Source: Lysobacteraceae bacterium (lineage in GTDB: Bacteria > Pseudomonadota > Gammaproteobacteria > Xanthomonadales > Rhodanobacteraceae). Taken from it: a stretch of 64,000 nt of DNA. This document shows positions 1-64,000 of the stretch, one piece after another. Each line of letters opens with the position of its first letter. Position 1 is the first letter of the stretch. The notes under the pieces are model-generated. The model worked only from the letters and a program-made list of their open reading frames with translations. It was not told the origin of the DNA and searched no databases. The position numbers were made by a program, and so were the translations under genes. The stretch covers positions 3,862 to 67,861 of the forward strand of contig JBDZUX010000006.1 in NCBI GenBank assembly GCA_040255405.1. The letters are read 5' to 3'.

Positions 1-445
1 CGAACAACCAGCCCACCGCGCGACCGCGGCGCTGATACGGCACCACGTCACCGATCAGGGTCAAGCCAATCGGCACGATCCCGGCCGCGCTGACGCCGGT
101 CACGATGCGCCAGCCGATGAACGTGCCAATGTGATGGCTGCAGGCCGTCGCGGCCGTGAGGACGCTGAACAACGCCAGCGAAGCCAGGATCACGCGCCGC
201 CGCCCCAGCCGATCGGACAACGGCCCGACCCCCAGGGTCGCGAATGCCTGCGGGACGACGTAGGCCGGCACCGCCAACGCGACCCACGCCACCGGCGCGG
301 CGAACGCCTCGGCGAGACCGGGGATCAACGGCGCAACCATGAAGGTCTGCACGAACACCAGGAAGGCCGCGCTGCAGACCAGCACCAGCATGCGTCGTTC
401 CACCGCCGTCGAAACCGGCGGTGTGGAATCCAGTGGCGTGGACAT
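1..445 (-). CDS. MFS transporter, N-terminal part (gene continues past the left edge)
   Basis: Own translation of the minus strand from ATG 445-443 gives MSTPLDSTPPVSTAVERRMLVLVCSAAFLVFVQTFMVAPLIPGLAEAF...GPLSDRLGRRRVILASLALF...GWRIVTGVSAAGIVPIG. It has hydrophobic helices and the MFS loop motif D-R-x-G-R-R. It is absent from the ORF track because no stop lies in the window. The start overlaps the stop of the upstream CGNR gene (TGATG). Confidence 0.8.
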   Translation of the reverse strand, partial: MSTPLDSTPPVSTAVERRMLVLVCSAAFLVFVQTFMVAPLIPGLAEAFAAPVAWVALAVPAYVVPQAFATLGVGPLSDRLGRRRVILASLALFSVLTAATACSHHIGTFIGWRIVTGVSAAGIVPIGLTLIGDVVPYQRRGRAVGWLF

Positions 446-1017
446 CAACCAGCCCGGTGTTGCTTCAGGTAGTGCCGCGCGACGCGCGCGCGGTTGCCGC
501 AGAGCGCCCCCGAGCACCATCGGCGGCGTGGATTGAGGGCGAGGAACTGGAGGCGGCAACCGGGGTGTGCGCATTCGCGTATGCGCGCGGCATGGCAGCC
601 GGTCAGGAGTTGCACCGCGTCCGCGGCCAGCACCTGCAACACGCGGTCGCACTGGGTGCCGGATGGCGGGATGGTCATGCGCGGTCCCCCGGCCGGCCAC
701 GTCAATTGCGGAGCCGGGTGCCGCCTGGAGAACGCGCGGTTGATTGCGCCGATCGTGGCGGGCGTCGGCCGTGCGTGTTCGCGCAGCGCGCGCAGCAGGT
801 CGTCGATGGTCGCCCGCAGTGCGCGCACGGCGCGCAGGTCCGCCGTCGTCGCCTTGCCTGCCCACGCCAGCCGCGGGCGTTCGGCGCGAAACCACGCGAC
901 GAGTGCTTCCGTGGTATCGAGCAGATCGACGATTTCCCCGCCGCGACACACCCGTGTGTTCACGAGATCGAGTGCGAGTGGCTCGCCCAGGAGTAGGAAA
1001 TCAGGATGGAAAGTCAT
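445..1017 (-). CDS. CGNR zinc-finger domain protein (ABATE + zf-CGNR, putative stress-induced regulator)
   Basis: The 190-aa ORF has the C-terminal signature CAHPGCRLQFLALNPRRRWCSGALCGNRARVARHY (C-x-x-C...C-G-N-R). Confidence 0.85.
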   Translation of the reverse strand: MTFHPDFLLLGEPLALDLVNTRVCRGGEIVDLLDTTEALVAWFRAERPRLAWAGKATTADLRAVRALRATIDDLLRALREHARPTPATIGAINRAFSRRHPAPQLTWPAGGPRMTIPPSGTQCDRVLQVLAADAVQLLTGCHAARIRECAHPGCRLQFLALNPRRRWCSGALCGNRARVARHYLKQHRAG

Positions 1018-1054
1018 CGGTCTTGTATGTCGTCGCGCGCGATGCGTGACACTT

Positions 1055-1078
1055 GACTAATGTGAGTATACATTAGTC
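1055..1078. promoter_or_regulatory. AT-rich inverted repeat (9-bp arms, 6-bp spacer) in a divergent promoter region
   Basis: GACTAATGT-gagtat-ACATTAGTC has perfect arms. It lies between the CGNR gene start (1017) and the DJ-1 gene start (1155), in the only AT-rich patch of that intergenic region. Confidence 0.45.
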
Positions 1079-1154
1079 GGGTTTACCGGGCGCGCGGAGC
1101 CCGACGGCACATGCCGTCGATCCGGTATCGCGCACAATGCAAGCGAGGCAGAAC

Positions 1155-1793
1155 ATGAAGAAGCGTTTGGGCATCTACATCTTCGACGGCGCCGAAGTCG
1201 TCGATTTCACCGCGCCGTTCGGCGTGTTCGCGGTTGCGCAACGCCTGGACCCCGAGCTGGACGTATTCCTGGTCGGCGATACCTTGGTACCCGTCGAAGC
1301 CACGGCCGGACTGCGCGTGACGCCGCGCTACGGACTCGACAACCACCCCGACATGGACGCGTTCCTGATCCCGGGCGGAATCGGCACCCGTCGCGAAATG
1401 CACAACGGGCGCCTGCTCGACTTCGTGCGCGGCCTGCCCAAAAAGACCTGCCTGGTCAGCGTATGCACCGGTTCGTGGATTTACGGCGCGGCGGGCATCC
1501 TGGATGGGCTCAAGGCCACCAGCCGCAAGAACGGTGATCCGTCCGAAAAGCTGGTGCCGATCGATCGCCTGGCCAAAATCGCGCCGAAGTGTTCGATCGA
1601 CCGCCATCGCATCGTCGACCAGGGCCGGGTAATCACTGCAGGCGGCATTTCTTCCGGGCTCGAAACCGGCCTCTACCTGCTGCTCCGGTTCGGCCACGAC
1701 GATGCATTCGTGGACAGCGTCGCCCGGATCATGGAATACGAACAGCAATGGGCGTTGATGAAGCCCGATCGACTGGTCGTCGCACAAGCGTAG
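1155..1793 (+). CDS. DJ-1/PfpI family (class I glutamine amidotransferase-like) protein
   Basis: The sequence runs MKKRLGIYIFDGAEVVDFTAPFGVFA...AFLIPGGIGTR...VSVCTGSWIYGAAGILDG...ITAGGISSGLE, with the nucleophile-elbow Cys in VCTGS. GAGG lies 7 nt upstream of ATG 1155. An alternative ATG is at 1137. Confidence 0.85.
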   Translation: MKKRLGIYIFDGAEVVDFTAPFGVFAVAQRLDPELDVFLVGDTLVPVEATAGLRVTPRYGLDNHPDMDAFLIPGGIGTRREMHNGRLLDFVRGLPKKTCLVSVCTGSWIYGAAGILDGLKATSRKNGDPSEKLVPIDRLAKIAPKCSIDRHRIVDQGRVITAGGISSGLETGLYLLLRFGHDDAFVDSVARIMEYEQQWALMKPDRLVVAQA

Positions 1794-1895
1794 CCCCGGA
1801 TAGCAGCGCTGCACCGCTGTCCGCACAAACGAGGCGATCACGCGCTGAATGATCCCGGCCAGGCCGCAACACGCGGCAACCGGGGCCGACGCAAC

Positions 1896-3407
1896 TCACG
1901 CAACCTGCCGGGACGCCGATGGCGGTGCCGCCAGCCGCACGCGCAACGTGCACAGCCCGGCCACGATGAGGCTCGCGCCGCCCACCACCAGCGCCCACAC
2001 GGGTTGCCCGTGGAAGAACCGTTTCAGCAGTTCGCCCAGCACGCTGGCGGCGATCAGTTGCGGGATCACGATGAAAAAATTGAAGATGCCCATGTACACG
2101 CCCATTTTGGCGGCCGGCAGGTTGTCGGACAGCATCGCGTAGGGCAGCGACAGGATCGACGCCCACGCGAAGCCCACGCCCACCATCGGCAACAGCAGCC
2201 AGCGCGGATCGCGGATGAACAGGAAGCCGCACAGACCGACGCCGCCCAGCCACAGGTTCACGAGATGGCTGGCGCGCAGGCCCCAGCGGCGCACCATCCA
2301 CGGAATCACGAACGCCGCGAGCGCGGCGCAACCGTTGTACACCGCAAACAACACGCCTACCCAGTTCGCGGCGGTGTTGAAGAGGGCCGAGTGCGCATCG
2401 CTGGCGCCGTATTGCACCTGCGCCACCGACGCGGTGGCGTAGATCCACATCGAGAACAGCGCGAACCACGAGAACAACTGCACCCACGCGAGCTGGCGCA
2501 TCGCATCCGGCATGGTGTGCAGGTCGCCCAGCACGTGGCCCAGCAGGCCACGCCGCTCCGACAACACAGGACGCAGCTTCATCGCAAGTTCGTAACCGAC
2601 CAACAGCAGGCCGTACACCGCGAGGCCGGCGGCGAGCAGGTACACCTCTTGCCGCAATTGGAAAACTTCGATCAGCAACGCGACGACAATGCCAGCCAGC
2701 AACCACGCGGCGCCGTTGCGCCAGATCCCGCGCAGGTCCGGCAGCGCACCGGCCTGCCCCGCATCGTCGAAGGCCTGCAACTGTTCCGGCGGATATTCGC
2801 GCGTGCTGACCACCGTCCACGTCACCGCCCCGAGCAGCACCACGCCGCCCGAATAGAACGCGTACTTCACGGTGTCGGGAATGCCGCCGTCCGGCGCCAC
2901 GTTGCTGACGCCGAGGTGCGCGAGGATCCACGGCAATGCCGAGGCAACCACCGCGCCTGCACCGATGAAGAAGCTCTGCAGCAGGTAACCGCGCGGGCGC
3001 TGGTGCTCCGGCAACTGGTCGGCGACGAAGGCGCGGAACGGTTCCATCGCGACGTTGAAGGTGGCGTCCATCAACCACAGCAGGATCGCCGCCACCCACA
3101 GCGTGCCGGCGTTCGGCATCCAGAACAGCGCCACCGTCGCCAACAGCGCACCGGCCAGGAAATACGGGCGTCGGCGCCCCAGCCGCGTCCACGTCCGATC
3201 GGAATAGTGGCCGATGATCGGTTGCACGACCAGGCCGGTCAGCGGCGCGGCCACCCACAGCACCGGAATCTGTTCCAGCGACGCACCGAGTGTCTGGAAG
3301 ATCCGACTGACGTCGGCGTTCTGCAACGCAAAGCCGAACTGGATGCCAAGGAATCCGAAGCACATGTTCCAGATCTGCCGGAACGACAGTTCGGGTTTGC
3401 GATTCAT
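1896..3407 (-). CDS. MFS sugar:H+ symporter (GPH/SLC45-like, sucrose/maltose-transporter type)
   Basis: From the internal Met: MNRKPELSFRQIWNMCFGFLGIQFGFALQNA...GHYSDRTWTRLGRRRPYFLAGALL, followed by about 12 hydrophobic segments. The start ATG 3407 overlaps the stop of the upstream GH gene (ATGA). The 5' extension in the track ORF (to 3779) lies inside the neighbouring gene. Confidence 0.85.
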   Translation of the reverse strand: MNRKPELSFRQIWNMCFGFLGIQFGFALQNADVSRIFQTLGASLEQIPVLWVAAPLTGLVVQPIIGHYSDRTWTRLGRRRPYFLAGALLATVALFWMPNAGTLWVAAILLWLMDATFNVAMEPFRAFVADQLPEHQRPRGYLLQSFFIGAGAVVASALPWILAHLGVSNVAPDGGIPDTVKYAFYSGGVVLLGAVTWTVVSTREYPPEQLQAFDDAGQAGALPDLRGIWRNGAAWLLAGIVVALLIEVFQLRQEVYLLAAGLAVYGLLLVGYELAMKLRPVLSERRGLLGHVLGDLHTMPDAMRQLAWVQLFSWFALFSMWIYATASVAQVQYGASDAHSALFNTAANWVGVLFAVYNGCAALAAFVIPWMVRRWGLRASHLVNLWLGGVGLCGFLFIRDPRWLLLPMVGVGFAWASILSLPYAMLSDNLPAAKMGVYMGIFNFFIVIPQLIAASVLGELLKRFFHGQPVWALVVGGASLIVAGLCTLRVRLAAPPSASRQVA

Positions 3408-5620
3408 GGAGGCGTGTCTGCCGAAAGCGGCGCGATGTGGAGGGCGCCGATTCTGGCATCGTTCAAGGGACCTTCGCTTCCGCCTTGGCCGCCGGTGTAG
3501 TGCGCGAAGTTGGCAAGGTCGCTCATGTTGAAGCCTTGCCGCAACGCGAAGGTGCAGCGCGCGCCGGCATCCGCCGTGAACGTGCTTGTGGTGGACGATT
3601 GCTTGCCCGTGCTGTGCGGCATCACGATAGGCACGATTTGTTCGGAAGAACCCGCACACCGGATCGCCAGCCGCTTCACCGCGGCGGTAACGCCGGTATT
3701 GATCGGACCATGGTCGTTCGTGTATTCGAGCCACGCGCGGAAGCGTCCGCCTGAAGGCACCGTCCACGTGCGCGGCCACGCGCCCGCCACCTCCGACGAA
3801 TCACCCACGCAGGTTTCGAGGCTGGGCAGCGATTCGATGCCGTCCTTGCCGATTTGCGTCACCCGCAGGCAACGACGCGCGAAGGATGGCGGCAGCATCC
3901 AGGCATTGCCTGCGTCGTCGTAGCGCTTGCCATCCACGTAAAGCAAGTCGTGATCGCCCTTCGAGGCCACGCGCCACTGGTTGCCGTCGCGCGTCACCTG
4001 CGGCGCAGCCGGTGTCGCCGGCGCATACAACGGGGCGCCGGTGCGCAACGGCAACGCCGGGACATCGATCGCCTTCAAGGTGACGACGACGTCCATGCCA
4101 TAGTGCACGACCCTGTCCGCGACCAGCAGGTTGCCGTCGGCACGTTGCGGACGTTTCAGCGTGATCTTCCGATCCGGCAGTTGCAGCGTGATCGCGTCGC
4201 GCTCCCCGAACAGCATCGGCAGCAGTGACGCGGGAAGTTTCGGTTCGACCTTGCCGTCACCCGTCAACCCGAATATGCCCTCGCTGACCATGTCGAGATA
4301 ACCCGCCACCGACCACAACTGGCGTTTCGAATCCACCACCGGGCCGCTGAGCTTGCCCTCGTCGACGTGCGTCGCCTGGGTGGCGAGTTCGTAATTTTCC
4401 ATGTTGGAACCGGCCAGCGCGGCGCCGCGCATGATCGATTCGATCCCGAATGCGATCAGTTTCGGATCGTCCACCTTGCGCGCGGCGCGCAGCGCGTAGG
4501 CACTGACGAACGGCCAGATCGCGCGGTTGTGGTAGATCGGCTGGTCGGCGCGCTCCGGCCAGATCACCGGGCTGCCGGCCGGCCACGCGGGGTAGTGCTC
4601 AAGCGACGAACGCGCGCGTTCCACATTGGCCACGCCGCTGGTGATCGCCAGCGACAGGCCCAGCAGATCATAGGCTTCCACGGGCAGGCCGTCGCCGCCG
4701 ATGTAGCTCATGTACATGCCGCGGTCGGCGCGCCAGAATTGCGCGTTGATCGCCTGCTTCAGCGCATCGGCCTGCGTCGCGTACTGTTGCGCGCGAGCGT
4801 CGCCGCGTTGCGCCGCCATGCGCGCCGCGAGCTGCAACGCCTCGTAGTGCAGCACATTGGTGGACAGCGCGAACGACTGCCCGATGAACACCACGTTGTT
4901 CTTCGTCCATTCCGGATAGGTCTGTTCGCGCCAGTCGAGGAACGAGGTCTCGCCGCGATACAGGCCCATGCGCGCGTCGAACGCGTATTCGCGATCCTGC
5001 GTCAGGGTGTCCTTCAGCGCCTGCCAGACCCTGTCGGCGAACGTCTTTTCGTCCAGCAGATGGCGCGCGCCCAGGAACCACACCACCCGGTCGGTGCTGA
5101 TCGGCCAGCTTCCGCCCGAGCCGGTGTCCTGCATCGGGTACAGGCCTTGCGGAACATCTTTCGCGCGCACGTCGGACAGCTTGAACAGCAAACCGTTGCG
5201 CGAACGCGCGGCGTCGTACCGCCACAGGCCCAAGTCAACCGAATACGACAGGTCGCGCGTCCACACGTACGGCCACTTCTCGCCGGTCTCGAAGCAGTGG
5301 CAGGGGATTGCTCGGTCGTGGTCGTAGGCGCCGTCATGGATTTCGGTGATGGAATCCTGCAGAAGATCGTCTTGCGCCATTGCGAACAGCCCGTCGAACA
5401 ACGGACTGGCGGTTTGCGTGCCGCGGGGCTGTGCCGCGATCGCCCGCTTGCCGAACGGCCCCTGCAACACGAACCCGCCGTCCGGCGCACTTCGCATCAC
5501 GGCGTGCTGGCCGCGCCATTCGATTCGGTCATGCCACGACGAGGCGGGCGTCGCGGCGTGGCCGGCAACGGCGATGGCCGTCAGCGTGAACAGGCCGAAG
5601 CACGCCGCGCGGCGCATCAA
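3404..5620 (-). CDS. Secreted six-hairpin (alpha/alpha)6 glycoside hydrolase, GH15/GDE-like, with a C-terminal beta-rich (CBM-like) domain
   Basis: The signal peptide is MMRRAACFGLFTLTAIAVAGHAA. The block EKWPYVWTRDLSYSVDLGLW resembles the glucoamylase Y-x-W-T-R-D block. IYHNRAIWPFVSAY resembles the YHNG-x-VWPW block of debranching-type enzymes. The last 180 aa or so are non-helical. The family assignment is approximate. Confidence 0.55.
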   Translation of the reverse strand: MMRRAACFGLFTLTAIAVAGHAATPASSWHDRIEWRGQHAVMRSAPDGGFVLQGPFGKRAIAAQPRGTQTASPLFDGLFAMAQDDLLQDSITEIHDGAYDHDRAIPCHCFETGEKWPYVWTRDLSYSVDLGLWRYDAARSRNGLLFKLSDVRAKDVPQGLYPMQDTGSGGSWPISTDRVVWFLGARHLLDEKTFADRVWQALKDTLTQDREYAFDARMGLYRGETSFLDWREQTYPEWTKNNVVFIGQSFALSTNVLHYEALQLAARMAAQRGDARAQQYATQADALKQAINAQFWRADRGMYMSYIGGDGLPVEAYDLLGLSLAITSGVANVERARSSLEHYPAWPAGSPVIWPERADQPIYHNRAIWPFVSAYALRAARKVDDPKLIAFGIESIMRGAALAGSNMENYELATQATHVDEGKLSGPVVDSKRQLWSVAGYLDMVSEGIFGLTGDGKVEPKLPASLLPMLFGERDAITLQLPDRKITLKRPQRADGNLLVADRVVHYGMDVVVTLKAIDVPALPLRTGAPLYAPATPAAPQVTRDGNQWRVASKGDHDLLYVDGKRYDDAGNAWMLPPSFARRCLRVTQIGKDGIESLPSLETCVGDSSEVAGAWPRTWTVPSGGRFRAWLEYTNDHGPINTGVTAAVKRLAIRCAGSSEQIVPIVMPHSTGKQSSTTSTFTADAGARCTFALRQGFNMSDLANFAHYTGGQGGSEGPLNDARIGALHIAPLSADTPP

Positions 5621-7170
5621 TGCAACTCCACCACGACCAGGCCTTGCGGCGGAATGTCCAGACTCAAGCGGCCGTCATGCACCGCAAGCTGCTTCGACGC
5701 GGCCATCTTGCCGGCCGCCCGCAACTGTTCGATCTGCTCGCGGCTCGGGAATGCCGGGCGGCCCATCCTGTCGAACAGCGCGACCGCGTTGCCGTGGTGT
5801 TCGTCCAGCCGCCATGCCGTCGCGGCGGCATTCGCGCCGAGGTGCGACACGTCCACCTCGAAATGCTTGACGGCGCCCTTGGGCTCACCCGGCGTGTAGC
5901 TCGCGGTGTCACCGACCGGCGGCGCGTAATTCCACAGCGCCAGCACCAGCGTGCCGTCGGCGCGCCTGGTGGCGAGCGCGCTGTCGGACCTCAATGGCAA
6001 ACGCACGTCGCCCAGCCGGTGCAGCATCGCGAACGCGTTGAACACGGGTTTCTCGATCCGGTCTTCCGCGATCAGTCCGAAGCCGCCGTAGAACGGCGTG
6101 CGCACGACGCCCTGTTCCTCGAACACGTCGGAGAACGTCCAGTAGCTCATCATCGCGATCTTGCCCGCGCATTCGCGGATCGTGTTCGCCATCCACGGCC
6201 CCATGAATACCGTGTCGGTGACGTTCGGCAGGTTCGCATAGGACGCGTTGTACTCGCTGAACACCAGCGGCAGCTTCGGATACGGCGACGCCAGGATTTC
6301 GTTGTGCACCTTGCCGACCGCCTTGCACACCATGTCGGCGCGCGAGACCGGGCGGTCGTCATGGAACACGTTCTGCGAGGTGTCGTCGCCGTAGACATGG
6401 CTGCTGACGAAATCCACCGGCACGCCGATTTCGTGCACGTGCTCCAGGAAAGCCGGCACCCACGCCGCCTGCGCGGTCGCGGGGCCGCCCACGCGAATCC
6501 GCGTGCTCACCGACTTCAGCGCGCGCGCAGTATGGTCGTACAGTTGGAAATAGGTCGACTGTTTGGGATCGCCACCCCAGAAGTCGATGTTGGGCTCGTT
6601 CCATACCTCGAAATACCAGCTCGCGACTTCGTCGATGCCGTAGCGGTCGACCAGGTGCCGCGCGAACGCCTCGATCATCGCGTCCCACTCGGTGTAACTC
6701 TCCGGCGGCATCACGTTGGGCTTGTACCAGAACGAATGGTGCTTCGAAGGATCGGAACTCAAGGCCTCGGGCATGAAGCCCAGTTCGATGAACGGTTTGA
6801 CCCCGTGTGCCAGCAGCCCGTCGTAGATCTGGTCGACGTAGGAAAAGTTGTAGGAAATCCTGCCGCCGTTGTCGCGATTCACCAGGCCGACGTCGTCATC
6901 GAAGATGCCGTGGAAGCGCACGTATTCGAAGCCGGTGGCCGAATGCACGGCGTCGAGATCCTTGCGGTAGTCGTCGCGCAGCGACAGCACCGCGCGGCCC
7001 GAGCCGAACATCTGCTCCCAGAAGTGCGGGAAGGGCGTGCCTTGCGCGGCGGCGTCCAGTTTCAGGTGAACGGTTTGCGCAGGCGACGCCGCCATCGCCA
7101 CGCTGGCGCCGGCGGACAGAACAAGCGCCAGGAGCAGCGCGAACCCACTTGAAAGCTTCCGGATCTTCAT
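5617..7170 (-). CDS. Secreted GH39-family glycoside hydrolase (beta-xylosidase-like fold)
   Basis: The signal peptide runs from Met42 of the track ORF: MKIRKLSSGFALLLALVLSAGASVAMA. YVRFHGIFDDD and WYFEVWNEPNIDFW (acid/base Glu in WNEPN) are present, and VFSEYNASY is the nucleophile candidate. The stop overlaps the next gene (5617-5620). Confidence 0.75.
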   Translation of the reverse strand: MKIRKLSSGFALLLALVLSAGASVAMAASPAQTVHLKLDAAAQGTPFPHFWEQMFGSGRAVLSLRDDYRKDLDAVHSATGFEYVRFHGIFDDDVGLVNRDNGGRISYNFSYVDQIYDGLLAHGVKPFIELGFMPEALSSDPSKHHSFWYKPNVMPPESYTEWDAMIEAFARHLVDRYGIDEVASWYFEVWNEPNIDFWGGDPKQSTYFQLYDHTARALKSVSTRIRVGGPATAQAAWVPAFLEHVHEIGVPVDFVSSHVYGDDTSQNVFHDDRPVSRADMVCKAVGKVHNEILASPYPKLPLVFSEYNASYANLPNVTDTVFMGPWMANTIRECAGKIAMMSYWTFSDVFEEQGVVRTPFYGGFGLIAEDRIEKPVFNAFAMLHRLGDVRLPLRSDSALATRRADGTLVLALWNYAPPVGDTASYTPGEPKGAVKHFEVDVSHLGANAAATAWRLDEHHGNAVALFDRMGRPAFPSREQIEQLRAAGKMAASKQLAVHDGRLSLDIPPQGLVVVELH

Positions 7171-7195
7171 GCCAGATCTCCAGCGGCGACGGGAC

Positions 7196-7209
7196 TGTAA
7201 ACGTTTACA
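7196..7209. promoter_or_regulatory. Perfect 14-bp LacI/GalR-type operator palindrome
   Basis: TGTAAACGTTTACA matches TGnAAnCGnTTnCA at every constrained position. It lies 26 bp upstream of the GH39 start codon (7170) on the minus strand. Confidence 0.6.
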
Positions 7210-7299
7210 TCGCCGAGTCTGCCGGGGTTCCGGACGGACGTCCAGCCATTGGAAGCACAGGCGGAAGAACGCGCCTCGATCTCGTGCACGCACGCCCCC

Positions 7300-9654
7300 T
7301 CAATGCAACGTCACGTCGCGCGGCGCGCCCGCGTCGAGCTTGACCGCGGTGAAAGCGCCGTGGTGATCGTGCCCGGTGGCCCAGCCTTCACCGGCAACCG
7401 ACTCGAGCGCCGCGGGCGTGGGGTAGTGCTCGAGCGCGCCTTCCTTCGTCCGCACGTCGGCAGCCGTGGTGCCGTGCAGCTTCACGAGGTAGTGCCGCAA
7501 TGCGGGCCGATAGCTGCCGGAAGGCGCCGCGATCCGGAACGTCACCCGGTCGCCATCACGCCAGGTCGAGAGCCGCTGCAGGAAATATGCGCCCTTCTCG
7601 TATGCGTACGTTGCGCCATCATCGTCGTAATAGTCGAAGTGCGTCGCGCGGCTGGACGGAAAGACTTCCACGGTCACGGCCGTGACCGGGCGCTGGCCGA
7701 CGTAGTCCATCACCGGCTGCGTCGGAATGATCGCGCCGTCGCGGATGAACAGCGGAATGTCGCGCCAGGCTTTGGCGTCCACCGGAACTTCGATGGTCTG
7801 GCCGCCCGCGTACGTCTTGCCGGTGAACCAGTCGGTCCATTGGCCCGCCGGAAGATAGATGCGCTTCGAAGTCTGGCCCTGCTCGACCACCGGCGACACC
7901 AGCAGCCATTGGCCGAACATCCACGCATCGACGTCGTCGCGCACCCTGGGATCGTCGGGCCAGCCGAACGTCAGCGGCCGTACCAGGCCGATGCCGTTGG
8001 CGTATTCGGAATGCTGGTACGCATAGATGTAGGGGATCAGCGATTGGCGCAAGCGGATCGCGGCGGTCGCGGCGGCTTCGGCCACCGGCCCGTAAACCCA
8101 TGGCTGGCGCTTCTCGTTGAAGGTGCCATGCACGCGGAAGATCGGCGTGAACGCGCCGAACTCGATCCAGCGCGCGTAGTTCTCGTCGGACGGATGGCCG
8201 TTGAAGCCGCCGCCGTCCATGCCCCATTTCGCCTCGCCGACGCCGATCGCGCTCAGCATGCGCGTGCGTTGCGCGGCCATGCTGGCAAAGCCCGTGTCGA
8301 TGTCGCCCGACCACATGCCGTACGCGTAACGCTGCGAGCCCAGCCAGAAGGTGCGGTTGATCGACCACACGCGCTGGTCGGTCTGCGCCCGCTGCGCGTC
8401 GTACAACGCGCGCTGCATGTTGAGGAACTGCGTGTTCGAGGTGAGCGTGCCATCCTTGCCGTACACGTCGGCTTCATCGTTCCACCAGCCGGCGATGCCC
8501 TTGTCGAAGCCGTACTTCATCGCGAGACCGGCGAACCAGCGCCGCGCTTCGGGTTTGTCGAAATCGACGTCCTTGGCCTGCTTGTGCGAAAAGTATTCCG
8601 GATACGCCTGCTCGCCCGGGATCCACAAGTCGTGCGCGGTCGCGTAGTCGCCTTCCGCGGTGCCCAGGAGCAGGCGCGGCTTCATGATGCCCGTCAAGTG
8701 CACGCCCTGGGCCTCCAGCATCTTCGCGAGCTTGCCGCTGGGCGCGTCCGGAAACTTTTCGGGATTCCAGCGGAATTCGCCGTAGTCGCCCTCGCCCCAA
8801 GCCTTCCAGTCGAAATCGAGGGTGAAGTTATCGATGGGAATGTGCTTGGCGCGATACGTCTTGACGAGGTCGAGCAGTTCCTTCTGGTCGATGCCCCACT
8901 GGCTGTTGGTGAAGCCCATCGCCCACTTCGGAAACAGCGGCGCGGATCCGCTGAGCTTGGCCAATTCCCCGAACAACTCCGTGGGCGTACCGACCAGGAT
9001 GTAATAGTCGGCGTCGGGTCGCTTGAACTTGTCGATCGTGATGCGGCCGCCCGCGAGATCGAAATCCGCGCCATCGCAATCGACCAGCACGCCGTATCCC
9101 TTGGTGCTCCACACGAACGGCGCACCGGCGTGACCCTGCTTGCCGGCCTGCGCCACCAACTTGCCGCTGCGCAGCAGGCCGGCCGTGACCGGCTGGTTGG
9201 CTTCGAAGCCGCCGATGCCGTATAGCGCATCGTCGGGCGCGTGGTCGAGCACGATGCGGCCCTGTGCCATTGCGGCGTAGTCGGTTTGCTGCAGCAACAC
9301 GCCGTGCGCACCCGCAACCTGCAATTCGCCCGTCTTGGGGTCCCAGGACACGACCATCCGGTTTGAACGCAGCGTGATGACATCACCACGCTTGCTCGCC
9401 TGCGGCTGGTACGACGGCGCCATGGCGGGATGTGGGTCGATCACAAGGCTGGACGGGGTGGCGCGTCTCTGTGCCGGCACGTAATGCACGTGCAGCACGC
9501 CGGACGCCACCATCTGCACCGAAATCGTTGCGCCATCCGGCAAAACACGCGCGCCGTCATCACGCAGCTGCGGCGTGACCGATGCATTCGCGGCCACAGC
9601 GAAGCCGGCCAGCAGCAAAACCAGAAGTGCGTACATGCGAAGGTTTGCCATCAT
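7300..9654 (-). CDS. Secreted GH31 alpha-glucosidase/alpha-xylosidase family enzyme
   Basis: The signal peptide is MMANLRMYALLVLLLAGFAVAANA. GH31 blocks are IPIDNFTLDFDW, GIAGWWNDEADV (nucleophile Asp region) and WLGSQRYAYGMWSGDI. The longer N-terminus in the track (to 9834) lacks a signal peptide and covers REP elements. Confidence 0.85.
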   Translation of the reverse strand: MMANLRMYALLVLLLAGFAVAANASVTPQLRDDGARVLPDGATISVQMVASGVLHVHYVPAQRRATPSSLVIDPHPAMAPSYQPQASKRGDVITLRSNRMVVSWDPKTGELQVAGAHGVLLQQTDYAAMAQGRIVLDHAPDDALYGIGGFEANQPVTAGLLRSGKLVAQAGKQGHAGAPFVWSTKGYGVLVDCDGADFDLAGGRITIDKFKRPDADYYILVGTPTELFGELAKLSGSAPLFPKWAMGFTNSQWGIDQKELLDLVKTYRAKHIPIDNFTLDFDWKAWGEGDYGEFRWNPEKFPDAPSGKLAKMLEAQGVHLTGIMKPRLLLGTAEGDYATAHDLWIPGEQAYPEYFSHKQAKDVDFDKPEARRWFAGLAMKYGFDKGIAGWWNDEADVYGKDGTLTSNTQFLNMQRALYDAQRAQTDQRVWSINRTFWLGSQRYAYGMWSGDIDTGFASMAAQRTRMLSAIGVGEAKWGMDGGGFNGHPSDENYARWIEFGAFTPIFRVHGTFNEKRQPWVYGPVAEAAATAAIRLRQSLIPYIYAYQHSEYANGIGLVRPLTFGWPDDPRVRDDVDAWMFGQWLLVSPVVEQGQTSKRIYLPAGQWTDWFTGKTYAGGQTIEVPVDAKAWRDIPLFIRDGAIIPTQPVMDYVGQRPVTAVTVEVFPSSRATHFDYYDDDGATYAYEKGAYFLQRLSTWRDGDRVTFRIAAPSGSYRPALRHYLVKLHGTTAADVRTKEGALEHYPTPAALESVAGEGWATGHDHHGAFTAVKLDAGAPRDVTLH

Positions 9655-9704
9655 CGAGTTTGTCCATCTTCTTGAAGCAAGCCGCAAGCGAAAACCCTCA
9701 CTCC

Positions 9705-9747
9705 TCATTCCGGGGCCGTCCGCGCTGTTTGCGGGCGGAACCCGGAA
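9705..9747. repeat. REP-type hairpin element (TCATTCCGGGG...CCCGGAA family)
   Basis: The sequence is tcattccggggccgtccgcgctgtttgcgggcggaacccggaa. It is near-identical in inverted orientation to 47194-47237, and the differences keep the inner stem paired. Confidence 0.7.
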
Positions 9748-9780
9748 CCCAGCGACTCTGCTCTCTACCGCAAAGTCACT

Positions 9781-9820
9781 GGGTCCCGGATCGCCGCTGC
9801 GCGGCGTCCGGGATGACGAC
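9781..9820. repeat. Second REP-like hairpin, followed by an A8 run
   Basis: The sequence is gggtcccggatcgccgctgcgcggcgtccgggatgacgac. The arms cccggaTcgccgc / gcggcgtccggg pair with a 1-nt bulge. Confidence 0.5.
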
Positions 9821-9864
9821 AAAAAAAAGAACATGCGCGTGCCGCAATGCGTACTGATGATCGT

Positions 9865-11418
9865 TCATTGCAGGATCGCGCTGCCGTATGGCGGCAATTC
9901 CAGTCGACCGCCGGCGAGCGTGGTGTCCGCGCGGGTGTGCCTGAGCAATGTGTGGAACCGACTGGAGGGCAGGTTCACGGCCTGCGGTTTGCCGGAAAGA
10001 TTGTGCAACACCAGCACGTCGCCTTGCGCGTCATCCAGTTCCCACGCCGCGACCTGCATGTTGGCATCGCGCCAGGCACGGGCAACACCGTCGCGCAGCG
10101 CGGGAATGTCGCGGCGCCAGTCGATCAGCATCCGGTACCAGTCGAGCAGCGACGCGGGATCGCCCTTTTGCGCTTCGACCGAAACATCGGGGTCATCTCC
10201 CGCCGTCCAGCCTTCCCACGTCGCTTCGCCCGGTCCCTCGCCGGTGCGATACCAGCGCATCGGTTCGCGCAGGTGCGGATCGGGTTTCTTGCCGCGCATG
10301 CCGAGTTCCTCGCCGTAATAGACGAACGGATGCCCCGGCAGCGTCAACAACATCGCGGCGGCCACGCGCATGTGATCGGGATTGCCGTCGAGCTGGCTCA
10401 TCACGCGTTCGGTGTCGTGGTTGGACAAGAGCGGCGCATTGTCAAAACGCCCGCGCGCAGCGGCGCGGTAAGCCGCGTCAACGCGTGCCAGCGTGGCGCC
10501 GATGTCACGGTCGGTCTCGGTCTTTGCGCTTTCGATCAACCGTGCGGCCAGCGGGAAATCGAACACCGCATCCAGCGCACCCATCCACGGCGCGAGGTCG
10601 GCCGGGTTCTGCTGCCACACCTCGCCCACCAGCCATGCGTGCGGATTGGCCGCCTTCATGGCGCGATCGAATTCGCGCCACCAGTCGAGATTCTTCTGCA
10701 GCACCGAGGCGCTGCCCCAGTCGGTCTCGAAGTCGAGATAGACGTGCTGCGCAGCGTCCAGACGGAAGCCGTCCACGCCCTTCTTCAGCCAGAACTTGCC
10801 GACATCGATCATTTCCCTGCGCACGGCCGGGTCGTCGTAGTTCAGGTCGGGCATCCCGTCCGTGAACACGCCCAGATAGTTTTGCCCATCCGGCAGCGCG
10901 TGCCACGCGAAACCGCCGGTGGCGCTGATCGCCTTGAGGTCGGTTTTCGACACGGCCCACGTGTACCAGTCGCGGTATTTGCCGTGCGGGTCGCGCGCCG
11001 CCTCGAACCATGGGTGCTGGTTGCTGGTGTGGTTGATCACCAGATCCATCACCACCTTGATGCCCCGCTGGTGGGCCTCGCGCAGCAGCCGCTCGAAATC
11101 GGCCATCGTGCCGTACTGCGGATTGATCGCGCGGTAATCGGTGATGTCGTAACCGTGGTAGCTGGGCGATGGATTGATCGGCATCAGCCAGATGCCGCTG
11201 ACGCCCAGCGACCGCAGGTAATCGAGCTTCGCCGTGACGCCGTTCAGGTCGCCGATGCCGTCGCCGTTGGTGTCGTACCAACTGCGCACGAAAATTTCGT
11301 AGTACACGCCGGATGAAGCTTCGGCGCCATCGGAACGGGTCGGTACCGCCGCGAAAGCTGGATCGATGCCTGTCAGCCCAATCAGCAACGTGGCTACGGC
11401 CAACGCAAACCGCTTCAC
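9865..11418 (-). CDS. Secreted GH13 alpha-amylase family enzyme
   Basis: The signal peptide is MKRFALAVATLLIGLTGIDPAFA. GH13 regions are VMDLVINHTS, GFRLDAAQH, LVGEVW and LSNHDTER. The GTG start overlaps the stop of the upstream halogenase-like gene (GTGA at 11415-11418). Confidence 0.9.
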   Translation of the reverse strand: MKRFALAVATLLIGLTGIDPAFAAVPTRSDGAEASSGVYYEIFVRSWYDTNGDGIGDLNGVTAKLDYLRSLGVSGIWLMPINPSPSYHGYDITDYRAINPQYGTMADFERLLREAHQRGIKVVMDLVINHTSNQHPWFEAARDPHGKYRDWYTWAVSKTDLKAISATGGFAWHALPDGQNYLGVFTDGMPDLNYDDPAVRREMIDVGKFWLKKGVDGFRLDAAQHVYLDFETDWGSASVLQKNLDWWREFDRAMKAANPHAWLVGEVWQQNPADLAPWMGALDAVFDFPLAARLIESAKTETDRDIGATLARVDAAYRAAARGRFDNAPLLSNHDTERVMSQLDGNPDHMRVAAAMLLTLPGHPFVYYGEELGMRGKKPDPHLREPMRWYRTGEGPGEATWEGWTAGDDPDVSVEAQKGDPASLLDWYRMLIDWRRDIPALRDGVARAWRDANMQVAAWELDDAQGDVLVLHNLSGKPQAVNLPSSRFHTLLRHTRADTTLAGGRLELPPYGSAILQ

Positions 11419-12956
11419 GATGCACTCCGCGCGACTGCATGCACCGCTTCGGTCGGTGCGGGCGCGCAGGTTTTCGCCACGAAATCATCGTGCGCGGGCA
11501 AACGCTCGACCGCACGGGAAACCAGCGTACGGATATCGGACAGGAACGCCTGCAATTTCGATTCCTCCAGTCCGTCGGCCAGCGGGTGGTAACGCGCGGG
11601 TTCGACCCGCTGGCCCAGCATCACCTGCAGCCAGCCGGTTTCGGTGAACAACTCGTCGGCCTCGCGGAAGATCAATCCGGTGCGGCGGAACAGTTCGATG
11701 CGGCGCGCAAGTTCCCCGGGAACCTCCATCGCCCCGCATTGCCGCCAGAACGGCGTGTCATCGCGCTCGGTGGCCTTGTAGTGCAGGATCAGGAAATCGC
11801 GCACGCGCTCGTATTCGAAGCGCGTCTGGCGGTTGTAGGTTTCGACCAGCAACGGATCGCAATGCCTGTCCGGGAACATCCCGAGGAAGCGTGCGATACC
11901 CGATTGCACCAGGTGGATGCTGGTCGATTCCAGCGGCTCCATGAAACCGGCGGCCAGGCCCAGCGCGAGGCAGTTGCGGTTCCACGCGAGCTTGCGCATG
12001 CCGGTGACGAAGCGCAGCGGGCGCGGATCTTCCAGCCGTTCGCCCTCGATGTTGGCGAGTAATTGCGCCGCGGCCTCGTCGTCGCTGATGAACTGGCTGC
12101 TGTAGACGTGGCCGTTGCCAGTGCGGTGCTGCAGCGCGATCCGCCATTGCCAGCCGGCCGTGCGCGCGAATGCCTGCGTGTACGGCCGCATCGGCGTCGA
12201 CCTTGCGCTGGCCACCGCAATCGCGCGGTCGCACGGCAACCAATGCTGCCAGTTTTCGTAGCCCGTCTTCAGCGCGCCCTCGATCAGGAGGCCGCGGAAG
12301 CCCGAGCAGTCGATGAAGAAATCGCCTTCCACGACCTCGCCGCTTTCCAGCCGCAACGATTCGACGAAACCGTCTTCGCCGCGCAGCTTCACCTCGACGA
12401 CCTTGCCCTCGATGCGCCGCACCATGCCCTCTGGAATGCGTTCGCGCAGATAGCGCGCGTAGCGCGCGGCATCGAACTGGTAGGCGTAGCGGATGCCGCC
12501 CAGCGGCGTGTTCGGCACCTTCTCCAGCCGCGCGAACTTGTTCGAGGCGGCCGCGGCTGCGTTCAGCGAATACGCCCACAGCGAATGCGCATCGCCTTGC
12601 GCGCGGCTGCGCAACCAGTAGTGGTGGAACGGCAGCAGGCCCAGCGGCAGCCCGACGTCGCCGAATGCATGGAGGTACGAATCGCCGATGCGTCCCCAGT
12701 CGTTGAGTTGCACGCCCAGCTTGTAGGTGCCGTGAGTGAAGCGCATCAGGTCATCCTCGTCGATGCCGAGGAACGCATTGATGTGCTGGATCTGCGGGAT
12801 CGTGGCCTCGCCCACGCCGACGGTGCCGATCTCGGCGGATTCGACCAGGTGTATTTCGCAGGCGCGCCCGACACCGCGCGCCAGCAGCGCCGCCGCCATC
12901 CAGCCGGCGGTGCCGCCACCCACGATCACCACGCGCCGGATCGCCGCGTCGTTCAT
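11415..12956 (-). CDS. FAD-dependent tryptophan-halogenase family protein
   Basis: The dinucleotide fold is MNDAAIRRVVIVGGGTAGWMAA, and the near-WxWxIP block is GWQWRIALQ. The protein is about 510 aa. An alternative GTG start is at 13016. Confidence 0.8.
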   Translation of the reverse strand: MNDAAIRRVVIVGGGTAGWMAAALLARGVGRACEIHLVESAEIGTVGVGEATIPQIQHINAFLGIDEDDLMRFTHGTYKLGVQLNDWGRIGDSYLHAFGDVGLPLGLLPFHHYWLRSRAQGDAHSLWAYSLNAAAAASNKFARLEKVPNTPLGGIRYAYQFDAARYARYLRERIPEGMVRRIEGKVVEVKLRGEDGFVESLRLESGEVVEGDFFIDCSGFRGLLIEGALKTGYENWQHWLPCDRAIAVASARSTPMRPYTQAFARTAGWQWRIALQHRTGNGHVYSSQFISDDEAAAQLLANIEGERLEDPRPLRFVTGMRKLAWNRNCLALGLAAGFMEPLESTSIHLVQSGIARFLGMFPDRHCDPLLVETYNRQTRFEYERVRDFLILHYKATERDDTPFWRQCGAMEVPGELARRIELFRRTGLIFREADELFTETGWLQVMLGQRVEPARYHPLADGLEESKLQAFLSDIRTLVSRAVERLPAHDDFVAKTCAPAPTEAVHAVARSAS

Positions 12957-13109
12957 TGCGGAAAGGTACAACGCGCGATTTGCAGAATTGCCCAGGACGG
13001 CAAAAGCTTTTGACACGGATCAATACGGATGAAGGCCGGCGAAGCGACCCGATCAGTGCCGAACCTCAACCACAACCTCGTCATTTCAAGACAGTCCACC
13101 GTTTTCGTG

Positions 13110-13154
13110 CTCGTCATTCCGGGGCGCCCCGCAGGGACGAACCCGGAATGACGA
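13110..13154. repeat. REP-type hairpin with the same outer arms as the 9705/47194 elements
   Basis: The sequence is ctcgtcattccggg-gcgccccgcagggacgaa-cccggaatgacgag, with 14-bp perfect arms. It lies between the TBDR stop and the halogenase start. Confidence 0.65.
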
Positions 13155-13213
13155 GAAATTCCCATGCGACACCGACTCCGTGCCATCGATGTCCGACTCG
13201 ATCCGTGCTCCGG

Positions 13214-16072
13214 TCAGAACTTGTACGACACGCCGACTTCGTAGCGGCGCCCGTATTCCTCCCACGTCAGCACCTGGCGCGGATCGCCATTCTGGTACGT
13301 GATGAACTTCTGGTTGGTGAGGTTGGAGCCCTGCAACAGGAACGTCAGACCCTTCAGGCGACCATCGGGAATCGTGTAGCTGACCTGCGCGTCGTAGATG
13401 CTGCCGCCCTTGATGGTCTGCAGGATACGCGTGGCGCTGATGCCCTGCACTTCGCCGAGGAAGCTGGTGCGGTAGCTGTCGCTGATGCGCGCTTCGAAGC
13501 CACCCTGCTGGAAGTAGATCGTGCCGTTGGCCACCCACTTCGACAGGCCCGGCACCGTGATCGCCTGCGGATTGCCCGCGTACGTGACGGAGCTCTTGGT
13601 GTAGTCGCCCGTCAGGATGAAGCCGAAACCGTCCAGCACCGGCACCGAGGTGAAAGCCTTGAACGGCAGGTTGATCGTGCCCTGCAGGCCCTTCACGTTG
13701 CCCTTGCCATCGTTGGTCGGCCCGGACACGACACCATAGGTGGTGCCGAGCTGCTGCTTCTGCGCCGGCGACAGGAACGCGTCGACGAACGGCGCGAAGT
13801 CGTGCAGGAAGCCCGCGCTCGGATTGATGAAATCCGTGAGCTTCAGGTAATACCCGGACACCGCCATGTACCCCTGGTTCTGTGCGAAGTAGTGCTCGAG
13901 GCTGATGTTGAAGTTGTCGGCCATGGTGGGCAGCAATTCCGGGTTGCCGCCATTCGCGCTGAAGTACGACGTGTTCGGATCGGTGGAAGTCAGATGCGTG
14001 ACGTTCCCACTGATCGCAAGGCTTGCGCTCATCTGGTCCATGCGCGGCCGCGCCAGCACGCGCGCCACGCCGACGCGCAAATCGGTGCTGTCGGTGAAGC
14101 CGAACACCAGGTTGGCGCTGGGCAGCCAGCGGGTATAGCTGGTACCGCCCGAAACCGGCACCAGGGTCACGACCGAGGAACCGGTGTTGCTCGTGCCTGC
14201 CGCAACACGCTGGCCCTGCGAGGATTCGTTGGTATGCGCCACCTGCACGCCGATGTTGCCGCGCACCGGCACGTTGCCGAGTGAAGTATCCAGGCCGAAC
14301 TGCACGAACGGCGTGGTATCGAGCTCGCGCACCTTCCAGTTCGGCGGCACGCCGATCGACGACAACGCGGTCGGGAACAGGTCGTAGGTGCCATTGGAGA
14401 GCAAATCCAGCGGGTTGTAGATCACCTGCGGGCCGATGCCCATCCACGCCAGCGGATCGCCGGTCCCGGCGGACGGGATCGGCGCGGTCTGCGCACCATT
14501 CGGAAGGACGATGAAGTCCTGGCCGATGTTGTAGTTCTTGTTGCGGGTGGCGCGATCGACGCCGAACTTCACGTTCGAGAACGGGCCGCTCATGAAGTCG
14601 TACTGGACGCTCAGGCGCAGCCGCGCGAGGTAATCGTTGGTATGCGGCGCGTTGATGAAGCCCGCCTGCACCACCGGCGGATTGTTGCCGCTGCCCCAGC
14701 CTTGCGGATCGGTCAGCAGCAGGCCCTGGGTGTAGTCCTGCGCGGTGTTGACGTACAGCAGGCCGTTGGATAGTTCGCTGAAATCAATGGTGTCGAGCGG
14801 ACCCGTCTTGCTGTATCCGGTGCCCGTATAGCTTTCGAGCAGGATGTCGCTGCGGTCGGCACGCGAGTAGCTGGCATCCAGTTCGCCCGACCAGCCTTCG
14901 CTGAAGCGGAACTTGTTGTTCCAACCGATGTTCCAGACCTTGGCGCGGGTCTTGTTGTAGTCATTGCGGACTACCGCGGCCACGCCGTCATACGTGCCGC
15001 TTTGATCGAAGCCGTTCTGCGCGTTGGCGGACGCCAGCGTCGCACCGCCCCACAGCAGCGGCAGCTCCATGCCCTTGGCTTGCTGGGTCTCGCGGAAGTT
15101 GTCCCAGGTGAGGTCAAGGGTGCTGGTGAAGTTGTCGCTCGGCTTGAATTGCAAGGTCGCGAGCAGGCCCAATCGGTTCAACTGGTCCGAGATGCCGTAA
15201 TTCTTGGAACCGCCCACCACCAAATTGCCGCTCGAGTCGGTGGGATAACCCCACGGTGCCTGATGTTCGATCTGCGCCGGATTGGATTCCATATCCACCC
15301 CCAGCGTGACGCCGAAGGTGTGGTCGGCGAACTGGTCGACGTACACGCCGTTCACCGAATAGCCGTGATCACTTACGCCTTCGCCGGGGGAAAGCGTGTC
15401 GAGGCTGTTCCACACGTAGCGCGCGTTGACCGCCGCGACTCGGTGGTCTTGCTCCAGGGGCCGGATCGTGCGCATGTCCACGGTGCCCGACAGCCCCTGC
15501 CCGATGAGGCCGGCGCTGGGCGACATGTACACGACCACCGAGTTGAACCAGCTCGACGGGTACTGGTCGTATTGCACGTCGCGGTTGTTGGAAGTGCTGA
15601 CCTGCTCGCGGCCGTTGACGAGCGCGGTCGAGAAATCGGGGCCAAGGCCGTGGATCGTGAGCACCTGCGGACGGCCGCTGAGCGTTTGCACCGCGAGGCC
15701 GGGCAGCCGGCCGAGCGTGTCGGCGATGCTGGTGCCCGGCAGTTTGCCGATCTGTTCGGCGGAAACCGCTTCGACGATTTCGTCGGAGTTGCGCTTGATC
15801 GCGGTGGCGTTCTGCAGGCTTCCGGCGTAGCCGTGTACGTTGATGGCCTGCAATTGGGTCGGCTGGCCCTTGCGCTTCTTTTGCTTGTCCGCGTCCGCCG
15901 GATCCTGGCTGGTGGTGTCCTGGTCGGTGGCGGTGGATTGCGCTTGCGGCTGCGCCTGTTCCTGCGCACCGCCCGCAGGTGCGCTGGCGGCGAAGGCGAT
16001 GTTGGCGCAAGTCGCGAGGCCGATGCCCGCGGAGAGCAGCGCCAGCGTCAGCATGTTGCGTTTCGGTTGCAT
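13214..16072 (-). CDS. TonB-dependent outer-membrane receptor (oligosaccharide/maltodextrin type)
   Basis: The signal peptide is MQPKRNMLTLALLSAGIGLATCANIAFA. A Gln/Thr-rich linker follows, then the plug block IVEAVSAEQIGKLPGTSIADTLGRLPGLAVQ, a long beta-barrel and the terminal ...YEVGVSYKF. Start taken at ATG 16072. Confidence 0.92.
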   Translation of the reverse strand: MQPKRNMLTLALLSAGIGLATCANIAFAASAPAGGAQEQAQPQAQSTATDQDTTSQDPADADKQKKRKGQPTQLQAINVHGYAGSLQNATAIKRNSDEIVEAVSAEQIGKLPGTSIADTLGRLPGLAVQTLSGRPQVLTIHGLGPDFSTALVNGREQVSTSNNRDVQYDQYPSSWFNSVVVYMSPSAGLIGQGLSGTVDMRTIRPLEQDHRVAAVNARYVWNSLDTLSPGEGVSDHGYSVNGVYVDQFADHTFGVTLGVDMESNPAQIEHQAPWGYPTDSSGNLVVGGSKNYGISDQLNRLGLLATLQFKPSDNFTSTLDLTWDNFRETQQAKGMELPLLWGGATLASANAQNGFDQSGTYDGVAAVVRNDYNKTRAKVWNIGWNNKFRFSEGWSGELDASYSRADRSDILLESYTGTGYSKTGPLDTIDFSELSNGLLYVNTAQDYTQGLLLTDPQGWGSGNNPPVVQAGFINAPHTNDYLARLRLSVQYDFMSGPFSNVKFGVDRATRNKNYNIGQDFIVLPNGAQTAPIPSAGTGDPLAWMGIGPQVIYNPLDLLSNGTYDLFPTALSSIGVPPNWKVRELDTTPFVQFGLDTSLGNVPVRGNIGVQVAHTNESSQGQRVAAGTSNTGSSVVTLVPVSGGTSYTRWLPSANLVFGFTDSTDLRVGVARVLARPRMDQMSASLAISGNVTHLTSTDPNTSYFSANGGNPELLPTMADNFNISLEHYFAQNQGYMAVSGYYLKLTDFINPSAGFLHDFAPFVDAFLSPAQKQQLGTTYGVVSGPTNDGKGNVKGLQGTINLPFKAFTSVPVLDGFGFILTGDYTKSSVTYAGNPQAITVPGLSKWVANGTIYFQQGGFEARISDSYRTSFLGEVQGISATRILQTIKGGSIYDAQVSYTIPDGRLKGLTFLLQGSNLTNQKFITYQNGDPRQVLTWEEYGRRYEVGVSYKF

Positions 16073-16196
16073 GGTTTCGTCCCCAGTGATGATCGTCGTT
16101 GTGCCTGCCGCGGGCTGCGCCGCGCGTGCGGACTCGCGCACGGGGCGCGGGGTCGTGTCTGCATGGTAGGGGCCGGGTTTCGCCGCGGACCGCCGG

Positions 16197-16210
16197 CGAA
16201 TACGTATTCA
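16197..16210. promoter_or_regulatory. Candidate operator palindrome (site 1) in the TBDR/alpha-glucosidase divergent region
   Basis: In cGAATACGTATTCA the inner 12 bp form a perfect palindrome with a CG centre. Confidence 0.45.
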
Positions 16211-16386
16211 TGGCGCGGCGCACCCGCGTTTGTTGCACCGCACCACGGCGCCTGCCGGCACGGTTCCGGTCGACACGCTTTCTGCGCAAACCCCCGGTGC
16301 ACGGACGGTCCTGCGCGCCCGGCGCTGCGCAGGCGTGCCGACGCCGGCGCCGCGTTTCGCCGGGCATGACGCACCCGCAACATCCA

Positions 16387-16400
16387 TGAATACGTATGCG
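16387..16400. promoter_or_regulatory. Candidate operator (site 2)
   Basis: The site is TGAATACGTATgCg. The 14-mer ATACGTATTCATGG (16200-16213) recurs exactly on the opposite strand at 16384-16397. Confidence 0.4.
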
Positions 16401-16491
16401 TGCACGGGCCAGGGTCCGCATGCCTGCCGCTAAGCTGGACGCCGTTTTCAGCGCCGCGGAGTCCCGTGCGCGCATGGCATGGGGCGTCTCG

Positions 16492-18126
16492 ATGACCGAT
16501 GTGCAGTGGTGGCGCGGTGCCGTCATCTACCAGATCTATCCGCGCAGCTTCCTCGACACCGACGGCGACGGCGTGGGCGACCTGCGCGGCATCATCGAGC
16601 GACTCGACTACGTGGCATCACTGGGCGTGGACGCGGTATGGATCGCGCCGTTCTTCAAGTCGCCGATGGCCGATTTCGGTTACGACATCGCCGATTACCG
16701 CGCGGTCGACCCGCTCTTCGGCACGCTGGAGGACTTCGACCGGCTCCTCGCGAAAGCGCACGCGCTGGGCCTGAAGGTGATGATCGACCAGGTCTTGAGC
16801 CACACCTCGGCCACCCACGCGTGGTTTCGCGAAAGCCGGCAGAGCCGTGACAACCCGAAGGCTGATTGGTACGTGTGGGCCGATCCGCGCGAGGACGGCA
16901 CTGCGCCGAACAACTGGTTGTCGATCTTCGGCGGTCCCGCCTGGAAGTGGGAGCCGCGCCGCCAGCAGTACTACCTGCACAATTTCCTGACCGAACAGCC
17001 GGACCTCAACTTCCACCACCCCGACGTGCGCGCGGCGATGCTGGAAAACCTGCGCTTCTGGCTCGATCGCGGCGTGGACGGCTTCCGGCTGGACTCGATC
17101 AACTTCTGTTTCCACGACGCACAGCTGCGCGACAACCCGCCCAAGCCCAAGGATCGCCGCTCGGGGCGCGGGTTCAGCGCCGACAATCCCTACGCGTACC
17201 AGTACCACTACTTCAACAACACCCGGCCGGAGAACCTGGCGTTCCTCGACGCACTACGCGCGCTGCTCGATGGCTATCCGGGCACGACCACGCTGGGCGA
17301 AATCGCATCGGAAGATTCGCTGGCAACGATGGCCGAATACACGACCGCGCACCGCCTGCACATGGGCTACAGCTTCGAACTGCTCACCGACGATTTCAGT
17401 GCCGCCTACATCCGCGACACGGTGCGCGCGCAGGAGTCGAAAATGACGGAAGGCTGGCCGTGCTGGGCGATTTCCAACCATGACGTGGAACGCGTGCTCA
17501 GCCGCTGGGGCGGCGGCCGCGCCTCCGCGGCGCTGGCCAGCCAGCTCACGGCGATGGTGTGCTCGCTGCGCGGCTCGGTATGCGTGTACCAGGGCGAGGA
17601 ACTGGGCCTGACCGAGGCCGAGGTGCCGTTCGAGGCGCTGCGCGATCCGTACGGCATTGCCTTCTGGCCGCAGTTCAAGGGGCGCGACGGCTGTCGCACG
17701 CCGATGCCGTGGACCGCGGACGCCCACGGCGGATTCACCCGCGGCGCGCCGTGGCTGCCGGTGCCGCAGGAACATCTGGCGCTGGCGGTGTCGCGCCAGG
17801 AGACCGATGAGGCTTCGACGCTCCACGGCTTTCGCGCCTTCATGCACTGGCGTCACGCGCATCCGGCGCTCCGCACCGGCACCATCCGCTTCCTGGACAC
17901 GCCGGAACCGGTGCTGGCGTTCGTCCGTGAAGCGCCCGGCGAAACCCTGCTGGTCGCCTTCAATCTTTCGGACGCGGCCACCGACGTGGAACTGCCTTCG
18001 ATCCGCGGTGCGCAGCGCGTGCGCGGACACGGCTTGCACGAGGGCACGCTGGACGGCGAGCGCGTGCACCTGCCCGCCTGTGGCGCAATCTTTGCCTCGC
18101 TCGCCGAAGGAGACGCACCCGATTGA
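16492..18126 (+). CDS. aglA: Cytoplasmic GH13 alpha-glucosidase (oligo-1,6-glucosidase/AglA type)
   Basis: The N-terminus is MTDVQWWRGAVIYQIYPRSFLDTDGDGVGDLRGI. GH13 blocks are MIDQVLSHTS, GFRLDSINF, LGEIAS and ISNHDVER. There is no signal peptide. Confidence 0.88.
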   Translation: MTDVQWWRGAVIYQIYPRSFLDTDGDGVGDLRGIIERLDYVASLGVDAVWIAPFFKSPMADFGYDIADYRAVDPLFGTLEDFDRLLAKAHALGLKVMIDQVLSHTSATHAWFRESRQSRDNPKADWYVWADPREDGTAPNNWLSIFGGPAWKWEPRRQQYYLHNFLTEQPDLNFHHPDVRAAMLENLRFWLDRGVDGFRLDSINFCFHDAQLRDNPPKPKDRRSGRGFSADNPYAYQYHYFNNTRPENLAFLDALRALLDGYPGTTTLGEIASEDSLATMAEYTTAHRLHMGYSFELLTDDFSAAYIRDTVRAQESKMTEGWPCWAISNHDVERVLSRWGGGRASAALASQLTAMVCSLRGSVCVYQGEELGLTEAEVPFEALRDPYGIAFWPQFKGRDGCRTPMPWTADAHGGFTRGAPWLPVPQEHLALAVSRQETDEASTLHGFRAFMHWRHAHPALRTGTIRFLDTPEPVLAFVREAPGETLLVAFNLSDAATDVELPSIRGAQRVRGHGLHEGTLDGERVHLPACGAIFASLAEGDAPD

Positions 18127-18212
18127 GCGGGTCCGCCCGGCAGCATCGCGCGAATTTGGCTAGCATCGGCAGCCGCGACCGTACGATCGTGGCTCCCGAA
18201 GGCCGTTCCCGC

Positions 18213-19277
18213 GTGCACAGCAAGAAACGCATCACGTCGTTCGACATTGCCGAAAAGGCCGGGGTTTCCCAGGCCACGGTTTCGCGCGCGCTGCGCGGCG
18301 ATCCTTCGGTGAGCGAGGACACCCGCAGGCGCGTGGAAGCGGCCGCGGCGACACTCAACTACACGGTGGACAAGAGCGCGTCGAGCCTGCGCGGCAGGCT
18401 GACCGGCACGCTCGCGCTGCTGTTCTTCGAGGATCCCACGCCCGACGATTCGCACATCAATCCGTTCTTCCTGTCGATGCTGGGCTCGATCACCCGTGCC
18501 TGTGCGCGGCACGGTTACGACCTGCTGATCTCGTTCCAGGAACTTGCCCGCGACTGGCACGCGGACTTCGCCGAGAGCAAAAAGGCCGACGGCATCATCC
18601 TGCTCGGCTACGGAGATTACCTGACCCACACCAGCCGGCTGGAAAAATTGCGCGCGCGCGGCACCAAGCTGGTGAGCTGGGGCGCGGTGATGCCCGACCA
18701 GCCCTGCGTCACGATCGGCTGCGACAACTTCAGCGGCGGCCGCAGCGTCACCGAACACCTGCTCGACCAAGGCTGTCGCCGCATCGCGTTCATCGGCGAT
18801 GCTTCGCGGCACTTCCCGGAATTCCAGGAACGCTATCGCGGACACCTGCAGGCCCTGCGCACGCGCGGCATCGTGCCGGACGACGCGCTGCAGGTGGACG
18901 CGGAGAGCTCGCAGCAGGAAGGCCGTCGCGCGGTGGAGGCCTTGCTCGCGCGCGGTGAATCGTTCGATGCCGTCTTTGCCGCCAGCGACCTGATCGCGAT
19001 CGGCGCCATCGGCGCGCTGTCGGCGCATGGCATCGGCGTCCCATTCGAGGTCGCGGTGGCGGGCTTCGACGACATCCCGATGGCCAGCTTCGTCAACCCG
19101 CCGCTCACAACCGTGTTGCAGGACACGCGCCGCGCCGGTGAAATGCTGGTGGACAGCCTGCTGCGATTGATCCACGACGAACACGTCGAAAGCAGGATGT
19201 TGCCAATGAAATTGATGGTGCGGCGTTCCAGCTTGTGGAAGGACCTCGCCCACTCCGAATCCACGCGTGAGGACTGA
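18213..19277 (+). CDS. LacI-family transcriptional regulator
   Basis: The HTH is (V)HSKKRITSFDIAEKAGVSQATVSRALRGD, followed by a periplasmic-binding-protein-like sugar domain. The start is uncertain. GTG 18213 places the HTH at the N-terminus. The track uses TTG 18123, which overlaps the aglA stop. Confidence 0.85.
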   Translation: MHSKKRITSFDIAEKAGVSQATVSRALRGDPSVSEDTRRRVEAAAATLNYTVDKSASSLRGRLTGTLALLFFEDPTPDDSHINPFFLSMLGSITRACARHGYDLLISFQELARDWHADFAESKKADGIILLGYGDYLTHTSRLEKLRARGTKLVSWGAVMPDQPCVTIGCDNFSGGRSVTEHLLDQGCRRIAFIGDASRHFPEFQERYRGHLQALRTRGIVPDDALQVDAESSQQEGRRAVEALLARGESFDAVFAASDLIAIGAIGALSAHGIGVPFEVAVAGFDDIPMASFVNPPLTTVLQDTRRAGEMLVDSLLRLIHDEHVESRMLPMKLMVRRSSLWKDLAHSESTRED

Positions 19278-19283
19278 AGGAAG

Positions 19284-20267
19284 ATGCACGAGCTTGCACT
19301 GATCGGCGATATCGGCGGCACCAACGCGCGCTTCGCGCTCACCGACCTGACCGCCGACGCGCCGCAGATCCTGAAGGAACAGACGCTCACCGACGCCGGC
19401 TTCCACAGTCTGCGCGACGCGGCGCGGCACTATCTCGAAGCGACCCAGGTCGAACCCGTGCGCGCCGCGCTGGCGGTCGCTTCGCCGATCGAAGGCGACG
19501 ACATCACCCTGACCAATCGCGACTGGTCATTCAACCGCGACACGCTGCAACACGCGCTCGGGCTCGACGACCTGCGGCTCATCAACGACTTCGCGGCCAT
19601 CGCATGGGCGGCACCGCACCTCGCCACCAGCGACCGCATCGCGGTCCACGGCACGCTCACGACGCCACCGCTTGGCCCGGTCACGCTGATCGGCGCCGGC
19701 ACCGGGCTCGGCGTCGCGTTGCTGACGGGCTCGGCCACGCAGGGCTGGCACGCGGTCCCCACCGAAGGCGGCCACGCCAGCTTCGCGCCCACCGACGATG
19801 AGGAGCGCAAGATCGCCGCCTGGCTGCGCAAGCGCCACGGGCGCGTATCGACCGAGCGCTTGCTGAGCGGCCACGGCCTGTCCAACATCGATGCCTGCCT
19901 GCGCGGGGTGGAGCCCGTGCCGGCGCCTGCCACGCAGACCGGTTCGCGGCGTTCCAAGGACGTGGTCGATGCGGCGCTGGCGGGCGAAGCCGATGCCGTG
20001 CACGCACTGCGGCGTTTCTGCCGGATCTACGGTGCAGCCGCAGGTGACGCCGCGCTGCTGCACGGCGCCAACACCGTGATGATCGCGGGGGGCGTGGTGC
20101 TGCACTTCCTCGATTTCTTCCGCGCCAGCGAGTTCATGGAAGCCTTCACCGCCAAGGGCCGCCACGCCGATTACATGCGGCGCATGGCGGTGCAGGTGAT
20201 CACGCATCCGAACCCGGGCCTGCTCGGCGCCGCCGTCGCGGCGCGCCAAGGCAAAATCGGCGTCTGA
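19284..20267 (+). CDS. glk: Glucokinase
   Basis: MHELALIGDIGGTNARFALTD carries the ROK-less Glk N-terminal ATP motif. AGGAAG lies before the ATG, 6 nt after the LacI stop. Confidence 0.9.
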   Translation: MHELALIGDIGGTNARFALTDLTADAPQILKEQTLTDAGFHSLRDAARHYLEATQVEPVRAALAVASPIEGDDITLTNRDWSFNRDTLQHALGLDDLRLINDFAAIAWAAPHLATSDRIAVHGTLTTPPLGPVTLIGAGTGLGVALLTGSATQGWHAVPTEGGHASFAPTDDEERKIAAWLRKRHGRVSTERLLSGHGLSNIDACLRGVEPVPAPATQTGSRRSKDVVDAALAGEADAVHALRRFCRIYGAAAGDAALLHGANTVMIAGGVVLHFLDFFRASEFMEAFTAKGRHADYMRRMAVQVITHPNPGLLGAAVAARQGKIGV

Positions 20268-20544
20268 CGGAACCCCGTCGCTCAGCGGAGCGACGTGGTC
20301 GCAAGCGTGGGCGCAAATCATCCTTCGATGCGCGCGCAACGCCGGGGAAGGCATCGACCAGCCTGGAGCGGTAGCCGAAGCGGTCAGGCAGGTCCTGCGG
20401 CAAGTCGGCGCGCCCGGACACTGATGCAACCCAGCGCCGCACCGGGATGGCGCTGAACGGACTGCGCGGCCGGTGTTGCCGCTCGCGCACCGCACGTCCA
20501 TGATGATGTGACTGACCGCGTGTTGAAGGACCAACCTCGCGACC

Positions 20545-21789
20545 ATGCATCTCGCGGAACTCCTGGCGTTCGCCGGCTTCGGTGCCGTGATCCTGATCGT
20601 GGCATGGTTGCCGTTGTGGCTGGAGCGCCTGCCGCTCACCTTGCCGATGCTGGCGGTCGGCGCCGGTTTCGTCGCCTTCCTGTTCACGCCGGAACTTGCC
20701 GCACCGCAGGCGCACCCGCTGATCGCGACGGTGCTGCTGGAAGTGGTACTGATCGTCGCGGTGATGGGCGCCGGCTTGAGCATCGACCGGCGTTTCACGT
20801 GGCGCGGCTGGACCAGCACGTGGCGGTTGCTGGTGGTCGTGATGCCCGTGTCGGTCGCGGCGCTGGCGGCGCTGGGATGGGGACTGCTGGGGCTGCCGCT
20901 CGGGGTGGCAGTATTGCTTGGCGCGATCCTGGCCCCGACCGATCCGGTACTGGCGGCGTCGGTGCAGGTCGGCCCACCCGGCGTGGGCGAGGAAGATGAA
21001 ACGCGTTTCGCACTCACGTCCGAAGCTGGCCTGAACGACGGGCTGGCACTGCCATTCCTCGTGCTCGGCGCCAGCCTGATCGCGCACGATGCGCAACCGG
21101 GTTGGTGGATCGCGCGCTGGGCCGCCGTCGATCTCGTGTGGGGCGTTGCCATTGCTGGCGCGGTGGGATTTGCTTGCGGTTGGCTGCTGATCAAGGGCAA
21201 CAATTTGCTGCCCGAACGCCTGCAACTTTCGCAATCCAGCGAAGGGCTGGCATCGGTGGGGCTGGCGTTTCTCGTGTATGCAGCCGCCGAGGTGCTGCAC
21301 GGCTACGGATTCGTCGCGGTGTTCGCGGCCGCCGTCACCTTGCGCAAATTCGGAAGCGCACTCGAATACGCGCGGCGCCTCACCGCTTCCGCGCGCCGGC
21401 TCGAACGCATGCTGGCGTTCCTCGTGTTCGGGCTGTTCGGCGGCGCGATCGCCAGCGGCGTGCTGGACGGAATTGGCTGGCGCGAAGCCGCGTTCGCGGT
21501 GCTGGCGCTGCTGGTGGTGCGTCCACTCGCGGCCCTGCTGGGGTTCGTCGGGTCGAAACACCCCATGCCGGTCCGGCTGGCCCTCGGGTATTTCGGCATC
21601 CGCGGGCTCGGTTCGCTGTATTACATCAGCCGCGAGGTGGGCGCCAATCCACACCACAACCCGCTCGGGTTGTGGTCGGTGACCGCGCTGACCGTGCTGT
21701 TCTCGATCGCGCTTTACGGTGTCACCGCACGACCCGTGTTGCGGGTGCTGGACCGGATCCTGGGGCGACACAAGTCGAACGCGCATTGA
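20545..21789 (+). CDS. Cation:proton antiporter (Na+/H+ exchanger, CPA1/NhaP type)
   Basis: This is a polytopic membrane protein with ILAPTDPVLA and FALTSEAGLNDGLALPF blocks. Confidence 0.85.
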   Translation: MHLAELLAFAGFGAVILIVAWLPLWLERLPLTLPMLAVGAGFVAFLFTPELAAPQAHPLIATVLLEVVLIVAVMGAGLSIDRRFTWRGWTSTWRLLVVVMPVSVAALAALGWGLLGLPLGVAVLLGAILAPTDPVLAASVQVGPPGVGEEDETRFALTSEAGLNDGLALPFLVLGASLIAHDAQPGWWIARWAAVDLVWGVAIAGAVGFACGWLLIKGNNLLPERLQLSQSSEGLASVGLAFLVYAAAEVLHGYGFVAVFAAAVTLRKFGSALEYARRLTASARRLERMLAFLVFGLFGGAIASGVLDGIGWREAAFAVLALLVVRPLAALLGFVGSKHPMPVRLALGYFGIRGLGSLYYISREVGANPHHNPLGLWSVTALTVLFSIALYGVTARPVLRVLDRILGRHKSNAH

Positions 21790-22029
21790 TGCCGCAACGA
21801 TCCATGCGGCGAGCCGTCAGCGAATCAGGTAACCCTGTACGTCGACGCACGCGCCGCGGATTTCCAGGATTGGCCTGGGGATGCGTTGGGCATCTGAAAT
21901 CCGCGAGCGGGCGTCAGGATCCGGTTTCATTCATCGCGCGCGCAACCCCCTTCGCGTTGGGCGCGTGTGGGGTGGCCTGCAGGCAGGCTCCTGCAATCGA
22001 ACGTCGGTCGTGTTGGCACGCCGACCCCG

Positions 22030-24096
<2,067 letters not shown>

Positions 24097-24118
24097 CCCG
24101 ACATTATACGTTTGCCCT

Positions 24119-24137
24119 GCTGACAACCCTTGTCAGC
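24119..24137. promoter_or_regulatory. Short inverted repeat in the uvrB / SIR2-TIR divergent region
   Basis: GCTGACAA-ccc-TTGTCAGC has 8-bp perfect arms. Confidence 0.3.
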
Positions 24138-24234
24138 AAGGTGCCGCAGGCCGGCAACCACCCGCCGTGGGCAGCCCATGCAACCGGCCATCCGCTGGAG
24201 TAAGCTCCGCGCGTCCATTGCGAGGGTTGGCGAA

Positions 24235-25617
24235 ATGACGCTGCCGAACGCTGTCGAGACGCCGCAGAGTTTTGACGACGACGCATGGGACGACCTCCTC
24301 AATTACATCGAGGAGCACCGGGTCATTCCGATCATCGGTCCCGACCTGCTGCGGGTGCAGACCGACGGCGGCCTGCGCCCCCTGTACGTCTGGCTCGCGG
24401 AGAAACTGGCGGCGCGCCTGTCGGTCAACACGACCGAACTGCCGCAGCCGCTCACGCTCAACGACGTGATGTGTTCGTACCTCGGCCAGCGCGGGCGCCG
24501 CGAGGAAGCCTACACGCGGTTGCGTTCGATCATGCGCGAGGTGCAATTCGAGCCGCCGATGGCGTTGCGGCAACTGGCGCAGATCGCCGACTTCGACCTG
24601 TTCGTCACGACGACCTTCGACCCGCTGCTCGAAAACGCCGTCAACCAGGAACGTTACGGCGGCCAGCCTTCGGCCGAAGTGATCGCCTACTCGCCCAACC
24701 GCGTCGCCGACCTGCCCTGCGAACGCGCCGACCTGCGCCGCAGCGTGGTGTACCACCTGCTCGGCCGACTGTCCGCCTCGCCCACGTACGTGTTGTCCGA
24801 CGAGGACATGCTGGAGTTCATCTGCGCGTTGCAGTCCGAACACCTGACGCCGGAAAAACTCTTCCACGAACTTGAACACAACCACCTGCTCCTGATAGGC
24901 AGCGACTTCTCCAACTGGCTGGCGCGGTTGTTCCTGCGCATGGCCAAGCGCAAGCGCCTGTCCGACCCGCGCGATGTCACCGAGGTTTTCGCCGACGACC
25001 ACACCGCCAAGGACGCACGCCTGGTCGCGTTCCTGCAGCAGGTCAGCGTGCGCACGCGCGTGTACGGCGGCGCGGAATCCTTCGTCGCCGAGCTGCACCA
25101 GCGCTGGAGCGCGCGCCAGCGCCCGGCGCAGACCTCGCCTTCGCATGCGCCGCAACGCTTCCTGCCGCCGGCACGCGAGATGCCGGAGAACGCGATCTTC
25201 ATCAGCTACGCACGCGAGGACCTGCCCGCGGTGCAACGGTTGAAAGCCGGCATGGATGCGGCCGGGCTCACCACCTGGTTCGATCTCGACCGTCTCGAAG
25301 GCGGCGACGATTACGATCGCAAGATCCGTGCGAACATCGCGCGTTGCAGTTTCTTCGTGCCAGTGATTTCGGCCACGACCGAGCACCGCCACGAAGCCTA
25401 CTTCCGCCGTGAATGGAGCTACGCGGTCGACCGCGCGCGCAACATCGCGGAAGGCGCGGTGTTCATCCTGCCGGTTTGCATCGACGACACGCCCGAAGCC
25501 ACCACACTGGTGCCGGAGCATTTCAAGGCGGTGCACATGACGCGCCTGCCAAGCGGCGAGGCCACGCCGGGATTCCTGCGCCGCTTGCAGGAACTGCTGA
25601 GCGGGAGGCGCGCATGA
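24235..25617 (+). CDS. SIR2-like (SIR2_2-type) domain / TIR domain fusion protein
   Basis: N-terminal blocks are VIPIIGPDLL, DLFVTTTFDPLLENA, VVYHLLGRLSASPTYVLSDEDMLEF and HLLLIGSDFSNWL. The C-terminal TIR domain is AIFISYAREDLPAVQRLKAGMDAAGLTTWFDLDRLEGGDDYDRKI...CSFFVPVIS...YFRREWSYAVDRA...FILPVCID. GAGGG lies 8 nt before ATG 24235, with an alternative ATG at 24178. Confidence 0.8.
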   Translation: MTLPNAVETPQSFDDDAWDDLLNYIEEHRVIPIIGPDLLRVQTDGGLRPLYVWLAEKLAARLSVNTTELPQPLTLNDVMCSYLGQRGRREEAYTRLRSIMREVQFEPPMALRQLAQIADFDLFVTTTFDPLLENAVNQERYGGQPSAEVIAYSPNRVADLPCERADLRRSVVYHLLGRLSASPTYVLSDEDMLEFICALQSEHLTPEKLFHELEHNHLLLIGSDFSNWLARLFLRMAKRKRLSDPRDVTEVFADDHTAKDARLVAFLQQVSVRTRVYGGAESFVAELHQRWSARQRPAQTSPSHAPQRFLPPAREMPENAIFISYAREDLPAVQRLKAGMDAAGLTTWFDLDRLEGGDDYDRKIRANIARCSFFVPVISATTEHRHEAYFRREWSYAVDRARNIAEGAVFILPVCIDDTPEATTLVPEHFKAVHMTRLPSGEATPGFLRRLQELLSGRRA

Positions 25618-28600
25618 ACGACATCAACCGCCGCGACACGGTGATGCTCGATCCGGAAAACCCCTGGCTCGGGCTGTTTTCCTACTCCGAGGAAACCCGC
25701 GCGTATTTCCACGGCCGCGACGAGGAAGCGGCGGAGCTCGCGCGGCGCGTGCAGCGCAAACTGTTGACAGTGCTGTTCGGGCAATCGGGCCTGGGCAAGA
25801 CTTCGCTGTTGCGCGCGGGTCTGGTGCCGCGCCTGCGCGGTGCCGACTTCTGCCCGGTTTACGTGCGCGTCGACTACGCGCCCGGATCGCCCTCGCCTTC
25901 CGAGCAGATCAAGCAGGCGATCTTCCGTGCCACCGCGGAAGCCGGCCACTGGACGCGGCCGGGTAGCGCGATCGAAGGCGAATCGCTGTGGGAATTCCTG
26001 CACCACCGCGAAGACCTGCTGCGCGATGCCGACGGCCACACGCTGATGCCGCTGCTGATCTTCGACCAGTTCGAGGAAATCTTCACGCTCGGGCAGGCCG
26101 ATGACGCGGGCCGCCTGCGCGCAAAACAGTTCCTCGAGGACCTCGCCGACCTCGTCGAGAACCGTGCGCCGGCGGCGCTGGAAAAACGCCTGGAGGAAGA
26201 CGACCAGGCCGCCGAACAGTTCGATTTTGCGCGTGCCGATTACCGCGTGCTGATCGCGCTGCGCGAGGACTATCTCGCGCACCTGGAAAGCGTGAAGGAC
26301 ATCATGCCTTCGATCACGCAGAACCGGATGCGGCTGGCGCGCATGAACGGCGCGCAGGCACTGAGCGCGGTGGTGAAACCCGGCGGCAAGCTGGTATCGC
26401 AGGAAGTCGCCGAAGCGATCGTGCGCTTTGTCGCCGGGGGGTCGGAACTGGCCAACGCGGAGATCGAACCTTCGCTGCTGAGCCTGGTATGCCGCGAACT
26501 CAACGCGGCACGGCAGGCGCAGGGACGCCGCGAAATTTCCGCCGACCTGCTGGCGGGCTCACGCGACACGATCCTGTCCGAGTTCTACGAACGCGCACTG
26601 GCCGACCAGCCGACCGGCGTACGGCGCGTGATCGAGGACGAACTGCTGACCGAATCCGGCTATCGCGAAAGCCTGGCCGAGGAACGCGTGCGCAAGGCAC
26701 TGGACGCCGCGGGCGCCTCTCCCGATGCGTTGCCCACGCTGGTGAACCGCCGCTTGCTGCGCATCGAGGAACGCCTCGACATGCGCCGCGTGGAACTGAC
26801 CCACGACGTGCTGTGCAGCGTGGTGCTCGCCAGTCGCAACCAGCGCCATGCCCGCGAAGCGCGCGAGGAAGCCGAGCGCCAGCTCACCGCGCAACGCGAA
26901 CGCGAGGCAGCAACGCACCGCGCCCTGCTGCGCACGCGCATGGTCGCGACCGTCTGCGTGGTGTTGCTGGTACTCGCGATCATCGCAGCGATGTTCGGCT
27001 TCATCGGCATGCACCGCGCCAAGATCGCGCAGGCGGAAGCCCAGGCCTCGCGCACGCACGCGGAAAACCTGGTCGGCTTCATGATCGATGACTTCTACAA
27101 CGAGCTCGCACCCACTGGCCGGCTAGGCACGCTGGGCATGCTGGCGCAGAAAACCGTGGATTACTACGACGGCTTGCCGCCGGCGTTGCTCACCCCGGAA
27201 ACCGAAATCAACAAGGCGATGGCGCTGGTGCGCCTGGGTTCGGCCCAGAATGCCAGCGGCGACGACAAAGCCGCGCGCAAGAATTTCGGCGAAGCCCAGG
27301 CGATCTTCGGGAAGCTGCGCGCGGCGGGCAACGATGGCGAGCCGGTGGTCTATGGCCTCGCCTCGATCCTGTACAACGCGAATTACGGATCCGCCGTGGG
27401 CGGCGGGAGTTCGGCGCCGATGGATCAGGCTGCCGCCCTGCTGCGGCCGCTCGTCAACGCTGCCAATCCGTCGCGCCGGGTGCGGCAACTTTACGCCGAT
27501 ACCTTGAACATCATCTGCCTCAACCAGCGGCCGCAGCAAGGCCTGGCAACCTGCGAAGAGGCGCTCAAGACGCTTGCGGGCCTTGGCGCGCTGGATTTGT
27601 CGGATTTGAATGCCGCAGCCTCCTGGGCCGATACCGCCGATACCAAGTCCGGGGAACTGCAGGCACTCGGCCGCATCGGTGAAGCCGAAAAGCTGGAGCA
27701 GCAGGTGTTTGCGATGACCGAAAAGGTCCTGGCGCGCCGGCCGGGCGATTTGCATTCGCTGGAAGATCGCTTCTTTGCCGTGAAGCGGCTCGGTGATCTT
27801 GCGGCGGGCCGGCACGATGCGACGGCGGCCGCGAAGCATGCGAACGAAGCCGTGCAGGCCGCCGAGGATTGGGTACGCTTCGACCCGTCCAGTGTCGATG
27901 CCTGGGCCAGGCTGGCGCAGGCCCGGAGCCAGGTTGCCACGTTCCAGTTCGAGCGCGGCGAGGTATCCACTTCCATCGCCACCCTGCGCGCGGCGCTGGC
28001 GTTGGCGCAGGACCCGCGCAGCCCCAAACCCCTCGCTGCCGTGACCTGGTACATCCGGCTCGACCTCGCGAGAGCCATCGCGGAGACCGGCGAAGGGGGG
28101 GCGGAGCAGTCGGCGCAGGCCGCCGTGCGGGACCTGCAATCGCTGATGGCGGATCGGCCGCCCGAATCTGCCCAGCGCCGGCTTGCGGCGACCAACCTGC
28201 CGCTGGCACTCGGGGATATCAAACTGAGCCAGGGTGCACTGCAACCGGCATTGGCCGAGGCCACCGCGGCGCGCGCCGCAATCCAGCCGATCGATGTGCC
28301 GGCGACGGACGCAGGCGCGACCCGCTGGAAAAACCAGAACCTGGCGGACAGTCTCAACGTCGCCACGCGAGCCTCCATGCAGCTCGGGCGCTACGCGCAA
28401 GCGGAAACCCTGGCGCGCCAGTGGCTCGCGATCATCCCGAACGCGACGGCCACGCAAGCCGATCCGAAACCGCGTGAATCGCGCGCCCGGTACATCCTCG
28501 CGCAGGCGATCGCGATGCAGGGCCGCCGCGACGAGGCCAAGGCAACCCTGCAACCGGCGATGACCTGGTACCGTCAAGAACAACAAGCCGGCGCGACCGG

Positions 28601-28808
28601 CACGTCGTTCCGCCACGATTACGCCTACGCGCTGTACGTTGATTCCCTGATCGCGCCTGCGGGCGCCGCGGGCAGCAGGCAGCGCGACGCTGACCTCGAC
28701 CAGGCCGCCAGGTTGCTTGCCGGAGCCTCGCCGGAGGCGCAGCGACTCAGCGCGATGCGCCATATTTCCGGGCTGCTCGCCAAAGCCCGCACGACGACGG
28801 GCGCCTGA
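25614..28808 (+). CDS. nSTAND-type P-loop NTPase with one TM helix and a C-terminal helical-repeat (TPR-like) domain
   Basis: The ATG overlaps the upstream stop (ATGA 25614-25617). The N-terminus is NPWLGLFSYSEETRAYFHGRDEEAAELARRV..LTVLFGQSGLGKTSLLRAGLVPRL (Walker A). Walker B is LLIFDQFEE. The TM helix is MVATVCVVLLVLAIIAAMFGFIGM (nt about 26940-27011). About 600 aa of Ala/Leu-rich helical repeats follow. The track start 25413 lies inside the upstream gene. Confidence 0.8.
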   Translation: MNDINRRDTVMLDPENPWLGLFSYSEETRAYFHGRDEEAAELARRVQRKLLTVLFGQSGLGKTSLLRAGLVPRLRGADFCPVYVRVDYAPGSPSPSEQIKQAIFRATAEAGHWTRPGSAIEGESLWEFLHHREDLLRDADGHTLMPLLIFDQFEEIFTLGQADDAGRLRAKQFLEDLADLVENRAPAALEKRLEEDDQAAEQFDFARADYRVLIALREDYLAHLESVKDIMPSITQNRMRLARMNGAQALSAVVKPGGKLVSQEVAEAIVRFVAGGSELANAEIEPSLLSLVCRELNAARQAQGRREISADLLAGSRDTILSEFYERALADQPTGVRRVIEDELLTESGYRESLAEERVRKALDAAGASPDALPTLVNRRLLRIEERLDMRRVELTHDVLCSVVLASRNQRHAREAREEAERQLTAQREREAATHRALLRTRMVATVCVVLLVLAIIAAMFGFIGMHRAKIAQAEAQASRTHAENLVGFMIDDFYNELAPTGRLGTLGMLAQKTVDYYDGLPPALLTPETEINKAMALVRLGSAQNASGDDKAARKNFGEAQAIFGKLRAAGNDGEPVVYGLASILYNANYGSAVGGGSSAPMDQAAALLRPLVNAANPSRRVRQLYADTLNIICLNQRPQQGLATCEEALKTLAGLGALDLSDLNAAASWADTADTKSGELQALGRIGEAEKLEQQVFAMTEKVLARRPGDLHSLEDRFFAVKRLGDLAAGRHDATAAAKHANEAVQAAEDWVRFDPSSVDAWARLAQARSQVATFQFERGEVSTSIATLRAALALAQDPRSPKPLAAVTWYIRLDLARAIAETGEGGAEQSAQAAVRDLQSLMADRPPESAQRRLAATNLPLALGDIKLSQGALQPALAEATAARAAIQPIDVPATDAGATRWKNQNLADSLNVATRASMQLGRYAQAETLARQWLAIIPNATATQADPKPRESRARYILAQAIAMQGRRDEAKATLQPAMTWYRQEQQAGATGTSFRHDYAYALYVDSLIAPAGAAGSRQRDADLDQAARLLAGASPEAQRLSAMRHISGLLAKARTTTGA

Positions 28809-28895
28809 GCACAGGGGTCTTCCCCACGCAACCCGACGCCCCCAAGTTCCTGGCAAGCACCACCCGGGCACGTTCAACCGAAGCGGAACCGCGCC

Positions 28896-29321
28896 ATGGA
28901 CACAGATGAAATCCACGTTGGCCGACTGGGCATCCGTTACCTCGTCGATGGCGCTCAGCAGGGAAGCATGGGCATCTTCGAATTGACCGTGCCGCCTGCC
29001 TCGAACGTTCCGCCCCCGCACAGCCATTCGAACAACGAAGAAATCGTCTACGTCCTCGAGGGCACGCTGCGCTACAGCGTCGGCGCCGACACGCGCGATC
29101 TCGCACCCGGGGAATCCATGCACACCCCAAAGGGTACGGTGCACGGGTTCTCGAATCCCTTTGCCGGCACCGCGCGAGCGCTGATCGTCATGTCTCCGGA
29201 CCTGGGCGCCCAATACTTCAGGGAGATGGCCGCGGTGATCAACGCAGGCGGGCCACCGGACAAGGGCACGCTGGTCTCCATCATGAGCCGCTACGGACTG
29301 GTCCCGTCCGCCCCGAAGTGA
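28896..29321 (+). CDS. Cupin domain protein
   Basis: The 141-aa ORF has the metal motif PPPHSHSNNEEIVYVLEG...H.P.G.VHGF. Confidence 0.75.
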   Translation: MDTDEIHVGRLGIRYLVDGAQQGSMGIFELTVPPASNVPPPHSHSNNEEIVYVLEGTLRYSVGADTRDLAPGESMHTPKGTVHGFSNPFAGTARALIVMSPDLGAQYFREMAAVINAGGPPDKGTLVSIMSRYGLVPSAPK

Positions 29322-29499
29322 CTGGCTGCCGACACTTGCACGCGCCTCGCATGCCGCCGCCGGCCAGGTGATCAACCGACGGAAGACCGACACCCTTACA
29401 TCGAGCGTGGGCAGGCGCCCACAAACACCGGCGGCGTCTACCGCTGCCGCGAATTCTGTCCGTCGCCGAGACTGTTCCCATCGCATGGAGGGAACGGTC

Positions 29500-30051
29500 A
29501 TGGCTCCATCTGCACGCACCGCACGTGGCTTCACCCTGACGGAACTGCTGATCGCGCTGGCGATTGCCGGAATTCTCGCGATGATCGGTGCGCCGGCGAT
29601 GGGCGGCCTGATCGCCCGCACGCGGGATTCCGGCATCGAAGACGCGATTGCCGCGGGCTTGCGCGGCGCGCGCACTGCCGCGGTCATGCGCAACTCACGC
29701 GTGCTGGTGTGCCCGAGTTCGAATGGACACCGATGCGCGTCGATCGCGGATTGGCAACACGGCTGGATCATCGCGCAGGATGCGGACCACGATGGCCAGC
29801 CCGATCCGGGCAGGTCGATCCTCGACGTGCAAGCTGCCATGCCCGCCGGCACGCACGTGATCACCAGCGCCGGGCGCAGGCGCATCGATTTCCAGCCGAG
29901 CGGCAGCGCGGGCGGCAGCAACGTGACCTTCACCATCTGCCACGCGCGCGAACACGCTGGCAGGGCGGTGATCGTGGCCAACTCCGGACGCGTGCGGGTC
30001 GCGCATGCCGACGCCATGCACCTTCAGGCGTGTCTTGCCGGGATCCCGTAA
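29500..30051 (+). CDS. fimT: GspH/FimT-family type IV minor (pseudo)pilin
   Basis: The prepilin leader and N-methylation site are MAPSARTARG|FTLTELLIALAIAGILAMIGAP. GGAGGG lies upstream of ATG 29500. The C-terminal region contains AGRRRIDF (GRxR-like). Confidence 0.8.
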   Translation: MAPSARTARGFTLTELLIALAIAGILAMIGAPAMGGLIARTRDSGIEDAIAAGLRGARTAAVMRNSRVLVCPSSNGHRCASIADWQHGWIIAQDADHDGQPDPGRSILDVQAAMPAGTHVITSAGRRRIDFQPSGSAGGSNVTFTICHAREHAGRAVIVANSGRVRVAHADAMHLQACLAGIP

Positions 30052-30129
30052 TCATGTCCCGCAGGTTGGACTAATGGAATGAACCCCAACGTTGACGCGG
30101 AAGCGCCGCGATGAAAGACCTTCGCAAGA

Positions 30130-31689
30130 TCACGGCTGCCCCATGTACCGGTAATACGCAATCCCGAAATCCTGGAAGGCGTGCTCGTTGCGGGTGCCCA
30201 CGCGGTCGATCACCACGCCGGACAGGGTCGTCGAGTGCGTGCCGTCCAACGTGCCGCCGTCGTGCAAGGTGGCGTATTCGGATTGGTCGAGGTCCACCGC
30301 GCCATTCAGCGCATCGCGGAACGCGATTGCGCGCGCTGCTTTGCGCCAGCCCGGCGCCACGCGCGCGGGAATCGCTTCGGCCGCGTCGCCGCTGCCGTAG
30401 CCTAGCAACAACACGTCGCGGCATTCCAATTCCAGGCCGTGCGCCGCCGCGTCGTCCAGCCCCGCGGCCAGCCATGCAGGCAGTGCCGCCGTGTAGAGGT
30501 TGCCGAATTCCATCATCGAATCGGAACCGGTCTGCAGCTTGTCCTCAACCATCTGCTGGTAGGTGTCGATTTTGCGAAACGACTTCAGCAACGCCGATGA
30601 TGCGGGATAGGCATCCGCCGGCAACCTATCGATCGTGCACCCGTCGACGCCGGTCCGCCACTCGCGCACCACGTCGTCGAGCGACACGCCAGCCGACGCG
30701 CAATGCAGATCCAGTTCGCTCGCCGCGGCGCCATCGCCATTGGCCGCGTCGTGTCCCAGCGCCGCCAGATAACCCATTGCCAACGCATTGCGCGGCATCC
30801 GGTGATACGGCCGGTGCATGAACACGGCCGCCAGCCCGCGCAGATAGCCTGCGTGCGAGCCGCCACGTCGCGCGAACATCGCATCCAGCGCGCGCAGCGT
30901 CGCATCGGTGTAGCAATCGGTCGAATACTTGCCGTTGAACACCGGCAGGTCGCTCAGGTGTCCGTGCAAGCCGGGCGTCTGTCCCGCGAAACGGAGGAAC
31001 GGCTTGCGGAAATCCAGCCCGCGGTATTCCGACGCACTGCCGCCCAGCGCGAGATCGAGTTCCAGCAGGCGTGGCGATGACTCGAGCAGCATCGCGACCG
31101 CACCGGCGCCCTGGGTAGGCTCGCCGCTGCTCCCGCGCGCGTACTCCGCGATGTCGGCGCTCACCGCGATCGCCTGGCGGTCGCGCCCGTCGCAGGCGAG
31201 ATAGCGCAGCCCGCCCTTCAGCGCGTACACGCCGCCGAGGCATGCGTGCTTGAACTCCGGCACTTCGCAGTCGCGCGCAAGCCCGGATTTGCCTTCCGAC
31301 GCCAAGGCCTGGTCGACCAGCCCGCGCACGATCACCGCGCCTGCTGCATTGTCGATACTGGATTCGGTCCCGAGCGCGAGATAACCGACGCGACGCGGGT
31401 CGATGCCGTATTGCGCGATCAACCGCAGCACCGCATTCGCGGCCAGCGTGTAGACGTTCTGGTCGGGGCCCGGCATCCGGAAGGCGTGTCCCACCACCGC
31501 GCGCGTCTTCGAAGCATCGTTGCCGGTCCAGCCGGACCATCGTTCCAGATCCACTCGGTACGGCGGCACGTACACCGCCATGCCGCTGATGCCAACGGGA
31601 GGATTCGCTGAAAACGGATTCGCAGACACGAGGCGGACTTCCTGTTGCAGGGAACGAAACGCGCGAGTATGCGGGAATTCCGCGTCCAC
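30130..31689 (-). CDS. Hydroxymethylglutaryl-CoA synthase family (thiolase-fold condensing enzyme) protein
   Basis: HMGS catalytic blocks are ALGTESSIDNA (Glu), EFKHACLGGVYAL (Cys) and VFMHRPYHRMP (His). The start is uncertain, either ATG 31689 or GTG 31629. Confidence 0.7.
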   Translation of the reverse strand: MDAEFPHTRAFRSLQQEVRLVSANPFSANPPVGISGMAVYVPPYRVDLERWSGWTGNDASKTRAVVGHAFRMPGPDQNVYTLAANAVLRLIAQYGIDPRRVGYLALGTESSIDNAAGAVIVRGLVDQALASEGKSGLARDCEVPEFKHACLGGVYALKGGLRYLACDGRDRQAIAVSADIAEYARGSSGEPTQGAGAVAMLLESSPRLLELDLALGGSASEYRGLDFRKPFLRFAGQTPGLHGHLSDLPVFNGKYSTDCYTDATLRALDAMFARRGGSHAGYLRGLAAVFMHRPYHRMPRNALAMGYLAALGHDAANGDGAAASELDLHCASAGVSLDDVVREWRTGVDGCTIDRLPADAYPASSALLKSFRKIDTYQQMVEDKLQTGSDSMMEFGNLYTAALPAWLAAGLDDAAAHGLELECRDVLLLGYGSGDAAEAIPARVAPGWRKAARAIAFRDALNGAVDLDQSEYATLHDGGTLDGTHSTTLSGVVIDRVGTRNEHAFQDFGIAYYRYMGQP

Positions 31690-31711
31690 GTGACGTCAAC
31701 GGCGCCGCAAA

Positions 31712-31742
31712 CAAAAAAGGCCGACGCGATGCGTCGGCCTTT
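31712..31742 (-). terminator. Rho-independent terminator downstream of tRNA-Asn
   Basis: On the minus strand the sequence is GGCCGACGC-atc-GCGTCGGCC followed by TTTTTTGT. Confidence 0.75.
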
Positions 31743-31749
31743 CACATGT

Positions 31750-31826
31750 TGGCGCCCGAACTTGGACTCGAACCAAGGACCCCCAGATTAACAGTCTAGT
31801 GCTCTAACCAGCTGAGCTATTCGGGC
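31750..31826 (-). tRNA. tRNA-Asn (anticodon GUU), CCA encoded
   Basis: The reverse complement is GCCCGAATAGCTCAGCTGGTTAGAGCACTAGACTGTTAATCTGGGGGTCCTTGGTTCGAGTCCAAGTTCGGGCGCCA. It has a 7-bp acceptor stem GCCCGAA/TTCGGGC, the anticodon loop CTGTTAA and the T-loop TTCGAGT. Length is 77 nt. Confidence 0.95.
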
Positions 31827-32084
31827 AAATTTTCGGAAGGGTCGCCACCGCCACGCGCTCGACCAGATCGAGCTCCGGCCAGCGAGCCGTACATTATCGT
31901 GGCGGGCCGGAGAGGTGTCAAAGCCGCCGTCGCAGGAGCGGCCCGGCACTTGGCGCCTGTCTTCTCCATGGCCCCAACCGGTTCCGTTTCCCGCGAAGTG
32001 CGTCGCGCGCACGGCGCGCTCCTGCACACGCGATGCAGTCGCGCGGATGGCTCGCCACGCAAGCCGGCTCGGTTTCCCCGCGCC

Positions 32085-33569
32085 CTACGAACTCGGAATC
32101 AACAGGACCTGGCCCGTCTGGATCCCGCCGCCGGACTGGATCCTGCTGGCATTGGCGGAACGCAACGCACTCATGCTGACGCCGTACTGCTGCGCGATGC
32201 CGGACAGGGTTTCGCCCCGCGATACCTTGTGCATGTCCTGGACGTCGGCGCCGGTCCGGGCCGTATTGTTCACCGAAGCCACCAGGGTCGGCTTGTCCGG
32301 GATCACCGGCGGCGCGTTCGCTGGGGGCTTGCCAGTCGCCGCAACTTCGGTCGCCGCGTCGGCCCTCAGGTGCAGCCGCTCGTTGCGCTGTTCAGCAAAC
32401 AGTGTGCCGGGCGGCGGGGTGGTTTCGAAATACTGCTTCACGCCCGTCAGCACCGCCTCGGCCAGCCGCTTGCGGTCCTTGCTGCTGTCCAGCCGCCGTT
32501 CGTCGCTGCGATTGCTGATGAACGCGGTCTCCACCAGGATCGACGGCACGTCGGGCGAGCGCAACACCACGAAATTGGCGCCCTGCACGGTGTCGCGGTA
32601 CAGCGGCCCGATCTTGCCCAGCGCGGTCAGCACGTCGCTGCCCACCTCGTGGGCCGCATGCATGCTGGCGCCCTGCGAGAGGTCGAGCAGCACCGACGCC
32701 AGCATGTGGCTCTTGTCGTCCAGCGAAACGCCGCCGATCAGGTCGGATGCGTTCTCGCTCTTGGCCAGCCACTTGCCGGCCTCGCTCTGCTTGCCGTGGG
32801 TCGAAAGCACCCACACCGAGCCACCGCGCGCATCGCAGTAGTCCGGGCAGGAATTGGCGTGGATCGACACGAACAGGTCGGCCTTGTGTTCGCGTGCGAT
32901 CTGGAAGCGCTTTTCCAGCGGCACAAAGTAATCGCTCTTGCGGGTGAGTACCGCGTGCATGCCGGGTTGCGCATCGATCAGCTTCGCCAACTCCTTGGCG
33001 ACTCCCAACGTGACGTTCTTCTCCAGCGAGCCGCCTTGGCCGCGCGCACCGGGGTCGTCGCCGCCATGTCCCGCATCGACTGCGATCACCACCGGCCGCG
33101 GCTTGCCGTGTGCGACGTCGTCATCGATCGTGCGCACGATCGGTGACGGCTTGCCGCTGGGCGTACCGAGGTCCACCACCAGCCGGTAGCCGTATTGGCC
33201 GGCCGGCGTCAGCAGGAAACTCTTCGGGTGCGCCCGGCTGTCCAGGTCCAGGACGATCCGTGCCTTGCCTTGGAAATGCCCGATGCGCATGTCCTTGACC
33301 ACGCCCTTGCCCGGCTTGGCGCCGACGCCCTTGCCGAACGCGCCATTGTCGAGGTCCAGCACCACCCGATCGGGGTTGCTCAACTGGAACAACCGGTAAT
33401 CGACCGGCGCGGACAATTCGAACACGACCCGCGTGGAATCCGGCCCGCCCCAGATGCGCACCGCATTGACGGTGCTGGTGGAGGTGCCAGCGGCCACGGC
33501 GGACACGCACGCCAGCACCCCGCAAAGGAATGCGAAAAATGACAGCGATGGGCGGTTCGTCCCCCTCAT
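32085..33569 (-). CDS. amiB: N-acetylmuramoyl-L-alanine amidase (AMIN + Amidase_3 + C-terminal LysM)
   Basis: The signal peptide and AMIN domain are MRGTNRPSLSFFAFLCGVLACVSAVAAG...VRIWGGPDSTRVVFEL. The amidase block is VIAVDAGHGGDDPGA...SIHANS. The LysM domain is HKVSRGETLSGIAQQYGVSMSAL. The symbol follows the conserved nnr-tsaE-amiB order. Confidence 0.88.
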   Translation of the reverse strand: MRGTNRPSLSFFAFLCGVLACVSAVAAGTSTSTVNAVRIWGGPDSTRVVFELSAPVDYRLFQLSNPDRVVLDLDNGAFGKGVGAKPGKGVVKDMRIGHFQGKARIVLDLDSRAHPKSFLLTPAGQYGYRLVVDLGTPSGKPSPIVRTIDDDVAHGKPRPVVIAVDAGHGGDDPGARGQGGSLEKNVTLGVAKELAKLIDAQPGMHAVLTRKSDYFVPLEKRFQIAREHKADLFVSIHANSCPDYCDARGGSVWVLSTHGKQSEAGKWLAKSENASDLIGGVSLDDKSHMLASVLLDLSQGASMHAAHEVGSDVLTALGKIGPLYRDTVQGANFVVLRSPDVPSILVETAFISNRSDERRLDSSKDRKRLAEAVLTGVKQYFETTPPPGTLFAEQRNERLHLRADAATEVAATGKPPANAPPVIPDKPTLVASVNNTARTGADVQDMHKVSRGETLSGIAQQYGVSMSALRSANASRIQSGGGIQTGQVLLIPSS

Positions 33570-33689
33570 GGTGCTGAATTCAACCGCAAGCCGCGGCGAA
33601 TTGCAAGCACTTTTCCCTTTGTTATCCGTGAGCTGCGATGCTTTTATCGATATGGATTCAGAAAGTTGCGCCAAGTCGCTGCTGCATGC

Positions 33690-34181
33690 CTATCGAACCG
33701 CCGTCCGCGCCAGAACCGCCATCCAGCGCTGGCCGCGTTCGGACACCGGCGTAAGCCACGCGCGCCGGCCGGTCCCATCGTGCTCCAGGGCCACTTCGAG
33801 ATCGGGCGCCGGCAATGCGCCGGCGCCCCGTTGGGGCCACTCCACCAGCACGAGGGCGTCCGGCGCGTCCAGTTCATCCAACCCCAGCCATTCCAGTTCG
33901 CCGGCGTCTGCGATGCGGTAAAGATCGAGATGGAACGCGTCGCGGCCATTCACGGTGTAGCGTTCGAGCAGGCTGTAGGTGGGGCTTTTCACGCGCTCGC
34001 CGACGCCGAGCGCGCGCAACAGCGCACGCGCAAAGGTGGTCTTGCCGGCGCCGAGCTCTCCCCGCAGGAACACCACGCCGCCATCCAGCAGCGCGGGCGC
34101 GAGGCGCTGCGCCAATGCCACGGTGGCGGCTTCGCCCGGCAGGGAGACCGCGAGCGCGGGAGCAGACTCAGGCACGGCCAT
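33690..34181 (-). CDS. tsaE: tRNA t6A37 biosynthesis ATPase TsaE
   Basis: VVFLRGELGAGKTTFARALLRALG and SPTYSLLERY are present. The gene overlaps the nnr stop. Confidence 0.92.
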   Translation of the reverse strand: MAVPESAPALAVSLPGEAATVALAQRLAPALLDGGVVFLRGELGAGKTTFARALLRALGVGERVKSPTYSLLERYTVNGRDAFHLDLYRIADAGELEWLGLDELDAPDALVLVEWPQRGAGALPAPDLEVALEHDGTGRRAWLTPVSERGQRWMAVLARTAVR

Positions 34182-35637
34182 TCACCAAAGCGCGCAGGTA
34201 AGGAAACAAATCGGACGCCAGCATGCCCCGCTCGCCCGCCCGTGCCGCCAGATCGCCGGCGCGCGCGTGCAGGCCGGTGCCGAGGCAGGCCGCTGCCCAC
34301 GGCGTGAGGCCCTGCGCCATCAGGCCCGCGATGACGCCGGTGAGTACGTCGCCCATGCCGCCCGACGCCATGCCCGGATTGCCCCATGGACACGCCGCGA
34401 CGCGCCCATCGGCATCCGCAACCAGGGAACCGGCACCCTTCAGCACCACCACGGCGCCGTACTTGCGCGCGAGATCGCGCGCGGCGGCGAAGCGATCCGC
34501 CTGCACGCCGGCCGTCGCCATGTCCAGCAGGCGCGCGGCTTCGCCCGGATGCGGCGTCAGCACCACCGTTTCCGGCAGGGCGCGCGGATGCGCGGCCAGG
34601 AGGTTCAGGCCATCGGCGTCGAGGACGGTGGGTGTGCCGGCGTCCAGCGCCGCGAACCACAGCCCATGCCCCCAGTCGTCCTGGCCGAGCCCGGGACCCA
34701 GTGCCAGAACGCTCGCCCGCACCAGCAATGCTTCGAGATTGCGCGGCACGTGCACGCCGTGCGGCATCAACTCGGGGCGCGCGGCGAGGATCGCGCCGAC
34801 GTTCGCTTCGCGCGTCGCGATGCTGACCAGCCCCGCGCCCACGCGCGCGGCGGCTTCGCCGCACATGCGCACCGCCCCGCCGGCGCCAAGGTCACCGCCG
34901 ATCGCGAGCACGTGGCCATAGCGTCCCTTGTGGCTGTCGCGCGGACGGGGCGGCAACGCCTGCGGCGTCATCAATGTCGCATCGACTTCGGCATGCGTGT
35001 ACGCGGACGCGGGAATGTCCAGCGTGGCAAGGCTGCGCTCGCCGCCGTGGCCGGGGCCCTGGGCCGTGAACAGCCCGCGTTTCCAGCCCACGAAGCAAAC
35101 GGTCGCGGCCGCGAGCACGCACGGCTCGAACGCGACACCCGTATCCGCATCCAGGCCGCTCGGCACGTCCAGCGCCAGCACCGGATGCGACTGCGCATTG
35201 AGGGCCGCGATCAACGTCGCCGCATCGCCGGCCGGCGCGCGATTCAGGCCGGAACCGAACAACGCATCCACGTACACGTCGGCCTCCGGTAAAGACCCGG
35301 TAATCGACGACACCTGCCCGCCTTCGCCGGTGAACCGTTCGCGCGCACGCGCCGCATCGCCGGAAGGCCGGGCCGGCAGCGCGATCACATCCGCCTGCAA
35401 GCCCGCCGCGCGGGCAAGCGCGGCCAGCAGGAAGCCGTCGCCGCCGTTGTTGCCGGGTCCGCACAACACGCGCACCCGGCGCGCCTGCGGCCAGCGCCGA
35501 CGCAGCGCATCGAGTGCCGCGCGGGCCGCGCGTTCCATCAATTCGATGCCGGCGATGCCGTCGCCGATCGCGGCCTGGTCGAGCGCGCGCACCTGTGCGG
35601 TCGTGAAAAGCGCGGTCTGCGGGTCGAGGTTCACCAT
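34168..35637 (-). CDS. nnr: Bifunctional NAD(P)H-hydrate repair enzyme (epimerase/dehydratase)
   Basis: The YjeF_N block is VLCGPGNNGGDGF. The carbohydrate-kinase C-terminal half has KGRYGHVLAIGG and GMASGGMGDVLTG. Confidence 0.92.
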   Translation of the reverse strand: MVNLDPQTALFTTAQVRALDQAAIGDGIAGIELMERAARAALDALRRRWPQARRVRVLCGPGNNGGDGFLLAALARAAGLQADVIALPARPSGDAARARERFTGEGGQVSSITGSLPEADVYVDALFGSGLNRAPAGDAATLIAALNAQSHPVLALDVPSGLDADTGVAFEPCVLAAATVCFVGWKRGLFTAQGPGHGGERSLATLDIPASAYTHAEVDATLMTPQALPPRPRDSHKGRYGHVLAIGGDLGAGGAVRMCGEAAARVGAGLVSIATREANVGAILAARPELMPHGVHVPRNLEALLVRASVLALGPGLGQDDWGHGLWFAALDAGTPTVLDADGLNLLAAHPRALPETVVLTPHPGEAARLLDMATAGVQADRFAAARDLARKYGAVVVLKGAGSLVADADGRVAACPWGNPGMASGGMGDVLTGVIAGLMAQGLTPWAAACLGTGLHARAGDLAARAGERGMLASDLFPYLRALVNGRA

Positions 35638-35653
35638 CGCATGATCCTACAAT

Positions 35654-36760
35654 GTGGACATGCAAACGGGCAGTGAAGCCACCGCCGAAGCCATCGATTT
35701 CGCCGCGCTCGCGCAGCGGATCAAGGCGTGGGGCGTGGAACTCGGGTTCGCAAAAATCGGCATCACCGGCGTCGACCTGCGCGAGGACGAAGCGCATCTG
35801 CAAGCATGGCTGGAACAGGGCCGCCACGGCAGCATGGACTACATGCAGCGGCACGGCAGCAAGCGCAGCCGTCCGGATGAACTGCAGCCCGGGACGGTGC
35901 GGGTGGTTTCCGCGCGCATGGATTACTTCCCGCGCGGCATGAACGCCGAGGCCGCATGGCAAACCCTCGCCGACAGCGAACGCGCGTACATCTCGCGCTA
36001 CGCACTCGGACGCGATTACCACAAGTTGATCCGCAGCCGCCTGCAGAAACTCGCCGATCGCATCGCCGGTGAGGTGGGCCCGTTCGGCTATCGCGCCTTC
36101 ACCGATTCCGCGCCCGTGATGGAAAAGGCGCTGGCACGCAACGCCGGACTCGGCTGGGTCGGCAAGCACACGCTGGTGCTCGATCGCGATGCGGGTTCGT
36201 GGTTCTTCCTCGGTGAGCTGTTCACGGACCTGCCGCTGCCGGTCGACCGACCTTCGACGGCCCACTGCGGCACCTGCACGCGTTGCATCGAGGTGTGTCC
36301 GACACAGGCGATCATCGGCCCGTACCAACTCGACGCGCGCCGCTGCATTTCCTACCTGACGATCGAATCGAAGGATGCGATTCCCGAAGACTTGCGTCCG
36401 CTGATGGGCAACCGCGTGTTCGGTTGCGACGACTGCCAGCTCGTGTGTCCGTGGAACAAATTCGCGAAGCCCACCCATGAAGAAGACTTTGCGCCGCGCC
36501 ACGGCCTCGGTGGCGCGAAGCTGGTGGAACTGTTCGCGTGGACCGAAGAAGAATTCCTGAAGAAGACCGAAGGCATGCCGATCCGCCGCGCGGGCTACGC
36601 AGGATTCTCGCGCAATGTCGCGGTGGCGCTCGGCAATGCACCCCATTCGGATGAAGTCATGGACGCACTCCGTGGGCGTGCTGATGACACCTCGCCGCTG
36701 GTGCGCGAACACGTGGCGTGGGCGCTGGCGCAACAAACAGCAAAGGAAGGCACGGCGTGA
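35654..36760 (+). CDS. queG: Epoxyqueuosine reductase
   Basis: The 4Fe-4S motifs are CGTCTRCIEVCPT and CDDCQLVCPWNKF. A HEAT-like C-terminus is present. The gene is divergent from nnr. Confidence 0.92.
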   Translation: MDMQTGSEATAEAIDFAALAQRIKAWGVELGFAKIGITGVDLREDEAHLQAWLEQGRHGSMDYMQRHGSKRSRPDELQPGTVRVVSARMDYFPRGMNAEAAWQTLADSERAYISRYALGRDYHKLIRSRLQKLADRIAGEVGPFGYRAFTDSAPVMEKALARNAGLGWVGKHTLVLDRDAGSWFFLGELFTDLPLPVDRPSTAHCGTCTRCIEVCPTQAIIGPYQLDARRCISYLTIESKDAIPEDLRPLMGNRVFGCDDCQLVCPWNKFAKPTHEEDFAPRHGLGGAKLVELFAWTEEEFLKKTEGMPIRRAGYAGFSRNVAVALGNAPHSDEVMDALRGRADDTSPLVREHVAWALAQQTAKEGTA

Positions 36761-37164
36761 GCCAGGAACCGGATCTGGTCACTCCGCCGCGCCTTGCGGC
36801 GGTGCTGGACGAACTGCGTCGGCGCGAACCGATCTTCCACCATCCGGGGTTCGGTACCTCGCGCGCCGACTACGCACGGATGACCGTGGACGACTTCTGG
36901 GAAATCGGCGCGTCCGGTCAACGCTACTCGCGCGAATACGTGCTCGACGTGCTGGAGGCGCGGCCGAGGGACCCCGTCCACGAATCGGATTGGGAGTCGC
37001 GGGACTTCCACGTCCGCGAACTCACGCCCGGCGTGTACCTGCTCACCTACACCCTGCGTCAGGGCACGCGGCTCACGCGCCGCAGCACGATCTGGCGGCG
37101 AGCGGGCGACGACTGGAAGATCGTATTCCACCAGGGAACCGTCGTGGCGGCTGATAACCCGTAA
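36757..37164 (+). CDS. DUF4440/SnoaL-like (NTF2-fold) protein
   Basis: The sequence is VSQEPDLVTPPRLAAVLDELRRREPIFHHP...WRRAGDDWKIVFHQGTVV. The GTG start overlaps the queG stop (GTGA). The track start 36718 lies inside queG. Confidence 0.65.
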   Translation: MSQEPDLVTPPRLAAVLDELRRREPIFHHPGFGTSRADYARMTVDDFWEIGASGQRYSREYVLDVLEARPRDPVHESDWESRDFHVRELTPGVYLLTYTLRQGTRLTRRSTIWRRAGDDWKIVFHQGTVVAADNP

Positions 37165-37300
37165 GGGCGGGAGTAGCGCAGCGGACCCCGCCGCATGAGC
37201 ACGAGGCTGGTTATCACCCGCCCTACCAAGGCACGCTGCAGCGGAGTCGCAGCGGTTCCCGTCGCATGACGAACACGGGCGGGTTGTCACCCGCCCTACC
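37161..37300. repeat. Cluster of GTAGGGCGGG-type palindromic (REP/BIME-like) units
   Basis: GTAAGGGCGGGAGTAGCGCAGCGGACCCCGCC is followed by two copies of CACCCGCCCTACC (37215-37227 and 37288-37300). The hairpin GGGCGGGTtgtcACCCGCCC is also present. The left half aligns with the 57427 element. Confidence 0.7.
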
Positions 37301-37390
37301 AAAGCCGACCACGAATGGCCGTTCCGGTTTCAACGTCTGCGCAGACGATATCCAGACAGCCGACGCGGCAGTCAGGACGATCGCTCGAAA

Positions 37391-37777
37391 TCAGGCGACC
37401 GCCATCTGCTTGGGAATCGAGTGGTTCGTGCGCGCGATGCGGTTGTTGGCGTCGACGTAGACCAGGTTCGGCTGGTGCTGCTCGGCCTCGACCGCGGTCA
37501 TGGACACGAACGCCGCGATGATCACGAGGTCGCCCGGTTGCGCGCGGTGCGCCGCGCTGCCGTTCACCGAAATGATGCCCGAGCCTTCTTCGGCGCGCAG
37601 CGCGTAGGTGACGAAGCGCTCGCCGTTGTTGACGTTCCACGCGTGGATCTGCTCGTACTCGCGAATGCCGGCGGCATCCAGCAGGTTGCCGTCGATTGCG
37701 ATCGAGCCTTCGTAGTGCAACTCCGCGTGGGTCACGGTCGCACGGTGGATCTTGGCTTTGAGCATGTTCAGTTGCAT
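37391..37777 (-). CDS. panD: Aspartate 1-decarboxylase
   Basis: [38 protein letters not shown] contains the G-S self-processing site. Confidence 0.95.
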
Positions 37778-37976
37778 GGATGCCTCCAGCGTCCATGTTG
37801 CCGAGTCCGCGCATTATAGCGGCTGACCGGCCGGTTTGCTGCGTTGCACAAGCGATATTGTGCGATCGTCCACGGTCGCTGCCCACGGCGACTGGTATCT
37901 GACATGGATACTTCAAACCCCATGGCGATCGGAACGGGCACCCTTGGCCCGACTTTCCGCAACGACCGCGTGCCCC

Positions 37977-38822
37977 TTACCCAAATTCGAGGTTGTCGAT
38001 CAACCGGGTGCTTCCCAGCCTGGCGGCCACCAGCGCCATCAGGCCGCTGCGCGCGTCGGCGTCGGGCATGCCCAGATCTTCCGCACGTCGCACCGCGGCG
38101 TAATCCGGTTCAAACCCGGCCCGCTCCAGGCGCCGCACCGCCGCGCCCTCGATGGCCTTGATCGCGTGGCCCTCCGCGAATGATTCGCGCATCCACTGCA
38201 GCGTTTCATGCAACTGCGGCGCACGTGCGCGCTGGTGCGCATCGAGATACCGGTTGCGCGACGACATCGCAAGGCCATCCGGCTCGCGCACGATCGGCGC
38301 CGCCATGACTTCGAGCGGCAGGCCGAGATCGCGCACCAGCCGCCGCACCACCAGCAACTGCTGCCAGTCCTTGGCCCCGAACACCGCGAGATCGGGCTCC
38401 ACCATCAGCAGCAATTTCGCCACCACCGTGGCGACGCCGTCGAAGTGCCCGGGCCGGTGCGCGCCTTCCAGCGTGTCGCCGATCTCCGGCACGTGGATGC
38501 GCAGCGCATGGTCGGGCCCGAACGGGTACATGGTTTCGACCGTGGGCGCGAACAGCAAATCACAGTTGTGTTCGACCAGCCCCACGCTGTCCTCGGCCAG
38601 CGTGCGCGGGTAGCGGCTGTAGTCTTCGTTCGGTCCGAATTGGGTGGGGTTGACGAATACGCTGGCCACCACGCGCTCGGCATGCCGGCGTGCCAGTTCC
38701 ACCAGCGAGTAGTGGCCCGCGTGCAGGTTGCCCATGGTCGGCACGAACGCGACGCGCTGGCCGTCCTTCTTCCAGGCCTGCACCACGGCACGCAGCGAAC
38801 GGGGATCGGCGACGGTACGCAC
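37977..38822 (-). CDS. panC: Pantoate--beta-alanine ligase
   Basis: The N-terminus is (V)RTVADPRSLRAVVQAWKKDGQRVAFVPTMGNLHAGHYSLV. GTG 38822 lies 5 nt after the panB stop. The upstream part of the track ORF (to 39272) overlaps panB out of frame. Confidence 0.9.
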   Translation of the reverse strand: MRTVADPRSLRAVVQAWKKDGQRVAFVPTMGNLHAGHYSLVELARRHAERVVASVFVNPTQFGPNEDYSRYPRTLAEDSVGLVEHNCDLLFAPTVETMYPFGPDHALRIHVPEIGDTLEGAHRPGHFDGVATVVAKLLLMVEPDLAVFGAKDWQQLLVVRRLVRDLGLPLEVMAAPIVREPDGLAMSSRNRYLDAHQRARAPQLHETLQWMRESFAEGHAIKAIEGAAVRRLERAGFEPDYAAVRRAEDLGMPDADARSGLMALVAARLGSTRLIDNLEFG

Positions 38823-38827
38823 CCGGG

Positions 38828-39658
38828 TCAGCCCGCGATCTGTTCCGGGCCCGGAAACCGGCCCGCGCGCACGTCTTCCGCGTACGCCTCGATCGCCTCG
38901 CGGATCGAGCCACGCCCGGCCAGGTAATCCTTGCTGAACTTCGGCCGCCGTCCCGGCGTGATGCCCAGCATGTCGTAAGTGACCAGCACCTGGCCATCGC
39001 AGTCCGCACCCGCGCCAATGCCGATGGTGGGAATCGACAGTTCGCGGGTGATCTCGCCGGCGAGCGCGGCCGGCACCGATTCCAGCACCAGCAATTCCGC
39101 GCCCGCGTGTTCGACCGCGCGTGCCTCCGCACGCAGGCGCGCGGCGCCGTCCTCGGTCTTGCCCTGCATCCGGTAGCCGCCCATCTTGTGCACCGACTGC
39201 GGGGTCAGGCCAAGGTGCGCACACACGGGAATGTCGCGGGTGGTCAGTGCCGCGATGACCTCGCATGTCCACGGGGCGCCGCCCTCCAGCTTCACCATCG
39301 CGGCGCCGCCTTCGGCGATCAGGCGGGCCGAAGCCGCCAGCGCAATGGCCGGATCGCGATACTGCATGAACGGCAGGTCGACCACCTGCAGCGTGCTGGC
39401 GAGCCCCCGCGCGACCAGCGAAGCGTGATACACCATGTGGTCCAGCGTCACGGGCACCGTGCTGGTTTGCCCCTGGACCACGTTGCCCAGCGAATCGCCG
39501 ACCAGCGCCACGTCCACGCCCGCGGCTTCCATGTGCGCGGCGAAACTGGCGTCGTAACAGGTCAGCACCACGATCTTCTCGCCGCGCGCCTTCATCGCGC
39601 GCAGGCCGGGCACGGTCACGGGTTTGCGTTTGGGTGCGTCGGCAGGCTGGGCGTACAT
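38828..39658 (-). CDS. panB: 3-methyl-2-oxobutanoate hydroxymethyltransferase
   Basis: The sequence is MYAQPADAPKRKPVTVPGLRAMKARGEKIVVLTCYDASFAAHMEAAGVDVALVGDSLGNVVQG. Confidence 0.93.
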   Translation of the reverse strand: MYAQPADAPKRKPVTVPGLRAMKARGEKIVVLTCYDASFAAHMEAAGVDVALVGDSLGNVVQGQTSTVPVTLDHMVYHASLVARGLASTLQVVDLPFMQYRDPAIALAASARLIAEGGAAMVKLEGGAPWTCEVIAALTTRDIPVCAHLGLTPQSVHKMGGYRMQGKTEDGAARLRAEARAVEHAGAELLVLESVPAALAGEITRELSIPTIGIGAGADCDGQVLVTYDMLGITPGRRPKFSKDYLAGRGSIREAIEAYAEDVRAGRFPGPEQIAG

Positions 39659-39821
39659 GCGGGCGCTCCTCGGAAACGCCGGATTATCGCCGTTCCGCGG
39701 TTTGCCGCCAACTGCGTCGCCAGGAACGGCGGTCGCGGCCTGGACCACCAGGCACCGCCGACTCGGTTTCGTTCCGGGTTGCTGCCCAACTCCACGGCCG
39801 GGCGAGCATGCCCGGTCGCCT

Positions 39822-41438
39822 TCAATGTGCCCGCAAGTCGCGCATCCTGAAACCGGTTCCATACAGCGCGAGCACGTAAGCCACGCCGCCCGCGCACACC
39901 AACGCCACCAGTTTCCAGATGCGGGTGATGATCCGTTCGTGCGTCCATTCCTGCCAGGGCCAGAACCACAGTCCGACGCCCACCACGACGACCAGCGCCG
40001 CGCAGGCCAGCCCGATCCTCAGCCAGTGCCGGGCCCAACCGGGTTGTGGGGTATAGGCGCCGCTGCGCTTCAGGTACCGCCACAGCAACCCGAATTGCAG
40101 GTAATTGGAAACCGAGCTCGCGATCGCCATCCCGAGATGCAACCCCGGCACCTGCGCGATGCCTTCCAGCCATGCCAGGTGTTTCGACGTTGCCGGGGCC
40201 CACAGCTCGAACAGCAGCGCGATCAACGCAAAATTGAACACCATGTTGACGACCAGCGCGATCACGCCCGCACGCACCGGCGTCTTGGTGTCCTGCCGGG
40301 AATAGAAGGCCGGCAGCAGCGTGCGCGTCAACGCGATTGCCGGCACGCCCGCGGCCAGGCCCATGATCGCGATCGCGGTCATGTGGCTGTCGAACGCGGT
40401 GAATTGTCCGTTCTGGAAACACGCCGCCACCGCCGGCTCGGCCAACAGCAGCAAGCCGAACATCGCCGGCAGCGCGATCAACAAGGTGGTCCGCAATCCC
40501 CAGTCCAGCGATCGCGAGAACCCCTCGCGATCGGCACTGACGTGATGGCGCGACAACGCCGGCAGGATCACCGTGCCGAGCGCGACCCCGAACACGCCCA
40601 ACGGCAATTCCAGGAATCGCGTCGCTTGCGCCAGCCAGGTCTGCGAACCCGTGATGAGCAACGACGCAACGGCCGTGTCCAGCAGCAGGTTGATCTGCGC
40701 CACCGATGAACCAAACAGCGTCGGCAGCATCAGCCGCATGATCTGGCGCACGCGCGGATGGTTCCAGCCCCAGCGCGGCAGCGTCAGCAGGTCGAGGCGC
40801 CGCACCGCCGGCAGCAGGAACAGCAACTGCAGGATGCCCGCGATCAGCACCGCCCAACCCAGCGACTCGATCGGCACTGCGAGCTGTTTCGCACCCCAGA
40901 GTGCGCCCGCGATCAGGCACAGGTTGAGGATCACCGGGGCGAGCGCCGGCAACGCGAACTTGTGGAAACTGTTGAGGATGCCGCCGCAGAGCGCGGTCAG
41001 CGACACGAACAGGAGATAGGGAAACGTCAGCCGCAGCAGCTTGATGGTGAGGTCGAACTTGTGCGGCTGGTCCAGCGAACCGGGCGCGAAACCCGTCGCC
41101 ACCTGCGGCGCGAAAATGATCCCCAGCGCCACGATCACCAGCAATACGCCCCCAAGCGTGCCGGCGACGCGCGCGGTCAGTTCCTTCAGGTCCGCATGGC
41201 TGCCGGTTTCCTTGACCTCGGTGAACACCGGCACGAACGCGGTCGAAAACGAACCCTCCGCGAACAGTCGGCGCATGAAATTGGGGACCCGGAACGCGAC
41301 CCAGAACGCGTCGGTGGCGGCGCTGACGCCGAACACATGGGTAATGGCGATGTCGCGCGCAAGCCCCAGCAGCCGCGAAATCATGGTCATGCTGCTGAAC
41401 GAGAACACCCCGCGCAGCAGACTGGGCGGGCGGGTCAT
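39822..41438 (-). CDS. murJ: Lipid II flippase MurJ (MviN)
   Basis: The N-terminus is MISRLLGLARDIAITHVFGVSAATDAFWVAFRVPNFMRRLFAEGSFSTAFVPVF. The protein is polytopic. Confidence 0.93.
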   Translation of the reverse strand: MTRPPSLLRGVFSFSSMTMISRLLGLARDIAITHVFGVSAATDAFWVAFRVPNFMRRLFAEGSFSTAFVPVFTEVKETGSHADLKELTARVAGTLGGVLLVIVALGIIFAPQVATGFAPGSLDQPHKFDLTIKLLRLTFPYLLFVSLTALCGGILNSFHKFALPALAPVILNLCLIAGALWGAKQLAVPIESLGWAVLIAGILQLLFLLPAVRRLDLLTLPRWGWNHPRVRQIMRLMLPTLFGSSVAQINLLLDTAVASLLITGSQTWLAQATRFLELPLGVFGVALGTVILPALSRHHVSADREGFSRSLDWGLRTTLLIALPAMFGLLLLAEPAVAACFQNGQFTAFDSHMTAIAIMGLAAGVPAIALTRTLLPAFYSRQDTKTPVRAGVIALVVNMVFNFALIALLFELWAPATSKHLAWLEGIAQVPGLHLGMAIASSVSNYLQFGLLWRYLKRSGAYTPQPGWARHWLRIGLACAALVVVVGVGLWFWPWQEWTHERIITRIWKLVALVCAGGVAYVLALYGTGFRMRDLRAH

Positions 41439-41440
41439 GC

Positions 41441-41529
41441 GGGGAAACCGGGGTCAGAGTGCAATTTCGGACAAGACACCGGAAAATCGCAGGGCCAGCC
41501 CGAAATTGCACTCTGACCCCTGCCTCCGG
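41441..41529. repeat. REPIN/MITE-like inverted-repeat element, copy A
   Basis: GGGGAAACCGGGGTCAGAGTGCAATTTCGG is separated by a variable core of about 30 nt from CCGAAATTGCACTCTGACCCC. It lies in the murJ/rpsT divergent region. Confidence 0.8.
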
Positions 41530-41608
41530 TCCCTGAAGGATTGACTGGAGTCCGCAATCCCGCGATACTTGCCGGCTTCGTTCCGCCGTTATTTTCCGGA
41601 GTCACCCC

Positions 41609-41872
41609 GTGGCAAACATCCAGTCCGCCAAGAAACGCGCCCGCCAGGCCGAAGTGCACAACATGCGCAATGCCAGCCAGCGTTCGATGCTGCGCTCGTC
41701 GATCCGCAAGGTGCTGAAGGCCATCGAAGCCAAGGACAAGGCCGGCGCCGAAGCTGCGTACAAGGCCGCCGAACCGGTGCTGGATCGCTACGCCAGCCGC
41801 GGCCTGATCCACAAGAACAAGGCCGCCCGCCACAAGAGCCGCCTCACCGCGCACATCAAGGCGATCGCCTGA
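41609..41872 (+). CDS. rpsT: 30S ribosomal protein S20
   Basis: (GTG)[26 protein letters not shown] is the N-terminus, with GGAG upstream. Confidence 0.95.
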
Positions 41873-41900
41873 GCCGTCGCTGCAAACAGTCTCTTCGAAA

Positions 41901-41925
41901 AAGCCGGCGCCAGCCGGCTTTTTTG
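41901..41925 (+). terminator. Rho-independent terminator of rpsT
   Basis: AGCCGGC-gcca-GCCGGCT is followed by TTTTTG. Confidence 0.8.
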
Positions 41926-42032
41926 CGGCAGCCAGACCCACCCGATGCTTGCAGGGGCGCGTCTGCGCGCGACTGGTCCGGCATGCTGTCCGCGCGCGCG
42001 TCCTGCCGTCCGGGTCGCCGGTGGGCCGGCTC

Positions 42033-43262
<1,230 letters not shown>

Positions 43263-43265
43263 AAT

Positions 43266-43293
43266 ACGAAAAGCCCCGCGCGAAGCGGGGCCT
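43266..43293 (-). terminator. Rho-independent terminator/attenuator after rpmA
   Basis: On the minus strand GCCCCGC-ttcgc-GCGGGGC is followed by TTTTCG. Confidence 0.65.
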
Positions 43294-43317
43294 TCCGGAT
43301 TCGATGCGGCGCGCGCG

Positions 43318-43575
43318 TCAACCAGTGACCACGTTCACCGTGCGCTGGCGCTTGGGGCCTTTGACGGAAAACTCCACCTTGCCATCGACCAGCGCGAACA
43401 GCGTGTGGTCGCGACCGAGGCCGACCCCGACGCCCGGATGAAACTGGGTGCCGCGCTGACGCACGATGATGTTGCCGGCTTCGACGGCCTGGCCGCCGAA
43501 CAACTTGACGCCGAGGTATTTCGGGTTGGAGTCGCGGCCGTTGCGCGAGGAACCTACGCCCTTTTTGTGTGCCAT
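43318..43575 (-). CDS. rpmA: 50S ribosomal protein L27
   Basis: The N-terminus is [24 protein letters not shown]. Confidence 0.97.
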
Positions 43576-43587
43576 GGCGGCTTCTCC

Positions 43588-43908
43588 TTACTTGCTGCCA
43601 CCGGCGATGCCGGTGATCTCGATTTCGGTGTAGTGCTGCCGATGGCCCATCTGCTTGCGATGATGCTTGCGGCGGCGGAATTTCACGATGCGCACCTTGT
43701 CGGCACGGCCGTGGCTGCGCACCTTGGCGGTGACGCTGGCGCCCGCGACGGTGGGCGCACCGACGGTGACGCCCTCGCCTTCACCGACCAGCAACACCTG
43801 GTCGAAGGTGACCGCGGCATCGGGTTCGGCATCCAGTTTCTCGACGCGAAGGACTGCGCCCTGCTCGACGCGGTACTGGTGACCGCCGGTGAGAATGACT
43901 GCGTACAT
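43588..43908 (-). CDS. rplU: 50S ribosomal protein L21
   Basis: The sequence is [25 protein letters not shown]...[15 protein letters not shown]. Confidence 0.97.
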
Positions 43909-44062
43909 GATGGTGACTCTCTGGTTCTGTCGTTATTCTGGGTGGCTCGGGCGCGATCACTCACGCGCGAACCTACAATTCTAGCGTGATTTCATGGAAT
44001 CGGGCAAGCGGCGACCTTGCCCACCCACGAAGCCGCAGGTTGGGCTGATCCCGCTTCATCGG

Positions 44063-44155
44063 AGCGGAAACCGGGGTCAGAGTGCAATTTTGCCGGGAGC
44101 ATCGCATTGCTGTCCGGTTGCCGCCCAAAATTGCACTCTGACCCCGGTTTCGCGG
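44063..44155. repeat. REPIN/MITE-like element, copy C
   Basis: GCGGAAACCGGGGTCAGAGTGCAATTTTG is paired with CAAAATTGCACTCTGACCCCGGTTTCGC. It lies in the rplU/uvrA divergent region. Confidence 0.8.
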
Positions 44156-44230
44156 CCATCGAAAACTGGCGATGCAAACCCCACATCGGGCGGGTCGCTA
44201 TAGTAATGGGCTTTGTCGCCCGCATCCCCC

Positions 44231-47098
<2,868 letters not shown>

Positions 47099-47193
47099 CC
47101 GGTTAGGCAGCCAACCGGCATATTCTTCTTGTCGTCGTGCGGGGCCCAACGTCGGCTCCATCGACGATGGAACCTGGAATCCATTTTCAACCG

Positions 47194-47237
47194 ATTCCGG
47201 GTTCTGCCCGCAAACAGCGCGGGCAGCCCCGGAATGA
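47194..47237. repeat. REP-type hairpin (same family as 9705-9747, opposite orientation)
   Basis: The sequence is attccgggttctgcccgcaaacagcgcgggcagccccggaatga. Its reverse complement differs from 9705-9747 at 3 positions. Confidence 0.7.
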
Positions 47238-47283
47238 CGATCATTGTTGTTGGTGCTTGGTCCCAAGGAAGAGTTTCGTCCAC

Positions 47284-47877
47284 ATGACCGAAGAAAAGAA
47301 AGCCAATCCGACCAAACGCGCACCGCGCAAACGCGGCAAGGCGAAATCACAGCCGCGCAGCGCGGATATGGCGCAGCGAACTGCCGGCGGGTCGGCGATC
47401 CAGCCGCGGGCGGATGCGCCGCAGCAGGCACGCACCCAGCCCGCGGAAGCGGCGCCGACCCGGGAATCGAACGCGTCACGCGTCCTTGCCGCCATTCCCT
47501 TGCACGTGCGCTGGCGCGACCTCGACGCGTTCAACCACGTCAACAATTCGTCGTACCTGACGTTCCTCGAAGAATCGCGCCTGCAATGGCTGCGCACCGT
47601 GCCGGGCGAATGGTTCACCGAGCACGCCATGCCGGTGATGGCGGCGGTCGAATTGCACTATCGCAAGCCGATCGCATGGCCCGCCGAAATCGATGTGCTG
47701 CTTTCCTGCGAACGGCTCGGCAATTCGTCGGTGACCATCGGCAACCGCATCGTCGCCCGCAACGATCATGCCTGCGTGTACGCCGACGGCAACGTGGTGA
47801 TGGTGTGGGTCGATCCCGCGACCGGCGCTTCGGTGCCGTTGCCGGATGCGATCCGGAACGCCTGCTCCTCTTCGTAG
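47284..47877 (+). CDS. Acyl-CoA thioesterase (4HBT/YbgC hotdog fold) with a basic low-complexity N-terminal extension
   Basis: The hotdog core is IPLHVRWRDLDAFNHVNNSSYLTFLEESRLQWL...AVELHYRKPIAWP. It is preceded by MTEEKKANPTKRAPRKRGKAKSQPRSADMAQRTAGG... of about 60 aa. Confidence 0.75.
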   Translation: MTEEKKANPTKRAPRKRGKAKSQPRSADMAQRTAGGSAIQPRADAPQQARTQPAEAAPTRESNASRVLAAIPLHVRWRDLDAFNHVNNSSYLTFLEESRLQWLRTVPGEWFTEHAMPVMAAVELHYRKPIAWPAEIDVLLSCERLGNSSVTIGNRIVARNDHACVYADGNVVMVWVDPATGASVPLPDAIRNACSSS

Positions 47878-47903
47878 GAGCGGGCCTGCAAACAGCGTCG
47901 CCA

Positions 47904-48599
47904 TTACGTTCGTGCGTCGTGTTGTTCTTCCAGCGTCAACGCGACCTTGTCGCGCAGGTATACCGGCAGCGCCTGTTCCGGCGGCACCCCTTTCCCGGCG
48001 GCGAATAATGGCGCGGCCAGGAGCGCGACATCCCGCGCTTGCGGGTAGCGATCCCCGTCAACCCAGCGTGGCGGCGACGGCAAATGTTCGCGGATCACAT
48101 CGCCGTACGCGCTCCAGCCGGTACCTAGCACGTTCCAGGCTTCCGCTTCGGGCAGTTCCAGGGCAGACGCGGCGAGTACGCGCTCGCGATCGATTGCTTC
48201 CACCCGATCGTCGGCATTGAAACGAAACGCCCCTGCGTAGATTTCCTGGCGGCGCGCGTCGATCGCGGCGAGGATCGCAGCGCCGTTCTTCGGTGCCTGC
48301 ATCGCCAGCGTGGCCAGCGACGAGACCGGCACCACCGGCAGATCCAGCGCCAGCGCCAGTCCCTGCGCCACCGAGATCGCGAGGCGAACGCCGGTGAACG
48401 CCCCCGGCCCCTGGCCCACCGCGATCGCGTCGAGTTGGCTGCGCGTAATGCCTGCATCGGCCAGCAAGTCTTCCGCCATCGGCAATACCAGTTCCGCGTG
48501 GCGGCGCGGCGCCAGTTCGGTGCGGTCGATCAACGCGCCGTCGTGCAGCAACGCGACCGAGCAGGCTTCCGTCGCGGTTTCGATGGCCAACAGGTTCAT
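47904..48599 (-). CDS. tsaB: tRNA t6A37 biosynthesis protein TsaB
   Basis: The sequence is MNLLAIETATEACSVALLHDG...AVGQGPGAFTGVRLAISVAQGLA. ATG 48599 was chosen. Confidence 0.9.
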   Translation of the reverse strand: MNLLAIETATEACSVALLHDGALIDRTELAPRRHAELVLPMAEDLLADAGITRSQLDAIAVGQGPGAFTGVRLAISVAQGLALALDLPVVPVSSLATLAMQAPKNGAAILAAIDARRQEIYAGAFRFNADDRVEAIDRERVLAASALELPEAEAWNVLGTGWSAYGDVIREHLPSPPRWVDGDRYPQARDVALLAAPLFAAGKGVPPEQALPVYLRDKVALTLEEQHDART

Positions 48600-48807
48600 C
48601 GGCGCATTGTCGCAGAACCGCCGCACGTCGGGATTCACGTCGATCGCGGCATCGAGCAGGTGCGGCTCTGGCTGAGGTCGGGGGAACAGCGACCCGGATC
48701 GCCGCAGGGCAGGTCTTCCCCTGACATCGCGAGGCACCAAGCGCGGCACGGAGATGCAACGTCCGCGCATCGCCTTCCAAGCAACGGACGGCCTTCAGGC
48801 GGTCATG

Positions 48808-50727
48808 TCATCGAAAAAACCGCTGCACGTCTTCCAGCAGGCGCGTGCGCGGCATCGGCGGAAGACTCGCGAGGAACAGCTTGCCATAGGCGCGCGTGGT
48901 CAGGCGTGGGTCGCACAGCACCAGCACGCCGCGATCATGCACGTCGCGGATCAACCGTCCCGCACCCTGCTTGAGCGCGATCGCCGCGGCCGGAATTTGC
49001 CAGTCGCGGAACGGGTTGCCGCCCGCGCGGCGCACCGCGTCGAGGCGCGCCTGCAACACCGGATCGTCGGGCGAGGCGAATGGCAGCTTGTCGATGACGA
49101 CGACGCTCAAGGCTTCACCCGCCACGTCCACGCCTTCCCAGAAGCTCGCCGCGCCCAGCAGCACGCCGTTGCCGCTGTCGCGGAAATCCGACAACAACTG
49201 GTGCCGCGGCGCGCTGCCCTGCACGAACAACGGCCACGGCCCGTCCAGCAACAGGTCCGCCGCGAGCCGCAGCGCACGATGCGAGGTGAACAACAGGAAC
49301 GCGCGGCCGTTCGACGCCTCCAGCACCGGCCGCACCGTTTCGATGACGCGTTGCGTGTAATCGCGCGCGGCGGGATCGGGCAACCCTTGCGGCAACCAGC
49401 ACAACGCCTGATGCGGATAATCGAACGGGCTACCAAGATCCAGCGTCGCCGGATCGACCAGGCCCATCTGGCGCGTGAAATGATCGAAGTGACCGGCCAC
49501 CGCCAGCGTGGCCGACGTGTGGATCCACGCAGCGTCGGTCGCATTGCGCAACGTCTGCAACTGCGGCGCGAGATCCAGCGGCGTCGCACTCAACTCGAAA
49601 CCGTGGTCGGACAACTCGTACCAGCGCACCTCGTCCTCGCCGTCGCGGCCGGCGATGCGCTGCAGGCGCTGGTCCAGCACCACGCAACGCGCGTGCACGC
49701 TGGCCAAGCCCTTGGACCGCTCGGCCTGACCCATCAATACGCCGGCCAGGTCGGCCAGTGCATTGCCCAGGTTTTCCAGTGCCTCGGCTGCGCCCGCATC
49801 GGCCTCCAGTTGCGCGAACGCGCCGCGCTTCGGCAAGGTATCGAACGCGAGCCGCGCCTTGCGCACCGCATCGTTCACGTGGTCCAGTCCGGGTTGCAGC
49901 ATGGCCAAGGCGCCGGGCTGGCCCGCGCATTCGGCCAGCGTGTCGGTCGCGAGTTCCTTCACCTGGCGCGCGCTGACGCCGACCGAAAAATACTGCCCGG
50001 CGAGTTCCGGCAACTGGTGCGCCTCGTCGAGCACGTAAGCGTCGGCTTCGGGCAGGATCGCGCCGAAGCCCTCGCGTTTCAGCGCCAGATCCGACAACAG
50101 CAGGTGATGGTTCACCACCATGAGATCGGCTTCCTGCGCGTGCCGGCGCGCCTTGAACACGAAGCACTCGTCGTAGAACGGGCATTCGGCACCGAGGCAG
50201 TTTTCGGCGGTGGACGTGACGCGCGGCCACAATGGTGAACCTTCGGGCACCTCGACCAGTTCCGCGCGATCGCCGATACGCGTGCGCGACGCCCACTCGC
50301 GGATTTTCTGCAGGTCGGTCAGTTGCGCGCGCGATTTGAACTGGCCCGATTCGACCGTTTGCTGCAGGCGGTATTTGCAGAGGTAATTGGCGCGGCCCTT
50401 CAACAACGCCACGTCGGCCTTCGCGCCCAGGATCGACATCACCCGCGGCAGGTCTCGATGGAACAACTGGTCCTGCAGGTTGCGCGTGCCGGTCGAGACG
50501 ACCACGCGTTTGCCGGAAAGCAGCGCCGGCACCAGGTACGCGAAGGTCTTGCCGGTGCCGGTGCCGGCTTCCACGACCAGCGCGTCGCGATGTTCGATCG
50601 CGTCGGTCACCGCATCGGCCATCCGCTGCTGCGTCTCGCGCGGCGCGAAGTTCGGCACCTCGCGCGCGAACGGGCCGTCCGCGCCGAGCAGCGATGAGGC
50701 GGAAAGTTCGTCGGCAACCCTGACCAT
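48808..50727 (-). CDS. ATP-dependent DNA helicase, DinG/YoaA (Rad3/XPD) family
   Basis: Blocks are VVEAGTGTGKTFAYLVP, the Fe-S Cys cluster C..C..C (CLGAECPFYDEC), DEAHQL and a C-terminal helicase_C_2 domain. An alternative GTG start is at 50772. Confidence 0.88.
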   Translation of the reverse strand: MVRVADELSASSLLGADGPFAREVPNFAPRETQQRMADAVTDAIEHRDALVVEAGTGTGKTFAYLVPALLSGKRVVVSTGTRNLQDQLFHRDLPRVMSILGAKADVALLKGRANYLCKYRLQQTVESGQFKSRAQLTDLQKIREWASRTRIGDRAELVEVPEGSPLWPRVTSTAENCLGAECPFYDECFVFKARRHAQEADLMVVNHHLLLSDLALKREGFGAILPEADAYVLDEAHQLPELAGQYFSVGVSARQVKELATDTLAECAGQPGALAMLQPGLDHVNDAVRKARLAFDTLPKRGAFAQLEADAGAAEALENLGNALADLAGVLMGQAERSKGLASVHARCVVLDQRLQRIAGRDGEDEVRWYELSDHGFELSATPLDLAPQLQTLRNATDAAWIHTSATLAVAGHFDHFTRQMGLVDPATLDLGSPFDYPHQALCWLPQGLPDPAARDYTQRVIETVRPVLEASNGRAFLLFTSHRALRLAADLLLDGPWPLFVQGSAPRHQLLSDFRDSGNGVLLGAASFWEGVDVAGEALSVVVIDKLPFASPDDPVLQARLDAVRRAGGNPFRDWQIPAAAIALKQGAGRLIRDVHDRGVLVLCDPRLTTRAYGKLFLASLPPMPRTRLLEDVQRFFR

Positions 50728-50804
50728 CGTGCAAGTATCGCGGAGCAGGCCAGTCGACGAAACAGCCAGCACCGGGATAAAGCGTCAAGCGTACAATTTG
50801 ACGT

Positions 50805-51185
50805 TCAACGCCCGCCAGGCCCGAAGTACTCGCAGCCTTCTCCGCTCTGCCCACGTTTGACGATCACGCGTTGCAACTGCGGCAAATCGCCGAGTGCTTC
50901 CCAGACGAAGCGCGCAATGTTTTCCATGGTGGGTGTGCCGAGGCCCTCCACGTCGTTGAGCATGCGATGGTCGAGCGCGTCGCGCACGACGCTGATGCGA
51001 CGTTCAAGATCGCCCATGTCCACCACCCAGCCGTGCCCGGTCAACGGGCCACGCACCCACACTTCCACCTGGTAGGAATGCCCGTGGATGTTCCGATAGC
51101 GCGGATCGCCGTCGGGGCCGGCATCCAGTTGATGCGCCGCGTCGAAGCGGAATTCCTTCCAGACGGTGAAAACGTGTCCACTCAT
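50805..51185 (-). CDS. queD: 6-carboxy-5,6,7,8-tetrahydropterin synthase
   Basis: The sequence is MSGHVFTVWKEFRFDAAHQL...NIHGHSYQVEVWV. The ATG overlaps the queE stop (ATGA). Confidence 0.92.
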   Translation of the reverse strand: MSGHVFTVWKEFRFDAAHQLDAGPDGDPRYRNIHGHSYQVEVWVRGPLTGHGWVVDMGDLERRISVVRDALDHRMLNDVEGLGTPTMENIARFVWEALGDLPQLQRVIVKRGQSGEGCEYFGPGGR

Positions 51186-51814
51186 GGAATGCCAAGGTAC
51201 TTGTGGGTCTGCAGACTCAGGCGCCAGTGCGGGTGCGCCTTGCAGTAATCGACCGCGGCGCGGGTGTTTTCCGCGATGCGTGGCCCGTCCATCGGCTGCA
51301 GGAAAAAATGCGTGGCGGGAAACGCGGTGAAGCGTTCCGGCATGGCCGTGGGCTGCGGATAGACCAGTTTCAATTCGCTGGCGCGTTGCAGCTTCACCGG
51401 CGCGGTGCTCTTGGGACTGACGGTGATCCAGTCGAGTCCATCCGGTGCTTCCAGCGTGCCGTTGGTTTCGACCGCGCATTCGAAGCCGCGTGCGTGCATC
51501 GCATCCAGCAATGGGGCGTCGAGTTGCAGCAGCGGTTCGCCGCCGGTGAACACCACGAAGCGGTTTTCGTTCTGGTCGCGCGGCCACAAGCCGGCGATCT
51601 TGTCCGCGGCGGCATCGGCATCCGGATACTTGCCACCGTTTTCGCCGTCGGTGCCGACGAAATCAGTGTCGCAGAAGTAGCACACTGCATCCGCGCGGTC
51701 GGCTTCGCGTCCCGACCACAAGTTGCAGCCCGTGAACCGGCAGAACACGGCGGGGCGCCCGGCGTGGAAGCCTTCGCCTTGCAGCGTGTAGAAGATTTCC
51801 TTGATGGCGTACAT
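51182..51814 (-). CDS. queE: 7-carboxy-7-deazaguanine synthase (radical SAM)
   Basis: The N-terminus is MYAIKEIFYTLQGEGFHAGRPAVFCRFTGCNLWSG. Confidence 0.93.
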   Translation of the reverse strand: MYAIKEIFYTLQGEGFHAGRPAVFCRFTGCNLWSGREADRADAVCYFCDTDFVGTDGENGGKYPDADAAADKIAGLWPRDQNENRFVVFTGGEPLLQLDAPLLDAMHARGFECAVETNGTLEAPDGLDWITVSPKSTAPVKLQRASELKLVYPQPTAMPERFTAFPATHFFLQPMDGPRIAENTRAAVDYCKAHPHWRLSLQTHKYLGIP

Positions 51815-51904
51815 GGGGGCAATCGAATCGTGGACCCGCTATTTTGACAGCGCCGCGCCCCGACCGTCGCAGTAAGCTGTGTTCCCTGCCTCCGGGACCG
51901 CAGG

Positions 51905-52711
51905 ATGCTGCAACGCGAGCCGCCTCCCCCACTGCGACCTTTCGTCTGCATGTTCTGGGCGGACAACCCGCGCGCGGGCGGTGCGGCTTTTCGCGAACGC
52001 GTCCTGCCGACCGGGCATATGCATCTGGTGTTCCGGTCGTCGGCGCATCCCCTGTGGATCCTGGATGACCCGCAGAACCGCCGCGGTATCAGCTGCGGCC
52101 ACGCGGTGGTGGGTGGCGCACGTGCCCGTGCCTATCTGCGCGAGGTGCTGCCGGGTGGCGCTTCGGTGGGCGCCGAACTGCGCGCTGGCGCCTGCGTGGC
52201 GCTGTTCGGCGTACCGGCCGACGTGCTGGCGGGGCGGCATACGCCGCTCGAAGACCTTTGGGGGGCGGAAGCGATGCACGCCTGCGATCGCATCTTCTCG
52301 GCACGCGGCAGAGGGGCCCAGCTCGATGCATTCGCTGATCTGCTCGCCGCGCGGCTGCCACGCGTGCACGGGTTGCATCCGGCGGTCGCCCCGGCCCTCG
52401 CGGGATTTCGTGAATCGCAGGACGTGCAAGCGATGGTCGCGGCCAGCGGCTACAGCCACCGGCACTTCATCGCCGTATTCGAACGTGAAACCGGATTGAC
52501 GCCGAAGCGCTTCTGCCGTGTGCAACGTTTCCGCAAATTGTTGGCGCACGCGACTGCCCATCCGGGGCTGTCGTGGACGGAGCTCGCGCTGGCCCATGGC
52601 TACAGCGACCAGCCGCATTTCAACCGCGAATTCCGCGCCTTCGCCGGCATCACGCCCGGCGAATACCGGCGCTCGGCGCCGCGCTACCCGCACCACGTGC
52701 CGCTTGCCTGA
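51905..52711 (+). CDS. AraC-family transcriptional regulator
   Basis: The C-terminal HTH_18 block is GYSHRHFIAVFERETGLTPKRF...GYSDQPHFNREFRAFAGITPGEY. Confidence 0.85.
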   Translation: MLQREPPPPLRPFVCMFWADNPRAGGAAFRERVLPTGHMHLVFRSSAHPLWILDDPQNRRGISCGHAVVGGARARAYLREVLPGGASVGAELRAGACVALFGVPADVLAGRHTPLEDLWGAEAMHACDRIFSARGRGAQLDAFADLLAARLPRVHGLHPAVAPALAGFRESQDVQAMVAASGYSHRHFIAVFERETGLTPKRFCRVQRFRKLLAHATAHPGLSWTELALAHGYSDQPHFNREFRAFAGITPGEYRRSAPRYPHHVPLA

Positions 52712-52810
52712 ACGCGGTCCACCCCGCACGCGCGCCAGAGGTCAAATTCGTGCAAGCGCCGGGTCCGCCGCTGCACCACAATCGCGTTCGTCCACTCCCG
52801 AGGAACCGCC

Positions 52811-53254
52811 ATGGCCATCCACGAAGCATTCGCCTACCTCACCGTCAACGGCGCGGCCGAGGCCATCGACTTCTACACCCGCGCGTTCGGCGCGCAAGAG
52901 AAATTCCGCCTGGCGGAACCGGGCGGCCGCGTCGGCCACGCCGAACTCGACTTCGGAGGTACCTTGATCATGATCGCCGATGCCTTCCCGGAATACGGCC
53001 TGCGCGATCCGAAAGCCCTGGGCGGCACGCCGTTTTCAATCCACCTGCACGTGGACGATGCCGACGCAATGGTGCGCCGTGCGGTCGACGCCGGCGCCAC
53101 GCTCGAGCGCGAACCCGCGGACCAGTTCTACGGCGAGCGCTCCGGCTCGGTGTTCGACCCGTTCGGCCATCGCTGGCTGATCGGACACGCCATCGAGAAA
53201 GTGTCCCCGGACGAGATGCAGCGGCGCTACACGGCGATGATGCAAGGCCAGTAG
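52811..53254 (+). CDS. VOC/glyoxalase-superfamily protein (PhnB-like)
   Basis: The sequence is MAIHEAFAYLTVNGAAEAIDFYTRAFGA...FYGERSGSVFDPFGHRWLI. Confidence 0.8.
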   Translation: MAIHEAFAYLTVNGAAEAIDFYTRAFGAQEKFRLAEPGGRVGHAELDFGGTLIMIADAFPEYGLRDPKALGGTPFSIHLHVDDADAMVRRAVDAGATLEREPADQFYGERSGSVFDPFGHRWLIGHAIEKVSPDEMQRRYTAMMQGQ

Positions 53255-53283
53255 GGGCGCCTCCGCGCGCATAGAATCGCGGC

Positions 53284-53781
53284 ATGCAAATTCGCACCGC
53301 CCGCCCCGACGACGCCGAAGCCATCGCTGCCGCGGAAGCCGAAACGCAACGCACGCCCGGCTTGCTGATCGGGCATCCGGGCGAAATTCCGGTGGAAGCG
53401 TACCGGGCGAAGATCGCCAAGCTGGCGACGGACGGACGCTACATCGTGGCCGAAGAAGACGGCGCGCCGGTCGGCCACGCGCTCCTCGATCCGCTGCCGA
53501 TGCGCGCCCATGCGCACGTGTTCCAGCTGACCATTGTGGTGCATCCGGACCACGTCGAGCGGGGCATCGGCCGCGTGCTGCTCGGTGACCTGCTGGAGTG
53601 GGCCCGGCGCGATCCGCGGGTCGGCCGCGTCGAGCTGAAGGTGCGCGCCGGCAACCTGCGCGCGCAGAACCTTTACCGCAGCATGGGCTTCGTCGAGGAG
53701 GCGCGCTTCCGGAGCCGGGTACGGCGCATCGACGGCGTGCTCGAGGACGACCTCGGCATGGCCTGGTTTCCGCAGCGCTAG
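53284..53781 (+). CDS. GNAT-family N-acetyltransferase
   Basis: The sequence is MQIRTARPDDAEAI...VVHPDHVERGIGRVLL...NLRAQNLYRSMGF. Confidence 0.85.
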   Translation: MQIRTARPDDAEAIAAAEAETQRTPGLLIGHPGEIPVEAYRAKIAKLATDGRYIVAEEDGAPVGHALLDPLPMRAHAHVFQLTIVVHPDHVERGIGRVLLGDLLEWARRDPRVGRVELKVRAGNLRAQNLYRSMGFVEEARFRSRVRRIDGVLEDDLGMAWFPQR

Positions 53782-53835
53782 CCGGCCGCCTGCGTCGGTG
53801 ACAAACTGTCGCGGACGGTTCGCGGGAGCGATGGC

Positions 53836-54261
53836 ATGGCGGACGACGAAGACGCCCGGGTACTCGACACCTTCCGGCAAATGGCCGCGCTGCAGGCACG
53901 GGTGTGCTACATGAACGTGGACCGCACGCTGGCGACGTGGACGCGCACGGCGCTGGCGCTGATCGTCTTCGGCACCATCGTCGATCGATACGGGCTGCTG
54001 CTGTTGCGCGATCATTTTCCCCACGTCGGCACGCAGCTTGCCCCCAATCCCGTCTCCAGCACCGGCGGCATCTTCCTGGTCGCGACCGGCGTGCTCATCG
54101 CGGTGGCCGCCGCGATCCGCCATCAGCGCTACAAGGCGATGTGGGGCCGCGCATTCGGCCAGGATGAAACGTTCGGCCCGTGGCTGGCATTTCCATTCGC
54201 GTTGGGCGTTGCGGTGGTCGGCGTCGCGATGCTGGCGTTGTTGCTGGTGCTGGCGCAATGA
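53836..54261 (+). CDS. DUF202 (YidH-like) membrane protein
   Basis: NVDRTLATWTRTALALIVFG is followed by three hydrophobic segments. Confidence 0.75.
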   Translation: MADDEDARVLDTFRQMAALQARVCYMNVDRTLATWTRTALALIVFGTIVDRYGLLLLRDHFPHVGTQLAPNPVSSTGGIFLVATGVLIAVAAAIRHQRYKAMWGRAFGQDETFGPWLAFPFALGVAVVGVAMLALLLVLAQ

Positions 54262-54731
54262 CCCCCGCCGCCGCTCCCGGCACGCATCCCGAGCGTTCGC
54301 ACGACGGCGACGCGCACAACCTGCAGGTGCAGGTCGCGCGCGAACTGGTCGAACTCTCGCTGCAGCGCTCGTACATGAACACCGAGCGCACGCTGGCGGT
54401 GTGGACGCGCACCGCGCTGTCGCTGATGATTTTCGGGATCGCGGTGGACCGCTTCGGCCTGCTGATGAACCACCCGCCGTGGCACGTATTGGACACCCGT
54501 CAACTGCTTCCGAATCCGCTTTCCACCCTCGGGGGCGTGGTGCTGGTCGCCATGGGCGTGGCGATCCTGCTGGCCGCGGGATTCCGGTTCCTGGCGTACG
54601 GGCTCAGATGGTACCGGCGCAATCCGCGCAAGGTATGGTTCCACACGCCCTGGCTGGCGTTCTCGTTCGCGATGCTGATGGCGGCGTTCGGGATCGCGTT
54701 GCTGGTGGTGCTGTGCGTGTTCCGGCAGTAA
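54258..54731 (+). CDS. DUF202 (YidH/YidG-like) membrane protein, second copy
   Basis: The ATG overlaps the upstream stop (ATGA). The motif NTERTLAVWTRTALSLMIFG is present. Confidence 0.75.
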   Translation: MTPAAAPGTHPERSHDGDAHNLQVQVARELVELSLQRSYMNTERTLAVWTRTALSLMIFGIAVDRFGLLMNHPPWHVLDTRQLLPNPLSTLGGVVLVAMGVAILLAAGFRFLAYGLRWYRRNPRKVWFHTPWLAFSFAMLMAAFGIALLVVLCVFRQ

Positions 54732-54765
54732 CCGGGGCGTGACCGATCTTTGCAGCGCGCGCGTG

Positions 54766-56484
54766 TCAGCGCCAGGCATTCGAAACGGGATAGCGCCGCT
54801 CACGGCCGAACGCGCACGTGGAAACGCGCGGTCCGGGTGCCGATTGGCGCCGCTTGAATTCGCTGGCGTACAGCATCCGCACCACGCGCTGCACGTCGTT
54901 GGCGTCGTAGCCAGCCGCGACGATCTCGGCCTGCGACTGTGCGCCTTCGATGCAGCGCACGAGGATGCCGTCCAGCACGTCGTAGGGGGGCAGCGAATCC
55001 TGGTCGGTCTGGTCGGCGCGCAATTCGGCGGAAGGTGCGCGTTCGATCACGGCGATGGGTATGGGCAACAACGAGGCGTCAGGAAAACCGGGGGCAGAAT
55101 GCACTTTCGCGGAAGAAACAGTGTGCACGCGGAGCCGGGGTTCGAAAGTGCACTCTGCCCCCGGTTTTCCCGGTTTTCCGGCACCATTGCGCCACTTTGC
55201 CAAGGCATACACCTGCGTCTTGTAGACATCCTTCAACGGCGCATAGCCGCCGCACATGTCGCCGTACAGCGTTGCGTAGCCGACCGCCATCTCGCTCTTG
55301 TTGCCGGTGGTCAGCAACAACTTGCCGGTCTGGTTCGACAATGCCATCAGCAGCACGCCGCGGCTGCGCGCCTGCAGGTTCTGTGCCGTGAGATCCGCCA
55401 ACTCGCCGCACGCGGGCGCCAATGCGGCAGCGGCAGCGTCCACGGCGCCCGCGATCGATACGTCGAGATATTCGACGCCCAGCGTGCGGGCCTGCGCATG
55501 CGCCTCGCGCAGGGAGAGGTCGGAGGTGTAGCGCGAAGGCAGCATCACGGCGGTGACCTTGTCCGCACCCAGCGCGTCCACCGCGATCGCCAGCGTCAAC
55601 GCGGAATCGATGCCGCCGGAAAGCCCGAGCAGCACGCCTTCGAAGCCATTCTTGGCGGCGTAGTCGCGCACACCACGCACCAGCGCCGCGTACAGCAGGG
55701 CCTCGGTGGACGTGTCGGCCGCGGCGGCCCAATCGCGCGCGGCCCACTTGCGTGGCCCGGAGTCGAATTCCGCCCACAGCAGCACATCGACGAACGCCGG
55801 CGCGCGCGCTGCGACGGAGCCGTCGCCGTTCACGAGCAGCGATGCGCCGTCATACACCACGTCGTCCTGCCCGCCCACCATGTTGAGGTAGGCGATCGCG
55901 CAACCGGTTTCCATGGCGCGCGCAGCCAGCAACGCCTCGCGCTGCGCCTGCTTGGCGGTATCGAACGGCGAGGCGTTGATCACAACCACCATTTCCGCAC
56001 CGGCACGCGCAGCGGCCGCGATGGGTTCGGGCTGCCACGCGTCTTCGCAGATCAGCAGCCCCACGCGCACGCCGTGCAACGTGGTGACGGTGACGGCGTG
56101 TCCCGGTTCGAACCAGCGCTTGTCGTCGAACACGCCGTAGTTGGGCAGCACGAGCTTGTGCGCGATCTGCGCGACGCGCCCGTCATGCAGCAAGGCGGCC
56201 GCGTTGTACACGACCCCCGCGCTGTGCGGAAAACCGACCAGGGCCGCGAGCCCGTCCGCCTCCGTAGCCAGGTTGTCCATCTCCGATTGGCACGCGGCGA
56301 GGAAACTCGGCCGCAGCAGCAGGTCTTCCGGCGGATAGCCGCTCAAGGCAAGTTCAGGGCACACCAGCAGGTCGGCGCCGCCCGCGCGCGCGTCGCGCAT
56401 CAATACGCGCACGCGATCGGCATTGGCCGCAATGGCACCGACCGGAAAATCGAATTGCGCCAGCGCGAAACGCAGTGTTGCCAT
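54766..56484 (-). CDS. nadE: Glutamine-dependent NAD+ synthetase, carrying an in-frame repeat-derived insertion
   Basis: The N-terminal CN-hydrolase domain has LVCPELALSGYPPEDL and LLICEDAW. The synthetase domain has LGLSGGIDSAL and TTGNKSEMAVGYATLYGDMCGG. The C-terminal block is APSAELRADQTDQDSLPPYDVLD. Confidence 0.93.
   Translation of the reverse strand: MATLRFALAQFDFPVGAIAANADRVRVLMRDARAGGADLLVCPELALSGYPPEDLLLRPSFLAACQSEMDNLATEADGLAALVGFPHSAGVVYNAAALLHDGRVAQIAHKLVLPNYGVFDDKRWFEPGHAVTVTTLHGVRVGLLICEDAWQPEPIAAAARAGAEMVVVINASPFDTAKQAQREALLAARAMETGCAIAYLNMVGGQDDVVYDGASLLVNGDGSVAARAPAFVDVLLWAEFDSGPRKWAARDWAAAADTSTEALLYAALVRGVRDYAAKNGFEGVLLGLSGGIDSALTLAIAVDALGADKVTAVMLPSRYTSDLSLREAHAQARTLGVEYLDVSIAGAVDAAAAALAPACGELADLTAQNLQARSRGVLLMALSNQTGKLLLTTGNKSEMAVGYATLYGDMCGGYAPLKDVYKTQVYALAKWRNGAGKPGKPGAECTFEPRLRVHTVSSAKVHSAPGFPDASLLPIPIAVIERAPSAELRADQTDQDSLPPYDVLDGILVRCIEGAQSQAEIVAAGYDANDVQRVVRMLYASEFKRRQSAPGPRVSTCAFGRERRYPVSNAWR
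55082..55179. repeat. REPIN/MITE-like element, copy D, located inside the nadE reading frame
   Basis: GGAAAACCGGGGGCAGAATGCACTTTCG is paired with CGAAAGTGCACTCTGCCCCCGGTTTTCCCGGTTTTCC. In the nadE frame it reads GKPGKPGAECTFEPRLRVHTVSSAKVHSAPGFP. Confidence 0.8.
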
Positions 56485-56538
56485 GGTTGCTTTCCGCAGG
56501 AGCGCGCCTGTGCGCGACGGTCGCCGGCAGGCCGGCTC

Positions 56539-57408
56539 CTACATTTTCTTCGCCAGCGTCGCACCCAGGTCGGCCGGGGATTTGACGGTCGTGACGCCCG
56601 CCTTCTCCAGCGCCGCGAACTTGGCCGCGGCGGTGCCCTTGCCGCCCGAGATGATCGCGCCGGCGTGGCCCATGCGCTTGCCCGGCGGCGCCGATGCGCC
56701 GGCGATGAACGCGACCACGGGCTTGCTGACGTATTCCTCGATGAATTCGGCGGCTTCTTCCTCGGCACTGCCGCCGATCTCGCCGACCATGATGATGCCT
56801 TCGGTCTGCGGATCGTTCTGGAACAGCGTCAGGCAGTCGACGAAGTTCATGCCGTTGATCGGATCGCCGCCGATACCGATCACCGTCGATTGCCCGAGAC
56901 CGACGTTGGTGGTCTGGAAAACGGCTTCGTAGGTGAGCGTGCCCGAGCGCGATACGATCGCGACCTTGCCCGGCTGGTGGATGTGGCCGGGCATGATGCC
57001 GATCTTGCACTCGCCGGGCGTGATGATGCCGGGGCAGTTCGGGCCGATCAGCACGGTATCGGGATGGCCCTTCAGCACGTTCTTGACGCGCAGCATGTCG
57101 AGCACCGGTATGCCTTCGGTGATCGCCACGATCACCTTGATGCCGGCGGCCGCCGCTTCCAGGATCGCGTCGGCCGCGAACGGCGGCGGCACGAAGATCA
57201 CCGAGGCGTCGGCGCCGGTGTCGTCCACCGCTTCGCGCACGGTGTTGAAGACCGGCAGGCCGATGTGTTCGCTGCCACCCTTGCCCGGCGTGACGCCGCC
57301 GACCAGCCTGGTGCCGTAATCCAGCGCCTGCTGCGAATGGAAGGTGCCCTGCTGGCCGGTGAAGCCCTGGCAGATGACCTTGGTGTTCTTGTTGACCAGT
57401 ACGCTCAT
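56539..57408 (-). CDS. sucD: Succinate--CoA ligase subunit alpha
   Basis: The N-terminus is [33 protein letters not shown]. The catalytic His block is MGHAGAI. Confidence 0.96.
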
Positions 57409-57426
57409 GACGTCGAAACCCTTCAT

Positions 57427-57511
57427 GTAGGGCGGGAGGAGCCGCGCAGCGGCGCATCCCGCCTTCGTGCAATCGAAAACGGCGGGATTCGCTACGCTGC
57501 TCCCGCCCTAC
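57427..57511. repeat. 85-bp palindromic GTAGGGCGGG-type element in the sucC-sucD intercistronic spacer
   Basis: GTAGGGCGGGAGGAGCCGCGCAGCGGCGCATCCCGCC is paired with GGCGGGATTCGCTACGCTGCTCCCGCCCTAC. The outer and inner arms are complementary. Confidence 0.75.
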
Positions 57512-57521
57512 CCGTTTTTGT

Positions 57522-58688
<1,167 letters not shown>

Positions 58689-58929
58689 GCAGGAGCCTCG
58701 TGATCTTGGGGAATGCCGGCAGCGGCACGGGCCGCCGTCCCGTCCCGCGGGCAGAGATCACGCGGCACGGCAGCCGCCTATTGTTGCGGCGCAACGGGCA
58801 TATGTCCAACGATCGTCCATGATCGCCGTTTCGCCGGAACACCGCCGGCGCGAGGAGCGTAGCGGTCATGGAACCCCGGAACGGCCGTCCATGGCCTGAC
58901 TTTTCACGACAGCCACTTCGCGCCGGATT

Positions 58930-59424
58930 TCACGGTTGGCTGGTTGGCTTCCCGAACAACCCGAACGCGATCAGCAGCACCGCGCCGACCGTGATCGCGG
59001 AATCGGCGACGTTGAAGGCGGGAAACGACCACGCGTGCCAATAGACCTGGATGAAATCGGTGACCTGGCCGTGGATCAGGCGGTCGATGAGATTGCCGAG
59101 CGCGCCGCCGATGATCAGCGCCACCGGCAACGCGGTGCGCCAGTCGCGGCGGGCGGTACGCGCCAGCCACACGATCAGGCCCACACACACCACCACCGCC
59201 AGGATACCGAACAGCCACGTCTGCCAGCCGGACGAGTCGGCGAGGAAGCTGAAAGCCGCGCCGCGATTGAAGGCCAGGGTCCAGTTCAGCACGTGCGGGA
59301 TCGCCTCGTGCGGCATGTACGGCATCAGCGCGTGGCGCACGATGATCTTGGTGAGCTGGTCGAAGCCGATCACCACGGCGGACACGGCCAGCCACGGCAG
59401 GGCATGGGGTTTTGGAAGGCTCAC
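58930..59424 (-). CDS. lspA: Lipoprotein signal peptidase (signal peptidase II)
   Basis: Blocks are DQLTK, NRGAAFSF, GGALGNLIDR and FNVADSAI. The start is GTG. Confidence 0.9.
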   Translation of the reverse strand: MSLPKPHALPWLAVSAVVIGFDQLTKIIVRHALMPYMPHEAIPHVLNWTLAFNRGAAFSFLADSSGWQTWLFGILAVVVCVGLIVWLARTARRDWRTALPVALIIGGALGNLIDRLIHGQVTDFIQVYWHAWSFPAFNVADSAITVGAVLLIAFGLFGKPTSQP

Positions 59425-59562
59425 GATGGGTCACCTGTACGGCAGCGACGCGCATGATAACGGGGCCGCACGACGTGGCGACGGGCTCCGCGGTGTGCAA
59501 TGCCCGCCTGATGCATCGACATCCGCGCGCCCGGGAGGCCGGGTGCTAGACTCGCGGCGACC

Positions 59563-59991
59563 ATGGTGATTTGCAGAACGACCGCGGACATCGATGCGCC
59601 CGCGCAACGCGTCTGGAATGCACTGGCGGCCGTCGATGCATGGCCGCAATGGCTGCCCACGGTCCGTTCCGTGGAAGCGCTGGATGGCATGCCGCTCGAG
59701 GTCGGCAAACGTTTCCGCGTCACCCAGCCGAAGCTGCGTCCGGCCGTCTGGGTCGTGGAGGTCGTCGAACCCGGACGCAGGTTCCTGTGGCGGGTTCGTT
59801 CGCCCGGCATGCGGATGACCGGCGATCACGTCGTCGAATCCGCGGGGCCGAGTGCGGCCCGCGCGATCCTGGGCTTTGCCTTCGAAGGCATCGTCGGCGT
59901 CCTGTTGGGCAAGCTGTACGGCCCATTGACCCGCGGCTATATCGAGCAGGAGGCGCGGGCACTCAAAGCGGTTGCGGAGGCCACCGACTAG
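59563..59991 (+). CDS. SRPBCC (polyketide cyclase/START-like) family protein
   Basis: The sequence is MVICRTTADIDAPAQRVWNALAAVDAWPQWLPTV. Confidence 0.7.
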   Translation: MVICRTTADIDAPAQRVWNALAAVDAWPQWLPTVRSVEALDGMPLEVGKRFRVTQPKLRPAVWVVEVVEPGRRFLWRVRSPGMRMTGDHVVESAGPSAARAILGFAFEGIVGVLLGKLYGPLTRGYIEQEARALKAVAEATD

Positions 59992-60047
59992 GGTTCCACC
60001 CGCGCAGACCACCCGCAGACAAGCGGCCCGCGGCGCGCGTCAAGGCA

Positions 60048-60656
60048 TCATCGGCCCAGCGCGCCGCGTGCAACCGGAAGGATTGCCTCGACCCAGCGCG
60101 CGTACTGCGCGCCCGAGGGATGCAGGCCGTCGCCCACCCATTCGTTGCGCGACCCGGGCTGGCGTGAAATCGCCGTGACGTCGACCCACGTCGCAGCGGC
60201 ACTTGTGGTTTCCGCCGACGCAATGGCGTTGAAGGCATCGATCTCGCGCGCGACGCACGCGCTGTCGTGACCCTCGCGCAGGGCGAACGGCGTGACACCC
60301 CAGTCGGGGATCGACACCGCGATCACCTGCGCGGGATGCCCGCCGGCAAGCTGGATCGCACGTTGCAACAGATCACGGAAGTGCGCATGGTATTCGTCCA
60401 CGTCACGTCCGCGATACTGGTCGTTGACGCCAATCAGCAGTGTCACCAATGCGTACGGCGACGCGAATGTTTCAACGTCCATCGCGGCCGACAGCTCATC
60501 GGTGGTCCAGCCGGTGGTCGCCACGATCTGCGGATCGGCAATGTCGACACCCTCGCCGCGCAGGCGCGCCGCAAGTTGCACCGGCCAGCGTTCGCCGGGC
60601 GCAACACCTTCGCCGATGGTGTAGGAATCGCCGAGGGCCAGGAATCCGAAGGCCAT
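60048..60656 (-). CDS. SGNH/GDSL hydrolase family protein
   Basis: Block I is MAFGFLALGDSYTIGEG (GDS). Block V is DGLHPS. Confidence 0.8.
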   Translation of the reverse strand: MAFGFLALGDSYTIGEGVAPGERWPVQLAARLRGEGVDIADPQIVATTGWTTDELSAAMDVETFASPYALVTLLIGVNDQYRGRDVDEYHAHFRDLLQRAIQLAGGHPAQVIAVSIPDWGVTPFALREGHDSACVAREIDAFNAIASAETTSAAATWVDVTAISRQPGSRNEWVGDGLHPSGAQYARWVEAILPVARGALGR

Positions 60657-60659
60657 GCT

Positions 60660-61904
60660 TCAGGCGACCTTCGATTCCGGCTGCTCCTCTTCCATTCGCG
60701 CAAGCACGCGCTCGATGCGCGCGAACACGTCGGCGATCTCGGGGGCTTCGGGCAGCAGCGTGATCCGGAAATGCCGGCTGGATTGGAGGTTGAAGCTGGA
60801 GCCCGGCACCACCAGCGCGTGTTCCTCGTCCAGCAGGCGCAGCGCGAAGGCGGCGTCATCGAAATGCGGGAATGCATCCGTACGCACCGACGGGAACGCA
60901 TACAACGCGCCTTCCGGCGCCACGCATTCGAGGAACCGGCTGCGCGCGACGCTTTCCAGCACGGAACGCCGCGATTCGTGCAGACGGCCGCCGGGCGCAG
61001 TCAGCGCCGTGATGGTGTCGGGACCGGTGAGGGCCGGCTCGATCGCCCACTGCGCGGGCACGTTCGCGCACAGGCGCAACGCAGCCAGCAACTGCAAGCC
61101 ATCACGATAGGCCTCGATGCGTTCGCCCGCGCCTGACAACGTCGCCCATCCGATCCGGAAACCGCAGGCGCGATGCACCTTCGACAGTCCCGCGAAGGTC
61201 ACGCAAGGCAGGTCGCCCGCCAGCGACGCCAGCGGGGTGAAGGGCGCACCGTCGTAGCGGATCTCGTCGTAGATTTCGTCGGACAACAGCAGCAGGCCAC
61301 GGCGCTCCGCGATCGTGACGATGCGCTCCAGCAGCGCGCGCGGCCAGCACGCGCCGGTCGGATTGTTCGGATTGATCAGGACGATCGCGCGGGTGCGCGG
61401 GCCGCACAACGCCTCGATCTCGTCCGGATCGGGCAGGTGCGCGCGCGACGCCGGGCACGCGTAGTAGCGCGGCACGCCGGCGTTGAGGATGGTCGCGGCA
61501 CTCCACAACGGGTAATCCGGCGCCGGCAGCAGCACCTCGTCGCCGGGGTCCAACAGGCCGCGCAGCGCAAGGTCGATCAGCTCGCTGACACCATTGCCGA
61601 CGAACACGCGCTCGATGCCGGGCAGGCTCGCGCCGCGCGCGTGCTGGCGCGCAAGGATCGCCTCGCGTGCGGATTCCAGCCCCTGTTCGTGGCAGTACGC
61701 ATCGCTGTCGGCGAGGTGCGCGGTGATCGCGGCCGTCAGGTGCGCCGGCGCCCGGAACCCGAACCGCCCCGGGTTGCCGATGTTGAGCTTCAGCACCGCA
61801 TGGCCTGCGGCCTCCAGCGCCCGCGCGTGCCGGGCCAGTGCCCCGCGGATTTCGTAGCGGACTTCGGCAAGACGGAAGCTTGGATGAATGGCGATCGGGC
61901 GCAT
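60660..61904 (-). CDS. PLP-dependent aminotransferase, class I/II (AlaA/AlaC-like)
   Basis: Blocks are LNIGNP, VLINPNNPTG, SDEIYD and FAGLSKVHRACGFRIGW (PLP Lys). The stop lies 3 nt before the SGNH gene start. Confidence 0.85.
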   Translation of the reverse strand: MRPIAIHPSFRLAEVRYEIRGALARHARALEAAGHAVLKLNIGNPGRFGFRAPAHLTAAITAHLADSDAYCHEQGLESAREAILARQHARGASLPGIERVFVGNGVSELIDLALRGLLDPGDEVLLPAPDYPLWSAATILNAGVPRYYACPASRAHLPDPDEIEALCGPRTRAIVLINPNNPTGACWPRALLERIVTIAERRGLLLLSDEIYDEIRYDGAPFTPLASLAGDLPCVTFAGLSKVHRACGFRIGWATLSGAGERIEAYRDGLQLLAALRLCANVPAQWAIEPALTGPDTITALTAPGGRLHESRRSVLESVARSRFLECVAPEGALYAFPSVRTDAFPHFDDAAFALRLLDEEHALVVPGSSFNLQSSRHFRITLLPEAPEIADVFARIERVLARMEEEQPESKVA

Positions 61905-61994
61905 GGCTGCAAACGTCCTCGGGTTCGGGCATGCTAGCGGCGATCAAGGTGTCCGCAAACACCACATCGAGCCTCCGTACCGGCGACTTCCGCC

Positions 61995-63056
61995 ATGGCA
62001 ACCGTTCCCACGCAATCGGCACCGACGCTACGGCGCATCGGCTGGCAGGGCGATCTACCGGCGCTCACGAATGGCCAGATGCTCGCGCGGGTGTCCGCCC
62101 AGCACCGCGCCGGTTACGAAGTCCATGACGGCGAGCACGCGTTCAACGCGCAGCCCGCGCCGAAATTCCTGAAACGCGGCATCGACCCGGCCCACCGCCC
62201 TGCAGTGGGCGACTTCGTGATCATCGAGACCGGCACGCCGCCACGCATCGTGGAAGTGCTGCCCCGCCGCGGCGTGCTCGAGCGCGCGGCCGCGGGCGAA
62301 CGCTACGCACGCCAGATCATCGCCAGCAACATCGACGTGGTGCTGGTGCTGACCGGCCTCGACGACGATTTCAACCCCGCGCGCATCGAACGCTACCTGG
62401 CCCTGGTCGAGGGCTCCGATGCGCACGCCGTCGTCGTGCTGACCAAGCACGACACCGTCGATCCGGATGACGCCGACGGCATGATGGCGGAATTGCGCGA
62501 GCGCCTGCCGGCGGAGACGCCGATCATTGCGATCAACGGCAAGGATGCGGCACGTGTCGCAGCGCTGGATCCGTTCCTCGTACCCGCCGCCACTGCCGTG
62601 CTGGTCGGTTCGTCCGGGGCCGGCAAATCCACCCTCACCAACACGCTGCTTGGCGAGCGCCGGATGGCCACCGCCGCGACCCGCGCCGGCGACGACCACG
62701 GCCGCCACACCACCACCCATCGCGCCCTGCTGCCGCTGCCGTGCGGCGCATGCCTGATCGACACGCCGGGGATGCGCGAATTGAAGCTGACCGGGGACGA
62801 AAACCTGGAATTGTTCGCTGACATCGACGCCCTCACCGAACAATGCCGCTTCACCGATTGCAGCCACGCGACCGAACCCGGTTGCGCGGTGCGCGCCGCG
62901 CTGGATGCGGGGGAACTCGACCCCGGCCGATGGCGGCATTACCAGAAGCTGCACGACCAGCGCGAAGAACAGGCAGCGCGATTCGAAGACCGCCTGGGCG
63001 GCGCGCGCCAGCCGATCCGCCCGCACCGCCACCGCGACTGGCAGGAACGCGAGTAG
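61995..63056 (+). CDS. rsgA: Ribosome small-subunit-dependent GTPase A
   Basis: The circularly permuted G domain has VLTKHD and VGSSGAGKSTLTNTLLG. The zinc knuckle is CRFTDCSHATEPGCAV. Confidence 0.9.
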   Translation: MATVPTQSAPTLRRIGWQGDLPALTNGQMLARVSAQHRAGYEVHDGEHAFNAQPAPKFLKRGIDPAHRPAVGDFVIIETGTPPRIVEVLPRRGVLERAAAGERYARQIIASNIDVVLVLTGLDDDFNPARIERYLALVEGSDAHAVVVLTKHDTVDPDDADGMMAELRERLPAETPIIAINGKDAARVAALDPFLVPAATAVLVGSSGAGKSTLTNTLLGERRMATAATRAGDDHGRHTTTHRALLPLPCGACLIDTPGMRELKLTGDENLELFADIDALTEQCRFTDCSHATEPGCAVRAALDAGELDPGRWRHYQKLHDQREEQAARFEDRLGGARQPIRPHRHRDWQERE

Positions 63057-63067
63057 CGTCGCCGGGG

Positions 63068-64000
63068 ATGAACGCATCGCTCGCGCCCGCCTTGAGGCGA
63101 TATGCCGAGCTCGACAGGCGACTGGTCAAGGCCGTACGGGACATCCGGGTGCTCGACAGGGTGGCCTGGCCCGCGGCCGTCGAGCAGCGTTTCCTCGCCG
63201 ACCTGCAGCGCGGCCGGGAAATCCTGCCCCGCTTCGAATACAGTCCGCCCGATTTGTTCGTGCAACGCGCGGATCTTCTCGAAATCGCGGCAGCGGCCGA
63301 CGTGTCGCACCCGTTGGGCGCCTATCTCGCGCGCAGCGCCGGATCGTGGCACATCGCCGCGCGCATGCTGGAGGCGGTCGGCACGGCCGGGGTGGTCGAG
63401 CCGTCCATCGAACTGTACGGCAAGCCCGGCGACCCCTTGCCCGGCGGGGGACAAACCAACCTCGACGCCGCCCGCTGGTTCCTCGAAATCGCCGCGGAAC
63501 TGGGCGACGGTCGGGAATTGCCCGAAGCCGAGTACTGCATTCCGGCCGAGGCTCTGCGCGAGGATGTCCAGGCCGAGGTCGACGCCCGTTTCGGGGCCGG
63601 TGCCGTGCGGGTCGAAATCGATCCCGAGCTGACCGCCAAGGCGGCGGCCGGCGCCAGCCGCATCCGCCTGCGCGGCGCCACGTGTTTTTCCGAATACGAC
63701 CGCTCGCAACTGCTTGCGCACGAGGCGCTGGTGCACACCCTCACCGCGCGCAATGGCCGCGCGCAGCCCGTGTTGAAGTCGCTGTCACGCACCGCGCCGC
63801 GGGCCACCGCCACCCAGGAAGGCCTGGCCGTGTTCGCGGAACTCATGTCGGGTTCGATCGACATCGCGCGCCTGCAGCGGATCAGCCTGCGCATCCTCGC
63901 GATCGAGATGGCATTGAAAGGCGCGGACTTCATCGAGGTCTACCGCTGGTTCCGCGAACAAGGCCAGACCGTGGCCGACAGTTTTTATTCGACGCAGCGG
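63068..64000 (+). CDS. DUF1704 / QEGLA-motif protein (tyrosine/phenylalanine carboxypeptidase-like), 5' part; continues past the right edge
   Basis: Own translation from ATG 63068 gives MNASLAPALRRYAELDRRLVKAVRDIRVLDRVAWPAAVEQRF...LLAHEALVHTLTARNG...ATQEGLAVFAELMSG... The frame stays open to the end of the window, which is why it is absent from the ORF track. Confidence 0.7.
   Translation, partial: MNASLAPALRRYAELDRRLVKAVRDIRVLDRVAWPAAVEQRFLADLQRGREILPRFEYSPPDLFVQRADLLEIAAAADVSHPLGAYLARSAGSWHIAARMLEAVGTAGVVEPSIELYGKPGDPLPGGGQTNLDAARWFLEIAAELGDGRELPEAEYCIPAEALREDVQAEVDARFGAGAVRVEIDPELTAKAAAGASRIRLRGATCFSEYDRSQLLAHEALVHTLTARNGRAQPVLKSLSRTAPRATATQEGLAVFAELMSGSIDIARLQRISLRILAIEMALKGADFIEVYRWFREQGQTVADSFYSTQR

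Follow-up and report, generated by a model that had tools for sequence, protein, structure and literature searches.

An uncharacterised SIR2-like/TIR and membrane nSTAND1 gene pair beside uvrB, probably an NAD-cleaving conflict system that senses outside the cytoplasm

Two overlapping genes lie next to the repair gene uvrB in the window, the stretch of 64,000 nucleotides of a Lysobacteraceae bacterium that was analysed here, and their predicted domains raise the question of whether they form a defence system directed at NAD and where such a system would sense its trigger. The original prediction read gene 1 as a SIR2-TIR effector and gene 2 as its STAND NTPase. The open reading frames, their ATGA overlap and their divergence from uvrB agree with the ORF list and with the sequence, and the SIR2_2, TIR and nSTAND assignments were all recovered above cut-off by Pfam profiles. 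As argued below, the two genes probably form a conflict system, as yet uncharacterised, that would cleave NAD and sense outside the cytoplasm. Its basic features are as follows.

24235 to 25617, plus strand: gene 1, open reading frame from ATG 24235 to TGA 25617, 460 amino acids, a predicted cytoplasmic SIR2-like/TIR protein
25614 to 28808, plus strand: gene 2, open reading frame from ATG 25614, 1064 amino acids, a predicted nSTAND1 NTPase that crosses the inner membrane once and carries a TPR superhelix
25614 to 25617, plus strand: ATGA in which the stop of gene 1 and the start of gene 2 overlap, seen in the sequence itself
22030 to 24095 or 24126, minus strand: uvrB, divergent from gene 1

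The overlap lies in the context gcgcATGAacg (25610 to 25620). For gene 1, the start at ATG 24235 is favoured over an upstream TTG at 24130 by the N-termini of homologues, and the spacing between gene 1 and uvrB is 108-139 bp, varying with the uvrB start that is chosen.

Gene 2 matched the Pfam nSTAND1 profile (PF20703) over residues 17-428 with an E-value of 9e-33 and 114.9 bits (cut-off 27.1), covering profile positions 1-368 of 379. The Pfam scan also agrees with the expectation that this NTPase has no effector domain of its own. Its parts are arranged as follows.

25662 to 26897, plus strand: nSTAND1 NTPase module, residues 17-428, by Pfam match
25779 to 25805, plus strand: Walker A, GQSGLGKTS, residues G56-S64, sequence motif
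26052 to 26078, plus strand: Walker B, LLIFDQFEE, residues L147-E155, sequence motif
26940 to 27011, plus strand: single transmembrane helix, residues 443-466, with a long Arg/Glu-rich helix before it
27081 to 28793, plus strand: TPR-like superhelix, residues ~490-1060, by AlphaFold2 and Foldseek, predicted periplasmic by topology, fast-evolving

Both Walker motifs are intact and were invariant in 48 homologues. The NTPase module is about 90% identical across 117 homologues, and identity among homologues drops to 36-75% in the repeat domain. Residues 443-466 form the only segment of gene 2 with a 19-residue Kyte-Doolittle mean above 1.6 (peak 3.0). The ~570 amino acids at residues ~490-1060 consist entirely of helical hairpins in the AlphaFold2 model (pLDDT ~90), and Foldseek matched this C-terminal domain to the TPR superhelices of Ski3, Ctr9, APC subunits and OGT, while Pfam TPR matches downstream of the NTPase were sub-threshold only. 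The NTPase half of the same model was of low confidence (pLDDT 30-70), and the fold search is reported for the TPR part only. The proposal of one transmembrane helix followed by helical repeats is thus borne out. Since the single transmembrane helix comes after the cytoplasmic NTPase, the predicted topology is one in which the TPR domain must be periplasmic and the NTPase, N-terminal to the span, cytoplasmic, which is unusual for STAND sensors. A protein identical to gene 2 is present, unnamed, in public MAG records, and close cluster members carry the annotation 'hypothetical protein'.

The status of the pair in its lineage was read from the uvrB-gspH site, which is occupied in the window and empty in relatives.

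24147 to 29440, no strand assigned: insertion of ~5.3 kb relative to the empty uvrB-gspH site, by local alignment to the empty-site locus L166, holding both genes of the pair and a cupin gene
28896 to 29321: cupin gene, inside the insertion

Homology between the window and L166 stops at 24146 and restarts at 29441, and ~20 nt lie between these points in the empty site. In all four relatives that were selected by UvrB and not by the pair (an 86% MAG, an 82% MAG, Fulvimonas soli and Dyella sp. BiH032), uvrB lies directly beside gspH. These results show that the pair is accessory and not core, and the original prediction does not fall on the point it had named, a universally conserved core pair. 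A core pair evolving more slowly than UvrB is also ruled out by the empty sites, and the pairwise matrices oppose it as well, with gene 1 divergence uncorrelated with that of uvrB and neither uniformly lower nor higher. When the two junction sequences were read by eye, no flanking direct repeats or att-like sites were evident, and the insert contains no mobility genes. In the syntenic relative L081, the flanks all carry housekeeping Pfam labels (glucokinase, uvrB, gspH, an HMG-CoA-synthase-like gene, amiC and tsaE) and none that is defence-related or mobile; the flanks of the window were equated with these genes via ORF translation and tblastn only. The cassette holds the same site across hosts with UvrB differing by up to 23%. 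Beyond this site, gene 1 matched 1,593 clusters (50% identity) at E <= 1e-30, and among the 150 matches listed most were full-length, at ~440-500 amino acids. The family gave no match in 50,697 phage records and none in IMG/VR, and it is nearly missing from plasmids.

Housekeeping surroundings free of mobility genes, a family missing from phages, viral contigs and ordinary plasmids, and retention of one site over such UvrB divergence are also what a transmembrane receptor outside biological conflict would show, that is, one in which the periplasmic TPR domain reads an envelope or environmental cue and the STAND/TIR part makes an NAD-derived second messenger or serves as a scaffold, with no killing. 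The presence/absence polymorphism at the uvrB-gspH site speaks against such a receptor, and the evolutionary rates cut both ways. As judged by pairwise identities among 15 uvrB-linked loci, gene 1 gave a Spearman coefficient of -0.21 with uvrB and +0.58 with the NTPase of gene 2, while the C-terminal domain of gene 2 showed no correlation with uvrB, gene 1 or the NTPase. In dN/dS, uvrB (0.11), gene 1 (0.13) and the NTPase of gene 2 (0.12) are alike and the C-terminal domain of gene 2 is higher, at 0.31; this last domain falls into at least five classes below 70% identity in hosts whose UvrB proteins are at least 88% identical. Taken together, these results show that the history of the cassette is decoupled from, and incongruent with, that of the adjacent uvrB, and that gene 1 and the NTPase are constrained like UvrB, in contrast to the diversifying and shuffled periplasmic domain. 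Purifying selection at the level of UvrB is atypical of immune effectors and would fit a physiological signalling role as well; the incongruent history and the shuffled, diversifying sensor are harder to reconcile with a receptor of that kind. As a clock for transfer, dS was tried and was uninformative (0.5-0.7 for all genes), because in this lineage, with its high GC content and biased codon use, it lies close to its plateau, so the timing of transfer is unreadable from it.

The two genes travel together. Of 166 loci, most of which derive from MAGs or metagenome contigs, 161 have gene 1 next to gene 2, and all five exceptions run into contig edges; both open reading frames are intact in ~160 loci. 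The metagenomic protein P0297 fuses nSTAND1, SIR2_2 and TIR_2 in one chain. In Paraburkholderia, a SIR2-TIR gene of 30% identity is overlapped likewise by an nSTAND1 gene, whose product keeps the NTPase-transmembrane layout with its transmembrane segment at the equivalent place (residues 433-451) and has a short C-terminal domain unlike that of gene 2. The adjacency, the fusion and the overlapping Paraburkholderia pair support the earlier proposal that the effector is supplied in trans. Near the Paraburkholderia pair are genes for a CHAT protein and for a MAP3K_TRAF_bd/TPR-S protein, and other family members bear an extra caspase or a second TIR. Of the 82 loci with enough downstream sequence for such a gene to be visible, 16 have a same-strand SLATT/DUF4231 gene immediately downstream. 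Fusions to caspase or an extra TIR and neighbours of the CHAT, TPR-S and SLATT kinds are typical of predicted conflict systems (PMC7159879 and PMC8195603), and this argues against the non-conflict receptor, which gains in turn from a nucleotide-cyclase-domain gene adjoining the pair in some sister loci. On balance, we regard such a receptor as rather unlikely. For the SLATT proteins of the sister loci, an N-terminal SLOG domain was considered and rejected, with an empty hhalign comparison against the ThsA SLOG domain and a weak YAcAr/SLOG match in 1 of 13 members (E 0.03). The resemblance of this N-terminal domain to the cyclase-domain neighbour (E 0.025) is only suggestive.

In the conflict system that we favour, the enzymatic output would come from gene 1, in which two domains were delimited.

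24274 to 25122, plus strand: SIR2-like (SIR2_2/'SIRim'-type) domain, residues ~14-296, by Foldseek and hhalign, predicted to be catalytically degenerate
25189 to 25554, plus strand: TIR domain, residues ~319-440, by Pfam TIR_2, with the putative catalytic Glu E393

Pfam TIR_2 matched residues 321-436 (E 9e-17, 62.1 bits, cut-off 28), and the TIR domain has PDB profile matches to TcpB/BtpA, PdTIR, AbTIR, the SPARTA TIR-APAZ protein and SARM1. By hhalign against the SARM1 TIR domain (probability 92%), E393 corresponds to SARM1 E642, and conservation of both E393 and W394 reaches at least 90% across a diverse set of 37 members. Searching PDB sequences with a profile of gene 1 matched only TIR chains and no SIR2 chain, and the SIR2 comparison required a fold search with Foldseek together with hhalign against ThsA. 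Pfam SIR2_2 matched residues 122-253 (E 2e-11, 44.5 bits, cut-off 24.5). The AlphaFold2 model of gene 1 had a mean pLDDT of 90.5, the protein has no hydrophobic segment (maximum 19-residue Kyte-Doolittle mean 1.17), and the best Foldseek matches of the model were ThsA, the Avs5 SIR2-STAND protein, KomC and DSR2 (E 1e-10 to 1e-7). Both Pfam and Foldseek thus place a SIR2-type Rossmann fold in gene 1.

The original prediction had taken both domains to be active, as a double-headed NAD+-consuming effector acting in trans to a STAND sensor in anti-phage abortive infection. Pfam matches above cut-off for both domains, a fold shared with the NADases ThsA, DSR2, KomC and Avs5, the high conservation of the SIR2-like domain, and the conserved D129 and H174 near canonical positions (H174 lies two residues upstream of the lost His) are all consistent with two active heads, which the catalytic residues themselves contradict. 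In the hhalign comparison with the ThsA SIR2 domain (probability 77%; the ThsA sequence was checked against PDB 6LHX), N112 is replaced by T127 and H152 by L176, and the alignment is anchored by the invariant G177, which pairs with ThsA G153. The GAGxS loop of SIR2 NADases reads G35-P-D-L-L in gene 1. Among the 37 diverse family members, the catalytic Asn is kept in two and the catalytic His in none; in ThsA and human FAM118B alike, NADase activity is lost when either residue is mutated (10.1101/2024.09.18.613514). Judged from these alignments, the domain is of the ThsA/DSR2/Avs5 fold and catalytically degenerate, its canonical Asn and His replaced almost family-wide, and this predicted loss is ancient rather than a recent decay. 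Double-headed NAD consumption was not borne out and we consider it distinctly improbable; with both SIR2 catalytic residues gone, the TIR domain is the only head of gene 1 for which catalytic competence is credibly predicted. The SIR2-like domain is most likely an adaptor or oligomerisation scaffold or a nucleotide-binding regulator, with a small chance that the conserved H174 supports a non-canonical SIR2 activity. That the locus is a decaying or non-functional defence remnant, with a dead SIR2 domain and its effector gone, would accord with the lost catalytic residues and with the lack of a third effector gene in the window, unlike SLATT-bearing sister loci, but is largely refuted by the selection data (dN/dS 0.12-0.13), the ~160 loci with both frames intact, the invariant or nearly invariant Walker motifs and TIR Glu and the ancient, family-wide nature of the SIR2 loss, and its probability is negligible.

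We consider it an even call that the two genes form an accessory cassette for conflict or surveillance, made of a membrane STAND switch, a periplasmic TPR sensor and a TIR-active partner with a SIR2-like adaptor or regulator. In such a cassette, the TPR domain, as the variable sensor, would bind an extracytoplasmic cue, and the signal would pass through the membrane to cause NTP-dependent oligomerisation of the NTPase. The NTPase oligomers would cluster the SIR2-like/TIR partner, packing of TIR against TIR would create active NADase sites, and NAD+ would be depleted or turned into a signalling nucleotide, leading to growth arrest or death. As an alternative output, sister cassettes may activate the adjacent SLATT membrane effector. 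We infer these steps, the interaction between the gene 1 and gene 2 proteins and the trigger by analogy with STAND proteins (Avs, bNACHT and NLRs) and TIR NADases (SARM1, AbTIR, ThsB and SPARTA), and we infer the defence role likewise. A fuller version, possible and held tentatively, is a transmembrane innate-immune receptor laid out like a Toll-like receptor, in which the diversifying periplasmic TPR domain would detect an extracellular or periplasmic threat on its way to the cytoplasm or on arrival there, the STAND module would relay the signal through the inner membrane, the TIR domain would fire, the SIR2 pseudo-enzyme would act as an adaptor or allosteric nucleotide sensor, and in sister cassettes a SLATT pore would be gated by the TIR product. 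For a receptor of this type, the threat could be the machinery by which phages adsorb or inject, a toxin from a competitor, or damage to the envelope.

The earlier statement that the pair is no named system stands. PADLOC gave only generic TIR matches in gene 1, assigned gene 2 to no family, including the Avs models (E up to 0.1), and has no model of the system; no published account of the pair, or of a SIR2-TIR or TIR-SIR2 protein, was found in the literature searched. Among known systems, Avs/AVAST (Avs5 SIR2-STAND and TIR-STAND variants) shares the STAND switch, a C-terminal TPR-type sensor and an NAD-targeting effector fold, and the gene 1 model resembles the SIR2 domain of Avs5 filaments (PDB 9jap, 9nc9). 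Avs proteins, however, are single cytosolic polypeptides with an N-terminally fused effector that sense phage proteins inside the cell, whereas here the effector is on a separate gene, the SIR2 domain lacks its catalytic residues, and a membrane-anchored NTPase of the nSTAND1 clade carries a sensor predicted to lie outside the cytoplasm. Kaur, Iyer, Burroughs and Aravind (2021, PMC8195603) describe nSTAND1 as a central NTPase that joins with a varying set of effectors, TIR among them, in predicted conflict systems. Gene 2 clearly belongs to the nSTAND1 family (PF20703), while neither a SIR2-like/TIR partner in trans nor the layout of transmembrane helix and periplasmic TPR domain is described in the parts of PMC8195603 and PMC7159879 used here.

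Thoeris (ThsB TIR and ThsA SIR2-SLOG) likewise has TIR and SIR2 folds in one system, ThsA gave the top structural match to gene 1, and Thoeris is the source of the notion that a partner domain could sense a TIR product. The present system differs in joining TIR and SIR2 in one polypeptide, in lacking the equivalents of N112 and H152 and in having a STAND NTPase, and Pfam and NCBIfam scans of both proteins found no SLOG, Macro or other sensor domain; the sole ThsB match was a weak one to the TIR domain (PADLOC, E 0.014), which does not make it a Thoeris system. The bNACHT and bacterial NLR-related proteins share the logic of STAND switch, effector and repeat sensor, with TIR and SIR2 among the bNACHT effectors, but are single-chain and cytosolic, and gene 2 gave no Pfam NACHT match at E up to 0.1. 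In relation to SPARTA/SPARSA, the PADLOC Aga_TIR-PNTD match covers the TIR only (profile positions 3-107 of 430), and the partner is an nSTAND1 NTPase, not an Argonaute. Animal Toll-like receptors, by analogy only, also combine an extracytoplasmic solenoid sensor, one transmembrane helix and cytoplasmic signalling through TIR; their LRR sensor is not homologous to the TPR domain, and here the TIR is on a separate, probably enzymatic protein, with a STAND NTPase placed between the membrane and the TIR.

What is new here is a STAND/TIR cassette of putative conflict type that falls outside the defence libraries and the literature searched. With housekeeping genes all around it, the cassette would probably escape defence predictors that work from genomic context. 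The immune sensors Avs and bNACHT are single cytosolic polypeptides; if the cassette works as proposed, a STAND switch can equally be coupled to a sensor outside the cytoplasm, and bacteria would have a receptor with the topology of an animal Toll-like receptor. In addition, a SIR2 fold that has lost its catalytic residues, yet is subject to purifying selection no weaker than that acting on UvrB, would offer a handle on the non-catalytic roles of SIR2 domains.

The pair examined here consists of a SIR2-like/TIR gene (gene 1) followed by an nSTAND1 NTPase gene (gene 2), and the open reading frames and Pfam matches are as follows.

24235 (ATG) to 25617 (TGA), plus strand: gene 1, ORF of 460 aa
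25614 (ATG) to 28808, plus strand: gene 2, ORF of 1064 aa
Gene 1 residues 122-253: SIR2_2 (Pfam, E 2e-11)
Gene 1 residues 321-436: TIR_2 (Pfam, E 9e-17)
Gene 2 residues 17-428: nSTAND1 (Pfam, E 9e-33)

As read from the sequence, the two genes overlap in ATGA, and uvrB lies on the minus strand, divergent from the pair. The ORF coordinates and the sequence agree exactly with the original prediction on both ORFs, the overlap and the divergent uvrB, and its SIR2-like, TIR and nSTAND assignments were confirmed by the Pfam SIR2_2, TIR_2 and nSTAND1 matches. Downstream of nSTAND1, gene 2 gave only weak TPR matches in Pfam. PADLOC found no match for gene 2 and recognised gene 1 in its TIR domain alone, and an NCBIfam scan of the pair returned weak TIR-domain matches and nothing else. 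Public databases already contain both proteins, from Rhodanobacteraceae MAGs and without names; close cluster members are labelled 'hypothetical protein' or 'TIR domain-containing protein'.

Linkage was assessed in 166 loci (L-numbers below) gathered from GTDB genomes, metagenomes and exact-match contigs by their similarity to gene 1. In 161 of the 166, gene 1 is followed by a homologue of gene 2, and all 5 loci lacking one have less than 200 bp of contig remaining; judged by this linkage, gene 1 and gene 2 are a predicted functional unit. In the metagenomic protein P0297, nSTAND1, SIR2_2 and TIR_2 lie on one chain with no transmembrane helix, which may be a Rosetta-stone fusion, its source being a single 5.4-kb contig with a gene-calling artefact possible. 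On a 2.5-Mb replicon of Paraburkholderia caribensis, a SIR2-TIR gene (30% identical) is overlapped by an nSTAND1 gene whose product has one transmembrane helix but ends in a short domain of a different kind; genes for a CHAT protein and for a MAP3K_TRAF_bd/TPR-S protein are nearby. The gene 1 architecture is common: 1,593 clusters (50% identity) match gene 1 at E ≤1e-30, and full-length proteins of ~440-500 aa are the majority among the 150 matches listed. Other family members have an added N-terminal caspase or second TIR, such as the metagenomic proteins P0364 and P0322, which join the SIR2-like/TIR module to a caspase and to a second TIR, respectively. Another metagenomic protein, P0338, has an N-terminal region of ~580 aa with no Pfam match.

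The original prediction held gene 1 to be a double-headed effector in which both SIR2 and TIR consume NAD+, and comparison with characterised enzymes did not support this. The AlphaFold2 model of gene 1, built from an alignment of 37 diverse relatives, has a mean pLDDT of 90.5, and its top PDB matches in a fold search are ThsA, the Avs5 SIR2-STAND protein, KomC and DSR2, so its first 300 residues have the SIR2 fold of the defence type. When the ThsA SIR2 domain (reference sequence checked against PDB 6LHX) was aligned to the gene 1 family profile, hhalign gave a probability of 77%, and a profile of close relatives aligned in identical register. In this alignment T127 (TTTFD) stands opposite the catalytic Asn N112 of ThsA (TTNYD), L176 (YHLLGR), adjacent to the invariant G177, stands opposite the catalytic His H152 (YKMHGD), and G-P-D-L-L occupies the place where a GAGxS loop is expected. 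Of the 37 relatives, which are 37-66% identical to the window protein, 2 have the catalytic Asn and none has the catalytic His. Since mutation of either residue abolishes the NADase activity of ThsA and human FAM118B (10.1101/2024.09.18.613514), NADase activity is very unlikely for the SIR2-like domain, with some slight doubt because a His two residues upstream of the lost one (H174) is conserved. The TIR domain aligned with the SARM1 TIR at a probability of 92%, which puts E393 opposite the catalytic E642, and E393 and W394 are conserved in at least 90% of the 37 relatives. Its PDB profile matches are TcpB/BtpA, PdTIR, AbTIR, the SPARTA TIR-APAZ protein and SARM1. Read from these alignments, gene 1 has one predicted working head, the TIR domain, not two.

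In gene 2, Walker A (GQSGLGKTS) and Walker B (LLIFDQFEE) show no variation in 48 homologues. Residues 443-466 reach a 19-residue Kyte-Doolittle mean of 3.0, with all other segments at 1.6 or below, and AlphaFold2 modelled the C-terminal region as ~25 helices in hairpins (pLDDT around 90), so the single transmembrane helix and helical repeats proposed for this protein were upheld. The C-terminal model resembles generic TPR superhelices in a PDB fold search; the NTPase half was modelled at low confidence. With a single span and an NTPase that has to lie in the cytoplasm, the TPR region (residues ~470-1064) is predicted from topology to be periplasmic.

High conservation (each of the best 120 clusters listed for gene 1 is at least 84% identical) prompted the reading that the pair is a core gene pair. 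Presence and absence were therefore scored from UvrB outward, among the neighbours of UvrB matches, to avoid ascertainment bias. The uvrB-gspH site was empty in all 4 relatives chosen in this way, namely two MAGs (86% and 82% UvrB identity), Fulvimonas soli (80%) and Dyella sp. BiH032 (79%), with gspH directly divergent from uvrB across a spacer of ~100-150 bp, which rules out the core-pair reading at the uvrB site. Alignment to the first empty site (L166) delimits the inserted segment:

24147 to 29440, ~5.3 kb: insertion carrying the pair and a small cupin gene

No flanking direct repeats were seen when the junction sequences were read by eye, and no mobility genes were found among the genes flanking the pair in the syntenic relative L081. 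The gene 1 family was not found in INPHARED phages or IMG/VR and is nearly absent from plasmids. The cupin gene (28896-29321, 141 aa, Cupin_2), between gene 2 and gspH, has a counterpart in just one of the 80 genome loci, that of the closest relative, L001 (82% identity); it is a second small indel. The gspH/fimT-like pilin ORF (29368-30051) has a mechanical start at GTG 29368; judging by the alignment to the relative with the empty site, translation probably begins at an ATG at ~29485-29500 (MEGTVMAPSAR...). Just upstream of uvrB lies a perfect 9-bp inverted repeat (24118-24138, TGCTGACAA-ccc-TTGTCAGCA), beside a TATAAT on the uvrB strand (24103-24108). The repeat is kept in the cassette-less relatives L166, L168 (Fulvimonas) and L169 (Dyella), and since it is conserved without the cassette, it is assigned to the regulation of uvrB, perhaps as an operator, rather than to the cassette.

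In 15 loci that each contain uvrB, gene 1 and gene 2, the pairwise identity of gene 1 showed a Spearman correlation of -0.21 with that of the adjacent uvrB and of +0.58 with that of the NTPase half of gene 2; the periplasmic half correlated with none of the three. For example, L097 has a UvrB 95% but a gene 1 83% identical to those of the window, and L005 a UvrB 81% but a gene 1 91% identical. In hosts with UvrB identities of 88% or more, the periplasmic domain comes in at least 5 classes of less than 70% identity. With dS near saturation and loci mostly from MAGs, uvrB, gene 1 and the NTPase had median dN/dS values of 0.11, 0.13 and 0.12, and the periplasmic domain had one of 0.31. In these comparisons the cytoplasmic module appears strongly constrained and the joined sensor diversifying and exchangeable, and the whole cassette appears to be exchanged between lineages at a fixed chromosomal site. 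This pattern fits a conflict system better than a housekeeping role, even though such strong constraint is unusual for an effector.

The downstream region was surveyed in the 82 loci where gene 2 is complete and is followed by 2 kb or more of sequence. The gspH context of the window recurs in 21 of these, and in 16 a protein of ~575 aa is encoded directly downstream on the same strand (L044 14580-16307; also L014, L024, L026, L033, L057, L075 and L093, among others); smaller sets have TIR-TPR paralogues or a protein with a nucleotide-cyclase domain. In its middle region, the ~575-aa protein matches the SLATT clan, namely DUF4231 in 13 of 13 aligned proteins (best E 2e-9), SLATT_3 in 9 and SLATT_1 in 8, and no domain was assigned to its N-terminal ~200 residues. 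The SLATT/DUF4231 domain is a two-transmembrane domain. SLATT domains were reportedly proposed by Burroughs et al. in 2015 as membrane effectors of nucleotide-signalling conflict systems, which makes a signalling role of the TIR product plausible in SLATT-bearing lineages, and the SLATT protein may act in these sister cassettes as a third component or effector. No SLATT gene was found in the window, so the TIR itself may be the terminal effector there. In a clade with 72-74% gene 1 identity (L147 12029-13507 and 6 further loci), a gene downstream of the pair encodes a ~490-aa protein that ends in an adenylate/guanylate-cyclase domain. The middle of this protein weakly resembles the N-terminal domain of the SLATT protein, below significance (hhalign E 0.025). 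TIR_2-TPR paralogues, sometimes in two copies, adjoin the pair in 6 loci (L146 11790-13709, L049, L059, L098, L159 and L164) and carry EGYFRxEW as in the gene 1 TIR. In L082-L084 (9287-9742), in a Rudaea context, a NUDIX hydrolase gene is divergent from the SIR2-TIR gene, ~260 bp upstream, which may be chance or may point to ADP-ribose metabolism.

What the data show is the anatomy of the cassette and its evolutionary pattern. By analogy with Avs, bNACHT, NLR proteins and TIR NADases, we propose that a periplasmic cue would be bound by the TPR domain of gene 2 and would trigger NTP-dependent oligomerisation of the cytoplasmic nSTAND1 module, which would cluster the SIR2-like/TIR partner and allow its TIR active sites to assemble. 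The assembled sites would deplete NAD+ or turn it into a signal, and growth would stop or a further effector be activated; the SIR2-like domain could serve as an adaptor, scaffold or regulatory nucleotide-binding domain.

By its profile match, gene 2 is a member of nSTAND1, a family that Kaur et al. (2021, PMC8195603) defined, and by the membership tests the system falls outside Thoeris, Avs, bNACHT and SPARTA. Our literature search found no paper using the term 'SIR2-TIR' or 'TIR-SIR2' and only four with any mention of nSTAND1, and the layout of the pair is not described in the accessible portions of two conflict-system papers (PMC8195603, PMC7159879) or of a 2026 STAND census (PMC13581612). 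Together with the PADLOC result, these findings support the expectation that the pair corresponds to no named characterised system. We rate the cassette as belonging among the STAND and TIR conflict systems, and as distinguished from the known ones by a sensor that, by its topology, would be extracytoplasmic, an effector supplied in trans and a conserved SIR2 pseudo-enzyme.

What the first reader, a model, noticed from the sequence alone, without database searches (positions are those of the whole stretch)
26940..28808. STAND NTPase whose presumed sensor domain lies beyond a transmembrane helix
After the NTPase/winged-helix region and a charged coiled segment (REAREEAERQLTAQREREAATHRALL) there is a single strongly hydrophobic 24-residue stretch, MVATVCVVLLVLAIIAAMFGFIGM. 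About 600 aa of Ala/Leu-rich helical hairpin repeats follow.

The ATPase is necessarily cytoplasmic and only one TM segment is visible. The repeat domain, which is the ligand sensor in Avs/NLR-type proteins, would therefore be extracytoplasmic.

Characterised prokaryotic STAND defence proteins sense cytoplasmic phage proteins. An envelope- or periplasm-facing sensor would imply a different trigger, such as cell-envelope perturbation, phage adsorption/injection machinery or a secreted cue.
Basis: partly seen in the sequence, partly recalled or inferred. Interest (0 to 1): 0.65.

Follow-up and report, generated by a model that had tools for sequence, protein, structure and literature searches.

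The report
Membrane-spanning NLR-like receptor with SIR2-TIR partner
This gene encodes an NLR-type (STAND) ATPase that is anchored in the inner membrane by one helix, so its fast-evolving TPR "sensor" most likely faces the periplasm, and it is always paired with a SIR2-TIR protein; this makes it a candidate bacterial immune-type receptor that looks outward rather than into the cytoplasm.

Summary
Gene 25614-28808 (+), 1064 aa, has four parts:
- an nSTAND1 NTPase (PF20703, 115 bits);
- a charged helix;
- one strongly hydrophobic 24-residue segment (residues 443-466, window 26940-27011);
- a 13-hairpin TPR-like solenoid (AlphaFold2 pLDDT 90).

The hydrophobic segment is present in every homologue examined: 120 close, 29 diverse and 76 genome loci from Gamma- and Betaproteobacteria and Verrucomicrobia. 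There is no signal peptide and no second hydrophobic segment, and the flanking charges favour N-in. The reading of a cytoplasmic NTPase with a periplasmic solenoid is therefore well supported, although only computationally.

New findings:
1. The same helix-plus-solenoid module follows Hanks-type receptor kinases, and it has been swapped repeatedly between kinase and STAND proteins.
2. A SIR2-TIR gene overlaps the STAND start by 4 bp in all 80 loci that have upstream DNA. It evolves about as slowly as UvrB.
3. The ectodomain evolves far faster (32-40% identity where the NTPase keeps 90-96%) and is recombined.
4. A distant Paraburkholderia system keeps the helix but carries a different ectodomain.
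5. About 10% of loci add a SLATT pore gene.

Verdict: a new variant of STAND conflict systems. Its function and trigger are untested.

The parts
24235..25617 (+). Partner gene: soluble SIR2-like + TIR protein (460 aa). Its TGA overlaps the ATG of the STAND gene.
   Evidence: Pfam SIR2_2 E=2.5e-11 and TIR_2 E=1.1e-16. The start codon was set from 460-463-aa homologues. There is no hydrophobic segment (maximum KD19 1.17). A homologue lies directly upstream in all 80 loci that have upstream DNA.
24598..24993 (+). SIR2_2 match within the partner (Rossmann core). The motif reads TTTFD where canonical SIR2 has TTNYD.
   Evidence: One search gives the Pfam coordinates. In one search, T126, F127 and D128 are invariant in 71 homologues and H173 is present in 70 of 71. 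H173 aligns with Tyr in the Paraburkholderia sister protein.
25195..25542 (+). TIR_2 domain of the partner.
   Evidence: It resembles PdTIR (3H16) and BtpA (4LZP). E392, W393, D398 and R399 are invariant and are conserved in the 30%-identical sister protein.
25614..28808 (+). STAND gene (1064 aa): nSTAND1 NTPase, charged helix, one TM helix, TPR-like ectodomain.
25662..26897 (+). nSTAND1 NTPase module (P-loop, helical and winged-helix regions), predicted cytoplasmic.
   Evidence: PF20703, 114.9 bits. It is 88-97% identical, with dN/dS 0.04-0.14, among syntenic relatives.
25779..25805 (+). Walker A motif GQSGLGKTS (residues 56-64).
   Evidence: Read directly from the translation. A G..G.GK[ST] motif is present in all full-length STAND relatives.
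26052..26078 (+). Walker B motif LLIFDQFEE (residues 147-155).
   Evidence: Read directly from the translation.
26814..26936 (+). Charged cytoplasmic juxtamembrane helix (residues 401-441).
   Evidence: AlphaFold2 predicts a single helix at model residues 2-42, with low pLDDT. This segment is not shared with the kinase versions.
26940..27011 (+). Single transmembrane helix (residues 443-466), predicted N-in/C-out.
27012..27248 (+). Conserved periplasm-side stalk and first hairpin (residues 467-545; RAxxAE...LVxFxxDDFYxELxPxGRL...YYDxLP). This is the best-conserved part of the module shared with kinases.
   Evidence: Nearly invariant columns in alignment A1. Entropy is 0.5-0.8 bits. The helix runs continuously from the TM segment to residue 501 in the model.
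27141..28805 (+). TPR-like superhelix of about 13 helical hairpins (residues ~510-1063), predicted periplasmic.
   Evidence: AlphaFold2 mean pLDDT 90.2, pTM 0.85. Foldseek matches TPR solenoids only.
28044..28493 (+). Most variable stretch of the ectodomain (residues 811-960).
   Evidence: It is 32-40% identical where the NTPase is 90-96% identical in the same proteins. Per-helix entropy is 1.9-2.45 bits, with core positions conserved and surface positions variable.

Best explanation
The locus is a two-gene, translationally coupled system.

Components:
- The STAND protein is a bitopic inner-membrane protein. Its nSTAND1 NTPase (residues 1-440) sits in the cytoplasm, one helix (443-466) crosses the membrane, and a stalk plus a 13-hairpin TPR-like solenoid (467-1064) lies in the periplasm.
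- The solenoid is a portable, surface-diversifying binding module. The same module also drives receptor Ser/Thr kinases.
- The partner is a soluble SIR2-TIR protein.

Proposed mechanism:
1. Binding of an extracytoplasmic ligand changes the clustering or packing of the ectodomains. The ligand could be a protein from a phage, a competitor or a predator, or a perturbed envelope component.
2. This brings the cytoplasmic NTPase modules together and allows NTP-dependent STAND oligomerisation. Because the membrane separates sensor and NTPase, the usual fold-back autoinhibition of STAND proteins cannot apply.
3. The oligomer activates the SIR2-TIR partner, which consumes or converts NAD+.
4. In about a tenth of loci, a SLOG-like/SLATT membrane protein may read out a nucleotide product.

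Shown here: the domain composition, the conservation of the helix, the strict gene pairing, the sharing and swapping of the module, and the rate contrast between domains.

Inferred: the topology (high confidence), the sensor role, signalling by proximity, NAD+ chemistry, and the biological trigger.
For: Architecture:
- The hydrophobic segment is unique and strong.

Conservation of the helix:
- It is present in 120/120 close, 29/29 diverse and 76/76 genome-locus homologues.
- It is also present in a distant sister system with an unrelated ectodomain.

Orientation:
- There is no signal peptide or second hydrophobic segment.
- The positive charge bias lies on the N side.
- The same module follows cytoplasmic Hanks kinase domains. 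The kinase and STAND versions are interleaved in a tree of the module.
- PknS-type receptor kinases with periplasmic TPRs are experimentally studied (PMC13147305). The best PDB match of the kinase part of the profile is a 364-aa kinase domain protein, 9eed_A.

Ectodomain:
- The model is a confident TPR-like solenoid.
- It evolves 4-10 times faster than the NTPase, shows recombination mosaics (L003) and a whole-module replacement (L063).
- Its variability is concentrated on surface positions of helices 17-22.

Partner and accessory genes:
- A SIR2-TIR gene lies directly upstream in 80/80 loci that have upstream DNA, with a 4-bp overlap.
- The partner is soluble.
- A SLATT gene lies directly downstream in 8 loci and about 3 kb away in a ninth.

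Precedent: a periplasm-facing TPR domain controls phage defence in DdvA (PMC11506125).
Against: - No experimental topology and no dedicated predictor were available. The C-side flank also carries K/R residues (3.3 against 4.9), so the charge bias is moderate.
- No PADLOC model hits the STAND, and only the TIR region of the partner is hit.
- The neighbours in the window and in L001/L002 are housekeeping genes, not a defence island.
- In one Rhodanobacteraceae lineage the cassette sits stably between uvrB and fimT (14 loci). The NTPase and SIR2-TIR are under purifying selection as strong as on UvrB. This is unusual for fast-turnover anti-phage genes.
- The canonical SIR2 Asn is Thr. The SIR2 His is not kept in the sister system. 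The canonical TIR catalytic Glu position (W+4) is V/I/L, with an invariant Asp next to it. NADase activity is therefore not assured.
- The AlphaFold2 model of the partner failed (pLDDT 44).
- dN/dS in the ectodomain stays below 1, and dS is near saturation in the informative pairs. Positive selection is therefore not demonstrated.
Confidence: 0.55

Rival explanations
1. Tether-and-release model. The helix and bulky ectodomain keep the NTPase inactive at the membrane. A signal triggers regulated proteolysis (site-1 then site-2, as for single-pass anti-sigma factors). This frees the cytoplasmic NTPase, which then oligomerises and activates SIR2-TIR.
For: The architecture is the same as for single-pass anti-sigma factors. 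DdvA, which has a large periplasmic TPR-containing domain, is subject to RseP-dependent intramembrane proteolysis once its ectodomain is removed (PMC11506125). The TM helix is rich in small residues. A long, low-confidence stalk links the helix to the solenoid.
Against: No protease gene is conserved in the cassette. The same module drives kinases, where dimerisation rather than release is the usual mechanism. Nothing in the sequence marks a cleavage site.
Confidence: 0.15
2. The system is not an immune system but a conserved physiological signalling pathway. The periplasmic TPR domain monitors an endogenous envelope state (peptidoglycan, outer membrane, pili or Tol-Pal) and adjusts NAD+-linked metabolism or dormancy.
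For: - The cassette holds a stable syntenic position next to uvrB in 14 loci.
- SIR2-TIR is 84-95% identical, with dN/dS 0.07-0.16, about the same as UvrB, and in the two most divergent syntenic pairs it is more conserved than UvrB. 44% of its columns are invariant across three classes/phyla.
- The neighbours are housekeeping genes.
- There is no PADLOC hit to the STAND.
- Only one copy per genome was seen.
- The canonical catalytic residues of SIR2 and TIR are atypical.
Against: - The flanks differ between lineages, and the cassette occurs in Gamma- and Betaproteobacteria and Verrucomicrobia at about 48% identity, which indicates horizontal spread.
- The ectodomain surface is hypervariable and recombined. 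An endogenous, invariant ligand would not be expected to cause this.
- STAND, TIR, SIR2 and SLATT are all hallmark conflict-system domains (Kaur et al.).
Confidence: 0.2
3. The ectodomain is only an anchor or scaffold that positions the complex at an envelope site. The actual trigger is sensed in the cytoplasm or in the membrane plane, by the NTPase region, the TM helix or SIR2-TIR.
For: TPR domains are generic protein-protein scaffolds. The membrane-proximal stalk and first hairpins are the most conserved part of the module. For PknS the periplasmic domain is discussed as possibly needed for localisation.
Against: A mere anchor would not need about 600 residues with a diversifying, recombining surface. 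It would also not be exchanged as a unit between kinases and STANDs, nor replaced by a different fold in the sister system while the helix is kept.
Confidence: 0.15
4. The hydrophobic segment is not membrane-spanning (buried, monotopic or re-entrant), so the TPR domain is cytoplasmic like that of ordinary Avs-type STANDs.
For: No experimental topology exists. Basic residues flank both ends of the segment. AlphaFold2 confidence is low around the helix.
Against: - The segment is 22-24 consecutive apolar residues with KD 3.0 and Hessa sum -4.1 kcal/mol.
- Its sequence varies while its hydrophobicity is invariant.
- It is predicted as an isolated straight helix that is not packed against either domain.
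- The same element links cytoplasmic kinase domains to the module.
- It is too short and lacks a turn motif for a hairpin.
Confidence: 0.07

Closest known systems
Avs / bacterial NLR-like antiviral STAND proteins (Gao et al. 2022, from my own knowledge; 2026 survey PMC13581612)
   Same: A STAND NTPase followed by a TPR-type repeat domain, coupled to NAD+-type effector domains (SIR2 and TIR occur as Avs/bNACHT effectors). The expected logic is ligand-induced oligomerisation.
   Different: - Here a TM helix separates the NTPase from the repeats, so the sensor cannot fold back on the NTPase or meet cytoplasmic phage proteins.
- The effector is a separate, translationally coupled protein.
- The NTPase clade is nSTAND1.
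- There is no PADLOC hit.
- The 2026 survey text does not mention periplasmic or membrane sensors.
Bacterial NACHT proteins of the 'TM regions' class (Kibby et al.; Kaur et al. 2020/2021)
   Same: NLR-related NTPases with membrane segments, proposed on sequence grounds to recognise intramembrane or periplasmic signals.
   Different: [quoted passage not shown] This is an nSTAND1 with exactly one helix and a large folded ectodomain, plus an obligate SIR2-TIR partner. None has been characterised experimentally.
PknS-type single-pass receptor Ser/Thr kinases with periplasmic TPRs (X. citri PknS, PMC13147305)
   Same: The topology is the same. In Verrucomicrobia and Planctomycetes relatives, the homologous TM + stalk + solenoid module is 30-38% identical over about 600 aa. 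The kinase part of those proteins best matches a 364-aa kinase-domain structure, 9eed_A.
   Different: The output domain is a kinase acting on FHA or sigma-factor partners, not a STAND NTPase with SIR2-TIR. Homology of PknS's own ectodomain to this module was not tested.
[quoted passage not shown]
   Same: A single-pass protein with a large periplasmic TPR-containing domain, proposed to sense a phage-associated cue outside the cytoplasm and switch on defence.
   Different: The output is transcriptional (release of an ECF sigma factor by proteolysis). DdvA has no NTPase and no NAD+ effector, and its ectodomain carries a CHAT protease.
Thoeris (ThsB TIR + ThsA SIR2-SLOG)
   Same: It uses TIR and SIR2 domains. 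Some loci of the present family add a gene with a SLOG-like N-terminus and SLATT pores, which suggests a nucleotide signal.
   Different: Here SIR2 and TIR are fused in one protein with no SLOG, and they depend on a STAND partner. The PADLOC ThsB match is only E=0.015. The canonical SIR2 Asn is Thr.
Toll-like receptors and plant receptor kinases (analogy only)
   Same: A solenoid ectodomain, one TM helix, and a cytoplasmic signalling module that works through TIR-domain assemblies or proximity-induced activation.
   Different: There is no homology of the ectodomain (TPR versus LRR). Here the TIR is on a separate protein, and an NLR-type NTPase is interposed.

Membership tests
STAND NTPase, nSTAND1 clade (Pfam PF20703) | Match to the family profile above the curated cut-off | tested here: met
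   114.9 bits against 27.1, E=9e-33, residues 18-429 covering profile positions 1-368 of 379.
STAND NTPase, nSTAND1 clade (Pfam PF20703) | Intact Walker A (GxxxxGK[ST]) and Walker B (hhhhD followed by acidic residues) | tested here: met
   GQSGLGKTS at residues 56-64 and LLIFDQFEE at 147-155, read from the translation. The Walker A motif is present in all full-length STAND relatives.
STAND NTPase, nSTAND1 clade (Pfam PF20703) | C-terminal superstructure-forming repeats | tested here: met
   A 13-hairpin TPR-like solenoid, pLDDT above 90. Foldseek gives probability 1.0 to TPR proteins.
STAND NTPase, nSTAND1 clade (Pfam PF20703) | NTP-dependent switch and oligomerisation | not testable with these tools
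   Needs biochemistry or cryo-EM.
Avs (antiviral STAND) defence families | Match to curated defence-system models | tested here: not met
   PADLOC gives 0 families for the STAND at E<=0.1.
Avs (antiviral STAND) defence families | Effector domain fused to the STAND, and a cytoplasmic sensor contiguous with the NTPase | tested here: not met
   There is no N-terminal effector, because nSTAND1 starts at residue 18. A TM helix lies between the NTPase and the repeats.
Avs (antiviral STAND) defence families | Protection against phage | not testable with these tools
   Needs plaque assays.
Bitopic (single-pass, N-in/C-out) inner-membrane protein | Exactly one hydrophobic segment long and apolar enough to span the bilayer | tested here: met
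   Residues 443-466 have KD19 3.0 and Hessa sum -4.1 kcal/mol. The next-best window is +7.7, and the maximum KD19 elsewhere is 0.86.
Bitopic (single-pass, N-in/C-out) inner-membrane protein | No cleavable N-terminal signal peptide, and a positive-inside charge bias | tested here: met
   The N-terminus is polar (KD12 maximum 0.21). K+R is 4.9 on the N side and 3.3 on the C side, with net charge +3.5 against +1.6, in 29 diverse members. The bias is moderate.
Bitopic (single-pass, N-in/C-out) inner-membrane protein | Experimentally determined location of the C-terminal domain | not testable with these tools
   PhoA/LacZ fusions or dedicated predictors (DeepTMHMM, Phobius) are not on hand.
Tetratricopeptide repeat (TPR) proteins | Sequence match to TPR profiles above the cut-off | tested here: not met
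   The best hits are TPR_10 at 19.0 bits against 27.5 and TPR_19 at 16.6 against 25.
Tetratricopeptide repeat (TPR) proteins | Fold: a right-handed superhelix of antiparallel helix pairs | tested here: met
   The AlphaFold2 helix pattern. All top Foldseek matches are TPR solenoids such as CNOT10, Ski3, Ctr9, APC subunits and a consensus TPR. TM-scores are only 0.2-0.5, so the fold is TPR-like with no specific relative.
Thoeris | ThsB-type TIR protein plus ThsA (SIR2-SLOG or TM-Macro) | tested here: not met
   The PADLOC ThsB match is E=0.015 and covers the TIR only. There is no SLOG or Macro domain in the window. SIR2 and TIR are fused.
Sirtuin-type (SIR2) NADase effector | Catalytic Asn (TTNYD) and His | tested here: inconclusive
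   The Asn position is an invariant Thr (TTTFD). His173 is present in 70/71 homologues but aligns with Tyr in the sister system. No usable structural model was obtained.
TIR NADase | Catalytic Glu in the alpha-C helix (WxxxE) | tested here: inconclusive
   The local alignment to PdTIR and BtpA ends at the Trp. The W+4 position is V/I/L, while E392 (W-1) and D398 (W+5) are invariant.

The most novel reading that the evidence does not exclude
This is a widespread bacterial NLR-like receptor with the topology of a Toll-like receptor or plant receptor kinase. A hypervariable periplasmic TPR ectodomain detects foreign proteins at the envelope, such as phage adsorption or ejection proteins, bacteriocins, T6SS effectors or predator factors, before or without their entry into the cytoplasm. 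It switches on a cytoplasmic STAND oligomer across the membrane, and that oligomer activates a SIR2-TIR NAD+ enzyme. The sensor cassette is interchangeable between STAND and kinase chassis.
Probability: 0.35. Interest if true: 0.85.

Novelty: new variant of a known kind. Interest (0 to 1): 0.65.

Why it matters
All characterised prokaryotic STAND/NLR-like immune proteins read cytoplasmic cues, and their sensor domains physically gate the NTPase. A STAND whose sensor lies across the membrane would need a different activation mechanism, either proximity or clustering, or release from the membrane. It would also give bacteria an NLR-type pathway that surveys the envelope.

The family is easy to study:
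- it has two genes;
- it occurs in hundreds of species;
- its signalling core is highly conserved and its ectodomain is naturally variable;
- homologous ectodomains occur on receptor kinases, which allows domain-swap experiments.

It could make two questions testable: how bacteria perceive attack at the envelope, and how STAND switches can be driven without fold-back autoinhibition.

Tried and rejected
1. PADLOC and NCBIfam scans of the STAND gave no defence-family or equivalog hit.
2. A sequence search of the STAND against PDB gave no hit. A profile search with A1 returned only kinases, because the kinase columns were part of the alignment. It said nothing about the ectodomain, although it pointed to a PknS-like kinase structure.
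3. Foldseek of the ectodomain found only generic TPR solenoids and no specific relative.
4. AlphaFold2 of the SIR2-TIR partner with a shallow alignment (84-97% identity) failed (pLDDT 43.6). I therefore did not run a fold search and could not settle its catalytic residues.
5. I looked for a conserved Cys pair in the ectodomain as a periplasmic disulfide signature. Only one Cys is conserved in the A1 consensus, so this is uninformative.
6. Promoter and terminator scans of 23900-29400 were at or below the level seen in shuffled sequence. Rfam found only a tRNA.
7. No full-length homologue was found on phages or plasmids, apart from the Paraburkholderia sister system.
8. A metagenome scan with the Paraburkholderia STAND found nothing.
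9. Literature searches for 'SIR2-TIR' found nothing, and no description of nSTAND1-TM-TPR proteins was found.
10. I considered a defence-island context and rejected it, because the neighbours are housekeeping genes.
11. I considered claiming positive selection and rejected it, because dN/dS stays below 1 and dS is near saturation.

Full report
**Observation**

The ORF list shows a long + strand ORF, 25413-28808. The biologically sensible start is the ATG at 25614. It overlaps the TGA of the upstream gene as ATGA and gives 1064 aa, the length of essentially all homologues.

Both quoted peptides are present. Pfam places a Novel STAND NTPase 1 domain (PF20703) at residues 18-429, with 114.9 bits against a cut-off of 27.1. 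The Walker A motif (GQSGLGKTS, 56-64) and Walker B motif (LLIFDQFEE, 147-155) are intact.

The hydrophobic stretch 443-466 has these properties:
- a 19-residue Kyte-Doolittle mean of 3.0;
- a summed Hessa free energy of -4.1 kcal/mol, against +7.7 for the next-best window;
- shuffles of the protein reach 3.0 in only 2 of 2000 trials;
- nothing else in the protein exceeds 0.86.

**The C-terminal domain**

I modelled residues 400-1064 with an alignment of 105 homologues. The model has mean pLDDT 90.2 and pTM 0.85. It contains:
- a long helix at 401-441;
- a break;
- a helix at 445-501 that comprises the hydrophobic segment plus a 35-residue stalk, with low confidence, as expected for isolated helices;
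- about 26 helices, forming about 13 hairpins, with pLDDT above 90.

Foldseek against PDB returns only TPR-type solenoids such as CNOT10, Ski3, Ctr9, separase, APC subunits and consensus TPRs. Sequence identity is 10-16% and TM-scores are 0.2-0.5. The domain is therefore a TPR-like superhelix with no specific solved relative. Pfam TPR models hit only below their cut-offs.

**Is the helix conserved?**

- 120/120 close homologues at 64-100% identity;
- 29/29 diverse full-length relatives whose C-terminal part is 27-50% identical;
- 76/76 full-length ORFs in genome loci.

The genome loci come from Rhodanobacteraceae and other Lysobacterales, Steroidobacteraceae, Casimicrobiaceae, Usitatibacteraceae and Burkholderiales, and Opitutaceae and Lacunisphaera.

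The helix sequence drifts (entropy 1.10 bits against about 0.3 in the NTPase) while its hydrophobicity is kept. This is the signature of a lipid-facing helix rather than a buried one.

A distant sister system on a Paraburkholderia caribensis megaplasmid is also informative. Its NTPase is 36% identical and its partner 30% identical. It has the same 4-bp-overlapping gene pair and a helix at the same place, but an unrelated C-terminal domain of about 200 aa that is not TPR. The helix is thus an old, defining feature of this nSTAND1 branch, and the domain beyond it is the exchangeable part.

**Topology**

The evidence points to N-in/C-out:
- There is no N-terminal signal peptide and no second hydrophobic segment.
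- A 440-residue P-loop NTPase needs cytoplasmic nucleotide and cannot be exported as an N-tail.
- The K+R count within 15 residues is 4.9 on the N side and 3.3 on the C side, with net charge +3.5 against +1.6, over 29 diverse members.
- The apolar core is 22-24 residues with no central turn, which is too short for a re-entrant hairpin.

The strongest independent argument comes from a search of 1.8 billion representative proteins with residues 440-1064. It found 1539 relatives. Among the full-length ones, the same helix + stalk + solenoid module, 30-38% identical over about 600 aa, follows either nSTAND1 or a Hanks Ser/Thr kinase domain.

Kinase domains are cytoplasmic, and this is the classical receptor-kinase layout. 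The kinase part of those proteins best matches a 364-aa kinase-domain structure in PDB, 9eed_A. That length fits the PknS 1-364 construct of Xanthomonas citri, a receptor kinase described with periplasmic TPRs (PMC13147305). I therefore put about 0.85-0.9 on a periplasmic location. No dedicated predictor or experiment was available.

**Modularity**

In a neighbour-joining tree of the C-terminal modules (35 STAND, 97 kinase), the two chassis are interleaved: P0169K/P0171S, P0341K/P0166S, P0258K/P0220S and P0135S/P0141K/P0339K. The tree is crude and has no support values. Even so, repeated sister pairs of different chassis indicate several exchanges of the whole module.

The most conserved part of the module across both chassis is the membrane-proximal stalk and first hairpin, residues 469-545 (RAxxAE...LVxFxxDDFYxELxPxGRL...YYDxLP). 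This fits a role in transmitting a signal through the helix.

**Evolutionary rates**

Fourteen loci share the window's synteny, uvrB | SIR2-TIR, STAND | fimT. Against these relatives:

| Region | Amino-acid identity | dN/dS |
|---|---|---|
| NTPase | 88-97% | 0.04-0.14 |
| SIR2-TIR | 84-95% | 0.07-0.16 |
| UvrB | 80-95% | 0.06-0.22 |
| Ectodomain 546-810 | 51-96% | 0.10-0.35 |
| Ectodomain 811-960 | 32-88% | 0.18-0.82 |

Three further points come:
- In L003, dS is 0.19 across residues 467-810 but 0.59 in the NTPase and 0.99 in residues 961-1064. This is a recombination mosaic.
- In L063, the NTPase is 88% identical but everything from the helix onward is only 27-42% identical. This is a module replacement.
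- Per-helix entropy rises from 0.6-1.0 bits near the membrane to 1.9-2.45 bits in helices 17-22 (residues 812-923), then falls again. Within the variable helices, core positions stay conserved (0.1-0.5) while surface positions reach 2.5-3.6 bits.

So the fold is kept while a surface diversifies. Because dS is near saturation in the informative pairs and dN/dS stays below 1, I do not claim demonstrated positive selection.

**The partner gene and accessory genes**

Upstream gene 24235-25617 encodes a 460-aa soluble protein with SIR2_2 and TIR_2 domains. A homologue lies directly upstream in every locus that has upstream DNA (80/80). It is 70-95% identical where the STAND is 46-89% identical. 44% of its columns are at least 98% invariant across three classes/phyla. 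The flanking genes differ between lineages (uvrB here, uvrC/pgsA in L001, ahpC/dsbA in L002), so the pair moves as a unit.

Its chemistry is less clear than its names suggest:
- The SIR2 motif reads TTTFD, with an invariant Thr where canonical SIR2 NADases have Asn.
- His173 is nearly invariant but aligns with Tyr in the Paraburkholderia protein.
- In the TIR, the position expected for the catalytic Glu (four residues after the Trp) is V/I/L, while E392, W393, D398 and R399 are invariant.
- The structure prediction of the partner failed.

In 8 loci a gene directly downstream of the STAND encodes a protein with a SLOG-like N-terminus and two SLATT pore modules; in a ninth locus it lies about 3 kb away. 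This hints that a nucleotide product is made and read out.

**Mechanism proposed**

Shown here:
- a bitopic STAND with a large folded domain beyond the helix;
- obligate pairing with SIR2-TIR;
- a sensor module shared and exchanged with receptor kinases;
- a conserved core with a diversifying ectodomain.

Inferred: ligand binding in the periplasm alters the association of the ectodomains. The helix and flanking long helices bring the NTPase modules together. NTP-dependent oligomerisation then activates SIR2-TIR by proximity. This matches how receptor kinases using the same module are thought to be activated by dimerisation.

The membrane rules out the usual STAND autoinhibition, in which the repeat domain folds back on the NTPase.

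Three alternatives remain open:
- activation by proteolytic release, as proposed for DdvA;
- a physiological role in envelope or NAD+ signalling rather than an immune role, suggested by stable synteny, strong purifying selection on the core, housekeeping neighbours and the absence of defence-model hits;
- an anchoring rather than sensing role for the ectodomain.

**Comparison and novelty**

The protein is a member of the nSTAND1 clade of STAND NTPases, and the membership features tested are met. It is not an Avs, Thoeris or other catalogued system.

Related ideas and precedents in the literature:
- The idea that some bacterial NLR-like proteins with TM regions sense intramembrane or periplasmic signals is in print for NACHT proteins (Kibby et al.), and related TM-linked conflict systems are described (Kaur et al.).
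- Doré et al. predict a periplasmic CLec sensor for one NACHT target of a diversity-generating retroelement.
- DdvA is an experimental precedent for a periplasmic TPR-containing sensor that governs phage defence.
- The 2026 STAND survey does not discuss such sensors.

I found no description of this particular system: SIR2-TIR plus nSTAND1, one helix and a TPR ectodomain shared with receptor kinases. It is present in at least about 470 species-level genomes. I therefore rate it a new variant of a known kind, of above-average interest. Its function and trigger are entirely untested.

Noticed in passing
L002 11231-12982; also L014, L015, L016, L018, L019, L020, L039 directly downstream of the STAND; L022 about 3 kb away: A third gene (about 583 aa) has a SLOG-like N-terminal region with no Pfam hit and two SLATT 2TM pore modules (DUF4231/SLATT_3 and SLATT_1/6). 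It follows the STAND gene in about 10% of loci and is absent from the window. It suggests that a nucleotide signal is produced by the SIR2-TIR protein.
   Followed up: partly
L085 (Paraburkholderia caribensis MBA4 megaplasmid NZ_CP012748.1) 2568-5926: A distant sister cassette: SIR2_2+TIR_2 (30% identity) overlaps by 4 bp a 660-aa nSTAND1 (NTPase 36% identity). That protein has a TM helix at ~433-455 and an unrelated C-terminal domain of about 200 aa that is not TPR. The upstream gene (413-1855) is a MAP3K_TRAF_bd + TPR-S protein.
   Followed up: partly
window 24235-25617 (partner protein residues 124-128, 173, 392-398): The SIR2-like domain has an invariant Thr at the canonical catalytic Asn (TTTFD). 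The TIR has V/I/L at the expected catalytic Glu position, with an invariant Asp next to it. Both 'effector' domains may be non-canonical. The structure prediction failed.
   Followed up: partly
window 22030-25617 compared with L010, L011, L043: In these loci the SIR2-TIR protein is more conserved than the neighbouring UvrB (89-93% against 80-82% identity). This is unusual for a presumed defence effector.
   Followed up: yes
L003 and L063, STAND genes: L003 shows a dS mosaic inside the ectodomain: 0.19 in residues 467-810, against 0.59 in the NTPase and 0.99 in residues 961-1064. L063 keeps an 88%-identical NTPase but has a 27-42%-identical helix and ectodomain. Together these indicate recombination or replacement of the sensor module.
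   Followed up: partly
L084 1-8120 and L083 5001-9003: Kinase proteins that carry the homologous ectodomain sit next to FHA-domain genes. In L084 they also sit next to a second kinase with TPR_12 repeats, a Prok-RING_1 gene and a UQ_con (E2-like) gene, which may form another conflict-type cluster.
   Followed up: no
window 28896-29321: A 141-aa cupin-like gene (cupin assignment from reading the translation, not a profile hit) lies between the STAND gene and the FimT-like pilin gene. Among the 14 syntenic loci it is present only in the window and in L006. In the others, fimT follows the STAND directly.
   Followed up: partly
P0193 (824 aa): One relative of the ectodomain has an N-terminal 4Fe-4S dicluster domain before the TM helix. 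It is either a third kind of chassis or an assembly or gene-call chimera.
   Followed up: no
window 31753-31826 (-): A tRNA gene, the only Rfam match in the 64-kb window. The surrounding genes are housekeeping: TonB-dependent receptor, amylase, LacI-type regulator, glucokinase, Na+/H+ exchanger, AmiC-type amidase and PanC.
   Followed up: yes
L042 1486-1929, L059 1-408, L064 2664-3110 (opposite strand, upstream of the cassette; Verrucomicrobia): Weak matches (28-33% identity over about 150-165 aa) to only the N-terminal SLOG-like part of the SLATT-gene product. Their significance is unclear.
   Followed up: no

Follow-up and report, generated by a model that had tools for sequence, protein, structure and literature searches.

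An in-frame REPIN-type element in the NAD+ synthetase gene, inherited by seven species of an uncultured Rhodanobacteraceae genus

How does an essential gene come to hold a palindromic repeat inside its reading frame, and what has kept the repeat there? The question is raised by nadE in a stretch of 64,000 nucleotides (the window) from a Rhodanobacteraceae genome, a metagenome-derived draft of 87 contigs that is 89% complete. The initial annotation had described a REPIN- or MITE-like element inserted in frame in this gene. We consider it very probable that an element of REPIN type entered a permissive linker of NadE once and has since been inherited as a translated and tolerated passenger.

The element within nadE and the linker that holds it

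The host ORF (Table 1) carries the Pfam domains CN_hydrolase (residues 7-241) and NAD_synthase (residues 265-547), and its product scores 715 bits against the NCBIfam model NF010588 (NAD+ synthase), the cut-off of which is 479. In a PF02540 search of its own genome it was the single full-length match; no second nadE that would make the interrupted copy dispensable was found in this 89% complete assembly.

A palindromic element had been placed at 55082-55179, and it is borne out there as an in-frame inverted repeat with arms of 28 nt, 96% complementary and 33 nt apart, extended to 55179 by an additional 11-nt terminal repeat. The nadE frame stays open across it, and the earlier minus-strand translation agrees letter for letter with that of the ORF. 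The arm divergence described for this copy is also real (GGGGGCAGAATGCAC / GCACTCTGCCCCC on the plus strand). One base pair of the stem has changed on both sides, from T-A to G-C: arm 1 has gone from A to C, arm 2 has a matching change, and pairing is kept. A further G/A difference in arm 1 appears in the mRNA as a G-U pair. The transcript is predicted to form a stem of about 30 bp (141-nt stretch, -73 kcal/mol, z = -6.9). An Rfam 15 scan of the whole window at the gathering score returned tRNA only, so the element corresponds to no described RNA family. It was not called as an intrinsic terminator in a terminator and promoter scan around nadE, and its loop measures 33 nt. Past the stem, four U are found in the window's copy; this U-run is absent from the other six carriers described below.

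Table 1. Positions of nadE, of the parts of its element and of the related copies in the window
Feature	Position	Strand	Basis or remark
nadE, glutamine-dependent NAD+ synthetase, host gene, 572 aa	54766..56484	-	ORF, Pfam and NCBIfam
Variable NadE linker, residues 434-483, 50 aa	55036..55185	-	Orthologue comparison, HMMER, pLDDT
Arm 1 (3' arm in mRNA)	55082..55109		Inverted-repeat detection
Spacer (loop), 33 nt	55110..55142		Homologue in each of seven species; three have the reverse complement
Arm 2 (5' arm in mRNA), read as KPGAECTF	55143..55170		GGGGGCAG versus family GGGGTCAG
Tandem repeat of terminal 9-mer (CCGGTTTTC), read as second KPG	55171..55179		Inverted pair
Intergenic copy, same family as nadE element	41443..41520		Absent at orthologous site in G066
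Intergenic copy with reiterated termini, similar to nadE copy ends	43130..43262		Arm consensus matches
Intergenic copy	44066..44152		Arm consensus matches

The element lies in a linker that follows the helix ending ...LAKWRN and leads to the conserved IPxAVIER-PSAELR block. This linker has 14 residues in six outgroup genomes and 14-17 in repeat-free members of the genus, versus 41-50 in the seven carrier species; repeat-free orthologues thus hold no equivalent 33-residue segment. Across outgroups, some genus members and the structures 5KHA and 4F4H the range is 14-23, and 19-20 residues are found in G024 and G066, two close relatives that lack the insert. The HMMER alignment to 5KHA/4F4H, PDB relatives that lack the insert, stops at 435/442 and restarts at 475. 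With the segment absent from the outgroup families, from several genus members and from both structures, an in-frame insertion into nadE is supported. The earlier estimate of some 33 added residues is right for the 98-nt element itself; against the ancestral 14-residue linker, however, 36 residues are extra.

The proposal of a tolerated loop is consistent with the AlphaFold model of NadE (mean pLDDT 75.7, TM 0.71-0.78 to 4F4H/5KHA), in which pLDDT falls below 50 for residues 438-465, after the helix 422-435. The insert is probably a floppy, disordered extra loop. The model is a ligand-free monomer that assigns low confidence to several true active-site loops as well, so that low pLDDT is no proof of an exposed or harmless insert.

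Other repeats use the same place. In other species the nadE linker holds at least three other, unrelated palindromic repeat families, and the mpl linker likewise takes up various palindromic repeats; judged by these sequences, the nadE linker is a hot spot for them. Among 28 related species, the linker DNA of two (G047 and G044) contains remnants of the element, and the set as a whole fits either order of events, the element replacing an older heptamer-repeat palindrome or the reverse.

A repeat family and the tyrosine transposase gene that it flanks

The same repeat forms about 30 paired hairpin copies, plus singles, in the 3.3-Mb genome, whereas a reversed-pattern control gave none. Within the window, the 21-nt arm consensus (up to 3 mismatches) matched seven times, at 41443, 43158/43222, 44066/44132 and 55083/55149, versus 0 in 100 shuffles. 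Arms of about 25 nt, starting GGGGTCAGAGT, surround a spacer of about 33 nt, and of the 26 pairs listed, 24 span 70-78 nt from GGGG to CCCC. Inner stem positions vary between copies yet remain complementary within each. For the copy at 41443, comparison with the orthologous site in the related genome G066 gives a presence/absence difference with clean boundaries, the one sign in these genomes that the element moves. No pair of copies in the genome shares a spacer above shuffled controls, and the nadE spacer is unrelated to all others; because the spacers are unrelated, there is no trace of recent copying. The family arm start GGGGTCAG fits the motif GGGGWSAS, which the nadE copy (GGGGGCAG) breaks at W. 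Since its paired T-A to G-C change leaves this end motif, the nadE copy may no longer be mobile.

The initial annotation had regarded the family as otherwise only intergenic. This is true in the window but false genome-wide, where 5 of the approximately 30 copies stand in frame in conserved genes: nadE, mpl, ctaA and an icmF-like gene with two copies. Pfam domains lie on either side of all these insertions, and the inserted segments are absent from outgroups. Copies beside recQ (C27:111942) and ribD (C31:134879) were rejected as intragenic, the Pfam domains beginning after them; they more likely lie upstream of the true start codons.

The genome's only PF01797 match (C52:30028-30354) belongs to a Y1_Tnp gene at C52:29989-30711. 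Its product exceeds the Pfam Y1_Tnp cut-off (55.9 bits); in NCBIfam its sole hit is REP_Tyr_transpos (E = 1.9e-18), at 66.7 bits versus a curated cut-off of 80. GGGGTCAGAGTCGA occurs at position 29883 of the same contig, about 100 nt upstream of the gene, and its reverse complement at 30702 overlaps the stop codon. In the genus (57 genomes), close orthologues of the enzyme are almost confined to repeat-carrying genomes: orthologues of at least 78% identity were found in G000, G054, G060, G042, G007, G069 and G048 (split in the last), all of them repeat carriers. The orthologue of G006 has a stop codon, and that genome is without an exact repeat match; G024 and G066 lack the repeats as well as an intact orthologue. 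In three repeat-rich, highly fragmented genomes no orthologue was found. The reading of the nadE repeat as REPIN- or MITE-like is thus supported, by the inverted repeats around the only Y1_Tnp gene and by co-occurrence across the genus. More precisely, it is supported as an element of REPIN type (TIR/TIRYT type), because the single Y1/HUH transposase gene has this repeat on either side. The enzyme, which we class only broadly as of RAYT/TIRYT type and not as a RAYT in the strict sense, presumably mobilises the element.

The closest described counterparts are in Di Nocera et al. 2013 (PMC3733652), passages of which report intragenic REP dimers that contribute 20-30 residues to proteins of several species, one of them a Xanthomonas. 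They also describe TIR repeats, which share a GGGGWSAS end motif, are not self-complementary and flank TIRYT tyrosine transposase genes. Our family resembles these in its non-self-complementary inverted repeats around a tyrosine transposase gene, one overlapping the 3' end, in its GGGGTCAG start and in its scattered dimers. The passages on these repeats mention neither nadE nor the present uncultured genus; beyond what they report, the nadE case adds inheritance through seven species, repeated in-frame spacer inversion, measured evolutionary rates that set arms and spacer apart, and a linker used again by several families.

With the REPIN-RAYT systems of Pseudomonas and Enterobacteria (PMC3116915, PMC3337134; Nunvar 2010) the family shares an inverted-doublet hairpin of constrained spacing with dissimilar spacers, a single-copy, repeat-flanked transposase, long vertical inheritance, and joint loss of repeats and transposase. 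That REPINs keep their spacing although no two spacers are alike has been stated as a curiosity (Bertels & Rainey 2011, PMC3116915, PMC3337134). There are also differences. The core of a classical REP unit is an imperfect palindrome, and a GTAG head is common, whereas the present arm GGGGTCAGAGTGCACTTTCG has no GTAG and as its sole palindrome the 6-nt GTGCAC; variant arms (GTCACT, GTGCCT, GTCATT) do not have even this. The population here is about 30 copies rather than hundreds, one copy in six is intragenic whereas REPINs are described as predominantly extragenic, and the transposase stays below the cut-off of the NCBIfam RAYT model.

A resemblance to Rickettsia palindromic elements (RPEs) had also been pointed out. 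RPEs are described as lying in frame in unrelated housekeeping genes, at fold-compatible sites and with the host genes intact (Ogata et al. 2000, 2002, as cited in passages of PMC10969869 and PMC3733652); according to the same passages, the RPE-1 type measures about 100-150 bp, encodes a conserved peptide and has no known transposase. As an analogy of effect the resemblance holds, in-frame insertion with an intact host ORF being met in nadE, mpl, ctaA and the icmF-like gene. It does not hold as membership, and no kinship of sequence is to be expected: compared with the descriptions of RPE families 1-10, the present family is set apart by a spacer peptide that is unconstrained, and a cognate transposase is present.

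Inheritance and spacer inversion in seven species

Seven species of the genus carry the insertion at the same place in nadE with a homologous spacer, 61-88% identical once orientation is allowed for. The sharing of one spacer among the seven carriers, where copies within a genome have unrelated ones, shows inheritance from a single origin, as far as the sequences speak. The insert persists in carriers whose nadE DNA has diverged by as much as about 19%.

In three carriers (G054, G042 and G062) the spacer is the reverse complement of that in the other four (G000, G010, G007 and G048), and the frame is open either way. Both orientation classes have identical asymmetric outer flanks (GAAAAACCGGGG and, on the opposite side, CCCCTCGTCATTTCC); therefore the flip occurred inside the arms. 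In AU tests, a single flip was rejected with the DNA tree of nadE (p = 6e-5) but not with the tree of NadE proteins (p = 0.18). At least two spacer inversions are implied. Carriers are scattered among non-carriers on the nadE tree, with 7 state changes, which requires several losses or replacements, or recombination.

Quasipalindrome template-switch mutagenesis (Ripley; the Lovett laboratory) is a process known from laboratory reporter genes. It would explain both the copying from arm to arm (the paired T-A to G-C change) and the spacer inversion, here on comparative data.

The history that we favour would run as follows. A non-autonomous palindromic element would have landed once in the permissive nadE linker, in the ancestor of part of the genus. 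Its frame and length left nadE open, so that about 30 extra, probably disordered residues would be translated in the synthetase domain, after helix 422-435 and before the IPxAVIER-PSAELR segment. Inheritance would have followed, with the spacer drifting at about the synonymous rate and being flipped two or more times as the arms recombined or the template switched between them, while the arms would have been held nearly constant at the DNA or RNA level. Most likely the insert is no adaptation but a passenger that NadE tolerates.

Arm constancy and the competing explanations

Arms and spacer evolve differently. Variable sites make up 7/45 (16%) in the arms and 21/33 (64%) in the spacer (p = 1.6e-5); in the nadE flanks they are 133/185 (72%) at third positions and 71/370 at first and second positions. 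Only the arm-derived peptides KPGSECTF / KVHSDP are constant, whereas the spacer peptide varies and is read in either orientation. Such a spacer peptide, seemingly unconstrained and readable either way, argues that the insert is structurally irrelevant to NadE. From the sequence comparison, arm conservation this strong in a coding region exceeds what a purely neutral passenger predicts, and an extra cause is needed. Candidates would be selection on the hairpin or on a transposase site, or conversion from other copies.

One such cause would be co-option of the nadE hairpin itself, selection keeping the arms since the RNA or DNA stem-loop has a role: it might bind the transposase as host factor, make translation pause between folding units, or set the nadE mRNA level through cleavage of RNase III type. 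The low arm variability next to the 64-72% of spacer and neighbouring synonymous sites agrees with this, as do the pairing kept through a two-sided change, the mRNA-strand G-U as the remaining mismatch, the stable predicted stem and the long retention of the insert. However, copies outside nadE are no less constant in their arms from species to species (five genomes share the very same arms in the copy upstream of recQ), so that arm constraint is a property of the family and not of nadE. Moreover, the close relatives G024 and G066 do without the insert, unrelated repeats occupy the same linker elsewhere, and the U-run is lost in 6/7 carriers of a region that is not terminator-like. We regard co-option in nadE as quite unlikely.

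Still less credit is due to the idea that the linker is merely a target that the seven species were hit in independently, in either orientation and with no shared insertion. The scatter of carriers on the nadE tree, the other palindromic families in the same linker and in that of mpl, and the lack of an insert in G024 and G066, which are without family repeats, would all suit it. Independent hits would, however, bring different spacers, and the carriers' spacers are homologous where those within a genome are unrelated; the asymmetric flanks common to both orientation classes also speak against it, and leave it very improbable. As for a repeat misjoined into nadE by assembly or binning, a concern with a draft in 87 contigs, it is excluded for practical purposes by seven independent species assemblies with the frame intact on both sides, at least 14 further database proteins (JGI, ENA and NCBI assemblies) with the insert at the same codon position, and flanks that are continuous nadE on a contig of 67,861 bases or more.

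That palindromic repeats can stand in frame is already known from Rickettsia and other bacteria, and nadE is a well-supported new example. Repeats of this kind in essential genes show how proteins can be made longer by selfish DNA and survive. The nadE case is unusually informative, one insertion being traceable through seven species, and its arms, evolving four to five times slower than synonymous sites, bear on what maintains repeats of REPIN type, be it selection, their transposase or conversion. For annotation in Xanthomonadales, repeat-derived low-complexity stretches such as KPGSECTF...KVHSDPGF, GLGTRDSGLG and GNGEWGMGNR...IPDSRFPIP are to be expected, as insertions and not conserved domains.

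A wider conjecture, which we hold to be doubtful though worth stating, is that the arms are selected for a sequence-specific role of the hairpin, for example as a site for the single-copy transposase in the part of a host factor, and this even within an essential gene. Permissive linkers such as those of nadE and mpl would then be genus-wide landing pads where a resident hairpin attracts one unrelated repeat family after another, and the flips and paired arm changes would be by-products of hairpin-templated replication. If this were true, the in-frame copies would be a natural experiment separating DNA-level from protein-level selection on REPINs.

The nadE gene and its inverted repeat

The nadE reading frame is intact and encodes a CN_hydrolase domain (residues 7-241) followed by a NAD_synthase domain (residues 265-547). 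Its product scores 715 bits against the NCBIfam NAD+ synthase model (cut-off 479), and a search of the genome gave no further NAD synthase. The initial annotation had described a REPIN/MITE-like palindrome in frame within this gene, and its coordinates, arm sequences, arm differences and translation were all correct when re-checked on the window. With three mismatches allowed, the arm consensus matches the window at 7 places, versus none in 100 shuffles. As RNA, a 141-nt stretch is predicted to fold at -73 kcal/mol (shuffles, mean -46.9; z = -6.9) into a stem of some 30 bp. In this copy, GGGGGCAG...CTGCCCCC stands in place of the family's GGGGTCAG...CTGACCCC: both sides have changed and pairing is kept, the sole mismatch left being a G-U pair on the mRNA strand. 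The element is not terminator-like in a scan for terminators, and Rfam holds no family for it.

Coordinates of the nadE element and of other in-frame copies of its family in the same genome
Feature	Location	Strand	Description
nadE ORF	54766-56484	minus	intact, 572 codons
Arms of inverted repeat	55082-55109 and 55143-55170		28 nt, 96% complementary, 33 nt between
Further terminal repeat of element	reaching 55179		11 nt
In-frame copy, mpl	C86:9333-9406		outside window; inside Mur_ligase_M domain
In-frame copy, ctaA/COX15	C9:20099-20169		outside window; between its two halves
Two in-frame copies, icmF-like MeaB-mutase fusion	C23:248-321 and C23:968-1041		outside window; in linkers

The NadE linker was measured between the invariant WRN and PSAELR. 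It is 14-16 residues long in six outgroup genomes from other families of the order and 14-17 in members of the genus without the repeat, versus 41-50 in the seven species carrying the element. The alignment with the closest solved structures, 5KHA (Acinetobacter) and 4F4H (Burkholderia), breaks off at residue 435/442 and resumes at 475. The segment is thus an insertion, as first proposed. It lies at the identical place in G000 (the genome holding the window) and in the relatives G010, G007, G048, G054, G042 and G062, as well as in at least 14 further database proteins, which rules out an assembly artefact.

The question had also been raised whether the insertion forms a tolerated loop. In an AlphaFold2 monomer model built with 75 homologues (mean pLDDT 75.7; TM 0.71-0.78 to 4F4H and 5KHA), residues 438-465, after helix 422-435, have a pLDDT below 50. 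The model fits a floppy loop; solvent exposure does not follow from it, as it is a monomer and the known mobile active-site loops (394-421 and 485-496) are also low in pLDDT.

The repeat family and its transposase

The window is part of contig C31 in a 3.3-Mb draft genome of 66% G+C with about 30 paired copies of the family. An uncultured genus of Rhodanobacteraceae is indicated as its source by the names of near-identical proteins and of other genomes carrying the repeat. The outer 11 nt of the arms (GGGGTCAGAGT / ACTCTGACCCC) are constant among copies, and the next 9 nt or so vary among copies while remaining complementary within each (GTGCAC, GTCGAC, GTGCCT/AGGCAC, GTCATT/AATGAC). Of the 26 listed pairs, 24 measure 70-78 nt from GGGG to CCCC. 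A second pair of arms of the GTCGAC variant, at C52:31657-31888 and some 950 nt downstream of the gene for the transposase described below, is spaced far more widely, at 232 nt. Spacers are mutually unrelated (best local score 10, versus 12 in shuffled spacers); that no two are alike is also the published oddity of REPIN-RAYT systems (PMC3337134). The full pattern was matched exactly in two MAGs labelled Gemmatimonadaceae/Gemmatimonadales (L038, L108), far outside Xanthomonadales; either horizontal transfer or mis-binning could explain this.

A single Y1_Tnp gene is present in the genome (C52:29989-30711), with GGGGTCAGAGTCGA about 100 nt upstream and its reverse complement overlapping the stop codon. 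The only NCBIfam match of the protein is 'REP-associated tyrosine transposase', with a score below the cut-off. In the genus (57 genomes), close orthologues are almost confined to genomes bearing the repeat, and no intact one was found in G024 and G066, close relatives without it. Two orthologues appear broken, one by a split into two frames (G048, C88:5582-6306) and one by a TAG codon (C68:1381-2100 in G006, a genome without an exact repeat match). Repeat doublets together with a flanked transposase constitute a REPIN-RAYT architecture. From its arm features, the element would more precisely be of the TIR/TIRYT type: the family arms are not self-complementary and start with GGGGWSAS, which Di Nocera et al. 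describe as the end motif of 'TIR' repeats flanking 'TIRYT' tyrosine transposases (PMC3733652). The window copy deviates from this motif and may for that reason be immobile.

Linkers that receive palindromes

The family had been thought to be otherwise only intergenic, which held for the window but not for the genome: four more in-frame copies occur in conserved genes of the same genome (see table), and about 1/6 of its copies are intragenic. None of the segments in these genes is present in the outgroup genomes.

The nadE linker itself is a hot spot for palindromic repeats. In other species of the genus it contains runs of GGGAATG/GGGAATC and their complement (GNGEWGMGNR...IPDSRFPIP), of GGGACCA (GTRDKGPGTNS...PVPGPRSPVPIP) or of GGGACTC (GLGTRDSGLG...SPESRVPSP), as well as one-sided remnants of such heptamer runs; remnants of the window's type of element are found in G047 and G044. 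The sister taxa G007, with the element, and G061, with a heptamer palindrome, have nadE DNA that is 92% identical. In several inserted palindromes the right arm consists of GATTCCC heptamer runs; the ancestral V-I-P codons (GTGATTCCC) are similar to one unit of such a run, and this likeness may be why the linker attracts these palindromes. The mpl linker, between GVSAR and FVIEADEYD, is a second hot spot: across loci L189-L200 (12 species) it has received no fewer than six palindromic inserts, unrelated to one another and 28-61 residues long, among them a widespread 'EPLSLRERGRGEG...LLPEGEG' repeat, and it is only 7 residues long in G009.

History of the nadE insertion

Among the seven carriers, variable sites amount to 7/45 in the arms (16%) and 21/33 in the spacer (64%), against 133/185 third codon positions (72%) and 71/370 first and second positions (19%) in flanking nadE. 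The arms differ from the spacer (p = 1.6e-5) and from third positions (p = 4e-12); these values overstate independence, as the carriers are related, but the size of the contrast between arms and spacer is clear nonetheless. This contrast shows that the spacer peptide is effectively unconstrained and that constraint on the arms acts on their nucleotides. Arm conservation is the only support for the main rival explanation, a function of the hairpin in nadE. Against it, close relatives do without the insert, and arms are equally conserved at loci other than nadE: in the copy upstream of recQ, arms are identical in five genomes while the spacer has diverged. Arm constraint is thus a property of the repeat family, not of NadE.

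The spacers of the seven carriers are homologous (61-88% identity), which points to one insertion, then inherited. Independent acquisition by the seven species is contradicted by the common spacer and common flanks. The insertion is old.

The spacer occurs in two orientations: G000, G010, G007 and G048 have one, and G054, G042 and G062 have its reverse complement. The outer flanks, which are asymmetric, are the same in both classes, so that inversion occurred between the arms. Neither orientation contains a stop codon (one reads FEPRLRVHTVSSAKVH and the second FVEETASTRSRDSKVH). In a tree of nadE DNA built without the linker, both orientations are found within each of two well-supported clades, (G062, (G007, G061)) and (G024, G054, G000, G066), and a single change of orientation is rejected (AU test, p = 6e-5); the NadE protein tree alone is not decisive (p = 0.18).

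The two closest nadE relatives, G024 and G066, have no copy of the family at all. Copies in G000 and G054, in contrast, have orthologues in species further away, and the site of the copy at 41443 (window 41400-41570 compared with L243) is cleanly empty in G066. This suggests either precise removal of the whole repeat population or gene-tree conflict.

In the best-supported account, a hairpin element, presumably dependent on the tyrosine transposase, would have inserted once into the permissive nadE linker and survived because its frame and length were compatible with the gene; in this G+C-rich genome, 2-5 of the 6 frames are open in a typical copy. It would then have been inherited vertically as a tolerated passenger, probably translated. 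Template switching between arms, known from quasipalindromes, would produce both the paired arm change and the spacer inversions.

Rickettsia is the classical case of palindromic repeats inserted in frame (PMC10969869). Di Nocera et al. describe REP dimers that lie within genes of several species and account for 20-30 residues; among the genes with inserted REPs they list tRNA synthetase genes of Xanthomonas oryzae (PMC3733652). The phenomenon in nadE is thus of a known type; what this case adds is a history across seven species, a flipped spacer, a contrast in rates and linkers that are reused.
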